This document shows positions 1 to 64,000 of a DNA stretch of 64,000 nucleotides, in pieces. The notes beneath the pieces were generated by a model, which was given only the letters and a program-made list of their open reading frames with translations, was not told the origin of the DNA and searched no databases. The stretch spans positions 67,890,001-67,954,000 of the forward strand of contig OX597825.1 of the NCBI GenBank assembly GCA_951406725.2. Direction: 5' to 3'. The stretch comes from Octopus vulgaris. Lineage: Eukaryota. Made by a program: the position numbers and the translations under genes. The first letter of the stretch is position 1. Each line of letters opens with the position of its first letter.

Positions 1-212
1 CCCTAACCACTGGGCCATTGTGCCTCCACCGTCGTTGTTGCTGTTACCGAAAGAAACAAAGCCTGAGAATGACTGGTGTGTAGAGTCAGCAAATTTGGCC
101 TGAATCTTCGCAATTGAAAACGCTCAATGCAGGGCCGCGATAACAATACCCTCCCAACTAAATCAAATATCTGCATCCAAAACCAAAGCTTTAGCTCTGG
201 CTCGGAAGGGAA

Positions 213-437
213 ATGAAATGTACGGCCTCATATATGACCCTCATGCAACGCCTTGAAGAAGAGATCGAGCATTATTTCCCATCGATGTCTACAGAAAAAT
301 TCTATAGGGTTAAATATGCCTTTGCGAACTCCAGCTTTTCAGATTTGATAGCGGATGAAAAGGAGCAAATGGCTTGCAATTCTAGTTATAGCGTCATGAA
401 AATGAGACACAAGAATGTGCCAGTGGGGATCTTTTGG
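213..437 (+). mobile_element. Degenerate hAT (Buster/Charlie/ZBED5-like) transposase C-terminal fragment
   Basis: Translation LMQRLEEEIEHYFPSM...YAFANSSFSDLIADEKEQM...PVGIFW resembles the L.EEF..YFP...NPF...L...E.EQL...FW stretch preceding the hAT dimerisation domain; cut by a SINE at ~440. Confidence 0.5.
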
Positions 438-440
438 GGT

Positions 441-1472
441 CGTGCTAACGAGTGTGCCAGCTCGCTGCCTTTAATAATAATAATAATAATAATAATAATA
501 GTAATGGTTTCAAATTTTGCCACAAGGGCAGTAATTTTTTAGGGGAGGGGGATGATTCGATTTTATCGACCCCAGTGTTCAACTGGTACTTAATTTATCG
601 ACCCCGAAAGGATGAGAGGCAAAGTCGACCTCGGCGCAATTTGAACTCAGAACGTAGCGGCAGACGAAATACCTATTTCTTTACTGCCCACAAGGGGCTA
701 AACACAGAGGAGACAAACAAGGACAGACAAACGGATTAAGTCGATTATATCGATCCCAGTGCGTAACTGGTACTTATTTAATCGACCCCGAAAGGATGAG
801 AGGCAAAGTCGACCTCGGCGCAATTTGAACTCAGAACGTAGCGGCAGACGAAATACCTATTTCTTTACTGCCCACAAGGGGCTAAAAACAGAGGAGACAA
901 ACAAGGACAGACAAACGGATTAACTCGTTTACATCGACCCCAGTGCGTAACTGGTACTTATTTAATCGACCCCGAAAGGATGAGAGGCAAAGTCGACCTC
1001 GGCGCAATTTGAACTCAGAACGTAGCGGCAGACGAAATACCTATTTCTTTACTACCCACAAGGGGCTAAACACAGAGGGGACAAACAAGGACAAACAAAC
1101 GGATTAAGCCGATTACATCGACCCCAGTGCGTAACTGGCACTTATTTAATCGACCCCGAAAGGATGAAAGGCAAAGTCGACCTCGGCGGAATTTGAACTC
1201 AGAACGCCAAGACGGACGAAATACCGCTAAGCAATTCGCCCGCCGTACTAACGAGTGTGCCAGCTCGCTGCCTTTAATAATAATAATAATGGTTTCAAAT
1301 TTTGCCACGAGGGCAGCAATTTTAGTGTTCAACTGGTACTAATTCTATCGACCCCGAAAAGATGAAAGGCAAAGGCCACCTCGGCGGAATTTGAACTCAG
1401 AACGTTACGACGGACGAAATACGCCAAGCAGTTCGTCCGGCGTGCTAACGATTCTGCCAGCTTACCACCTTA
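441..1472 (-). mobile_element. Nested/tandem array of tRNA-derived SINEs (~184-bp period)
   Basis: GA(C/T)CCCAGTG recurs at ~568, 752, 936, 1120; minus strand has B-box GAGTTCAAATT and core CTTTGCCT(C/T)TCATCCTTTCGGGGTCGAT. Confidence 0.85.
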
Positions 1473-1664
1473 GCTTCGCATTGGTCAGACTAATGTCTGA
1501 CTAATGTCTGACCAATGCAAAGCGCTATAGTGTGGATTAATATAGAGGTCTCCTATCAACGAGCCGCAAAGAAAGAATAAATTTTATAATTTTATTTCTA
1601 TTTCATCAACTTTCGCAGTGTTCAGGGTGTTTTTGTATTATATATCTATTAGTTAAAACAGTGT

Positions 1665-1848
1665 GCTGGCAGAGTCGTTAGCACGCCGGTCAAAATGCTT
1701 AGCGGCACTCCGTCCGTCTTTACGCTCTGAGTTCAAATGCCGCCGAAGTTAACTGCCTTTCGTTCTTTCTCGGTCGATAAAATAGGTACCAGTTGAGCAC
1801 TGGTATATATTTTATTGACTAGAGCCATCCCTCAAAATATCAGGCCTC
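1665..1848 (+). mobile_element. tRNA-derived SINE, same family as 441-1472, diverged
   Basis: GCTGGCAGAGTCGTTAGCACGCCGG...GAGTTCAAATGCCGCCG...TCGGTCGATAAAATAGGTACCAG. Confidence 0.7.
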
Positions 1849-1933
1849 TATTACAGTCAGAATCCATCTGATGGATTCTGACTGTAATTTTTAAAATCCT
1901 AGATTTATCATATTAGGCCACACTAATTCTGCC

Positions 1934-2171
1934 TATGTGGGAAAAACAAATTTAATATGCTTCATTATACACTCGATATGCTGTCGGTAATACGGCCGCG
2001 TTCCAGTCGTTCTCACCTGGGGTTCATATGGCCCTTGGTGGGCCACATAAAATTTTGCTGTTAAAATTAATCTGCAATAAATTTGTTACACTTCTACAAT
2101 ACATGAAATATTTTGACCATTTTTTAATACAATTCCTCATAATATTTCATTATAAAAATATAATATGATCT
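1934..2171. repeat. ~237-bp direct duplication, partner at 3765-4000
   Basis: Near-identical from TATGTGGGAAAAACAAATTTAATATGC to ATAATATGATCT at both loci. Confidence 0.9.
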
Positions 2172-2212
2172 GTTTCTATAGTCGAAAGAATTATATATGT
2201 ATGATGGTGGAT

Positions 2213-2565
2213 ACGCAATGGCCCAGTGGTTAGGGCAGAGGACTCGCGGTTTCGATTCCCAGACCGGGCGTTGTGAGTGTTTATTGAGCGAAAACACCTA
2301 AAGCTCCACGAGCCTCCGGCAGGGGATGGTGGTGATCCCTGCTGTACTCTTTCACAACTTTCTCTTACTTCCTGTTTCTGCTGTACCTGTATTTCAAAGG
2401 GCCGGCCTTGTCACTCTCTGTGTCACGCTGAATATCCCCGAGAACTACGTTAAGGGTACACGTGCCAGTGGAATGCTCAGCCACTTACACGTTAATTTCA
2501 TGAGCAGGCTGTTCCGTTGATTCGGATCAACCGGAACCCTCGTCGTCGTAACCGACGGAGTGCTT
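2213..2565 (+). mobile_element. tRNA-derived SINE (second family; relatives at ~26325-26600 and 55143-55455)
   Basis: A-box TGGCCCAGTGGTTAGG, B-box GGTTTCGATTCCC, shared body GTGTCACGCTGAATATCCCCGAGAACTACGTTAAGG. Confidence 0.75.
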
Positions 2566-3247
2566 CCATACATATGTATGATATATTTATATATTGTAAA
2601 TATAATATTTAAATTATATATTAAACGCTATAAAATGTTTTATGTGTGTATTTCTCTGGTCAAACTGACTTTCATGAAACCGGTCCACGGTGTAAAAAAA
2701 GTTGGGGCTTCTGGATTTATTTACAAAAACAAAAGTCAGCTTCTGTGTTTGCTACTAGAAACAAAAAGATTGCTCTCTATTGATAATAATAAGAGCGTGT
2801 AAAATCATATTCTATGAAATGCGAGAATAGTTGCTACAGGTTTCATCATTTCCCAGGTTTAAAGAAACAAGGGGGAGTACTCAACCAATAATTACCTCCC
2901 CTACTATCATGTCTTTGTTTAGGTTGAAAACACTAATTCCTATCTGCTAAGTTAAAGGATATGTCTCGTTAAGATGTCAAATTAAGATGCCTAATTAAAT
3001 GTACTGTGTAATATTTTCCTTACAATAGAATGTTGTCAGTGTCGGCTGGTTTTTAAACGATTATTTCTTGTTTTTGAATATTTTTCTCAGCAAAATGTTA
3101 AGGTGCCACGAGAAGAGCAATGGAAGCTTTCATGCAAACACCCCCATAAACGCAAATCAGCAATACCAGTCCCTTTCGAGCCAACGAGTAAACCCCGATA
3201 AGTGGTGGTTTGATCTGTTAGATATAGCAACTAAATATCTCTATAGG

Positions 3248-3313
3248 AGAAGAAGAAGAAGAAGAAGAAGAAGAAGAAGAAGAAGAAGAAGAAGAAGAAG
3301 AAGAAGAAGAAGA
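3248..3313 (+). repeat. (GAA)n microsatellite
   Basis: Directly visible. Confidence 0.95.
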
Positions 3314-3834
3314 GTTCAAATTCCGCCTAAGTCGACTTTACCTTTCATCCTTTCGGGATCGACAAAATAAGTATCAGCTGAACACTAGAGCCGATGTAAT
3401 CGAGTTAACCCCTCTTCCGAAAGTGCTGGCCTTTCTATTTTAGATCGTATAAAGACAGCGACCAAGAAAGAATCGTTACCCCACCGGCGAGCTAGCAGAA
3501 TCGTTAGCACGCCGGACAAAATGCGTCTTTAAGTTCTGAGTTCAAAGACCGCTGAGGTCGACTTTGCCTGTCATTCTTTCAGGGCCGATAAAATAAGTGC
3601 CTTGTGTCTATAGTAGAAAGGATTTCTAACATAGGCACAAAGCCACAATTGTTTTTATGGCAAAGGGAATGTCATTCATTAAATTGGCTCTAATATATGA
3701 CTGGTATCATACCGTAATTTCCGACGTGTAACGCGCACGCTCGCATAAAGAAACCCCCTACATTTATGTGGGAAAAACAAATTTAATATGCTTCATTATA
3801 CACTCGGTATGCTGTCGGTAACACGGCCGCGTTC

Positions 3835-4083
3835 CAGTCGCTCTCACCTGGGGTTCATATGGTCCTTGGTGGGCCACATAAAATTTTGTTGTTAAAATTA
3901 CTCTGCAATAAATTTGTTACACTTCTACAATACATGAAATATTTTGACCATTTTTTAATACAATTCCTCATAATATTTCATTATAAATATAATATGATCT
4001 TTCAAGCATTGAATGGCTATGAAGGTCCTTAGAGTAAGACAGGAATCAGAGGTGTACATAGCAAAAAATGGTTGAAACCACTG
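3835..4083. mobile_element. hAT-type MITE
   Basis: Imperfect TIRs CAGTCGCTCTCACC...GGTTGAAACCACTG; no clear TSD. Confidence 0.5.
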
Positions 4084-4267
4084 TGTTAGAACAAAGCAAT
4101 TTGTTAGGTGATTGACAGGTTTGCTTCCCAACAATGTGGCCATGTGGTCTCAGGCTCAGTTCCAATGCGCGGCACCCAGGCCAACCAAAGCCCTGTGAGT
4201 GGATTTTGATTTTCCAGATGGAAACTGAAAGAGGTTCGTAGCTTCTATATGTGTATGTATATATATA

Positions 4268-4308
<41 letters not shown>

Positions 4309-4375
4309 GCATGTGGATCATTGGCGACTATTTTCCTCTGTCTTCCTTTTCTCTTGGACTTTCCTCTATCTCCTG

Positions 4376-4408
4376 TTTCTGAAGAAGAACCTTGCTCGAA
4401 ACATAAAA
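4376..4408 (+). ncRNA. Minimal hammerhead-like motif (degenerate) in a Penelope-type terminal repeat; homolog at 28191-28223 (-)
   Basis: ttt CTGAAGA agaaccttgctc GAAAC ATA aaa; cleavage triplet GTA apparently mutated to ATA. Confidence 0.55.
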
Positions 4409-4517
4409 CTACTTTTCTTTCCTTTCCTGAACGTCTGCTAATACTTTGCATGTACCACGTCCTCGTGTTGTTGTTTTATTTTGCTGGGTTTTTTTGTTGT
4501 TGTTGTTTTGGTGGGGA

Positions 4518-4559
<42 letters not shown>

Positions 4560-5401
4560 AATAATATATAAATATATGCATATATACATACATATATATA
4601 CATACCTACATATATATGTATATATACATGCATATATGGGTACAGGACATCAAAAAACGTTGAACACAATGAGAAACGAAAACATAAAAACAAAAACATA
4701 GAAACGAACTTTTTTCGAACAACGAAAAAAAAACAGAGAAACGAGACATACAACATAAAAAATATTCCTCTTCATCAGTTGTCCCTGTTTCGTCTACTCC
4801 ACGTTACGAAGACAAGGACAAGACGCGACTTCGTTGAAACAGTTCTTCCCGTAAAGCAAATTAAATAAAATTTGGAATTTTTGCGGAGTGTGAAAGTGGT
4901 AACAAGAACAGGACAGTGAGAACAAAACATATATATTGCGAATAGTAGATAAGCAAATATATTTGGATATAAAGCACTGCATCGCTTCCACTGAGACCAC
5001 TGGAGCTGATTCCATATAAGCATCTCGTGTTGACCACTCCATATGGATATCTTCATCTATTCAAAATGCAATGCAACAGCAAACTGCGCAGTTGAGACTA
5101 TCTCTGGACCCTCTTTCAATGTAGAGCTCCAAAACTCCGCAATTTTCGAGCATAACTTTTAACTATTTAGAATGCAATTTGAAATTTCTCAGATTAAACG
5201 CTATTCTTTCTTGTTACAGACCGCCATTTACCTTTGTAAGCAAACGTTGCACAATTGAAAGCTGTTATTACTAATGGGAATGTTTCCAGGAATGCAATTA
5301 GACATTTTCAAATGTATAATATGTGAACCATAATGTTACTAAAATTATTTCAATGAACAATTTGAAAAGTAGCGGAAGAGATACGTTTTGAATCATTAAT
5401 T

Positions 5402-5438
<37 letters not shown>

Positions 5439-5635
5439 TCTCTCTCTTCCCCTCTGTCTCACTTTATCTCTTTCTCTCTCACTCTCTCTCCCCTCCCTTT
5501 CTTTTTGTTCTCTCACTTCTGCTCTTCATTTCATGTGTGTGTGTGTCGTATGTACACTATCTTTGTATGTTCACGTATGCATGTGAAAGTATATGTGTGT
5601 GTGTTAGTGAGTGTATATGTGTCTATGTATTTGTA

Positions 5636-5707
<72 letters not shown>

Positions 5708-5974
5708 TGTGTTGAAAGCGCGTAGCCTAATGTTTGGGGTTTTCACTTACGGTCGCAGGTTCGGGTTTCGATTCCCAGACAAGTGGTGCGTTGCAATCTC
5801 GAGCAAAATACTTCATTTCACGTTGCTCCCTGCGGCAGACTGCCCTCCCGTTCAGAGGGAATGTTGGTCAGCCCGCCAAGCCTACAGGGTGGCATCATTC
5901 GAAAAGCTACAGCAATGCGAGGAAACGCATTATGACTAGCGGTGAATAACAACGTTCGATAGTCTGGTCGATAC

Positions 5975-6285
5975 AGTGATTGTGGGTGCCCTGCGTATGA
6001 TAAGAAAGGGATAAAAAATATCTGGATAATCCCAGGAGAACCATGTCTCAGAGAAATCCAAAAGATTGTGCTGACAAGTACTGTCCACATCCTTAGAAAA
6101 ACCCTATCCAGCTAAATGCCTGTGTTGTATTACATGAAGATATTTCCATACTTCCCCCTACCACTTCCCCTCCCCAAGATTTCAGTCGTGAAGTTATCCT
6201 TCACTCGCCCTAGGACGCTAGGTGTGTCTCGGCAAGTGATTGTAACAAACATGCAGGTAAAAATAAATACTAATGATAATAATAA
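5975..6285 (+). mobile_element. 3' end of a Dong/R4-like non-LTR retrotransposon
   Basis: VIVGALRMIRKG...IPGEPCLREIQKIVLTSTVHILRKTLS, then 3' UTR GCCCTAGGA...CTCGGCAAG ending in a (TAA)n-like tail. Confidence 0.65.
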
Positions 6286-7265
6286 GAGCACTCAGAGAGC
6301 GCAAACCTCCGCCAAGGCAACACCAACATCCTCTCAACGATTAGCCAGAGATGATTTTTTTAAATGAGAATATCTGAAATAAACTCGACTGCTCTCACAA
6401 ACCAGAAATTCTAAAATTGAACCCGACCACTCTCAAAAATTAAGTAAAAAGAATAAAACGGAAAAATAATCCAGAATCTTTGTCTGGTACCGGATCGATC
6501 CCAAAATCTAATCAGTTCGTGCCGAATCCACCCAGCAGTTCTTGATATATCTTGGCTACGGACAAACAAACAAACACGACTGAAAACAATACCTCCCCTA
6601 ATATTTAATTCTAACTCCTACTCCAAAATAGTTTGACATTCAACTAGTTTCTCCATTCACGACTACTTACACACCCATAACCCATTGCTAGAAATAACTC
6701 TACAGCCACAGACCTTCGCCAGAACGGACACAAGTATTTACTACTAGATTTCCTCTACAACCCCTATAAACTACAAGAATACCACTCCTCTTTTTAAATT
6801 CCTTTCATTTTGCTCTATTTTGCTTATTTTTACGCCATCTTCCTCTACCTCCTCCCCTCCCTCTTATCTTTTTGGCTTTGTACACTATATTCTTAGAGCC
6901 TATATGTTTATGTACTTTACTTTATCCTTAACGCCAATCCTTAACTCCCCCTCACTCTATCTACCTCTCTTTCTATTTATTTACTTTTCTTTCATTTTTA
7001 CCACTTAATAACCATCTCCGCTACCATTCTGTTATTGAACGTTGATATGCTCTCTTCTTTTTTCTGGATGTTTACAATATCAGGACTTTAACCCAGATGG
7101 ATCTACGCAGGATTGCACTTAGGAACTTATTTCTACAAGATCGGAAAGTTAAACTGTAAACTATTACGCTTCTTTTTTCTTTCCTTTCTTCATCTCCTTA
7201 TTCCTTTACTCCAGTCCTCTATGTCATCATTTCATTAATCTATATCCTTCTCATTTCCCTATATG

Positions 7266-7336
7266 TCTCCGATGACGGAATATCCCATACTCTGGCATAT
7301 CCCATACTCTGGGAAATCCCAGAAAAAGCTGTAAGC
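7266..7336 (+). ncRNA. Degenerate hammerhead-like motif
   Basis: tct CCGATGA [stem II with internal duplication] GAAAA agct GTA ag; two core substitutions. Confidence 0.4.
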
Positions 7337-7479
7337 CTATAAACTGTTTTTCCAATAATAATAATGTATATGACTTTAGATGTTTGCCTTACCTTAACGT
7401 TTGTTGTCCTCTTTAACAATTATATATCCGCTATATCTTAAATCTACAATGGCTCCATAACTACCGTGTCGGCGATAAC

Positions 7480-7920
7480 CCTGAAGCCCTAACAATCCTC
7501 TGAAGGACATTCGTCCTCAGTCACCTGGATTACTGCTCCCAGCTATGGTCACCCAACAGTGTAAAATTAACAGCGGACCTTGAAGCAATCCAGCGAAGCT
7601 TCACAAAGATCGTCTCATTGCAACAGCTTAGCTACCGGGAAAGGCTGAAACAGCTAAGACTCTACTCCTTTGAGCGAAAGCGGGAGAGGTATGCAGTAAT
7701 AAACATCTAGAATATCCTGGAAGGAATTGTGTCAAATTTTGGCATTGAAAACTACACCAATGCCAGAATGGGTCGACACTGCACAGTGTCAAAGATCCCA
7801 GCAATGCCATCGCGCTTCAGGACCAGTTACTGCAACAGCCTGAGTTTCAGGGGCCCCCAGATTTTTAATATTCCCCCAAAGTGCCTGGGGGACCTACACA
7901 AACTGGATGTAGATATTTTC
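7480..7920 (+). mobile_element. CR1-type LINE ORF2 C-terminal fragment
   Basis: HLDYCSQLWSP...DLEAIQRSFTK...LSYRERLKQLRLYSFERKRER with downstream stops. Confidence 0.8.
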
Positions 7921-8148
7921 GAAAATGATGGAGAATCGCATTGGAACACCAGACATCTGTTTAAATAAGTTGATTAGAGATGTACAGTATAAATTTGGAG
8001 TTAAAAACAACCTTCGGCGGAGACAGTCAGACAAACAGACAGGCAGACAGGCAGGCAGGCAGCTGGCAGGCGGCAGGCGGGTGGGCAGGTGGGCAGTTGG
8101 GCAGGTGGGCAGGTGAGCAGTCAGACAAACTGACAGACACACACATAC

Positions 8149-8281
<133 letters not shown>

Positions 8282-8315
8282 AATGCGCGTATATATTTAT
8301 ATATATATTCATCAT

Positions 8316-8404
<89 letters not shown>

Positions 8405-8426
8405 CAACAAGGATATCCAGAGGTAA

Positions 8427-8513
8427 TGCAGTATGATCGTTTCATGCGACTCCATTTAATTGATCAATGCAAACATTAAATCAATTTTAAATGTAGACCA
8501 ATCTTCAGCTGCA
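8427..8513 (-). ncRNA. Hammerhead-like motif with long stem II; homolog at 32771-32858 (+)
   Basis: Minus strand: tgcag CTGAAGA [~58 nt] GAAAC gatc ATA ctgca; 5-bp perfect stem I; triplet mutated. Confidence 0.6.
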
Positions 8514-8960
8514 TAAAAATATAGAATTTAGTTAAATACAGACTCATATGTATACCAAGAGGATAAGGAGCGTCGCTACATGTCAAAATTAACGTAGTCA
8601 AAGAAATTCATGTCTCTTTCAGATAAGCATTTCCTAATAAACCACATGTATCGCTAAGCATGAAACTACTGGTAGCTTCTTCGCAATTGTTCGTAATTGT
8701 GCATTAGAATGATATTTATCTCTTAGTGGTTGGAGTACTTTTTTTGTTGATTCTACTTCTATTGGATATATAGAGAGAATGAGCGAGAGGGAGAGACAGA
8801 GAGAGAGAAAGAAAGATACATACATACTTAGGTACATATATATATATAATGCATATATATGTATATATATGCGTATATAAATACATATATATATATATAT
8901 ATATACATGTATATATGTAAATATATACATATACGAATGCAAACACATACACACACACAC

Positions 8961-9075
<115 letters not shown>

Positions 9076-9244
9076 ATAGATAAACTGTTTCGCATCAACA
9101 TCTTCGCAATATATTGAACTGTATATTGAATTTCCTGCATTAAATTACCATTTATATTTGATAACTCCGTGGGCACGTCTCTGATATGTGTGTGTGTGTG
9201 TATGTGTGTGTTTGTGTGTGTGTATACATATATGTATGTGTGGG

Positions 9245-9310
<66 letters not shown>

Positions 9311-9755
9311 TATATGTTATATGTATACATATGCGTACATATGTATGTATGTATGTATGTATATATATATATATATATATACATGTTTTTAAATTTTCAT
9401 ACACATTTATACGATGCTATCTATGTAAATCTATATACAAACACACACACAAGCACATACGCGCGCGTGCATATTTGTGTAGACAAAAGCTTGTTTTTCA
9501 AATACGCTCCATTAAAGACACGACTATATTCATATATATATATATATATATATATTTGATTATTTTGTAAAGCATTTTCCACATTTCCTTATCAGACGTT
9601 TATGTCTAGTTTCGAACAATTGCTTTCCTTAAGTTCATAAACTTTTCATCATATGCTGGTCTCATCGTCAATGTATAAGTTACAATAGTATAATAGTGAT
9701 AGCACGTTATGATAATGATGGTGCATGTGAAATAAGGAGACACCACAACAATATA

Positions 9756-9812
<57 letters not shown>

Positions 9813-10113
9813 TACTGGGAGAAGAAGAAGAAACGAAACGAAACGGAACGAATCGAATCGAATCGACACGAAGGCGCTCAGTCATACAATAGTGTAATAA
9901 ATAAAATATATGCATACATATATACATATATGTACGTACCTACATCTACATGTATATATATATGTATGTATGTATGCATATATTTTATTTATTACACTAT
10001 TATATATATATATATATATAGTGTAATAAATAAAATATATGCATACATACATACATATATATATACATGTAGATGTAGGTATACATATATGTATATATAT
10101 ATATATATATATA

Positions 10114-10408
10114 TACGGAGATGTACTTGCATAGCAAGTGTTTTGATCTGAGATCGTGTGCTGAAACGAAAACAATTGCAGCGTGGATGGTGTTTGTAAG
10201 CCATTTAAGAAACACACAATAGCCGTTCGATTCACTTCAACATTTAAGTTTAATTTGTCAAAATATTTTCGTCCCTTTAAGGAACAGGTCGCGGTCTTAA
10301 AGCGGCGAAAATATTTTGACAAATTAAACTTAAATGTTGAAGTGAATCGAACGGCTTTTGTGTGTTTCTTAAATGGCTTACAAACACCATCCACGCTGCA
10401 ATTGTTTC
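10114..10408. mobile_element. Fold-back (inverted duplication) element in (TA)n, Penelope-terminal-repeat-like
   Basis: ~100-bp arms across 10170-10407 plus a one-sided tail 10114-10169; both ends abut TA runs. Confidence 0.75.
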
Positions 10409-10419
10409 TATATATATAC

Positions 10420-11055
<636 letters not shown>

Positions 11056-11632
11056 TGATAATTTTGTGTAGTATGAAGTTTGATTCCCAACCATATGGCT
11101 CCAGGTTCGGTCCCACTGCGCGGCATCTTAGGCGAGTGTCTTCTACTATAACCTCGGGCTGACTAAAGCATTGCGAATGGATTTAGGAGATAGAAACTGA
11201 AAGAAGCCCGCTGTGTGTGTATTTATAGATAGATACATACATACATACATACATATATACATACATATATATATATATATCATTAAAAGATATCCATTTT
11301 CCTGAAAGTTATGAGGGGAAAAATCAGATCGTGTGAATTTTTCAAAAATCCTCTCCTCACTCCGGAAAACATTTTCCTCAGAAATTTCTTTATAATCGTA
11401 ATTTGTGCAATTGAACAGTATTTCTATAACGTTTCATCAATATATATCCATTTTTCTGAAAGTCATGAAGGAAAAATCGAATCTTGTGAATTTTCCGAAA
11501 GTCCTCTCCCCCACCCCTCCGTCCGTTTGCGCAAATTTTTTTTCACATTCATTTTCAACACATTTTTTTACACTTAGTAGGCTGGTCTTTTTTTTTTTTT
11601 TTTGGTGACCGGATCTTAAACTGTATATTGAC

Positions 11633-11708
<76 letters not shown>

Positions 11709-11855
11709 GCATACACACACATATATGTGTGTGCATATGTTTATATGTCCTCCATCTTTTTCAGTTTCCATCCATTTAATTACCCTATCACTTCTCTACC
11801 TGTACATATATATGTGTGTGAGTGCATTGGTCTATGTGCGTGGATGTGTGTGTGC

Positions 11856-11977
<122 letters not shown>

Positions 11978-12054
11978 TATCAAGGAAAGAGACAATAACA
12001 CCTAAGAACAGCAACACTAATCAATTACCTTTAAAATAACGTGTAAGTGCTTAC

Positions 12055-12371
12055 CTTTCCACGCAGACAGCTACCAACGTCATTACCGATGCGTACAGAG
12101 ATACGACCAGCAGGTATCTTATGGATTTGCACAAGGCCAGGCTCAGGAGCCACCCTCTATTGAGGACAAACTGCACCAAGTCAGGTATTCCAACCAGGAG
12201 TAAGATTAGATCTGCCACTGCCAGATTCATAATAAACATATTAGTGACAGAAGTCCTCATTTTCCGGTCCGAAACCACGGCGAATATCACGAGCCCGTTG
12301 CCAACGATGCCGACCATTTCAATGAAAAAGAAAAATCCCGACAGTAATGGTGCAATGGTGTTGGTTGCGAT
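12055..12371 (-). CDS. Exon of a rhodopsin-like class A GPCR, neuropeptide-receptor type (TM1-TM3); first in-frame ATG at 12317
   Basis: IAPLLSGFFFFIEMVGIVGNGLVI (TM1 GN), MRTSVTNMFIMNLAVADL (TM2 LAxAD), GW..Cys3.25 LCK, YASVMTLVAVCVER; ends at donor AG|GTAAGC splitting the Arg of E/DRY; downstream exons not found in 1-12054. Confidence 0.9.
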
Positions 12372-13034
12372 TCAGTTCGTGATGAATTACACACTATGAT
12401 GACGGTGATGGTGATGGCGATGCCGTAGGTAGAGATTGTTGTGGTTGAGGTTGTAGTTTGTGGCCGTGATGATAGTACTGCTCCTGTTGTTGCTGCCGAT
12501 AATGATGATGTTGCTGCTGCTGCTGTTGCAACAGATTTCTAATAAAAACACAATAACATACAGAAAAACATGCATAAGAAACCGAGCAACCCCATGGTTG
12601 CTTCTTGTAGAAATTCCAGAAAAATAGCTTCAAGCAGGAATTGAAACCGTTTCGCAAAACAGCAGCAAAGCGGTTGAGTTACCAGCGCAATTCAGTTTCC
12701 TTCTTATTGTTGTTCTTGCCGTTGTCATTGAGAAACCCTTAAAATGTAAGAAACAATTATTAAACATTAGAAATCGTCTTTTGGCAGAATCGTTAGAGAA
12801 TCGGACGAAAACGTCTTGCGGTATCTAATTAAGCCTCTTAACGATACGAGTTCAAATCCCTCCAAGGTCAACTCTGCCTTTCATTCTTCGGCGGTCGGTA
12901 AAAGTACCAGAGATGATGTTATCAACTAACTCCTTTCTCTAAAATTTCTCATCTTGTGCCTATATAAGATAATAGCTAACCCCTTTCTCTAAAATTTATC
13001 TCTAGGATATATAAAATAGATTACTTATTTTCTT

Positions 13035-13510
13035 GTCACCAATTTTATATATATACCCTGTTTTGTTAAGTTCACTTGTAGGGGGTATTAGGGCTATGCA
13101 GAAAATTAAAGGTGAAAGTGAGTCACCTTGGAAAATGCCGCAGTTGATATTAATATTTTTTTGTGATCAGTATTCCTTTAGAGTGATATAATTGGAGATT
13201 CGTATTTCACACTGACATGTGCCTCAGGAAGTTTGAAATCACAGGAGAAATTTTGAAGATATCCAACGATTTCAAGACCCACAAATGCGGTATGCTGTCG
13301 AAGGCTTTTTTATAATTAATTCATGCGGAATTGAGATTTCTGCGCTTGTTATGACAGTTCTCAAGGATCCTACAAATGATTAAGAGTTGGTCTTTGCATC
13401 CACATGAGCCTCGTTGGCACCCTTTTTGTTCAGTGGGGAAAATATCGTTCTGTTCCATAAATTTGTATGTTTTCTCCACGAGGCTGGACGTTAAAATTTG
13501 ATTGTAACAT
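13035..13510 (-). mobile_element. Reverse-transcriptase fragment of a Dong/R4-like non-LTR element (degenerate)
   Basis: EQKGCQRGSCGCKDQLLI...INYKKAFDSIPH...GIFQGDSLSPLIFCIALIP. Confidence 0.85.
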
Positions 13511-13639
13511 GGAAAACACAAGTTAACCATTCAAAAACACTTAAACCTGAGCATGTCCCAAAGTGGCTGATGATATGTGCATCTCTGATCACAAACACTG
13601 GTGGGGAATATCATAGCATTTGTCTTATGAAGAAAGGCT

Positions 13640-14054
13640 GAAGACGCTCGACCTTTATTCTCTAGAAAAACGATGACGCCGAGGTGATCTCATTCTTGCT
13701 CACAACATCATAAGCGGAAAGTGTAACCTCTCGAAAGAGCTGTTCTTCACTCCTGCTCCAGAGCGTCGGCTGCGGGGTAACTCCGAAAAGCTCTATCTGC
13801 GACGATTTCATCTCAATCGAAGGAGAGGGGCTTTCTCTGTCCGGGTTGCGGATCCGTGGAATAAGCTGCCGGACGAGATGGTGAAGATGCCGACGACCGC
13901 TCGGTTCAAAGTCTCCCTTGGTAAGTTCACTTGTAGTGGGTATTAGGCCTGAATTCTTTGCATGAATACCCTCCCTGTACATAACTCCATGTCCCCCTAC
14001 ATGGCCTTGCTTTTTGCTTTTTGAGCCCAAAACTTAACTTAGCTTAACTTAAAC
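13640..14054 (+). mobile_element. CR1 LINE 3' end
   Basis: LDLYSLEKR*RRGDLI...RLRGNSEKL...AFSVRVADPWNKLP...FKVSL, then an (AACTT)n-like tail. Confidence 0.85.
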
Positions 14055-14861
14055 TATATAGCCATGTGTCGAGACGGATTCTTTGGGATTTGAATAATCC
14101 ACCCTTGGAAGCATGGGTTTTTAGTTCGCCATCCTTAAACACTAATTGAGGCGTTGGGCTCTCTCGGTTATTAAACATGGCGTTGGTGTATTTCATCTAA
14201 CATTATCAAAACACTTAAACATTATTTGACGTGAAAATTACAGCGGAATCGTCTCAGTGATTGCAGTTAGAGCGACAAAAATATTGGCACCGAAAAATAA
14301 ATGTTTATGCGTAGTTAATAATTTTTACGTAATTTTGAATGCTTAATGATTCTTTTACGCTGCTATCGTTTTCCTTTTTTTCATTTTTTTTTCTTTTTAA
14401 ATAATAAAAAAATTGCCCCTGTAAGCTGTGTATTTTGTCGATCCTTTGGGGGGCACCGACATATTAGGAGTGACCCTAGAATCAGAATTTATAACAGGCT
14501 AGACTCTACTATTACATCCTACTGTGACATCCAGCATTTTTTTCTCCAATTCGTTCATACCGATAGAAATATCTTGCTTGTGATACCGACCACCTGTTGA
14601 GGTGTTGCGCATTCTAAGTTATCAAACATGGCTTTGTGTATCTCACTTAACACTAACAAAATTATCCACAACGTGGAGGTGCTAAAAACTCGGCAGTTTT
14701 TAAGTAAATTTCATTAAAATTTCACTAAATGTGTTTTATAACTGCATCGTGCAATTTTGCCTCCTTGCTTAATCTATTTATCCATACATCGATCAATTTA
14801 ATTTAAATTAATTTCATTTACTTTTTCACCGTCATGTACACATTCCTTACCTACCGATCCG

Positions 14862-14898
<37 letters not shown>

Positions 14899-14942
14899 TT
14901 CTCTCTCTCCCTCATACATACATAAACGTATATTTCCATCTC

Positions 14943-15018
<76 letters not shown>

Positions 15019-15236
15019 GCTTTCTCGAGATAAATATATATATTCATGTTTTTTATAATAAATTACTGGTATCTTTATATATTAATATATTTTATATCTT
15101 ATTTCTTATATGCATAGAATAATATGCTATATGTATGTATGTTATTATAATTATCCGTTTAAAAAATAAATAAGTTAACATTTTAATGTCCAAAAGTTGA
15201 TGAACCACCTATTGTTCGCCTCCATATTCTTATTTG

Positions 15237-15270
<34 letters not shown>

Positions 15271-15468
15271 CCATCAAGCTATCAACCTATTCGCCTTTCT
15301 CTTTATCTATCTATCTATCCCGTGCATCCGTGCATCTCTCTATACACCTATCTATCTATTTGTCTTTCTATCCTTCTATTTTAATTTCTCGTGTCTATCT
15401 GTCTTCCTATCTCTCTTCCTATCTATTTATCTATCTATTTAGCTATCTATCTGTGCATTCCTCTCTCC

Positions 15469-15534
<66 letters not shown>

Positions 15535-15796
15535 AACTTAGCGGTTCGGCAAAAGAGACTGATAGAATAAGTACCAGGCTTTAAAAATTAGTACTGAGGT
15601 CGATTCACTGGACTAAAAGCTCTTCAAGGCGGTGCACAAGCATAGCTGCAGTCTTTTAGAACAACGACTTCATGGCTTGAAGACACCAAAACAAAAATGG
15701 CTAAGAAAGCCCGAATTTATAAGGGAAGTAACTCTCTAAAAATGCTTATATAGTTATTTCCCTTACAAACCCGAGCAACGCCGGGCGATACTGCTA

Positions 15797-15844
<48 letters not shown>

Positions 15845-15862
15845 ATATATATATATATACTC

Positions 15863-16168
<306 letters not shown>

Positions 16169-16683
16169 TACGTATATAAAGGCGTTTATGTATACGTATA
16201 TAAAAGGCGGTGCTCCAGCATGGCCGCAGTCAAATGACTGAAACAAGTAAAAGAGTAAAAGAGTATAGTGAGGGAATGACAGATCGATAGACAGATCGAT
16301 GCGTATGCGTGTGTCTATACATGAACACATACACAGAGAGAAAAACTTATGTATATGTGCGTGTTTGTGTCTGTGTCTATCTGTCTATGTGTGTGTATGT
16401 CTATCTGTCTATGTGTGTGTGCGTGTGTCTGCGTGTGTGTGTGTGTATGTGTTTGTGTGTGTATGTGTTTGTGTGTGTATGTCTAAGTGTCTATCTCTAT
16501 GTCTGCGTGTCGATGTGAAAAAAAACATGGAACCACAGCAAAGATGGCCACAAGACACAACATCCCAGTTGCACTAAATTTCGCTTAATAAAATATCAAC
16601 AAAAAAAACGGTAAAATCAAAAAGAATTTTGAATTGTTAAATCACACAGGAGGAACTCAAATGCAATGATTTCGGAAACTTAC

Positions 16684-16825
16684 CTAAATCTAGTCTCATT
16701 AATCATGCCAATATGGATTGTGCTTCAGTAAATAGAAAGGTCTTAAGATTGTGCAAACGCTAACATAACACAATATTTATGCATTTGAATCAGTTGATGA
16801 ACAACACGGCGTCCGCCATTGCGCG
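16684..16825 (-). other. Possible 5' non-coding exon upstream of the GPCR exon (paralogous copy at 20509-20635)
   Basis: Ends in GATTTAG|GTAAGT; CpG-richer upstream region with a TGACGTA (CRE-like) site at ~16880. Confidence 0.35.
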
Positions 16826-16999
16826 TGAGTAAAACGTAGCGACGGACAAACAAAAATTAAACTCAGGTTCTTCGTAAAGTACGTCATTGTTTTATTGTAT
16901 TTTCGCAAGGCAGGATCTAAATATTAATAATTAAATTTGTGCTATTTAATTATATTTAATGTAAATGAATGAATGGATTAATTAATTCGTTAATCTCTC

Positions 17000-17399
17000 T
17001 CTATATATATAAAGCTGAAGTTGTCTGTGTATGGCAGGTTTGGTAGCCTTCAACTAACACTATCTCCTCTGAGACCCTGCGGCGCAAGTTGACCAAAATT
17101 GAGAGTACGATAGAAGAAGTCTTGCTCTTCCTTCTGTAGAAGAAAAAATTCAAATTGGACCATGTTAACACCAAAAATTATTTACATCAAAAAGGTGCTT
17201 TTTTTCTATGAAAAAATCCCTATTTTTTACGATTTTTTTTACTGCTGTGTCACCAGTTTTCGGTGTATTTCAACCAGAAAAATGTTCACTTAAAGAGAAT
17301 AACAAGCTACATAAGGCAAAATTTTTACTTTTCAAAACTTCCAATTCTAAAGGGTCGAAAAGAAAACAAACCCGAGCAGCGCCGGGAGATACTGCTAGT
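17000..17399 (+). mobile_element. Non-autonomous Helitron-like element (similar 3' ends at ~15768-15798 and ~39510-39540)
   Basis: TC-start TCTATATATATAAAGCTGAAG; 3' hairpin CCCGAGCAGCGCCGGG followed by CTAG. Confidence 0.6.
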
Positions 17400-17999
17400 G
17401 TGTCTATAAATAACGGTTTCGGCAAAAGAGACCGATAGAACAAGTATCAGGTTTAAAGGAGAAACAAATAAGTACTGGAGCAGATTGAAAATCTGTTAAA
17501 AATTCTTCAAGACAGTGCTGCAGCATGACCGCAGTCTTATGACGGAAACAAGTAGGAGATAAAAGATACTCAAGATCTGTGAGTCGAGAACCCTAAGGTT
17601 CGATCCCTATTCTCCGCCACACACAGCGGTCTTCCCCTGCATTAGTACACTCCGCTAGAATTCTCCTCGTCCAGGCGCTGATAATGAACCATATTTTCTA
17701 GCATATAAGTCCACGTAGCTTATCGTGTAAATGTGTAGAGTAAACATTCAAACATCCTCATAATTTTTCCAAATCCTGTAGCATTTCACACGGAATTTTT
17801 AGCCCTCCGGAGTCGTCCTGGTGTATAAGTCGATCTGTCTTGTTTTGGTTGTAAATTTTAGTCAGAATAATTCGACTTGTATGTGGAAAATAATTTCGTT
17901 TTCATCATCTCATCATTGTCCCCATATATCAGTTCGGTTCCACACAGTATCGGGGAAGAGGGACGCGATAACGTAGGGTGACATGTTCAAGTACATGGC

Positions 18000-18446
18000 C
18001 TCGCTAGTTCTTTAACAATTACAATGAGATTTTTGCCGCCAGGGTTTGTAGGACATCCTCGTCGAGCTCTGCAGAACTTCCAAGACGAGGCTCGTCTTTT
18101 AGGCTGTAGTTTCCAGCTCGGAACTTCTGGAACTACCGTTGACACTGGCTTACGCTTATTGTCCGAACCCCATATACTGCATTAATATTCATCGCACTTT
18201 CCATTGCGTTGTTGCCCTTATAAAGCAAAATATGCCGAATATGCTCTTTTGTAACTTCCATTATAGCATTGGAAGAATAACTGTTAAAATCGAACTGCAC
18301 TCTTCAAAACTTGCACTAAGAATAAGCACAAGGTAAAATTACTACCTGCTTTTATAGCAAGTCGATGCATGTAGTTTATCCCGTCCCCCTCCGACTTTTA
18401 GTTCATGCAATTGAAAAAACCGCATTATTTATGCGATGACCCAATA
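18000..18446 (-). mobile_element. mariner (Mos1/SETMAR-like) transposon 5' fragment
   Basis: MEVTKEHIRHILLY..KGNNAMESAMNINAVYG...QR*FQKFRAGNYSLKDEPRLG; TIR-like TATTGGGTCATCGCATAAATAATGCG. Confidence 0.8.
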
Positions 18447-18475
18447 TATTGTATGTATATATATTATATATAATA

Positions 18476-18530
<55 letters not shown>

Positions 18531-18924
18531 TCATATATGATATATATCATATATCTATGTGTATGTGCGTATGTATGTTATGTATGTATGTATGTATGTA
18601 TGTATCATATTATACACGAATAGGAGTATAAAAAAATAAGAGAAAAGAAAAGTATTTCTTTTTAAAATATATCCACTTCATCATACATGGCTATTATCAA
18701 AAGCGACTTGCAAATAATTACGCACGCCAGGGGAATTTTTAAGGGCGTTTGAGAAACGGAAAAGGTAATTTAAATGTCACAATAAACAGGTTTGATAAAG
18801 TACCGATCTCTCAATTAACAAATTTGTTCTTGCTCAACAAAATATCAAACTATTTTTAATGAAATTAGTTGTACAGCTGACAGCACCAGGAAACGAATAA
18901 TAATTATAACATTGATCAAACACC

Positions 18925-19335
18925 GATCGAAGATTTTTAAGAAACCTTATAGTATCCTATATAATATCGACATATTATCGAACCATTCATTAAATTATAT
19001 CAAATATCTACCCTTAAACATCCGCAAGAGGATAAGTGTATTAGTTTTCCTCCAATTATGTCACATTTAATTGGGCCGGAGAGAACTACTTAGCAGTATT
19101 GGTATGTAGTTGATATCTTAAATTAAGTACTCGCCAAGATCAACTAGTAGCCATCCTAAAAGTACTAGGAGGATAAAATAGATATAATCCATCATACAGC
19201 ATTCATGTAAAACAGTCATGCTAAGATTTTCACCACCCGATCAGAAAATATTTTCTGAGCTGTCACAGATACCACTATTCAGCTGTTTGACAGGAAAAAC
19301 GTAAAGGTGAGCTACAGTAGCATCAATAACATGAC
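18925..19335 (+). mobile_element. Degenerate Penelope-like element RT-thumb/linker fragment
   Basis: Across frameshifts: FKKP...ILSNHSLNYIKYLPLNIRKRIS and RKYF...HRYH...LFDRKNVKVSYSSINNM. Confidence 0.65.
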
Positions 19336-19839
19336 AAGTCAACGTAGGAGCCTAAAAGTAGTCGCTGGCCTGCTAGATATGGCAGTCAAATTTTCCGTAA
19401 AATTATGCCGTCTCGTTTTAAAATGGAAGGTCACATTTGACAATGTAATCCACGATAAACAATAAAAGAATGGACGTCCACAGCTAAAACTTCTTTGGTC
19501 AGAGTTTTAAACCGGGGTAAACTCTTCACTTTTCATCCTACTTATGTCTGTACTCTAAAGTACTTTACACAATCTATAGTCTTTAGAAATACATTTGGTA
19601 GTCTCACAACACATTTATTCCTTTCTTAATAACACTGGGGAACAATTTTGAATTTATTTTCTGTTAAGTTCGATTTTTTTCCTGATTTAGACTAAAATTA
19701 GCATGCTGACTTCAAAACTGCGGTCAGATTTTCTCTATTACGTCAGGTTTTTTCTCTCTACTACCTACACTCTGAATATGCACAATTGTATTGTTTGTCC
19801 GTAAGAATCGCTATTAGCAAACATATCGACACCTACGGA

Positions 19840-20338
<499 letters not shown>

Positions 20339-20773
20339 GAAGTGGAGAGAGTGACAGACGCAGAAAACAAAAGAAATAATTAGACATCAGAAAAAGACAA
20401 CATCTAAGACAAACCTAAATATCTTACGAAAAAAATTCTTAAATAAATTAAAAACAATCCAATCATTTTGACATTGAAGAATTACAACATACAATTTCGA
20501 AAACTCACCTAAATCTCGACTCATTAATCATAGTTAAAATGGAATGTATTGTACTTGGTAAAACGATCTTTGAAAATTCCGAACGCTGATACATAAAGAC
20601 ATCTAATGATTTGAATCTGTGGAACGAGAACAATAATTCTTTAAATCATGCGGTTTTATCGCATCGGAAACAGAAATAAAGAAAAACTATAGATTCCCAA
20701 CTGCATGGTTCCGTGTTCAGCACCACTGCGTGACACCTTGAGCAAGTGTCTTCTACCATAGCCTCGGTTGACT

Positions 20774-21583
20774 AAAGCTTTGTGCGTGGGTTTGGTAGAC
20801 AGAAACTGAAAGGAGCCTGTCGTGTACCATAAATCCTCGAGTATAGTCCGCCCTTGAGTATAATACGCAGGGATTTTTAGGGGGCTGTACATCTGAAAAA
20901 CCTAAACCTTGTGTATAATACGCACCCTTCTCTAACTTGAGTCAAGGAGGTCTATATAACGTCCTTGGTTTGTAAAAGCTTTGTGCGTGGGTTTGGTAGA
21001 CGGAAACTGAAAGGAGCCTGTCGTGTACCATAAATCCTCGAGTATAGTCCGCCCTTGAGTATAATACGCAGGGATTTTTAGGGGCTGTACATCTGAAAAA
21101 CCTAAACCTTGTGTATAATACGCACCCCTTCTCTAACTTGAGTCAAGGAGGTCTATATAACGTCCTTGGTTTGTAAAAAGCTTTGTGCGTGGGTTTGGTA
21201 GACGGAAACTGAAAGGAGCCTGTCGTGTACCATAAATCCTCGAGTATAGTCCGCCCTTGAGTATAATACGCAGGGATTTTTAGGGGGCTGTACATCTGAA
21301 AAACCTAAACCTTGTGTATAATACGCACCCCTTCTCTAACTTGAGTCAAGGAGGTCTATATAACGTCCTTGGTTTGTAAAAAGCTTTGTGCGTGGGTTTG
21401 GTAGACGGAAACTGAAAGGAGCCTGTCGTGTACCATAAATCCTCGAGTATAGTCCGCCCTTGAGTATAATACGCAGGGATTTTTAGGGGGCTGTACATCT
21501 GAAAAACCTAAACCTTGTGTATAATACGCACCCCTTCTCTAACTTGAGCCAAGGAGGTCTATATAACGTCCTTGGTTTGTAAA
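20774..21583 (+). repeat. 4 x ~202-bp near-identical tandem repeat (SINE piece plus MITE left end)
   Basis: AAAGCTTTGTGCGTGGG at 20774, 20975, 21177, 21380. Confidence 0.95.
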
Positions 21584-21955
21584 AAAAAGTATACGGTAAC
21601 ATCCTTTATTATTATTGTATATATAACATAATGCTAACGTGTAGCATTTTTGTGCATTTTGTTTGCAGATAATAAAGAAATAACAGTAATAACAGTAATA
21701 ACGTTTAATAAATGTTGCTAACTGCAAGTTATGGATGATCATTTTATGACTTCATTGCTTTCAGGCTTAGCTTAAGGTATTTTCGATCCCCGACATCACA
21801 AAATGCGTCTGAATAAACATTGCCGGACAGCAAACAGAGACTCGGACATTGCTTAGAAGATATTTTTCGTTTTTAACCTCGTATATAGTACGCACTAGGG
21901 ATTTTGACCTTTAAATTTTGTGGAAAAAATGCGGATTATACTCGAGGATTTACGG
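21433..21955. mobile_element. pogo/Tc2-like MITE inserted at TA inside a SINE
   Basis: TIRs CCATAAATCCTCGAGTATAGTCCGC / GCGGATTATACTCGAGGATTTACGG flanked by TA; the SINE resumes after 21957. Confidence 0.8.
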
Positions 21956-21961
21956 TATATC

Positions 21962-22068
<107 letters not shown>

Positions 22069-22553
22069 CTGTGTGTGTGTGACTGTGTGTGTGTGTGTCT
22101 TTGTTTGTGTGTGTGTGTGTGCGTCCACCACTACTTGACAATCGCTGTTGGTGTGTTTACGTCTCCGTAAGCTAGCGGTTCGACAAAAGTGACCGATAGA
22201 ATAAGTACGGGCTTTTAAAAAATTAAGTGCTGGGGTCGATTCGTTTGACTAAATTTCTTCAAGGTGGTTTCCCCAGCTTGGCCGGCCGCAGTTTAATGGC
22301 TGAAACAAGTAAAAGATAAAAAAAGGATATAAGATTAAAAAACAGTAAATATAGGGGTCTGGCCAGCCGCTATCAGTTTGTGCCGATCGCAAAATAGGGA
22401 TAACGGCTGCAAATGTCACTGGCTATCCTCCGCTGCAACGCCATCGCGTTGTTCTGGGATATTTGCCCAACCCCCTGTTTTTTCTCTTTCTTTTTTCTTT
22501 TATTTTTTTTTTCACCCTTTCAAAGTGTTTATTGGTAGATATATATATATTCC

Positions 22554-23040
22554 GAAATATTAAATTTCTAAATACCTCATAGAGATATGTGCGGTGGTGG
22601 AGCGATAGAGTGGTTGTATACTGTCAACTTAACGTGACAGTCCCGTAAGGGAATTACACCACCGCTATTTAGCCCTAGGAAGCATCGACGCTTCCTGTCG
22701 GCCTGGACACAGGAAATGTGTCCTTATATATTTACGAAGGGGAGACAAACACCCCCAACAGCTAGGCCTTACATCTAGAGACATGCAGGTTTCTGGGTCT
22801 TGCCCATCATCATGACTAATGATGGACAAGACTGATGATGGGCAAGACCCAGAAACATGCATGTATCTAGATGCAGGCCTAGCTGTTGGGGGATGTTTGT
22901 CTCCCCCTTCGTAAATATATAAGGACACAGGAAATGTGTCAAGGCCGACAGGAAGCGTCGATGCTTCCTAGGGCTAAATAGCGGTGGTGTAATTCCCTTT
23001 ACGGGACTGTCACGTTAAGTTGACAGTATACAACCACTCA
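22554..23040. mobile_element. Fold-back hammerhead element: 432-bp palindrome (22608-23039) with 11-bp TSD ATATATATTCC
   Basis: ~205-bp arms with few mismatches; TSD at 22543-22553 and 23041-23051. Confidence 0.85.
22829..22868 (+). ncRNA. Type I hammerhead ribozyme motif, intact core
   Basis: aga CTGATGA tggg-caaga-ccca GAAAC atgcat GTA tct; palindromic stem III ACATGCATGT; predicted cut after 22865. Confidence 0.75.
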
Positions 23041-23753
23041 ATATATATTCCTTTTTTTTTTAAATCAATAAATACAGGGCCCTGACCGACTGCAATCAGT
23101 TTGTGCCAGTTTCCATCGAGACATCAAGTTTTCTCGGACCCCGTTCTACTGATTTCTTCCACAAAATAGGGATAACGCCAGCCTGTCGGATAAATAAGCC
23201 TCGCGAAGTGAAGTGACAGTTGCAGCGAGTGTCGTTGGCCTTCCTCCGCGGTAACACCATCGTGGTCATTACTGCGGGGCGCAGCTGAGAACACCATTTG
23301 TTCCAGGGTATGTGGCCCATCGCCTCCTCCCCTCCACCACCATCTTCTGCTGCTTTACCTCCCTCCCCCATTTTTCTTTTCTTTCTTTTCCTTTCTTATC
23401 TGTCTTTTCCCCTGTTTCTTTAGTTTTTATATGTTATAATTTAAATTAAAGTTAATCTCCTTATTTTTCTTTTAAATGCAAAATAGATGAAAAGTAATGT
23501 TTATCGCCACATCAACTGCATCGATAACCAGCTGGAGGAGGATCCTGCTGAGTTAAAAACGGTAGTAACGTCGATTCCGGTGGAACGGCCATATTGATGT
23601 GGGTGACAAATATTACTTCGCAGTATTGTTACTAATTTCATCTCTTACTGAAATTTTCTAACTAGCTACTTGGCAAGATCAGTGACTGGATGTCGCTTAG
23701 TTTTCTATATATTGTGACCTGGAGCGAATTCTTGCTATCTCTAGTGGTTGGGT

Positions 23754-24893
23754 CCAGGAACCGTTAAAGGGTGGACTGTGAATGCCTTGGCTGATGATGC
23801 GCAGACTTGCGTTGAGGCTGAGACATCTCTGGTGCCACTTGGAGGGTGATAAGGTGTGGGGTCCTCTGGCAAGGGAGTTCTTGCTGCGACCGGCCTCTTT
23901 GGAGAGATTTAAACTCGGTTTCATTAAAAGACGTAACCTGACTTTATGGCAGAAGGAGTGCCGTCAGGCACTCTGGCTGATCCACAAGACGGGCAAGGCC
24001 GGCAGTGGGAATACCACCTCAGTGTTCTATAGAGGGCTGGTAGAGGCAAAAAAGGATGATGTCCTAGGAGGGGCTCTGGGGTTCGATGAGAACCAACTTG
24101 CCAACCTGTTCAAAAAAACTTTCAGGCCGGGGTATTTGGATAACTTCCAAAAATCCCTGACCTGGCAGTGCTACAGGAACGCTTTACATGTTCGCGATAA
24201 GTTATCCAGGCACAGTTTGTCAGTGCCACCGACATGTCCAAGATGTGGGCTGGCTAATCAATGAAACTGTCCAGTACAATGTTGGGAGCTATCTAGCTTG
24301 ATAAGTTACGTAGAACACGTGTTGTCGCATCTGGGACGAGTACAGCTGTCGGGTGGATCTATGATAAAGATGATACCGCCAACTGGACTCTCAAAGGAAG
24401 GTAAGGCTTACTTTTACTGTACGGTTGCAGTACTGAAAGAGTGTGTCTGAGGGACTAGAATGGAAGGTTCTGTGGCAGGGTCCTTCATCTCTGGCCCCGG
24501 TTTGCTGTCTTACCTCAGATACCATCTGAAGAGCAAGATGGGGGTTGGAGAGGAAGACCCTGCCACCGAGTGAATATGAGAAACGATGGAAGGATGTGAT
24601 GAGAAAGGTGGGTGTCAGTAACCCAGCTTAATCATTGATGAAAGGAAAAGATAGTTGCTGGGCTTTATAGGCTACCGGGTTTGATCCGTTTGAACTTTTA
24701 TTCATTTTCTTTCTTTGTCTTCGTTTTAGAAAAAGTTCTAGTTAAAGGAAAAATTAATCATTACATAAAATATTTTTTAAGTAAATTTTTAACATAATGC
24801 TCATTCGAACTCATTTAACATTTTGTATTTGTATTTGTTTGTCTTGTAATGTCCTTTTCTATGTACGATCAGTTTGATCATAATAAAGATTTC
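23754..24893 (+). mobile_element. 5'-truncated Tx1/L1-clade LINE with 17-bp TSD
   Basis: zf-RVT-like LDNFQKSLTWQCYRNALHVRDKL...TCPRCG; AATAAA near 24882; TSD ATCTCTAGTGRTTGGGT at 23737-23753 and 24894-24910. Confidence 0.8.
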
Positions 24894-24914
24894 ATCTCTA
24901 GTGATTGGGTATCA

Positions 24915-25165
24915 CCACTGAAGGTTGACACAACTAGCCCGAAACCGTTCGGTCAGGGGATCATGTCGTCTGCTAGAAGATGGTAGGGTCTCCCCTGCTT
25001 GCAAATATATACCGGGTGCAGAATGCATCGATAACCAGCTGGTGGAGGTTCTGCTGGGGTTAAAGGATAGTAACATCGAACAGCCATATCGATGTGGCAA
25101 TACACATTACTTCTCAGTATAGTTACAACTTTCATCTCTTTTTGACATTTTCTGACTAGCTACTT
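24915..25165 (+). ncRNA. Degenerate hammerhead plus downstream structured domain (partial upstream copy at 23515-23672)
   Basis: CTGAAG...GAAAC cgttcg GTC, followed by a hairpin series homologous to those at 27816 and 31571. Confidence 0.55.
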
Positions 25166-27811
25166 TGCTTGTTTTAAAATAGATGACTACGACTATTTGG
25201 TAAAGAAAGAAAGATGACCATCCCGAAATATAACGATGACCATTACTTTTCCGTAAACCAAGATGAAAGCGCGTGGCTTATGAGTTACGATGTTAGGTCC
25301 ACGCAGGACCGGATTTAGACCTAATGAAGCTCCTAAGCCAATAGGCTTTGAGGTACACTACGATTTTGTTTTCGTAACTTTCACCTGTTTATATGTAAAC
25401 AATAATAACATTGTAAATAATCATAATACAAAGAACATTTATAATTTCATATCAATTTTGTCTTTCCTCGAAAAAAATTTGCGCATTCCATAACTTTAAT
25501 GGTTGCCTTCTTTATCTGTTTGGATAATACATTGCTGTTAACTGCCCTCTTAATATATCAGGGTATAGGGACATCGCTTGGTCCTGCCCGACATTTGAAA
25601 CCAAATCTACCCGCTTGTTGCTTGTCAAAACGAGCGGGAAATCCTCTCCACACCAGATAATTGATGGGGAAATATTCGATGTCCTAGGACCTGCGTTGGT
25701 CAAAGAAAGGTCAGTCCTTTGTTTAGGGTTTGACCTACATTACTGACCATATGGGGACATTTCTTATCTCTTCCTCTTTTGCGTCAGCCATGACCAAGCA
25801 CAGCACTTTCCCTTCGCTGTTCGCTCGACATACGAAGAGGAGCTTTCGCCCGCAAGAAAGGTGATGCCACCTTTATCCTTTCTTCCTTTCTAATCAGCAC
25901 CCTGCATTCCTTGCTCTTTCACTCTCTACTGGCAGACAAACAACTTCTACACTATCAACTACTAACCAGCGAGTCAACCTTTTTGCCATTATCACTAGAA
26001 TAAGTCCTGGGGGTCGATTTGCTCGGCTAAAAGGCGGTGCTCCAGCATGGCCACAGTCAAACGACTGAAACAAATAAAAATAAATAAAAGAATAGAAAAA
26101 AGTATAAAATGAAAGTAAACATCAGAAGACGAGGTTTGAAACAAAGTGAAAGAAATACGTGAGATAATATATATCCACAGAAAGAGACAGACAGACAGAC
26201 AGAGAGTGTGGTAAATATATAAAGAGAGAGGTTGGTGGTGACAGAGAGTGAGAGTGTTGTTGCTCTGAAAGTTGAGTATATATATCATATATATATGCAT
26301 ATATATCATATATATATGCATATATGCGCAATGGCCCCGTGGTCAGGGCAGCGGACTAGCGGTCGCAAGATCGCGGTTTCGAATCCCAGACTGGGCGTTG
26401 TGAGGGTTTATTGAGCGAAAACACCTAAAGCTCCACGTGGCTCCGGCAGGGGATGGTGGCGATCCCTGCTGTACTCTTTCGCCACACCTAAATGGCCTGC
26501 TCGCTTAGCCAGCGGGGTGGCGTCATTTGAAGGCTAAAACAATGCGAAGCGCATTGTGACCAGCGATAGCCTGGTCGGTCACGGTGATCACGGTGATATG
26601 CATATATGCATATATGTGCATGCATGCGTGGATACATACACATGCATGTAGAGAGAGAAGGGAGGGAAGAATCGATGGTGATGACGACCTGTTGGAAAAT
26701 AAGGTATTTCTGATTACGAATGAGCTTCAGCCGTTAAGTAGACAGGATTAATGAACGACAGGCTAAGGTAAATAACTCTTGCTGGTAAAAAAATTAGTTA
26801 GCATCAATTCTCTCCCTTATTACGTGTTGCAATCGTTATTTCCCTTTAGCATTTTTACAAAAACGATTTGAGAGAGGGAAGATACAGTCGCTTTAATTAA
26901 ACCCTAGGCTATGATTGGTTCGTTTTTATGATATTTTTCCCTGGCAAGGTGGCTTTGAAGTTAAATGTAAATCGAAATAACAAAATTCCTCGAAGCATTT
27001 ATTCGGGCGCTTACTGATTCTGCCACCTTCCATTTTTATTAATTGAAATAAGATACATGTTATATAATGATTTCAAGTTTTGACACAAAGGGAATGGAGC
27101 AAGTCGATTACATCGACCCCAGTGTTTAACTGGTACTTATTTTATCGGCTCTGGAAGGATGAAGGGCAAAATCGGCCACGGAATTTAAACTCAGACTCCG
27201 GCGAAATTTGAACTCAGATCGTGAAGACGGACGAAATTTTAAATCAGTTATTACCTGACAATATATGACGGATTTTTACTGCTTCGCTCACAACTTTCTT
27301 TTTTTTTTTTTTTTAGGTCCAATTATTTTTTTAATTTGATGTACTGATGAAGTTTTGCGTATTTTTGCCATATATCAATATATAAAAATTTAATAGCTTT
27401 TAAAATTGTAAATTTTGAGTAATTTTAGCCAATCGAAAGCCACATACATATTGGTGCCTTTTTCCATAATAATAAGCCAAAATTTTCCCTTAATTTTTTT
27501 TAAATGTCAAAAACTATGAGCAAAACAGAAAAGTTCTGGCATGACTTGTATAAAATTTATATATAATGGTATTAAACATACTCGTTTAAATAGCTTCGAC
27601 AAACTCTTCTTTAAGTTAAGTTACCAACAGTTTCCTGCAGATTAATTGTGCTCACAGTTCCAAATTGAAGAGTAATAGTGCCCAATTATTTTTTCTGTTA
27701 CATTTTTCCCCCTAGATACAACATTACAAGTGAGGTAAGAACAACCGTGTGGAAAAAGCAAATAGTATTTTGCGATCTAAATCACTTCTCATCCCTAGCC
27801 AGTGATTATCC

Positions 27812-28021
27812 CATGCTGATGATGGGTTGCTACCCAGAAACCCAGATGCATGTGTATCATGTAAGGCTACAGATGGGAACAATGATTTCCATTCGCAAAT
27901 ACTGATTGAACACAGACATTGTGTCGTTAGCCAGCTGGAGGAGATGTTTTCCTGGGACTATAAACTACAGTAGCATGGTCCCATATGGGTCAGCCACATT
28001 TAGGTGGCAAATATACTTCAT
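27812..28021 (+). ncRNA. Hammerhead (degenerate stem III) plus structured domain
   Basis: CTGATGA tgggt-tgct-accca GAAAC; downstream ~170 nt aligns with the 31571 copy. Confidence 0.6.
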
Positions 28022-28190
28022 GATACATATATATATATATATATATATACAATAACATATTCATATTTATATATGTAATACTGTATTCATATAGCAAATC
28101 CAAACAAACGAAGAACAAACACAAACAACAACATGACAATGTGGTACATGTAAAGTATTAGCAGACACTCAGAAAAGGAAAGAAAGGTAG

Positions 28191-28223
28191 TTTAACATTT
28201 CGAGCAGACCTCTTCTTCAGAAA
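28191..28223 (-). ncRNA. Minimal hammerhead-like motif (family of 4376)
   Basis: Minus strand: ttt CTGAAGA agaggtctgctc GAAAT GTT aaa. Confidence 0.55.
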
Positions 28224-28284
28224 CAGAGGAAAGTCCAATAGAAAAGGAAGATGGACGAAGAAAATTGCCAACGGTTGACATGTG

Positions 28285-28331
<47 letters not shown>

Positions 28332-28355
28332 AATTGTATATTTATACTATATATA

Positions 28356-29608
28356 CAGGGTGCAATGAGTAAATTGTTGCCATTTTATATTTTTATCTTC
28401 ACGCATGTACATTGTTTATTTTTGATTTTGTCGACTACACAGTATGGTAGGGTCAGTTGGGCACCATCTGTGAGTAAAACAGCACCGTGATGCAATTCAC
28501 TCTGTCAGAAATTTGGAAACAACATGCTGTACTGCTTGACATTTGTGTCAGAAGCTCCAATACAAACATTTCAGAGTGTTTGGGTGTCTATCTAAGGACA
28601 GTGCAGAGGATTCAGAAAGAGATGTATGAGTCTAATAGTGATTACAAAGGTACAACAGCTTGGAAAACTCATTCTGATCGTTCTGATAAGAAAAGAACTC
28701 ATGAATTTGTTGGTGAGATCCAAGTCATGATTGACAATGATCCCGCCAAGTCAATCAGGTCCATCGCCAGGGACATGGGCGTGACTGAGTTTCTTATTAG
28801 GCAGGTAGTGCATGAAGACTTTCAGTATTCCTCATACAAGATGAGAAAGGGGCCAAATTTTATTCCAAGCCATCAAGGACAAGGGGAAAGACCATGCTAC
28901 GAAACTTTTGAACAAACTCAAGCATCCCCACCAACCAAACATGCTTTGGTTTTTCTCAGACAAGAAGAATTTCTGCCAATATTGGATGGTGAACACAGAG
29001 TAACGGCTGGCTTGCCATGTCCCCAAAACATGTACCAAGAGTGATAAAAATCAAACATCCAGTCAACATCATGGTGTTTGGAGTGATCGCTGATGGTGAC
29101 ATGATGCCTCCATTCATCTTCCCACACAGCCTCAAACTCAATACGGAGGCCTAAATCAAGTGCTGCCCTGGGTCAAGAGGGTGGCTGCTGGAAGATTCTT
29201 TGTCTGGTAACAGGACTCCACACCATGCCACAAAATTTCTGTGACGACATCACCTCTAACATCTGGCCACCTAACTCCACACACCTTAACCCCCTTGATT
29301 ATTACTTGTGGGGCACAGTTGAGCGAGAGACCAACAAAACTCCTTGTAACACCAAAGATAAACTGAAGGCAAGGATTATGGCAGCATTCACCAACTTAAA
29401 CAAGGAGATCATCCAAAAGAGTTGTAGGAGATTCCAAAGTCGTCTGGAGGCTGTGGTTAGAGCCAATGGTGATTTTATTGAATAAATTTACTCTTTAGCA
29501 TTTCAAGTTATTTTTATGTAATTGTGGTAAATATTTCTGTTAAAATGAGATGTCATTGTTATTTTCATTCATGGGTAATTTAAATGACAGTTTATTCACT
29601 GCACCCTG
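28356..29608 (+). mobile_element. Near full-length degenerate DD37D (maT-type) Tc1/mariner transposon
   Basis: TIRs CAGGGTGCAATGAGTAAATTG / CAGTTTATTCACTGCACCCTG; HTH SIRSIARDMGV; WPPNSTHLNPLDYYLWG; frameshifts and stops. Confidence 0.9.
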
Positions 29609-29630
29609 TGTATAAATGTATGTATGTATG

Positions 29631-29678
<48 letters not shown>

Positions 29679-29734
29679 GAGAGAGAAAGAGAAAAGGAGA
29701 GGGTGAGAGAGAGACACATATTTGTAAATTTATA

Positions 29735-29772
<38 letters not shown>

Positions 29773-29862
29773 TATATATATATATATATATATATTATAC
29801 AATAGACTAGTTATACACACATATATAAAAATATACACATACACAATAGTATATATGTGAGT

Positions 29863-29906
<44 letters not shown>

Positions 29907-30003
29907 GTGTGTGAGTGTGTGTGTATATATACATATATATATTACAGAATAGCTTAGTTCTACATGCATATATAAGAATATGTATATATACATGTACACA
30001 ATA

Positions 30004-30047
<44 letters not shown>

Positions 30048-30060
30048 CAATAATATATTC

Positions 30061-30103
<43 letters not shown>

Positions 30104-31567
30104 TCAACAGTATATTCATATTATATATATATATACTTATACAAATCTGTTTAAGCGCAGATACACACACACACACACACACACACACAATAGTATATAA
30201 TCCAAGGAGAAAGAACTATGCTGATTTCGCCGCTGCACCAAGTCTTGAAATTCAAACAATGATATGAGAGGATAATTCACAAGTTTCAGTAATTTATCCT
30301 CTCCAGCTTTATGTTGTTATAATAATATCATTATATAATCAATAAAACATTATTGATTTCTCTTATAATTATTGGTTTTGTTACTTTGGCATGGAGCTAA
30401 CATTATCTAGTAAATGATTTAACGCAATTAGATCAATTAACATAATTCCAATACATGCTACCAGTTTATTTTTATTGAACATGAAGGAATGGAACCTGTG
30501 TAGAGCAACAACGTTTGATCTTGGATCTTAGCAATAGGAAAATTACATTAGCCATTTGTGTATTGTACTTGATGTATATATACCATTGACAGGCAAGTTG
30601 CTATGGTTTTCGTCTGAGATAAAACCTCTTTTTTTTACTCTTTTACTTGTTTCAGTCGTTTGACTGTGGCCATGCTGGAGCACCACCTTTAGTTGAGTGA
30701 GCAAATCGAGCCCAGGACTTATTCTTTGTCAGCCCAGTACTTATTCTATCGGTCTCTTTTGCCGAACCGCTAAGTGACGGGGGACATAAACACACCAGCA
30801 TCGGTTGTCAAGTAATGCTAGGGGGACAAACACAGACGCACAAACATACACGCACACATATATATATATATACATATATACGACAGGCTTCTTTCAGTTT
30901 CCGTCTACCAAATCCACTCACAAGGCTTTGGTCGGCCCGAGGCTATAGTAGAAGACACTTGCCCAAGGTGCCACGCAGTGGGACTGAACCCGGAACCATG
31001 TGGTTGGTAAGTAAGCTACTTACCACATAGCCTTACCACGCAGCCACTCATTTTTTTTACTCTTTTACTTGTTTCAGTCATTTGACTGTGGCCATGCTGG
31101 AGCACCACCTTTAGTCGAATCAAATCGACCCCAGGACTTATTCTTTGTAAGCCTAGTACTTATTCTATCGGTCTCTTTTGCCGAACCGCTAAGTTAAGTG
31201 TGAACTCAATAGAAATGTATTATCAGTAAGATGATATAGTGGGTAAATGAGTAATTAAAATGGTTCAATTCACTTATTTAAATTCCTTCACTTTAATTTT
31301 AAGCCATTTTAAAACCATTTTATCTTACTCATTTACCTACTATATCATCTTACTGATAATACATTTCTATTGAGTTCAGACTTAACCTGTACAGAACCAT
31401 ACTGATATAATTCAATATCTATTTTATAACACAATAAAGACATTCTAAAGTCATTAGCATGTAGAAAATATATGAAATGTGTAACATATTTCCTTTAATT
31501 TAACTCATTAATACCAATAAATTACTTATTAACTATAAATTTATAATAAATCTCTGAACGAGGTATG

Positions 31568-31774
31568 ACGCTGATGACGGGTCATGACCCAGAAACTGCA
31601 GTCCGTGCGTATCACTTAGGTTGATGAGGGAAGGATGACCTCCCTTTGCAAATACCGATAGGGCACAGAAAATGTGTCAATAGCCAGCTGGAGACGATGT
31701 TCTCCTGGGGCTACAAGCTACAGTAACACTCACCCTTAGTGGTTAGCCATATTGAGATGGCAAATATACCTCAC
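31568..31774 (+). ncRNA. Canonical type I hammerhead plus structured domain
   Basis: acg CTGATGA c-gggtca-tgaccc-a GAAAC tgca GTC cgt; all core nucleotides intact; predicted cut after 31603. Confidence 0.8.
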
Positions 31775-32770
31775 ATATAAATTTATATTTGATTTATTTT
31801 TATATAAATATGAAATTATTTCTATATTCTATATTCTCTGTCCCTATATTGTATAAAATACTAAAATTATTCTGATTCTTTGAAAAAACTCTCTAAAATA
31901 TACCTATTTATTTCAAATCACAATTAGGATTATGGCTGTTAAATGGTTAAGTACTATAAGTTTTTACTCTCCCAACCTCATCAGCTTTAGCCTACTAATT
32001 TTAGGTGAAATATATTCCACCGAACCATATGGGTTCTGCTTCAAAGGAATCTTGATTTATGGTTCTGCCACTTAAACTGTCTTTTTCTTGATCTATAAAA
32101 GATAGATTCTTGTTTTTTTTCACTAGACCTGATAGAATAGTCATAAACCCCCTCCCTCAATAGTAAATCTAAATAGCAAAGTAAAATCAATGATAAGCAG
32201 TGTCTCCATGAAAAAATATTAATTACTACTATTACTCTTTTACTCTTTTATTTGTTTCAGTCATTTGACTGTGGCTGTGCTGGAGCACCGCCTTTAGTCG
32301 AGCAAATCAACCCCAGGACTTATTCTTTGTAAGCCTAGTACTTATTCTATCGGTCTCTTTTTGCCGAACTGTTAAGTTACAGGGATGTAAACACACCAGC
32401 ATTGGTTGTCAAGTGATGATGGGGGGACAAACACAGACATACAAACATATACACACACATACACATATATATATATATATATACATATATACGACGGGCT
32501 TCTTTCAGTTTCCGTCTACCAAATCCACTCACAAGGCTTTTGGTCAGCCCGAGGCTATAGTAGAAGACACTTGCCCAAGGTGCCACGCAGTGGGACTGAA
32601 CCAGGAGCCATGTGGTTCGTAAGCAAGCTACTTACCACACAGCCACTCCTACTATGTTCTTGTTGATGAAACTAGTTTCTCTGTCTACCTACATACCCTA
32701 TTTGTGATGTTGGTAAATGGAATAACTATAAAAATGAATCTTTTCAATTTAACTAAATTCTATATTTTTA

Positions 32771-32858
32771 TGCAGCTGAAGATTGCTCTACATTTTAAAA
32801 CTTATGTAATACTTGCATTGTTTAATTAAATGGAGTCGTATGAAACGATCGTACCGCA
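32771..32858 (+). ncRNA. Hammerhead motif with long stem II
   Basis: tgcag CTGAAGA [~59 nt] GAAAC gatc GTA ccgca; palindromic ACGATCGT. Confidence 0.65.
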
Positions 32859-32889
32859 TTACCTCTGGATATACTTGTTGCTTATTTTG

Positions 32890-32958
<69 letters not shown>

Positions 32959-33065
32959 TTATATATATATGTATGTATGTATGTATGTTTATATATATAT
33001 GTATGTATGTATGTATGTTTATATATGTATGTATATATATGTATGTATGTATATATGTATGTATG

Positions 33066-33110
<45 letters not shown>

Positions 33111-33131
33111 GCATATATATATATATGTATG

Positions 33132-33177
<46 letters not shown>

Positions 33178-33231
33178 CATGTATGCATGTATGTATGTAT
33201 ATATATATATATGTATGTGTATATATGTATA

Positions 33232-33271
<40 letters not shown>

Positions 33272-33301
33272 CATGTGTATATATGTATATATATGTATAT
33301 A

Positions 33302-33353
<52 letters not shown>

Positions 33354-33654
33354 TACATGCATACATGTATAAAGGTATATGTGTGTAAGTTTGTATGTTA
33401 TTTCAAATAATTCAATATGGTCAAATGTAAATATTTTCTTCATACACAAAACTGAATTCAGACAAACTGCATGTTGAATCTTGATGATAATGGGATTGTT
33501 AGGATATCAACAGACAAACGTACTTTCTATGTAAAACAAAACAAAATAGAGATGGTTGGTTTTTAAAAGAGAATTTATTCCAATAATTTACTTGAATGGT
33601 GGAAAACTTTCTTCAAGGTAAGAAGTGACAAAGAGCCAATGTATGTGTATATAA

Positions 33655-33689
<35 letters not shown>

Positions 33690-33870
33690 TGATGATGTAT
33701 TTTTATATATATTCTTTTATCGGATGAATGTGAGTTTGTCCTTTAACTGGAATTATTTCCAAAGATTTTTAATGTCTTTTTTCTTCGTACTTTTTACTTT
33801 TTAATTTACTTTATATAAGTAAATTCAAAAGTATATATATATATAAATATATATACATATATATATATAA

Positions 33871-33927
<57 letters not shown>

Positions 33928-34310
33928 AGCATAGGGTGAGTATGCTATGTATGTATGTATCTATGCATGTGTGTGTGTATGTGTGTATTCTCTTCCATAT
34001 CAGCTAACTCTTATGAGCGTAAAGTTGTATAATCGGATTGTTACCTGACACTCCATTGCATTCTTTACATGAAACCGATTGGTAAGGTCAGCTGTGATGG
34101 CTATTCAATACTATACATTTCAGATAATATATATATGTAGATGTGTGTATGTATATATTATGATTGTTTGTGTGTGTGTGTGTGTATTTCTTTGTGTTAG
34201 AAAATGGAAGAAATGCAGAAAAAAAAAATTCTGACCCAAACATTAGTGAATGATTGTTTGTTTAAATGAGACATTATGAATATATTTCTCTACTTCGTAA
34301 ATCCTAAACT

Positions 34311-34839
34311 AGGAGGAGAAGAAGAAGAAGAAGAAGAAGAAGAAGAAGAAGAAGAAGAAGAAGAAGAAGAAGGAGGAGGAGGAGGAGGAGGAGGAGACGA
34401 AGAAGGAGGAAGAGGAGGAGGAGGAGACGAAGGAGGAGGAGGAGGAGGAGGAGGAGACGAAGAAGGAGGAAGAGGAGGAGGAAGAGACGAAGAAGAAGAA
34501 GAAGAAGAAGAAGGAGGAGGAGGAGGAGGAGGAGGAGACGAAGAAGGAGGAAGAGGAGGAGGAGGAGACGAAGAAGAAGAAGAAGAAGGAGGAGAAGAAG
34601 AAGAAGAAGAAGAAGAAGAAGAAGGAGGAGGAGGAGAAGAAGAAGAAGAAGAAGAAGAAGAAGAAGGAGGAGGAGAAAAAGAAGAAGGAGGAGGAGGAGG
34701 AGGAGGAGGAGGAGGAGGAGACGAAGAAGAAGAAGAAGAAGAAGGAGGAGGAGAAGAAGAAGAAGAAGAAGAAGAAGGAGGAGGAGGAGGAGAAGAAGAA
34801 GAAGAAGAAGAAGGAGGAGGAGGAGAAGAAGAAGAAGAA

Positions 34840-34871
<32 letters not shown>

Positions 34872-35013
34872 AGAAGGAGGAGGAGAAGAAGAAGAAGAAG
34901 GAGGAGGAGGAGACGAAGAAGAAGAAGAAGAAGAAGAAGAAGAAGAAGAAGAAGGAGGAGGAGAAGAAGAAGAAGAAGAAGAAGAAGAAGAAGAAGAAGA
35001 AGAAGAAGAAGAA
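34311..35013 (+). repeat. ~700-bp (GAA/GGA)n polypurine tract
   Basis: Directly visible; only rare GAC interruptions. Confidence 0.95.
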
Positions 35014-35155
35014 ACTATAGAATGTTCCAGATATACCAGACGTCAACAGACATTCCAGTTGTCAACAGACATTCAGTTGTTTAGTCATGTGTCATTTTCA
35101 TTTGCAAACTCAGATCAAGGAAGAAAGCAATATAAGTCATTTTCCTGATAATCTC

Positions 35156-35370
35156 TAACCCCTTAGTATTTCAAATATAAAGCTTACTCGCTCACTCACA
35201 TTGGTTGGATTAATCATGCCTTATGTTGCAGCTTCAAGATTTCAATGTGGTTGTTTAATTTGTAGAATGACATTGTAGGGTAGGTGTGAGAGACAGGACC
35301 TGGCCAGTTTGAACATAAAACAGGTGGAGTATTTTGGCTGGATGTGGCCACTTTAAATGCTAAAGGGTTA
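35156..35370. mobile_element. piggyBac-like MITE (second copy at ~46470-46699)
   Basis: Ends TAACCCCTTAG...ATGCTAAAGGGTTA; shared interior AGAATGACATTGTA...GGCCAGTTTGAACATAAAACAG. Confidence 0.6.
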
Positions 35371-37565
35371 TAAAGAATCATTCCAATATTATGGTTTCTT
35401 TTTTCTTTCTTACTTTCTTTCTTTATTTCTTTCTTTTTTTTTCTTGTTGGCAGTGCTCAAAGGGGACAAAGGGAGAACAAAAGCTATAAAACCATAAGAT
35501 ATATGTAAAATTATCAGATCAATTCCAAGAATTGTCTTTGGAAAATTGCAACAAACCAAGAATATTTCCCATAATTCCATGACAATCAATGACTGAATAC
35601 TGAACCATCAAAGACAATGCCTTTTAGTATGTTTTTGTTGTATGCTTTTTTTGTTTGATTTTTTCTGTGTATTCTTGTGTTTTTGTGTAGTCTGTATGTT
35701 TTAATACAATATGCATTATGAAGCCGTAGGAAGATAACAATTCAATACAAGAGAAATGACAGTTATTTGGGTTTTTTTATATATTTTAACAATGTTTTAT
35801 GATAAATAGTGCTTTATGATAACAGTGTTTTTATGATTAAAGAATTTTATGATTAAGGAATTTTATGATAAAAGTATTTTATGATAACAGTGCTGCGTGA
35901 TCAAGAGTGTTTCAAACACATATATACACAATGAATCAAGCAGATATCATCAATAATTAATCACACACTCAGAAGATTCTGGTATAATATGGTTATTGAT
36001 TTCCTACATTGGCACAAATTAATATTTGTAGACGATGAGGTGTATGGTCAATTGAATTGGTTTTCTCCCCCAGTGTATGACTGGTATTCGTTTTATTCAC
36101 ACACCCGTCTCCCAACCTTTTAAAGACATCAAAATCAAAAAATCGACCTTGGTGAAATTTATACACAGAACGTTAAAAATAATGAAACCAAATGTAACAT
36201 GCATTCCGTCTGGCGCTCTACCGTTTCTGCTAAGCCACTATCATTCTAAGAACGGCCCATAATTATGAATACAAAAAATCAGAAAGACAGAGGTGGTGCG
36301 AGAGAATCCTGTTGATGCTTTAATTGTATAACCATCAAGTGGCTCGTGGTTGAGAAAGACTACGAACCAAGACATTCCAGCCATGACATTCATGTCTCTT
36401 CAGGAGGTATGTCTAGGATTATATTCTCCTCTTTTGTCTGCCCTTACGTTCTGGGTTCAAATTCCGCCGAGGTCAACTTTGCCTTTCATCCTTTCGGGGT
36501 TGATTAAATAAGTACCAGTTATGCACTGGAGTCGATGTAATCAACTTAATCCGTTTGTCTGTCCTTGTCTGTGCCCTCTGTGTTTAGCCCCTTGTGGGTA
36601 GTAAAAAAAAAATATGTATATATTCTCCTAGGTATCTTTTCCTTACTTAAGACTCCAGAGTGTGATTTGAGGAAGGTTTTGTATGCTATTTCTAGCAGGT
36701 CATACGAACATGCAGGAGTGCCCTCATTGACAGATGTTCCACAATTCTAGATTTTGTTATGAAACGACATGAATAGTGGACTTTGTTTCTCCTTCCAGAA
36801 GTATACATAGAAGAAAAAGAAATTATTCAACACACTAATAATTGCTTACACATATACACACACACACCTACAGTAATGAACATGCCAACACATATACCCA
36901 CATGAATATACTCAATACATAAACACATAAACACATCCATACAAATTCATATGTTTGTTTTTGTATATGAATGCATGTATGTATGCATGAACATATATGT
37001 GTGTGTGTGTGTGTATGTATCTGTTATGTGTGCATGGGTGTATGTGTATGAATGTATGTATAAATTTCAGACATGTCCACATATACTTACGTGTATATGC
37101 ATACATTCACACACAATGGTTTGTTGCCTAACACTCCATTATATAATTCCACATGAAACCGATTGGTAAGACCAGCTGTGATGGATAATTAACACTATAA
37201 AACTCTAACCCTAACCCAACCACATGGTTCTGGGTTCAGTCCCACTGCATGGCACCTTGGACAAGTGTGTTCTACAATAGCCTCAAGCTGACCAAAGCCT
37301 TGAAGGTGGATTTGGTAATCAGAAACTGAAAGAAGCCTATTATGTATATAGATGAATGTGTGTGTGTGTGTGTGTGTAAGTGTGTGTGTGTGTTTGTATC
37401 TGTATATCTTTGTGTCTGTGTTTGTCTACCATAACCGCTTGACAACATACATTGGTTTGTTTATGTTCCCTTAACAGTTAATCACATGGACCCCAGTATT
37501 TGACCGGTACTTATTTTATCAACCCCAAAAAGATGAAAAATAAAGTAGCACTCAGCAGGATTTGA

Positions 37566-37600
<35 letters not shown>

Positions 37601-37619
37601 AATAATGATAATTTTTTTA

Positions 37620-38160
37620 TTGGCCACAAGGACCTTAAAGACATTTAGGACAATACAGAAACAAAACGACAGGAGGAATTTACATAGAAATATGTAAACA
37701 ATAAAAAAATAACAATTTTCATAATAATTCTAACAAATTCCCTAGTAGTGGGGAAAATGCCATACAGAGGTGAGCAAGGATCCCCATGGATCCCAGGCCA
37801 ACCTACACAGCAAATGCTCCTCTCTGTCTCTCCTCCTTAATCCTCAGCTTAGTGTAGGTCCACTCACTTGAGACATCCTTGCCACATTCACCCACCTTTC
37901 ATTTGTTTGGGGTCAGCACATTTTTCTCAACACCCACTTTCTTTTTTCAGATGGAATTTTAAAAAATCAATGAGAGTTTGACTGGAGACAAAAAGTGTCT
38001 GTATTCACTACTCTCTGTCTAATATACCATACAACTTCTCTCACCAGGGCCACCAGACAGAGGAAAAACTGCCAGCCCTTCTCTACAAAAGGAAGACAGT
38101 AGGGCAATCTTCATGATGGAGTCAGCCAACAGCCAAATTTATTCTACATGTAACAGCTGT
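37620..38160 (-). mobile_element. Tx1/L1-like LINE 3' end, degenerate
   Basis: Minus-strand DSIMKIAL...VSSQTLIDFLKFHLKKKVGVEK...RWVNVARM, similar to 24300-24620. Confidence 0.55.
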
Positions 38161-40831
38161 TGTTGTTGTTGTTCTTCTTCTTCTAATCAGGACTCACGCC
38201 ATTAGCCACAAAGAATAATCTCTAATTCGAGCCTACTCTAAGCTACTAAGAATGCGTGTGACAACTTGAAGATCTACCCACCACACGCGATAGACTAGCG
38301 GTTGCACAGGCACAAAATCTATGTTGTTATCCTCATTCTGTAAATGGTGGCTTTTAACCGGTGGAGAGCTGAATCGAACCCGTGTTCTTACGACCGCAAG
38401 TCCGCTGCCCTAACCACTGGTCATACATCTCAGGCAGACACAGTTGATAACTGTAGCATGTTAAGTTTCTTCCCACCATGCCTTATATTAAAAATAATAA
38501 ATTTAATTTGAAAATAGGGGAGGGGAAATTCAGAATCAAAATGCTAATATACTAATGGTATTAGATCTTTCTGAAATAATCTAAGAGCTCTGTATTCTCA
38601 TACAGGGTAGGCCAAAAGTTACGCACAAAATATGTTCAATACATTCCAGAACAAAGACAGGCTTCAATTTTTCTAAAATTGAATAAAATGAATAGAATAA
38701 TGATGAATACACATGTACTTGTACATAATGAACAAAATGAATAATAATAATAATGGTTTCAAATTTTGGCACAAGGCCAGAAGGTTTGGGGGAAGGGCTA
38801 AGTCGATGACATCAACCCCAGTACTCAACCGGTACTTATTTTATCAACCCTGAAAGGATGAAAGGCAAAGCTGACCTCGGCAGAATTTGAACTCAGAACG
38901 TGAAGACAGACGAAATGGCTCTAAGCATTTTGCCTGGCATGCTGATTGTGCCAGCTCACCAATAATCTATAATATAAATTGGACATGGGCAATCATTGTA
39001 TTCTTTCTTGTCTTGAGGTTCACAGCCAAACGGCTGGGTGGATTCACGTGAAAAATGCCACACATATGGAGACGGGTACATAGATTGGAATGCAGTTTGT
39101 ATTTTTTCCTAGCCCCCATACTTATTGAGAAAATCGATTAAAACTTTTTCTAATGGAATTCCCCTGTTTGTTCTGCCATTAAAACAACCAGTTGCTCACA
39201 CAGCCGGCATATACCATTTTGCCAGCAACAAGGGGAGTCAGCCACTAGCAACAGGATGACAGTCAGCCAAAACTTTCGCTATGCTGTCTCTCTTCTTTCA
39301 CCTCTTTGAGGGGTTAATAACCTTAATCTTTAGTTACAGTTTCTCATTAAAACTACATAATAAGCAGAATTGTCGGAATAAAACAGTACAGTGTTTTGAG
39401 GGAGATTTAGCTGCTATTTCTACCAGGTCTAGCTACCATGTACAGGTCTGAACTTAATTTTCATTCACATATACCTAACCGAAAACAATCACAGCCACAT
39501 CATCCAAACAGACCAGGTGAAACCGGGCTTAGCTGCTAGTGTAATATAAATAAAATGTCAAATGTTTCGAAGCATGACTTTTGGCACACCCTGTACAATA
39601 CAGATTCTTTGAAATAGTTGACTAAAACCTCAGGAGATATATGCTTTTTAGTTTTATTATTGTAGTTACATTTTAAATTTTCACAAAATTTGAAACAGTT
39701 GTAGAATAGCTGTGGAAGTTTCCAAAATATCTTCTTTTTTTTTTAGAGCTAAAAATTATGAAGAATATTGAATTTTTTACTTTTTTTTTGCAAATGCACT
39801 AAATATTTTGGTAAGGTGAATGAAATATGACATGTAAAACAAGTATGTGGAACTTCCAGAAAACCTGAAATTCTTACAAATTATCTGGAATTTTTCATTT
39901 ATATATGTATGTATGTATGTGTGTGTGTGTATATGCTTGTGTGTCTGTGTTTGTCCCCCAACATCACTTGAAACTGATGCTGGTGTGTTTACGTTCCCCA
40001 TAACTTAGCGGTTCAGCAAAAAAGACCGATAGAATAAGTACTAGGCTTACAAAGAATAAGTCTTGGGGTTGATTTGCCCGACTAAAGGCAGTGCTCCAGC
40101 ATGGCCACAGTCAAATGGCTGAAACAAGTAAAAGAGTAAAAAGAATATATATATACATACACACACATATACATACACACACAAACACATACATACATTC
40201 ATACAAGAAGTTCGCATCCTTAACCACATGGTTCCAGGTTCAGTCCTACTGTTGACACCTTGAGTCTTCTACTGTAGCCTCAAGCCAATTAAAGCCTTGT
40301 GGGTGGATTTGGTAGACAGAAACTGAAAGAAGCCTGTCATATATATGTGTTGTGTGTTTGTGTGTGTGTGTGTGTGTGTGAGTGTGTGTGTGTGCATGTG
40401 TGTGTGTGTGTGCATGTGTTTTTGTGTCTGTGGCTCAATTCTGAGACCCCCTTCGGTCATGACACAGACCATGGGATTGCACCTAGAAAGTTACCCTCAC
40501 AGGCACAAGTCCGGGCAAGGTTGTTTATGGAAGACCAGCAGTTGCCCATGAATACCGGCCTCCCCTCTCTACGGCACTGAGGTTATCCAAGGGAAAAGCA
40601 AAGGGGCTGATACAGCTTGGCACCTGTGATGTCGCAACTCATTTCTACAGCTGAGTGAACTGGATCAACGTGAAATAAATTGTCTTGCTCAAGAACACAA
40701 CATGCAGCCCAGTCCGGGATTCGAGCTCACAGCCTCACGATCATAATCTCGATGCTCTAACCACTGAGCCATGCGCTTTCACTAACTGGCTCAATATACC
40801 ATATCTATTTATCTATCTATCTATCTGTGTG

Positions 40832-40882
<51 letters not shown>

Positions 40883-41174
40883 ACACACACACACACACAT
40901 TTATTCAAGAAGTTTGTGTCCTTAACCAAATGGTTAAGAATTCCAGTCAAAACAAATATGCAAATATTGTCATCATTTAATGCCCATCTTCCACGCTGGA
41001 ATGGGTTAAATGGTTTGACACGAACAGGCAAGTCAGAAGATTACACCAAGCTCTGCTGTCTTTTCTGGTATGGTTTCTACAGCTGGGTTGCCCTTCCCAA
41101 AGCCTGTTGCTTCACAAAGTGCATTGGGTGCATTGGTAGCAATGAGGTCACAAGTAACTTGCAGAGCAAGACCC

Positions 41175-41218
<44 letters not shown>

Positions 41219-41408
41219 TACAAAATTAGAGAATGGAGAAACATACTTAAATTTACGGTAATATTATTACCTTACCCATTTAATACAATAGATGAACTGA
41301 TTGCTTGACAATTTCTAACATCTATGTATTAATTTTTGTTGGTACCTATCTAGCAGTATATTGGATATATATTATCCCATGGTGGGTTGAATTTTCAACC
41401 CCTATCTC

Positions 41409-41466
<58 letters not shown>

Positions 41467-41619
41467 AGTGGCTATGTGCTAAGTAGCTTGCTTACCAACC
41501 ACATGGTACCGGGTTCAGTCCCACTGTGTGGCACCTTGAGCAAATGTCTTCTACTATAGCCTCAGGCCAACCAAAGTTTTGTGAGTGGATTTGGTAGACG
41601 GGAACTGAAAGCAGTCCAT

Positions 41620-41652
<33 letters not shown>

Positions 41653-42116
41653 GCACAGATATATATATTTATATAAATAAGGATAAGATCGTTATTTAAA
41701 ATACTGATCATATCAAATGGGCTTCCACACAGTTTCTTATTTCTTTATTGCCCTCAAGGAGCTAAACATAGAGGGGACAAACAAGGACAGACAAAGGGAT
41801 TAAGTCAATTACATCGATCACAGTGCGTGACTGGTACTTAATTTATCAACCCTGAAAGGATGAAAGGCAAAGCCAGCCTAGGTGGAACTTGAACTCAGAA
41901 CGTAACGGCAGACGAAATACCGCTAAGCATTTCACCTGGTGTGCTAATGTTTCTGCCAGCTCGCCGCCACACAGTTTCTGTCAACCAAATTCACTCACAA
42001 GGCATCGAGTTAGCCCAGGACTATAGTGGAGGACACTTGCCCAAGATGCCATGCAATGGGACAGAACCCAAAACCATGTGGTTGCAAATCAAGCTTCTTA
42101 ACCACCTGTGAAGTAT

Positions 42117-42373
42117 ATTTAAGAGATGAGAAATTATGTACAATATTTACATTATTTACATTTGACGGATATTTGTCCTCATCTTGTTTGTCGTTAACAC
42201 AACGTTTCGGCTAATATACCTTCCATCGAAAAATACCTTAGGAATGAGAACCTAGGTTCGAAATTTACCCAAGACACCTGATGAATGCTGGAGGGTATAT
42301 CAGCCAAAACGTTGTGTTAACAACAAACAAGATGAGGACAAATATCAGTTGAATGTAAATAATGTAAATAATG
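42117..42373. mobile_element. Fold-back hammerhead element with 14-bp flanking direct repeat
   Basis: Arms 42144-42224 / 42289-42370; gacac CTGATGA...cagcc AAAAC GTT gtgtt (left arm keeps GAAAC); CACCTGTGAAGTAT at 42103-42116 and 42374-42387. Confidence 0.75.
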
Positions 42374-42839
42374 CACCTGTGAAGTATTCAGCAAAAAGCT
42401 TGAAAAGCCAGAAGCCAGGCATTGATTTTAATAAGAGGAAGAGAGAAAAATGCATCCAATGAGCTGGGGTGAATGTTAGGGTGTGCAGTTAGCTAGTTTA
42501 TATGAACAGAGACTGCTGTAGTAGAGGTGGCAGGAGAAACGAGAGGAACTATTTCATGTAGTAAACTTGTGAATTAGTATTTTAAATAAGTTGAATCAAA
42601 CTTCTTTTTGATGTAGTCTAGGATGAGCTTTTTTATTTTGTGTGTGTGTGTGTGTGTGCATTTGTGCACACATGTAAGCAGCAAGGAACCGTAGCACTGC
42701 GTTAAATGTATCAACAGTGAATATTCTAATCTGGATTGCAAATGAACTTATTAGAGAGTTAATAAGTGAATCAGTCTCCAAATAGTTTCTGGCACTGAAG
42801 AGAAAGTTCATTCTTCAGGTCATAATTTTGGCACAAATA

Positions 42840-43156
42840 TATACGTAAGCGTCATCCAACCAAAATGCAAATATATGGGAAACTACCACCTGTGTCATCT
42901 CTTGTGAAAGGTAGGAGAGTCCAGTTTGCTGGACATTGTTGTAGAGCTGAAAACGAGGTAATTTCTACTCTTCTCCTCTGGAAGCCATCTACTCGCGATA
43001 CCAGAGGGCGCACACTCTCCTACCCTGATGTAATCTCCAGGGATACAGGCATCCAGCAACAGGACCTCCGTAATGCTATGATGGACCGTGAAGTCTGGCG
43101 TCGCATAGTGAATTCCATTGTCTCAACCACGGTCAAACAATGATGATGATGATGAT
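42840..43156 (+). mobile_element. RTE-type LINE 3' end (shorter copy at 45686-45855)
   Basis: RRVQFAGHCCR...LLLWKP...GRTLSY...MMDREVWR with a (TGA)n tail. Confidence 0.85.
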
Positions 43157-43182
43157 GTGTGTGTGTCTGTGTGTGCATAGTC

Positions 43183-43326
43183 TTTTATTAAAACTGAAGC
43201 CGAGAGTTTGTCTCACAACTCAAGTTTCATGCCACAATGATCTTCAGGCGAGTTTTGCCTGAAGATCACAGTGACAGGAAACTCAAGTTGCATGACAAAC
43301 TCTTACTTTCAGCTTTAACAATAAAA
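43183..43326. ncRNA. Palindrome holding two divergent hammerhead motifs
   Basis: (+) tgc CTGAAGA tcacagtgacag GAAAC tcaa GTT gca; (-) cgc CTGAAGA tcattgtggcat GAAAC ttga GTT gtg. Confidence 0.65.
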
Positions 43327-43424
43327 AAAAGCCCCATATAACCTCCACATATAGTGAGCACTCCTTTCTCATTCATCAGACATTAAGACACACAAACTCA
43401 CACACACACACATATATATATATA

Positions 43425-44287
43425 CAGGGTGCAATGGGTAAATTGTCGCCATTTTATATTTTTAATTTCATGCATGCACATTGTTTGTTTTTAATTTTGT
43501 CGACTACACAGTATAGTAGGGTCAGCTGAGCACTGTCTCTGAGAAAAACAGCACCATGATGTAATTCACTGTGCCAGAAATTTGGAAACATGCTGTACTG
43601 TTTAGCATTCATGCCAGAAGCTCCAATACAAACATTGATTGGGTGTCAATCTGAGGACATGTCCAAGAGTGATAAAAATCAAACAACCAATCAACATCAT
43701 GGTCTTTGAAGTAATCGCCAGTGATGGTGATGTTATGCCCCCGTTAATCTTCCCACGCAGCCTCAGACTCAACATGAAGTCCTACATCAAGTGCCTGGAG
43801 GAGGTAGTGCTGTCCTGGGTCAAGAGGTTGGCTGCTTGAAGACCCTATGTCTGGCAACAAGACTCTGCACCATGCCACACAAGCAAGAGAACCCAGTCAT
43901 GGCTGTCACACAATTTCTGAAGCCAAATCCTCCCTAACCTCTGGCCACCTAACTCCCCAGACTGCAACCCCTTTGATTATTATGTGTGGGGTACAATTGA
44001 ATGAGAGACCAATGAAACCCCTTGTAACACCAAAGATGAACTAAAGGCAAGGATTATAGCAGCATTCACCAATTTAAACAAAGAGACCTTCCATAAGAGT
44101 TGCAGGAGATTCCAAAGTCGTCTGGAGGCTGTGGTTGAAGCCAATGGCGATTTTATTCAATAAATTTATTCTTTAGTATTTCAAGATAATTTTTATGTAA
44201 TTTTGGTAAATATATCTGTTAAAATGAGATGTCAGTGTTATTTTCATTCATGGGTAATTTAGACGACAGTTTATTCACTGCACCCTA
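43425..44287 (+). mobile_element. Internally deleted DD37D transposon, same family as 28356-29608
   Basis: Same TIRs; QQD to SPDCNPFD spacing counted as 37 residues; lacks ~430 bp corresponding to ~28600-29030. Confidence 0.9.
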
Positions 44288-44291
44288 TATA

Positions 44292-44344
<53 letters not shown>

Positions 44345-45252
44345 TATATACACACACACACATATATTATATACTCATACATATATACATACACATACAC
44401 ACACACGCAGATAAATATGTATACATATATATACACACACATGCATAAACATATTCACACACACACACACACACATCACTCTTTATGTCAGAAAATCATT
44501 CATATATTTGTCAATAGAGTATATTAATATTTTCACAATACCAAATTATAGACTCATTTCAGCCAATTTTACCAATCAGTTTTGCATACAATAATGTCAG
44601 TATATTTACTAATTAGTAAAAGTCAACTAAAATGGGTCTATAATACAATAGGGCTGCACTAATACTCAGCTGGTACTCATTTTCATTTGCACAGACTAGA
44701 GTAATATGAAATGAAATGCCCTACTCAAGGATACAACATGCCACTTAGAGCAGGAATTGAACTTGTGACTTTTGGATCATAAGCTGAACAACTAATCCAC
44801 TAGGCCACACATCTTCACAAATATATATCTGTGTGTGTATGTGTGTGTATGTTTTATCTCTGGGTTCAATAGATACCCCAGTGGTAGAGGAGGCGCCAGT
44901 TATTTTTGACAAAGCTGAAGAGAAGGCAGCTCTTCTCAGAGAAAGATACTCTGACATATAACTTGAAATCAAAATGGTACCAGCCATCTTGTAATGCTTG
45001 TCACTTAGATCTACTATTGCAACTGAGAGTGTGACAAAAGTGTTGCACAAGCTTTTGTTACTTGAATCCAATGATAGACACATGTCTAACTATCAGTTCA
45101 TTTCTCAATGTGTTTTGTATTTTACAGAGGCCTATGGTGATGGCTATCTGCACACATGTAAGGATGAAAATAAATCAGAACAATCAGGCTATCATCTGAC
45201 AAGATGAAGCAATCATCATGTATATATGTATACAAGTATGTATGTATGTATG

Positions 45253-45284
<32 letters not shown>

Positions 45285-45908
45285 CTTAAAATGAGGGTGA
45301 GAAATTGGATATTAATTTAATTAACAGCAATTTAACACCAGTGGTCTAGCATATTAAAATCTAAAGGTTCAGTAAATTGTATTATATATATATGAGAGGG
45401 ATGACCACAATGTGTTTGCTAAATTTTTCTTGAGAACATTTCTTAGTGGTAAGACCATAGCAGATCTACTTCTAGCATAAAGGTTGTCCACATAGTGGTC
45501 ATCCCTCTCATATGTAGTGGTTGGCGTTAGGAAGGGCATCCAGCTGTAGAAACCCTGCCAGATCAAGATTGGAGCCTGGTGCAGCCATCTGGTTCGCCAG
45601 TCCTCAATCAAAATTGGAAAGCGGACGTTAAACGATGATGATGATGATGATGATGATTATGATGATAACCCTAACCCTAACCCTACCGTCTACTCGCAAT
45701 ACCAGAGGGCGCACACTCTCCTACCCTGATGTAATCTCCAGGGATACAGGCATCCAGCAACAGGACCTCCGTAATGCTATGATGGACCGTGAAGTCTGGC
45801 GTAGCATGGTAAATTCCATTGTCTCGACCACGGTCGAACAATGATGATGATGATGTATGTATGTATTTATGCATGTATGTATGTATGTATGTATGTATAT
45901 AGGTATAT

Positions 45909-45954
<46 letters not shown>

Positions 45955-47044
45955 GATGTACAATTTAGAGAAACGGTACTCAACCCATACAGTTGAGTTT
46001 TCCTTCATCTATTAAATCTTAAATTACTATTTTGTGTCTAATCTTAGAAAAAAAAAAAGAAAAAGGAACATCCAAAAGAATTGAAGAATTCAGATTAGCA
46101 AAAAGGAATGATGCTGGTTTTGATCTTCAGTTCTACTCGGCTAACACCTATATGTGCAGCTTCTGCACATGACTATTTCTATAAGTGCAGTTTCTGTGCA
46201 TGCAATGTGACACTAGTATACACAGAGTAGCATCTACATGTACAGTACAGTGCAACCAGTAAATTTAAGTATGTGTTTTCAAAAAAACGAATTTATTATT
46301 CTTTCTAAATTCTTGCTAAACAAATACAATTTGTACTACAGAGACTTACTAATATTGATAAGTATAGTTTTAATTTTTTTTTGTACCTTATTTTTTTTTA
46401 TTATTATATTTATTTTATTTAATATTTGTAATTGGCAAACAACAATAATCCTTGGTTTCAGGTTTTCTCTTTTCAGCCATTCAGATTACTCTGTCGAATG
46501 TAATGCTCATTTACTCACATTGTTTTGAATTAATCATGCATTGTCTCATAAGCTCTGAGATTTCGATGATATGATTGTTTATTTTCAGAATGACATTGTA
46601 AGATAGGTGTGAGAGGCTGGATCTGGCCAGTTTGAACATAAAACAGAATATTTAAAATATTTGGGCCAGAGAGGGCCAGTTTAAATGCAAAAGGGTTAAA
46701 CAGGCCAGTTACTGATTTCCTGAATTTCTGATGATAAGAGTGACAAGGAAGGGAGTATCTGTATCTTGGCACAGAGCAAATACCATGAAGGACTTCACTG
46801 AAAGAGCATGGGATTTTTTTTTTGTTCATTGTTTTTTGTTTTTTTTCCAATTTTCTCATCGATGTTGTAGATGTTGTCGTGGTTACTCCAATGAAATTCA
46901 ATGTAGCATGCGATTATACTTGAAGTAGCAGAAAGGCATTAACACAAATCGACTTCAAGTTCAAAACTCCTGGAGAGAATTTGGCCATGGGAACTGTTTA
47001 GTTTCATTTAAAAAAATTTGGTTCAACATGAAAAAAAAATGCTG

Positions 47045-47850
47045 TCCATTGCAACACTTTCTGTTAATGAAGCAGCTTGTACTTTTCCTTGTACTTTTAA
47101 AATGTGAGAACTTGTACTTTTAACATGTGATACTCGCTGTTTTTGCAACACCTCCTGCTAATGAACAGCTTGTACTTTATCTTGTACTTTAAAAACGTAG
47201 GAGCTTGTACTTTTTCTTGTACTTTTAAAATGTGGGTGCTTGTACTTTTTCTTGTACTTTTAAAACGTGAGTGCTTGTACTTTTTCTTGTACTTTTAAAA
47301 TGTGGGACACACTGCTCATTGCAATACCTCTTGCTAATGATCAGCCTGTACTTTTAAAATGTGGGTGCTTGTACTTTTTTTGTACTTTTAAAATGTGTGT
47401 GCTTGTACTTTTTCTTGTACTTTCAAAATGTGGGTGCTTGTACTTTTTATTGTACTTTTAACATGTGGGAGCTTGTACTTTTTCTTGTACTTTTAAAAGG
47501 TGGGAGCTTGTACTTTTTCTTGTACTTTTAAAATGTGAGACACACTGTTCATTGCAATACCTCTTGCTAATGACCAGCCTGTACTTTTAAAATGTGGGAG
47601 CTTGCACTTTTTTCTTGTACTTTTCACATGTGGGACTCACTGTTTGTTGCAACACCTCTTGCTAACAAAGCAGCTGTACTTTTTTTTGTACTTTTAAAAT
47701 ATGTGACTCATTGTTCCATTGCAACACCCCTTGTAAACAAAGCAACCTGTACTTTTTCTCATACTTTTAAAATTTGGGGCTTGCTATTCCATTGCAACAC
47801 CTCTTGCTGATAAAACAGCTTGTACTTTTTCATGTACTTTTAAAATGTGG
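47045..47850 (+). repeat. Minisatellite, ~35-bp unit GCTTGTACTTTTTCTTGTACTTTTAAAATGTGGG with periodic longer variant
   Basis: Directly visible. Confidence 0.9.
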
Positions 47851-48209
47851 GAGACATTTCCCATTTCATTTTGCTTTCAATTACTTTGATTTATGAATTA
47901 AATAAAGAATAAAAATATTCCATAATCTTTCAATATATGATTGGCTCATCATTTGAATATAAATAGTTTGTCTTCACATAAAATATTGGCCTGCAAGGCA
48001 GCCTAGCAGCTTCGGGAAGCATTAGCATCCATTAAGTATTGGTTAAATAAATGTCTTGGCCTTTGCTCCAAGTGAGTTTCAAGAGAGAAAAATAAAGAAG
48101 ATTGTTAGTTGTATGAAAACAAATGAAAAATATAGACAAAGGATAGTATAAACATAAATACATACATGCACACACAAATCTCACACACATTTATACCTAG
48201 ATATATGTG

Positions 48210-48295
<86 letters not shown>

Positions 48296-48368
48296 TATAT
48301 AGTAAACCAGAAGTACATCCAGGATGATGAAAGACACTAACTGGATTTCCATGAATAGACTTCATATA

Positions 48369-48406
<38 letters not shown>

Positions 48407-48410
<4 letters not shown>

Positions 48411-48665
48411 AAAATTACAATTTAGGGTATCTAAGAGATACTGCCAGGCTGAACATAGCAGCCAAAATTTGACTCTAAAACCTAGATAATGGGCATTTAA
48501 CGTGGTTTTAGAGTCAGATCTTGGCTGCTATTTTCAGCATGGCAGTATCTCTTAGATACCCTAAATTGTAATTATAATAATAATTATTACCTTTGAAGGT
48601 TTTTATTTCCATGTTGGCCACTTGATAAGATCGTTATTTAATTTAAATTAGCGATCTTGTCCTTA
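48407..48665. mobile_element. Fold-back element in (TA)n
   Basis: ~70-bp arms across 48413-48573 plus a one-sided tail. Confidence 0.7.
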
Positions 48666-48679
48666 TATATATCTATCTA

Positions 48680-48753
<74 letters not shown>

Positions 48754-49164
48754 TGTGTGTGTATGTGTGTGTATGTGTCTGTGTATTTAGAAGGTTGCAT
48801 GTTATGGCTGGTTTCACATCTATAAAGCCCTTAACTGTATTAGATGACTAGTAAGAGACATTGGCTGGAGATACATAACCACTTTACAACTGGAGGGAGA
48901 AATACGTCATGGTCAGTTAATTTTGTAAAATTCCAGAATGAAATTCTATGGGAAATAAATGTGGCCAAGGTGGAGATGTGTGTGTGTGTGTGTAAATTTC
49001 CTTGGATGAAAAATTATTAATTTTTATACAAAAACAAGTCTTTCAGAATCAGAATGACATAAAGCATTTGGAAAGAACACTCCTTTCCAAAACATATGAG
49101 TCATTCTGGTCTCTTTTTTTTAAAGATTTTTTTAAAGATCTTGCTTCAAATATTATGACTGTAT

Positions 49165-49224
<60 letters not shown>

Positions 49225-49435
49225 GTCAGATCAAGATTGGAGCATGGTGCAGCCATCTGGCTCACCAGCCCTCAGTCAAAATCGTCCAGCCCATGCTAAC
49301 ATGGAAAGTGGACGTTAAACGATAATGATGATGATGATGATGTATATATATATATATACATATTTATATATATATGTGTGTGTGTGTGTATGTGTGTATA
49401 AATGCATATATATATATAAGTATATATATAGATAA

Positions 49436-49479
<44 letters not shown>

Positions 49480-50902
49480 GCATGTATATATAAAGTTAGA
49501 AATGACAGAGAAATAGTTTGATGAAATTATATTTAAAAAATAAGAAAATTCTAATATCATGACAAATTATTCCATAACTTAAAACCGACTTTCTTTCACC
49601 TGAAGACATAGCTTAAATTCTGCATTATTTTGAAGGATTTTTTTGCTTTTTGCATTAATGCAGACATGTAACAAATTTATTTAATATTAAATATAATAAT
49701 ATAAATTACTTACAAGTTTTTAAGTTACGAAACAATCTGTTATGATATTGGAATTTTCTTATGTCTAAATAAAATTTCATCAGAGAATTTCTCTGTCATC
49801 TGTGACTTTGTACATACCTTTGTGGCAGGAGGATAATCGATTACATTGACCCCAGTGCTCAACTAGTTCTTATTTCATTGATCCCGAAAAGATGAAGGGC
49901 AAAGTCGACCTCGGAGAGAATCTCTGAGTTCAAATCCTGCTGTGGTTGGCTTTGCCTTTTATCTTTTAGAGGTCGATGCACGATGCATAAGTTTATTATT
50001 GGCATAACCACTCTACCAAGATACAAATATGCATGCATGCATGTATGTATGTATATATGTATGCATGCATGTATGTATGTAGGTAGGTAGGTACACACAC
50101 ATACGCAGATACACACAACATACATACACACATATGCATGTGACTGTGTGTGTGTGTGCATGTGTATGTTTGTTTGCCCATGTGTGTGCACCTCTGTGTG
50201 AGCATATGTGTGTGTACATTTTTGGGTGTGTGTGTGATGTGTTAGTGTGTGAATGTGTGCATATGTGTGTGTCACATGGTTATAAATTTATGGAACAATG
50301 AAGTTTATGCTGGTGCGCAACTTCAAGGGAGATAACCTCTTCTCTCCTAGAAGAAAGCAGGTTCTTTAAGATGCAACTGTCATGGTGGCATTGTTCTTCA
50401 ACTCTCTTAGACTATACCAGCAACTGAGCACCTCATTTTAAAACTTTTGCTACCAAACGATCACTAAATCACTGGCTATTAGCTTGGTTTTTTTTCTGTA
50501 TGATAACAAACCTTTTGCTTTTAAAATGCTCCTATTTGAATTAGCATAAAGTTCTTTATGAAAATTAGGGTAGAAATTTTTAATTTACTAAAATTGTGTT
50601 AATAGGAGAGTATTGTAGTTTGCTTGAAGCATTGTGTAGTTTGTAAAGAATAAAAAGTTTTTATTCTTTACTATGTTAATAAACGATAAGTTACTTTACT
50701 AAATCATCCAAAATTCTTAATGATTTTCAGATTGACTGAAACACATACACGGTGTTTTTCTTATAAATTTAACCATGAAATGGTTACAATTCTTTTCCAG
50801 TAAATTGGTTTGATGTGAAACAAACCATTTCCTACTTTTAGGTTTTTTTTCTTTCTTTGCTTCTTCTTGTCGGAAGAGAACACAGTTTATGGTCCTTTAG
50901 AG

Positions 50903-51161
50903 CAGGAATCCCCAACCTTTTTGAACTATGGAATGGTTTCATGCAAGGCAATTTCTTCTAGAGATTGAAAAAAATCAGGTGCATAACAAAACACAATGAT
51001 GTGCATGATATATAATTTAATTATTACATATATAATACATTTATATTACATATATAATGCATATGTATTATAAACATAATACATATATATTATATATATG
51101 TGTTTATATATATTATAAATATAATACATATATGCATAATACACGCATATATATATATATA

Positions 51162-51227
<66 letters not shown>

Positions 51228-51470
51228 TATATTATATATATATATTATATTATAAATATAATACACTTATATATAAAAAGCATATACATATATATATGTA
51301 TATATATATATATATATATAATAAATATATATCATATATAATATGTATATATATTGCAAAAAAAGCACCGTGCAGACTTTGATAGTCATTAAAACAGAAA
51401 TGGAGTTTAAACATTTATTCTTTCTGGTACCAAATAATCCATGGCTCAGGCAGGTGGCTGAAAACCCCTG
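50903..51470. mobile_element. hAT/Charlie-type MITE with internal AT microsatellite
   Basis: TIRs CAGGAATCCCCAACC / GGCTGAAAACCCCTG; 8-bp TSD CTTTAGAG/CTTTAGAT. Confidence 0.75.
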
Positions 51471-51672
51471 CTTTAGATGGCCCCAAGACTTTGGGAAGGA
51501 TGGAGGAAGGTGTCCTCAAAGTGGAAACTCAGCCCCCAAATGACTGCACCTAAGTAGACTCTAGACTCTGCTAAAGGCATCCAAGACCCAGGTGGTTGTG
51601 TGAAACTGGGCAATGAATTCTGTCTACCACACAAGAAGATCATGGCAAGATTTGAACACAGAAAGTAAAAAA

Positions 51673-51707
<35 letters not shown>

Positions 51708-52151
51708 AAATTTTAAAAAATCTAAAACAAATGTCACAAGGTGGTCAGCCCAGCATTCTTACAGTTCTGCTAATCCAATGCCTAGAATTAGTACTCATTT
51801 ATCAATCCTGAAGGTAATGAACAGCAAGGTTGATCTTGGTGGAGTTTGAACTTAGAGCATGGAAAATCAGGGCCAAATAGCATTAAGCATCCTATTTGTC
51901 TTTTTAGGGGTGTCTAGTATTATGTTTTCCAATAGATTCTTCCTTATTCATAATGGTGGGAGTGTTTTTTGAGGGGAGATTTAGATGTTAGAACAAGCCA
52001 CCAATGCATGTGAGAACATAGAGTGGTCTGTCTCTAACTTATTTATATTATTTTTGCATGGTTCTGTGTATCCCTACCCAATATATATATAAAGTTTCTG
52101 GTACACTCTGTGAATACAGAATATACTACATGTAGAATATATCATTTAGAA

Positions 52152-52189
<38 letters not shown>

Positions 52190-52296
52190 AACCCATGCCA
52201 GCATGGAAAGCAGATGTTAAACGATGATGATGATGCTGATGATGGTAATAAAATTGCTAAAGAGAATATGATGAACTTGCAGTGGAGAGTGGTAAA

Positions 52297-52329
52297 TCCA
52301 ACATTTCAGACAGAGTCCTTCATCAGGGG
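52297..52329 (-). ncRNA. Minimal hammerhead-like motif
   Basis: Minus strand: ccc CTGATGA aggactctgtct GAAAT GTT gga. Confidence 0.55.
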
Positions 52330-52540
52330 AAAATTGAAAGGAGATAAATTAATGAGAGGCAGCTACAACTTTTCCTTGAAGAAAGACTGTGTCCAACATG
52401 CTGGATTCTTCCACTCCTCACGGCAAGTTCACAGTACTCTTTTTAGCATTTTTGCTATGTAACATAAGCCTTGCCAACACAGATCCAACACCAGCCTCTT
52501 CATAGTCTGTTTGATTATACATGTGTGTGTGCAAAGATAG

Positions 52541-52581
<41 letters not shown>

Positions 52582-52701
52582 ATAATTTCATGTGTCTGTG
52601 TGTGTGTTTGTGTGTGTGCAATATATATATATACATATATATACACACACACATGCACACAATAATTTCATGTGTGTGTATGTGTCTGTGTGTGTATGTG
52701 T

Positions 52702-52739
<38 letters not shown>

Positions 52740-52770
52740 AATATATGTATATATATATATATATATATAT

Positions 52771-52808
<38 letters not shown>

Positions 52809-53005
52809 TATACACACACACAATAATTTCATGTGTGCATGTGCGTGTGTGTGTGTATTACTATATAGATATGTATATATGTATGCATGTATGCATGTAT
52901 ATATGTATGTATGTATGTACGTATGTATGTATGTATGTATGTAGCTATATCACTGTGTTATCATGTGATACATAAGGTGTATATAATAACATATATCATA
53001 TACAG

Positions 53006-53034
53006 AGCTCAGTCGGTAGAGCATCAAACTTTTA
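53006..53034 (+). pseudogene. 5'-half fragment of tRNA-Lys(TTT)
   Basis: AGCTCAGTCGGTAGAGCATCAAACTTTTA matches the eukaryotic tRNA-Lys(UUU) D-arm to anticodon loop at 28/29 (from recalled sequence); no 3' half. Confidence 0.6.
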
Positions 53035-54395
53035 TGGGCTTTATAAGCTATCCAAGGATTATGTGGGTTTCATACCCCCTCTGCAGGCACACTTTCTCTT
53101 TCACAGACAATGAGTCGCAGCGTACCTGAGCACTGTATACAATAAAGCTCATTATTATCTCTATATTATCATTAGGCAGGTATAAATCAGGTGAGAATGT
53201 TTATAATCAAGACAGATTGGAGACATCCATAAACAAACCTACACAACCCAGGACAGAGAAATAGGGGAAAAAAAATCAAAACAGTGAAACAATGTTGATG
53301 ATGATGATGTTGATGATGATGATAGGTGTTGATAATGATAATGATGATGATGGTGGTTTGTTATTGTTGTTGTTGTTGTTGCTGATTACTTCCAACCTGG
53401 CCTGATTGAGCAGGCGTATGATGAATAGGAATTCGAGCCATGAATATTTCAGTATCTTTGTAAAATCTCGGATTTTCATTGTTCAATGTAATCTTCCGTT
53501 TTTATTTTGTTGTTTTGTTCTATTTTTCTTGTTTTGTTTTGTTTCGTTTTTTTTTTGTTTTTGTTTGTTCGTTGTTGTTTGTTTTTTTTTGTTGTTGTTG
53601 TTGTTGTTTATTCCAAGATAACAAAGTGTGGTTTTGAAGTAATTAATTTCACTGTTATTTCTAGCAATCTTGTAATGTCTCCCATATCAAAGATGAACTT
53701 GATGTTAATTTGGAGAAGGTGGTGGTGATGGTGGTGTTGGTGGTGAGGCGGTGGTGCTGCAGTCTTTGCTGCTGCTGCTGCTGCTGCTGCTGAAGTGGTG
53801 ATAAAGATGGAAATGGTGATAAAGATGTAAACGGGATGGTAGTGATAGTAACAATACTGGTGCTGTTAGTTGTTATGATGGTGTTTCCAGTGATGATGAT
53901 GATGATGCAGATGATGACAATTATTATTATCATTATTATTATTATTATTATTAATATTCAAAATGCTTAGCGGCATTTCATCCATCTTTATGTTCTAAGT
54001 GGAAGTTCAAATTCCGCTGAGGTCGACTTTGCCTTTCATCCTTTCAGGGTTGATAAAATAAGTACCAGTGAAATACTGGGGTTGACGTAATCGACTATCC
54101 CTCTCCCCCAATCCTCCAAAACTTCAGGCTTTGTGCCTTTACTAGAAAGGATTAATATTATTATTATTATTGTTATTATTATTATTATTATTTTTTTTTT
54201 TTTTTTTTTTTTTCTTCTTTCAAATTTGCTTCCATTTCTTGCCGAGTGTCTTCCCGACTCCTAGGGCAAAGAAACTCATAGTATACATTGGTAGGCCATT
54301 AAACCAAACTCAGTAGTTCGTTAATTTTTTTTTTTTTTAAGTTAAATTAAAATACATGAGCAGCAACAGTTCTCACATCGACAATGCTCTTCTCA

Positions 54396-54442
<47 letters not shown>

Positions 54443-54537
54443 CATCATCATCATCATTATGTTACGTTTGGTTTTGCTTTGATTCATAAATGTTGCACCC
54501 AAGTCTCAACCAGAGATCTCAAGGGACAAGGTTATTA

Positions 54538-54633
<96 letters not shown>

Positions 54634-55596
54634 CAATGATGATGATGCTGATGATGATGATGATGACGATGACGACGATGACAATGACGATTATAAAAGG
54701 GGCAATAATAATTAAGATGCTGACAAACTATGATAATTATGACGATGAAAATCACAATGACAGAATTACAAAAATGATGAGTATGGCAAGAATAGCATAA
54801 TTGCATACTATATAAATTGCCCCCTATACTATATAAATTTTTTCTTACATTATATAAAATGCTCCTATATTCTATAAATTGCTCTTATATTATATAAATA
54901 GGCTTTATGCTATACCTGTGCATGTGTGTGTGTGTGTGTTCTTATGTTGTTCAGTTATTTTTGTAGAGAACAAATTAGTTAATTCTTAAAAAAGAATAAT
55001 ATTGACAGTAACTCCGAAGTTTTGACCAGCTAAGCTGTCATTGGACAATGGCTTAGCTGGCTGGAACTTCGAAATCACTGTCAACATTATTCTTGCTTAA
55101 GAATAATGTGTATGTATATATATATGTGTATGTATATACATGAAGGCGTGTGGCTTAGTGGTTAGGGGCATTCGGCTCATGATCGTAAGGTCATAAGTTC
55201 AATTCCCGGCGACATGTTGTGTCCTTCAGCAAGACACTTTATTTCATGTTGCTCCAGTACACTCAGCTGGCAAAAATGTACTCATTTTTCAAAGGGCCAG
55301 CTTGTCACAACCTGTGTCACGCTGAATCTCCCCGAGAACTACGTTAAGGATACACACATCTGTGGAGTGCTCAGCCACTTGCACGTTAATTTTACGAGCA
55401 AGCTGTTCCGTTGATTGTATCAGCTGGGACCCTCGTCGTCACAACCGACGGAGTTCTCCTATTATACACACACATACATACATAAATATTTTTTTTTCTT
55501 TTTAATCTTAAGCAGTTTCTATATGCTACCTTCTCAGCTTTTTCTCGTTTAGCCTCCGTTAATCAATTTTTTTTAGTTCGTTATGATATGAGGTTT

Positions 55597-55651
55597 GTAC
55601 CTGATGAATATGGTTGAGATATTTCTCAAGATATGAAATTATTTGTAGCAC
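55597..55651 (+). ncRNA. Hammerhead-like motif
   Basis: gtac CTGATGA atatgg-ttgaga-tatt-tctcaa-gatat GAAAT tattt GTA gcac; downstream GAGTACTTTTTT tail as at 16010 and 8735. Confidence 0.55.
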
Positions 55652-55746
55652 CTAAAGACATGTATTGTGTCCTTTAAATAAACAATACTTATCTCTTACT
55701 AGATGGAGTACTTTTTTTATTGATCTTTCAATCATGGAACAGTACA

Positions 55747-55780
<34 letters not shown>

Positions 55781-56286
55781 TGAAGGCAGTTTTTCGTGTA
55801 ACAAAAATCATGAGATGAGATTTTCATGTCCAAAAATCACCAGCAAGCCTACATGAGGTGTGGAGGTCTTGACCACCAGTGTCTCTCATTTTCATCTCTT
55901 CTCCATCACTTAGCACTTTCAAAGTGTGAGTCAGTCTGTGTGATCCAATCTCACTCTTTAGACTTGGAGGTCTGACCACAGCGGCTCAGTGTGCCAAGAC
56001 AGCTGTGATGATGAGCAAGCAGTAGGTTTTACATAGGAGCAGCCTTCTCCTATATGAACTCCCTTACAGAGCAGCTAAGTTTCAGGCTTCCACCTGCCCT
56101 AGAGTTGCCAGAAGTTTATCAAAGCCATTGCTGGACTACCCAAGAGACTCCCCTTCATCTATATAGCTTATAAATTTACCCTGTTATACAAATATCAGGA
56201 GAGAATAATACCACATAATAAATAATTGAAATATATATTTATGCCCAATAAAATAGGTTCTGTATTACATAAATTTGCCCTATTTC

Positions 56287-56324
<38 letters not shown>

Positions 56325-56942
56325 AATTTTTTTTATTTTTGAAACAGTGAAGCTTGAAACAGATGTAGAGAAATTTGAAAGATAGCTTTGGTTCAATGGT
56401 AAAACACCTGTCATGTTTACAGGAGATGTGAGTTCATGTCTCACAGGCAGCCTTCAACATTTTCTATTCAAGGGTTTTTTTTTTTTAGCCCGATATTTGC
56501 ACATTATCATTATAGCTTCATCTCTTTTGAGATTCACTGTTTCAAAAACGGAATAGTTTCACATTCTCTTGACAGTTTCTATATTCTTATGACATCAACA
56601 ATGTGTGTGTGTCTGTGTGTGTTTGCATTATACAATACAAATTTTCAGTATGCAGTGTAAATTTATTCAGTACTCCATTGTATAACATGCTGTATAATAC
56701 AGAAGTTATCTACATACCAGTTGTACTATATTGAATTTAGTATGTTTGTGTATACTTAAGGAAGGAATGGAATGACCAAATGTAACCTAATGTATGTTTA
56801 GTCAGTTTCTTATAAAGACATCCATAAGTATTGAGAAAATGTGAAGAATAACATAGAATGGGAAGTTACAAGAAAATATTTAAAAGACATCATTCTTACA
56901 TACACACACACACACACATATATATTATATATACATACACAC

Positions 56943-56985
<43 letters not shown>

Positions 56986-57663
56986 TATATATATTCATAT
57001 ATATATATGTGTGTGTGTACATATTGTACAATAGAGATACAATATAACAGAGATTACAGTGTAATAAAGATATATTATCATAGTATATTATATAATACCT
57101 ATATGATATGAGATATAATAGTTTGTAATGTAATAATAATAATGATAAAATATAATTGCCATATAATAAATACATTACATGTTATGTTATATATATGACT
57201 ATATATTGCAATAGCTATATAATATAATAGATATATAACATATAAATAGAGTTTGATAATAAAATAAATATGTTAGATTATATATAGCTATAGATAATGT
57301 AATAGATATATTACATGTTTATATAGCTATATAAAGTGGTATATAATATAATAGATATATAATTCAATACATTGGGTATTTGATTTGGCACAAGACCAAT
57401 TTTTGTTGGCAGGTATTGGTGTGATGGTAGTAGTGGTGGTGGTGGTGGTCGTCGTGGTGGAGGAGGATATTTTCAAGTGATTCAACCTCTAAATATTACT
57501 GGTACTTATTTTAATGTAAGACCTTCCCCCATACACAGAGAGGAAGGAATTTGATAATGTAGAAAAGACAAAACTGATTTCTATGATATATTCAGTTTAT
57601 CTCTCATTTCATTCAGCTCAGTCTTGGAGCATATACACACATGTATATATATATATACATATA

Positions 57664-57705
<42 letters not shown>

Positions 57706-57765
57706 ACATACATATACTTACATATATACATATATATATATATACACACACACATATATGTGTGT

Positions 57766-57842
<77 letters not shown>

Positions 57843-59081
57843 AAACAGAAATACATATCATCTCTTTTGGCATGGAGCAGTGGATAAAGTCATAAACCAA
57901 AAAATGCAATGTTTGTATGGATAAACTCTCGCTCACAGTATTGAAGAATATACCACACATACAACCTAACCATTTGAAGAGGCTTGAAAGACTTCATATC
58001 TAAATAAAGGTTTCTAAGTTGTCGAAGTGAAAATCTAACTGATTAAATAGAAGTATAAGAGTTATAATATCCTTATTAAGAATGTTTTAATCTCATAGTA
58101 CAGCCTTAAATATATCAGTCTTCTCATTAATTTCCATAGCCATTTTTCAGCTTTATAGCAATTTTTCGTGGTAATTTTCTTCGCCATGTGTAGCAGTTTC
58201 TCCATTTTATTCCAGTTAAAGGCAATTTCAGTCTTGTGTACTTACTGCATGCAATTCCTGTTTCATACAATGGATGTTGAGGAAATTTCTAATTTGTGTG
58301 CCAGACATAGGCAAAATCTGTCATCAAATTTCATTTAATATGTTTCGACAATTCTTTATTAAATGCCAGCTTGTAAGCAATTTCTGTCTTGTCAGTGTTG
58401 CATGCTATCATTTATAGGCATTATGTTCCAGTGTGGGTCATTAACCATTCCAAAATTTTAGAAGTGACCTACAGACAACTGTTATGTAGTTTTTTTTCTT
58501 ATAATTTTTGGTGAAGTTTTTGTTTCTTACTTCATACATTAGTTTATTTTTGATGGAAACTGAATGAAAATGCTTTAAAAAATGTTATATTCTCTTCAAT
58601 CTTTAACATTCAATCAATTTATATGTATTTTCATTGAGTTATTGAAATTATTTGAGTAGTTATGTTTGAACAGATGACTTTCGATTATAAAAATAAATGA
58701 ACACAAATCAGTTTTATTTTACTCTCTTCTCTTCAATGGTTGATTTTTCGGAATAAGATTTGAATGGAATTAATTCAGAAACCCCCAACTGAAAGGATTC
58801 CATTATGTTTTAGCAGCCTTTAATGATGTTTCCTCTTTATCATCATCATTGCATATTACAGAATTGTCCAAATTTGATTTCCTGTGCTGTCTTTTAGACT
58901 GACCCGGACTATGAGGCAGATCAATAAGCATAGTCGTGTCTCGATTGGTTTGTCCCGGGAGGTAGTCATAGACCTTGTATTTTGGCGCAAACTCTGTGTG
59001 GGGAAGTTCCGCTGCCTCTTGATAAGCACCCTTTTTGAGCTCTGGCTTCCTGTTAAAGAAAATAGAAATCAGTTTAGGGGA

Positions 59082-59164
<83 letters not shown>

Positions 59165-59168
59165 ACAG

Positions 59169-59202
59169 TCTTTAACGTTTGACCTACGCTTCAACAGAAA
59201 GA
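59169..59202 (-). ncRNA. Degenerate minimal hammerhead-like motif
   Basis: Minus strand: tcttt CTGTTGA agcgtaggtc AAAC GTT aaaga; 5-bp stem I but damaged core. Confidence 0.4.
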
Positions 59203-59439
59203 TACACAGAGAGAAAAACACAGAAAGAAGGAGAGAAAAATCTATATATATATATATATATATACATATATAAAATAATGAAGGCAGAATACGGAATATA
59301 AAACCAAAAGGGAACAATTAAGTTGTCACTAATTGTGAATAACAGTGCAGGGTAGCACCTATATTGCTAGAAATAAGAGTTAAAATCCCATAGAGATGCA
59401 AAAGGGGTTTTTAACACTTATTTCTAACAATATTGGTGA

Positions 59440-59791
59440 CCGTCTGAGCATGATCGTTACCAGAGCAGCCAACAGGCTTCCTTGCTAGTGGAACATAAAA
59501 GGACACCATTCAAGCGTGATCATTACCAACGTTGCCTTACTGGCACCTGTGCCGGCAGCATGTGTAAAAAGATTCGAGTGAGGTCATTGCCAGTCCCGCC
59601 TGACTGGCCCCCATGCCGGTAGCACATAAAAAGCACCCACTACACTCTCGGAGTGGTTGGCGTTAGGAAGGGCATCCAGCTGTAGAAACTCTGCCAGATC
59701 AAGATTGGAGCCTGGTGCAGCCATCTGGTTTGCCAGCCCTCAGTTAAAATCGTCCAACCCATGCTAGCATGGAAAGTAGACATTAAACGAT
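59440..59791 (+). mobile_element. SINE with RTE-type tail (pieces also at 45515-45660 and 49226-49340)
   Basis: GTGGTTGGCGTTAGGAAGGGCATCCAGCTGTAGAAAC...CCCATGCTAGCATGGAAAG. Confidence 0.75.
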
Positions 59792-59793
59792 AA

Positions 59794-59899
<106 letters not shown>

Positions 59900-60322
59900 G
59901 ATGGCTATCATCTGTCAGGATGAAGCAATCATCAAATATATATGTATGTGTATATAAATCTTTGGTTAAATACATTCAATGAGAATATTATATACTGAAT
60001 TTATATTGAGTGCTCTATCGTATCAAAGTATTAATACTATTAAAGTATTTATATATTTAATACGAGCGATTATATATATTCTGTGAAACGATCGTAAGAT
60101 GCTTTAAAAACTTAATTCAAAACTTTTAAACTGTCATATACATTATATATTTATACTTATACATATTTACACATATTTTTATATATATTTATATTTTTAA
60201 TACAACAATTATTTTACACACATATATATATCTTTCTGTAGAATTTTCTAATATTAATAATAAACCTCCGAACATGGTATAATATTGATTTCCTGATATT
60301 AATAATAATATTATAAAATATA

Positions 60323-60357
<35 letters not shown>

Positions 60358-61378
60358 TAGTAAAAAGTAAGGGTTTACCCCAAAATGATTACCGATACAA
60401 ATCCAATAAAGTTTTTATAAGATAAGAAATTAGATTAATATTCCGTTGGATAATTCTGAATTTATTTCCTTAACCATACAGTTTAAATATTGACAATATT
60501 ACAAATAAGAATGACCTGTAATTCTATAATTATATACTGCCTTTTGAAACATATGTTGGTCTTAAAAGGCCACATATAATTATAGAATTAAAGGCAATGT
60601 TATTGCTACTCCAGAGTAATCCTTACTTTTGATACTGTCAACACACACATATATATATATATATGTGTGTGTGTGTGTATATATACCAGTAACTAATATT
60701 ATGTCACAAATCAATATTATTTCAAAATACAACACCAAATAGAAATTATTATTATTATTATTATTATTATTATAAATGCCAGAAAATAATGAGTATTAAA
60801 AACAAAAGATTATATAATTTATTTTGCACTATTAGACTTCATAAGTTGAACTTTTATTATTTTTTTTTTATAACATCAAATATTCTTCATTCAACAATGA
60901 TGTTGTTTGTGGCTTCAGTAGTCTTATTAGTCACATACTCGTAGTTGCTGTGAAATCTATGGTTGGCGACAGTTGCCAGGCTATGTTGACTGTTCCTGAC
61001 TTACATCACTTGTACTATAACTGTTCAATAAATACATTTCCATATTAAGTAATTGAATATACTCATATTACTTTCACTTTCTCTTCCCTCTCTCTCTCCC
61101 TCTCCATATATATAAGTATATGTATATGTATATATATGTAAGCATATATGAATATATATGTTCTTATATTCTTTTATTTGTTTCAGTAATTTGACTGCAG
61201 CCATGCTGAAGCATTGCCTTTAGTCAAACAAATTGACCCCAGGTCTTATTCTTTGTAAGCCTAGTACTTATTCTGTAAGTTACTTATTCTATAGTACTTA
61301 TTCCATTAAGTTACGGGGGCGTAAACACACCAGCGTCGGTTGTCAAGTGATGTTGCCAGGGACAAACACAGACACACA

Positions 61379-61415
<37 letters not shown>

Positions 61416-61417
<2 letters not shown>

Positions 61418-61775
61418 ATAATAACAAAGGGTAAAATTAATTAACCAGTAATCATTAATTTCACCAAGTAGAATTCGGCATGAAAAAGGACCATTTCACG
61501 GTAAACTAAAGTAATACTTTATAATAGGGTTCAACAAAGATTTGCTTTACCACATACTGAAGTTTAGAAATAGCAGTCAAAGAACCTTAGCTATTTCTTC
61601 TGCTTTAAAAAGAAACTCCCAGAAAAAACAAATTACTCAAAAACATATGTTTTCGAGTAATTTGTTTTTTCTGGGAGTCTCTTTTTAAAGCAGAAGAAAT
61701 AGCTAAGGTTCTTTGACTGCTATTTCTAAACTTCGGTATGTGGTAAAGCAAATCTTTGCTGAACCCTATTATAAA

Positions 61776-61779
<4 letters not shown>
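61416..61779. mobile_element. 266-bp spacerless palindrome (61514-61779) plus tail, inserted in the (TA)n of a SINE
   Basis: Centre CAT|ATG at 61646/61647; SINE halves at 61165-61400 and 61780-61862. Confidence 0.85.
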
Positions 61780-61811
<32 letters not shown>

Positions 61812-61943
61812 GATGGGCTTCTTTCAATTTCCGTCTACCAAATCCACTCACAAGGCTTTGGTATAATCATTTTAATGATTACACCCTCAATTTATACATA
61901 TATATCGCGGCCTTCGGGCTAAAACATTTTTAAGGATTTAAGG

Positions 61944-61994
<51 letters not shown>

Positions 61995-62609
61995 CACATA
62001 GGTGCAGGAGTAGCTGTGTAATAAGTAGCTTGTGTACCAATCACATGGTTCTGGGCAAGTGTCTTCTATTATAGCCTTGTGCCAATCAGAACTTTGTTAG
62101 TAGATTTGGTAGACAGAAACTAAAAGAAGACTGTTATGTATACATCTATGTGTGTATGTCTTTGTGTTTGTGTTTGTCCCCACCATGACCTGACAACTGG
62201 TGTTGGTGTGTTTACGTCCCTATAGCTTAGCAGTTCAGCAAAAGTGACTGATAGAATAAGTACTAGGTTCAAAAAATAAGCCCTGTGGTCGAGTTGTTTG
62301 GCTAAAATCCTTCAAGGTAGTTCCCCAACATGGCTACAGTCAAACAGTAGAGATGGGATATTCAGACAGTACCTCAAGGTATGAGGTGAGTAAAGGATAG
62401 AGAAGCTAGTGATGACAATGATGATGATGATGATGATGATTCCGACAATGAGGGCTACTATAAGCAGACCGAATTTATGAGGAAAGAATAATATAAATGG
62501 AAGAGACATGAGGGAGACAAATAACATATCCAGAACAAAAATATAAAATAAACAATGAAGTGAAAAAAAAAGTCAGACTTGCTATCTTCAGTTTGGTTTT
62601 AGTGTCTGT

Positions 62610-63400
62610 CCTCGCCTATGGTCATAAATATAGGGTAATGGCCGAAAGAATATGATTGCAAATACAAGCGATCGAAATGGAATTCCTCTAATGGATCTCT
62701 GAAGGAATCTTATTTGACAGATTGCATAGCTCAGAGATCAGAGAGTCTCCACAGGTCAAGCTGCTACTGGTCTGCATTGATGGGTCATGGGTTTGTTGCT
62801 ACGGAAATGCCACAGGAAAACAGACGGTAAATGATGATGATGATGATGAGATGCAGGTGTGACTGTGTGGTAAGCAGCTTGCTTCCCAACCACATGGTTC
62901 CAGGTTCAGTCCTGCTGCATGGTACCTTGGGCAAGTATCTTCTATTATAGGTTTGGTTTTAAGTTTTTCCTTAAGGCGAACCCATGCTAGCATGGAAAAT
63001 GGACGTTGAACAACGACGACGGCGGCAGCGATGATGACGACGACGATGATGTGAATGCATTTATTTTGCTTTTTCTTGCCACTTCAACCCCTAATATGGC
63101 TTGTTCTATTACCATTTCAGTGTGTGATTGGTCTATTATAGTCAGGTTTGTTACTATAAACACGTCACAGGAAAAATTTGCAAGACAGATTCTTCAAGCC
63201 ACACCAACCAACAAGAGACTTAGCAGTAGACCAAGAATGAAATGGTTGGATAATATCAATCATTTCAGTTGGTCATGCTTGGGAAAACCGGCCAGAAAGT
63301 TTAATGATGGTTGCTTCTGAAGGAAGAGGTGACTCAAGACTCTACCCCAGAAACCCTCCCAGGAGAAGATGAATGGATTGATAAAATGAAAAACTGGAAA
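62610..63400 (+). mobile_element. RTE LINE C-terminal fragments interrupted by SINEs
   Basis: LAYGHK...IQAIEMEFL...SSEIRE and ARQILQATPTNKRLSSRPRMKWLDNI. Confidence 0.6.
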
Positions 63401-63669
63401 ACAAAAATGGTAGACAGGAAGAATATAAAACTGTTTTTGTTACCTCTGTAGGACCATTTTGCAACTTCTGTACCTGTTTCAGGAATGGTTGCTATAACAA
63501 TTGGAACAGCAGCATAAAGGTTGAAATCATCAAATGCTGTATCAATCTGAAACAGTAAGGAAATATTCCTCAAGGAATCTTTTGCAAGACAATTGGTTAT
63601 ATATTTATCAAAGAATCACTTAAAAGAAGACAGTTGGTTGAACTTTTTGATACTTTTGAGAGAAAAGTT

Positions 63670-63920
63670 AGGCATAAGAAGCATCAGGTGTGGTGTGTAA
63701 GAGAAATGACTGCACTGTTATGACCATGTAATATGTATGGACGAAAACAACTGTGTAAAGAAGTGCCAATCTCTAACTGTAGAGGGAACCTGTGGTAGAG
63801 GTAGACCCAGGAAGACATGGGACAAGGTGGTGAAGCATGAATCTTAGAACTTTGGGCCTCACAGAGGCAATGACTAGTGACCCAAACCTTTGGTGACATG
63901 CTGTGTTTGAGAAGACCCGT
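63670..63920 (+). mobile_element. RTE/BovB-like LINE 3' fragment
   Basis: CVKKCQSLTVEGTCGRGRPRKTWDKVVK. Confidence 0.7.
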
Positions 63921-64000
63921 CATCATCATCATCATCATCTGTTCTCCATGCTAGCATGGGTTGGACGGTTCGACCGGGTATCTGGGAAGCCAGAAGGCTG

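Follow-up and report, generated by a model that had tools for sequence, protein, structure and literature searches.

The window, by which we mean the whole 64-kb stretch of octopus DNA that was analysed, holds six copies of a hammerhead repeat (Table 1). A preliminary description had counted five. All of these are real: four hammerhead cores start, as it said, at 22832, 24918, 27816 and 31571, and its partial copy at 23517 is a fragment lacking the core. It had overlooked an inverted subfamily-A copy at 22551–22812. Copies E and D are successive units of a single insertion, interrupted by a LINE with a 17-nt duplication. None of the window copies has an intact hammerhead: copies A and B keep little of the stem I 5′ arm, copy D combines a core substitution with a damaged stem I, and the inverted copy is truncated within the hammerhead core.

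Table 1. Repeat copies, the interrupting LINE and associated features, in window positions.
Feature	Position	Strand	Details
Inverted subfamily-A copy	22551..22812	-	Unit positions 326 to 228; 5′ partner of copy A; ends at (TA)n
Copy A, 5′-truncated	22829..23042	+	Core 22832-22855; predicted cleavage position after 22865; ends at 3′ zone 1
28-nt inverted fragment adjoining copy E	23488-23515		
Copy E	23517..23753	+	Downstream portion of first unit of subfamily-D partial tandem; unit positions 73-306
snRNA-type promoter motif ATCAGTG of the E-D insertion	23678..23684	+	59 nt upstream of LINE target site
Left copy of 17-nt target-site duplication	23737..23753	+	16/17 identical to 24894-24910
5′-truncated L1/Tx1-type LINE (ORF2 3′ end and 3′ UTR)	23754..24893	+	At fixed site of the repeat
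Copy D	24894..25173	+	Starts with right duplication copy; core 24918-24944, one substitution; predicted cleavage position after 24954; ends at 3′ zone 2
Copy C	27750..28020	+	Unit positions 260 to 172; core 27816-27840; cleavage triplet mutated, AUG; ends at 3′ zone 1 before (TA)n
24-nt inverted fragment of subfamily-B 3′ end	31543..31566	-	At 5′ junction of copy B
Copy B	31568..31776	+	Core 31571-31595; predicted cleavage position after 31603; hairpin domain from about 31657; ends at 3′ zone 1

The window copies are truncated members of a dispersed repeat of about 350 nt with thousands of relatives in the genome, a genome search yielding 1,151–3,408 first-look candidates per subfamily query. 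Eight subfamily consensuses have units of 348–361 nt, and real copies of the eight are 47–90% identical. A type I hammerhead (core, stems I–III and cleavage triplet) is found in all eight consensuses, with covariation at 6/6 pairs of stem I and 3/3 of stem II; the J consensus has C at core position 4, the G consensus has a variant core, and stem III is a single pair in families F and G. Isolated hammerhead fragments gave no folding signal above shuffles (z −1.5 to 0.7). The unit is non-coding, with no ORF and no LTR, PBS or PPT, and its length falls in the retrozyme range of 150–450 nt. Two or three cores (at most three) lie one unit apart in 11 of 160 loci, the tandem arrangement of non-LTR retrozymes; partial tandems occur in 36 and long tandem arrays in none of the 160. 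Intact dimers exist, for example, in types A, B and H. The repeat is likely a non-LTR retrozyme, that is, a non-autonomous Penelope-like element. Rfam, searched at gathering score and at E up to 5, gave no match on the copies to a hammerhead or to any other family. The element does belong to a known class, and its families may already sit in Dfam or Repbase as unclassified or Penelope repeats. A search of metagenomes with the promoter and core pattern gave chance matches only, the 152-position covariance model of the domain matching 0 of 80 loci. Contigs from runs that may be of RNA cover the repeat and not unique flank; they cannot reveal start, cleavage, strand or circle and do not enter the evidence.

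Folded independently, the eight consensuses gave the same fold (z −3.4 to −11; 25 shuffles each). In the predicted read-through RNA an imperfect rod of about 65 bp, the most stable part, prolongs hammerhead stem I and is joined by a distal multibranch domain. Among 24 real copies from the eight subfamilies, 86% of cells are paired with 263 double changes, against 64% and 66 for a tree-based null, the structure having been derived from the same families used for this first test; 27 copies outside model building are 86.7% paired, with 73 double changes versus 27.6 shuffled. Double changes are absent from hairpin H6 and number one each in H4 and H5, the distal rod is only 70% paired, and pair types are no more numerous than in shuffles. 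The helices keep their order, length and spacing at about 50% identity, and a few unpaired bases are invariant within the conserved multibranch fold. Selection on RNA structure is supported.

The module that had been drawn from the window copies was partly correct. Its GACACA-type hairpin, its TAGCC/TAACC stem with the enclosed hairpin and its terminal GCCA-type hairpin are all present and covary across subfamilies, and its central claim, that pairing is kept despite divergence, holds across the eight subfamilies against the tree-based null. The structure is selected as proposed, yet it is no free-standing module, being the middle of a 350-nt fold. The purine/pyrimidine hairpin forms only in RNA shortened like the window copies (0.8–6.6 expected pairs per family in the truncated fold versus 0 in 8/8 full units), the proposed outer stem appears in the truncated fold of families A and F only and in none of the full folds, and the G(C/T)AAATA “junction” supplies one strand to the long rod; the actual partner of these three segments is a distal strand missing from the window copies. 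A long-range helix of 8 bp, which closes the terminal hairpin, had escaped notice because copies A, B and C stop short of its second strand.

Past the cleavage site, 228 of 280 fragments end in two 3′ zones (medians 166–177 and 222–234 nt), placing the end sites about 173 and 226 nt after it. The zones are 49–58 nt apart in every family and lie at homologous structural positions in all eight: the first is the end of the domain and the second is about 50–58 nt beyond. (TA) comes next in 81 of these 228 fragments, versus 5 of the 52 ending elsewhere. The cleavage junction is crossed by 222 of the 280, a count inflated by choosing loci as best matches to queries covering core and domain; 77 fragments are longer than one unit, and 6 start at the cleavage site. 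Of 160 loci, 66 carry an inverted fragment at the 5′ end and 0 at the 3′ end. Partial tandems, 5′ truncation, an inverted 5′ partner, two internal 3′ ends and AT-rich or microsatellite targets are Penelope-like traits, and this insertion anatomy, together with the hammerhead unit, bears out the Penelope/retrozyme relation first suggested from the window.

The RT of anole Poseidon has two internal start sites (PMC11167929), which the two 3′ ends resemble; the earlier idea of an RT-recognition domain gains by this analogy, and by the same analogy the two fixed ends support a role of the hairpin domain as an RT platform. Autonomous RT and GIY-YIG elements with intact 781-aa frames occur in the genome and likewise end at (TA)n. 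No terminal repeat in common with such an element was found among 32 GIY-YIG loci (best 150 of 6,136 candidates); the terminal repeats there are unrelated to our repeat, and one family has, by eye, a minimal hammerhead. Penelope remnants near the repeat (L080, L084, L233, L358, L371) were rejected as partners, their positions being inconsistent; those of L080, L358 and L371 are parted from it by (TA)n. A SECIS or Naiad link (after Craig et al. 2021) was also dropped: the repeat has no ORF and bears a hammerhead.

The unit carries a PSE-like motif that is also found at −57 of the genome's own U1, U2, U4 and U5 genes (at −56 to −58 in 12/12, 1/1, 5/6 and 7/8 genes, respectively). A matrix trained on the snRNA genes alone has the same site as best match in 8/8 repeat families. 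Spacing from motif to LINE insertion site (about 57–59 nt) holds in families B, C, D, H and J; A, F and G have no clear ATC 58–60 nt past the motif. Judged by its sequence, the repeat likely carries a borrowed snRNA promoter. The motif sits within a hairpin in which 3/5 pairs covary, so its conservation is possibly at the RNA level; genomic 5′ ends do not pile up sharply at the predicted +1. Despite an AT-rich box near −30, there is no support for a U6-type promoter, since true U6 genes are without the motif.

The LINE seen in the window recurs at this site, about 59 nt downstream of the promoter motif. The repeat follows the LINE 3′ end in 49 of 83 flanks, 37 of them at a single modal offset per LINE subfamily, over a background of 4 incidental matches in 139 kb. 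On the 5′ side the repeat extends as far as the same site; 14 of 19 junction rows have a duplication of 13–20 nt, and LINEs truncated at many lengths share these two-sided flanks. Flanks in one target amount to 17/30, 20/30 and 12/23, above the 20% that PMC4494074 takes as the mark of target specificity, and come with a fixed site and a duplication. ORF1 has a zinc knuckle and ORF2 an APE endonuclease, RT and zf-RVT; the closest solved structures are of LINE-1 ORF2, and the label Tx1 comes from architecture and behaviour. The LINE also inserts at +1 of U2. No target type consisting of one site in a ribozyme retroelement was found in the literature searched.

Our main reading, to which we assign a probability of about 0.72, is that all six copies are truncated representatives of a dispersed hammerhead repeat of ~350 nt whose predicted whole-unit fold covaries, that this repeat is likely a non-autonomous Penelope-like element (non-LTR retrozyme), and that its hairpin domain likely serves a borrowed Penelope RT as the platform on which it docks and starts. 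Partial tandem copying sets the snRNA-type motif before the next unit, at a spacing that would place the transcription start about 60 nt upstream of the cleavage site. The read-through RNA is predicted to fold into the rod and multibranch domain that covary. Self-cleavage could then free a monomer whose ends, held by the rod, might be ligated to a circle, as in the retrozymes of coral, mussel and axolotl. A Penelope RT/endonuclease, having nicked AT-rich DNA, would begin copying at one of the two internal sites at the domain end; copying would run back via the hammerhead into the preceding unit, which would give the 1.x-unit, 5′-truncated and often 5′-inverted copies whose footprints we see. 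The L1/Tx1-type LINE, inserting at the predicted start site with its duplication of about 20 nt, may gain a promoter thereby. A fuller version is tentative, and we would expect it to fail in some part: the element would be an snRNA-gene mimic, transcribed from a captured host promoter that partial tandem copying regenerates and processed by the hammerhead to a circle, with the multibranch domain as a cis docking and template-start element for the telomerase-related Penelope RT kept in at least eight lineages; the LINE would be a hyperparasite at the start site, taking over the promoter, its sublineages tracking the retrozyme subfamilies and spilling to U2.

The hairpin domain of the same element might instead be a generic scaffold for a compact, nuclease-resistant circular RNA, RT starts being set otherwise. 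Known retrozyme circles are predicted to be highly self-paired (PMC7229834), and the rod dominates the stability of the fold; such a scaffold, however, would not keep helices in order, length and spacing through so much divergence, nor put the 3′ zones at homologous positions in eight families, and we think it unlikely. The preliminary description also offered a second ribozyme or a circularisation element. A ribozyme could explain a conserved multibranch fold with a few invariant unpaired bases, but the lack of an Rfam match to E 5, of a pseudoknot or known core that we could recognise, and of any surplus of 5′ ends within the domain leaves it with hardly any credence. Circularisation fits the long rod uniting the monomer ends, not the hairpin domain. 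An alternative to which we give close to an even chance is that the template is uncleaved linear read-through RNA rather than a circle, the hammerhead acting later or merely trimming. Ribozyme mutants of anole Poseidon leave in vitro insertion unaffected, uncleaved RNA being its main template (PMC11167929); octopus arrays are short; and with the one-pair stem III of F and G and the variant core of G, cleavage may be slow. Against it, three of the longest fragments reach 30–152 nt past the predicted start of the previous unit, for which a single pass from the start site needs a template jump, and the rod uniting the monomer ends is conserved.

Mobilisation of the repeat by its associated LINE, as partner or by 3′ transduction, could account for repeat sequence after so many LINE 3′ ends. 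This is largely refuted by the two-sided flanks with duplications mostly of 13–20 nt, and the ends of the repeat (two internal sites, (TA)n, 5′ inversions) are unlike LINE ends; we consider it very improbable. How the LINE finds its site is a separate matter. Tethering to the snRNA promoter complex, in place of endonuclease sequence preference, would suit the constant position relative to the motif in repeat subfamilies of differing target sequence and at U2 +1. It is nonetheless improbable: LINE sublineages follow target subfamilies; six off-target sites with duplication (L243, L109, L119, L120, L281, L284) have no motif at −57; the copies in U2 form a single young lineage, its rows identical, that falls among copies targeting the B type, to whose target the 5′ end of U2 is similar; and the 83 flanks include no recognisable insertion at U1, U4 or U5.

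Penelope RT is related to telomerase RT. The link of animal retrozymes to Penelope elements rests on co-occurrence and terminal-repeat similarity. For the question of how such RNAs come to be recognised and copied, eight diverged subfamilies provide a ready comparative structure on which insertion ends place the likely RT starts, so that cis-requirements of a telomerase-related RT can be tested directly with a non-coding RNA of 350 nt. The promoter motif gives an explanation of how transcription of such an element could come about, and with it the newt precedent gains a molluscan counterpart.

Metazoan non-LTR retrozymes are described from coral, Mytilus and axolotl (Cervera and de la Pena 2020, PMC7229834) and in a vertebrate survey (10.64898/2026.07.22.740005). 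The octopus repeat shares with them a non-coding unit of some 350 nt with GC below 50%, a single type I hammerhead in each unit, tandems or partial tandems, a highly paired predicted monomer and co-occurring Penelope-like elements. It differs in being mostly dispersed 1.x-unit copies rather than arrays, in having at least eight subfamilies with one covariation-supported architecture where those sources, in the portions consulted, give single predicted folds, and in insertion ends mapped to two internal sites; cephalopods are absent from the main text of the 2020 paper. With Anolis Poseidon (Frangieh et al. 2024, PMC11167929) and the elements of Craig et al. 2021 it has in common a hammerhead upstream of two internal RT starts, an optional tail between the starts, AT-rich targets, partial tandems and an inverted 5′-truncated partner. 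Unlike Penelope-like elements it has no ORF, its tail is 49–58 nt rather than 30–40, its likely start sites are about 173 and 226 nt past the predicted cut, and no sequence-related autonomous element accompanies it among the 32 GIY-YIG loci (best 150 of 6,136 candidates).

Newt satellite 2, a hammerhead repeat of about 330 nt reportedly transcribed from an internal snRNA-type promoter (as cited in PMC2220036), is matched by the predicted promoter of the octopus repeat, which belongs to another phylum, has an invertebrate-specific motif common to the genome's U1, U2, U4 and U5, and is dispersed, not satellite-like. Target-specific Tx1-clade LINEs include Tx1L in Tx1D, Tx1-Mar in Mariner-N4 and Keno in U2 (PMC4494074). 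The octopus LINE resembles them in its two-ORF APE-RT-zf architecture, its fixed site in a multicopy target and its duplication of about 20 nt, and both sets of targets include another transposon and U2; it is set apart by a target that is a hammerhead retroelement at a predicted transcription start, by U2 insertions at +1, and by sublineages that follow target subfamilies.

The hammerhead copies of the window belong to a dispersed repeat that we classify, at a probability of about 0.85, as a non-LTR retrozyme, likely a non-autonomous Penelope-like element. Each window copy falls in its own subfamily, for which a first look gave 1,271–3,408 candidates in the 2.8-Gb assembly (227 contigs), and four further subfamilies (F, G, H and J) were found in the flanks and then sampled. 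The eight consensus units measure 348–361 nt, with 40–46% GC and 47–90% identity. In flank comparison, the stretch preceding the core proved to be the unit's own end, giving partial tandems. An exact pattern joining the snRNA-type promoter motif to the core matched 3,092 times (246 for the reversed control); since the first 30 loci held 13 clear members, one weak member and three other hammerhead-like repeats, the figure serves as a rough ceiling for that pattern, not as a copy number. Two loci, L380 and L366, matched by chance; by inspection they carry an extended pol-like ORF, of 1,038 aa in L380, from an LTR-type retroelement. More distant hammerhead repeat families occur at L279, L283 and L287, at L358 and L360 (only E 0.1 with the domain model), and at L364.

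A preliminary description had listed five copies of a hammerhead followed by a multi-hairpin domain, and was largely real. The four cores lie where it placed them; copy E is a relative of D by self-comparison, as a fragment without core, and an inverted A that had been missed was added. In the window, no copy retains an intact ribozyme. Comparison of the copies with Rfam was empty, both at the gathering score and with the E limit raised to 5. Copies A, B and C end at zone 1, one of two internal 3′-end sites, which is why the domain was drawn to end there; this truncation also led to a partly misdrawn structure.

Features of the window (G000:C12:67,890,001–67,954,000) and the U2 cluster on another contig
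Feature	Location	Strand	Remarks
Hammerhead cores (starts)	22832, 24918, 27816, 31571		
Inverted A	22551–22812		
AT-rich stretch at zone 2 (example)	22551–22580	minus	unit positions ~215–240
LINE fragment between E and D			1.14 kb; 17-nt duplication
Decayed Tc1/mariner-like element	28355–29611		inverted ends (inspection); no Pfam match at E 0.001
Inverted repeat	43220–43290	both	hammerhead-core-like strings; unmatched by repeat models
Weak tRNA match	56385–56448		33.8 bits; probably a SINE head
U2 gene cluster	G000:C3:20.79–20.83 Mb		full-length LINEs at U2 +1; loci L266–L271, L295–L297

Each consensus was folded on its own, as the unit between successive cleavage sites, with 25 shuffles apiece, and all eight gave one predicted architecture (z −3.4 to −11). 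A predicted rod of ~65 imperfect pairs lengthens hammerhead stem I and brings both ends together, and is capped by a multibranch loop of H2 (the GACACA hairpin), H3 (the TAGCC stem with its inner hairpin), the 8-bp long-range helix P4 enclosing H4 and H5 (the terminal hairpin previously noted), and H6–H8. The first hairpin and outer stem of the preliminary description appear only in folds cut to window-copy length and in none of the eight full-unit folds; most families could form the first hairpin, perhaps as a folding intermediate.

The proposed covariation was confirmed with 24 real copies, the three best-preserved full units per family. RNAalifold predicted 40 pairs, 31 of them changed on both sides. 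For 74 pairs taken from independent single-sequence folds, though of the same families as the test set, 85.8% of cells were paired, with 263 double changes, against 64.0 ± 2.5% (maximum 70.5) and 66 ± 15 (maximum 121) in 120 tree simulations of unconstrained evolution with matched column divergence. The 34 domain pairs alone gave 89.3% and 83 double changes (null 75.6 ± 3.4% and 13 ± 6). Column shuffles reached the observed value in 0/500 cases for four of five measures; the pair-type count was not above them. Slid partners were 37–46% paired. The domain model recovers all six window copies and subfamilies outside its training set, and in 27 sequences outside the model, in an alignment fitted to it, pairing was 86.7%, with 73 double changes versus 27.6 shuffled. 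Double changes number none in H6 and one each in H4 and H5; for the distal rod, a sequence-only alignment gives 70% pairing.

The LINE between E and D has full-length relatives of 4.9–5.7 kb, with a zinc-knuckle ORF1 and an APE-RT-zf-RVT ORF2. A LINE relative is named from Argonauta hians. Queries with the 3′ ends of three LINE subfamilies found the repeat after the LINE in 17/30, 20/30 and 12/23 cases, at a single offset in 12, 15 and 10 (background 4 hits in 139 kb); the BLAST count for the first two was 16 and 21. LINEs insert at the ATC that comes next to the promoter motif on its 3′ side. The repeat also carries on 5′ of the LINE, and of the 19 junction rows from long loci, 14 show duplications, mostly 13–20 nt. 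Insertion is almost certainly site-specific. Sublineages prefer D/J-, B- or C-type repeats; among the 50 rows with enough sequence, in a tree rooted for drawing only, kin share labels, so this pattern is clustering and not proof of co-evolution. Tandem LINEs at a regenerated target site were seen at L246, L268, L300 and L301, and the L279/L283/L287 group is also struck. Three copies (L117, L129, L130) have in common another 3′ flank, which is not a ribozyme sequence and is unmatched in Rfam; it is either a duplication or a further target repeat.

Tx1-clade LINEs aimed at other transposons or U2 are known (portions of PMC4494074). Here four further LINE copies run into a complete U2, starting at its position 1, and one more into the first U2 bases; the U2 promoter lies upstream of the LINE at U2-inserted copies, which form one young lineage. 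LINEs of the U2 cluster begin with ~14 nt of repeat-type target sequence, which suggests a donor residing in the repeat and an RNA with its start at the target site.

In L271, the native U2 gene carries ATCAGTG 59 nt upstream of +1, and a motif of this class was present between −56 and −58 in 12/12 U1, 5/6 U4 and 7/8 U5 genes fetched; it is absent from U6 genes with a common upstream region. A matrix from snRNA genes only has its best hit 116–124 nt before the cleavage site in all eight families (scores 5.8–15.1; 6 is reached at 0.18% of window positions). ATC or ACC lies 58–60 nt past the motif in B, C, D, H and J, less clearly in A, F and G. Newt satellite 2 is reported to have an snRNA-type promoter, as cited in PMC2220036. 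Against a promoter, no peak of genomic 5′ ends was found at the predicted +1, and the motif doubles as part of H8. An active snRNA-type promoter is probable. The AT-rich stretch at zone 2 loosely resembles, by eye, sequence 3′ of U1/U2 genes and is a possible 3′ box.

In the openly searchable literature, outside which lie subscription papers, Repbase, Dfam and some supplements that may be relevant, we came across neither a cephalopod retrozyme nor a retrozyme fold based on covariation, and no LINE aimed at a retrozyme. Word searches of PMC13282606, a paper on Octopus vulgaris repeats, and of its single supplement gave no mention of ribozyme or hammerhead; Penelope-like elements are put there at 6.83% of the genome. 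Portions of further retrozyme and related sources were consulted (10.64898/2026.07.22.740005, PMC7229834, PMC6155905, PMC2770079).

Autonomous Penelope-like elements are present in the genome, and none of 32 GIY-YIG loci examined shares the terminal repeat of the hammerhead element. A young autonomous family (L166–L169, L177) encodes RT+GIY-YIG in an intact frame of 781 aa and has a second, separate frame of 330–480 aa upstream of it; no standard hammerhead was recognised in its terminal repeat.

Of 315 hits, 280 fragments reached 80 nt and were analysed; their loci were best matches to core-plus-domain queries, a choice that favours junction-crossing copies but does not create two sharp end zones. 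Two zones hold 228 of the 280 ends, with medians at unit positions 166–177 and 222–234, spaced 49–58 nt apart in every family, and (TA) follows 81/228 zone-ending fragments versus 5/52 others. The cleavage junction is crossed by 222 fragments, 77 are longer than one unit and six start at the cleavage site. Among 160 loci, an inverted fragment lies at the 5′ end in 66 and at the 3′ end in none; 36 are partial tandems, and in 11 two or three cores are spaced by one unit. For a Penelope RT, Frangieh et al. (2024, PMC11167929) show initiation at two internal sites 3′ of the hammerhead, the stretch between being the Penelope tail, AT-rich targets, mainly uncleaved RNA as template, and a requirement of the protein for RNA 3′ of the ribozyme; Craig et al. 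(2021) describe inverted 5′ partners as well as partial tandems for Penelope-like elements. In the present repeat, a circle and a linear read-through RNA are both candidate templates. By analogy, a Penelope enzyme is likely the mobiliser and the hairpin domain, by a slight preference, its putative RT platform, given how closely the repeat matches Penelope-like elements in its two internal ends, AT-rich targets, partial tandems and inverted 5′ partners.
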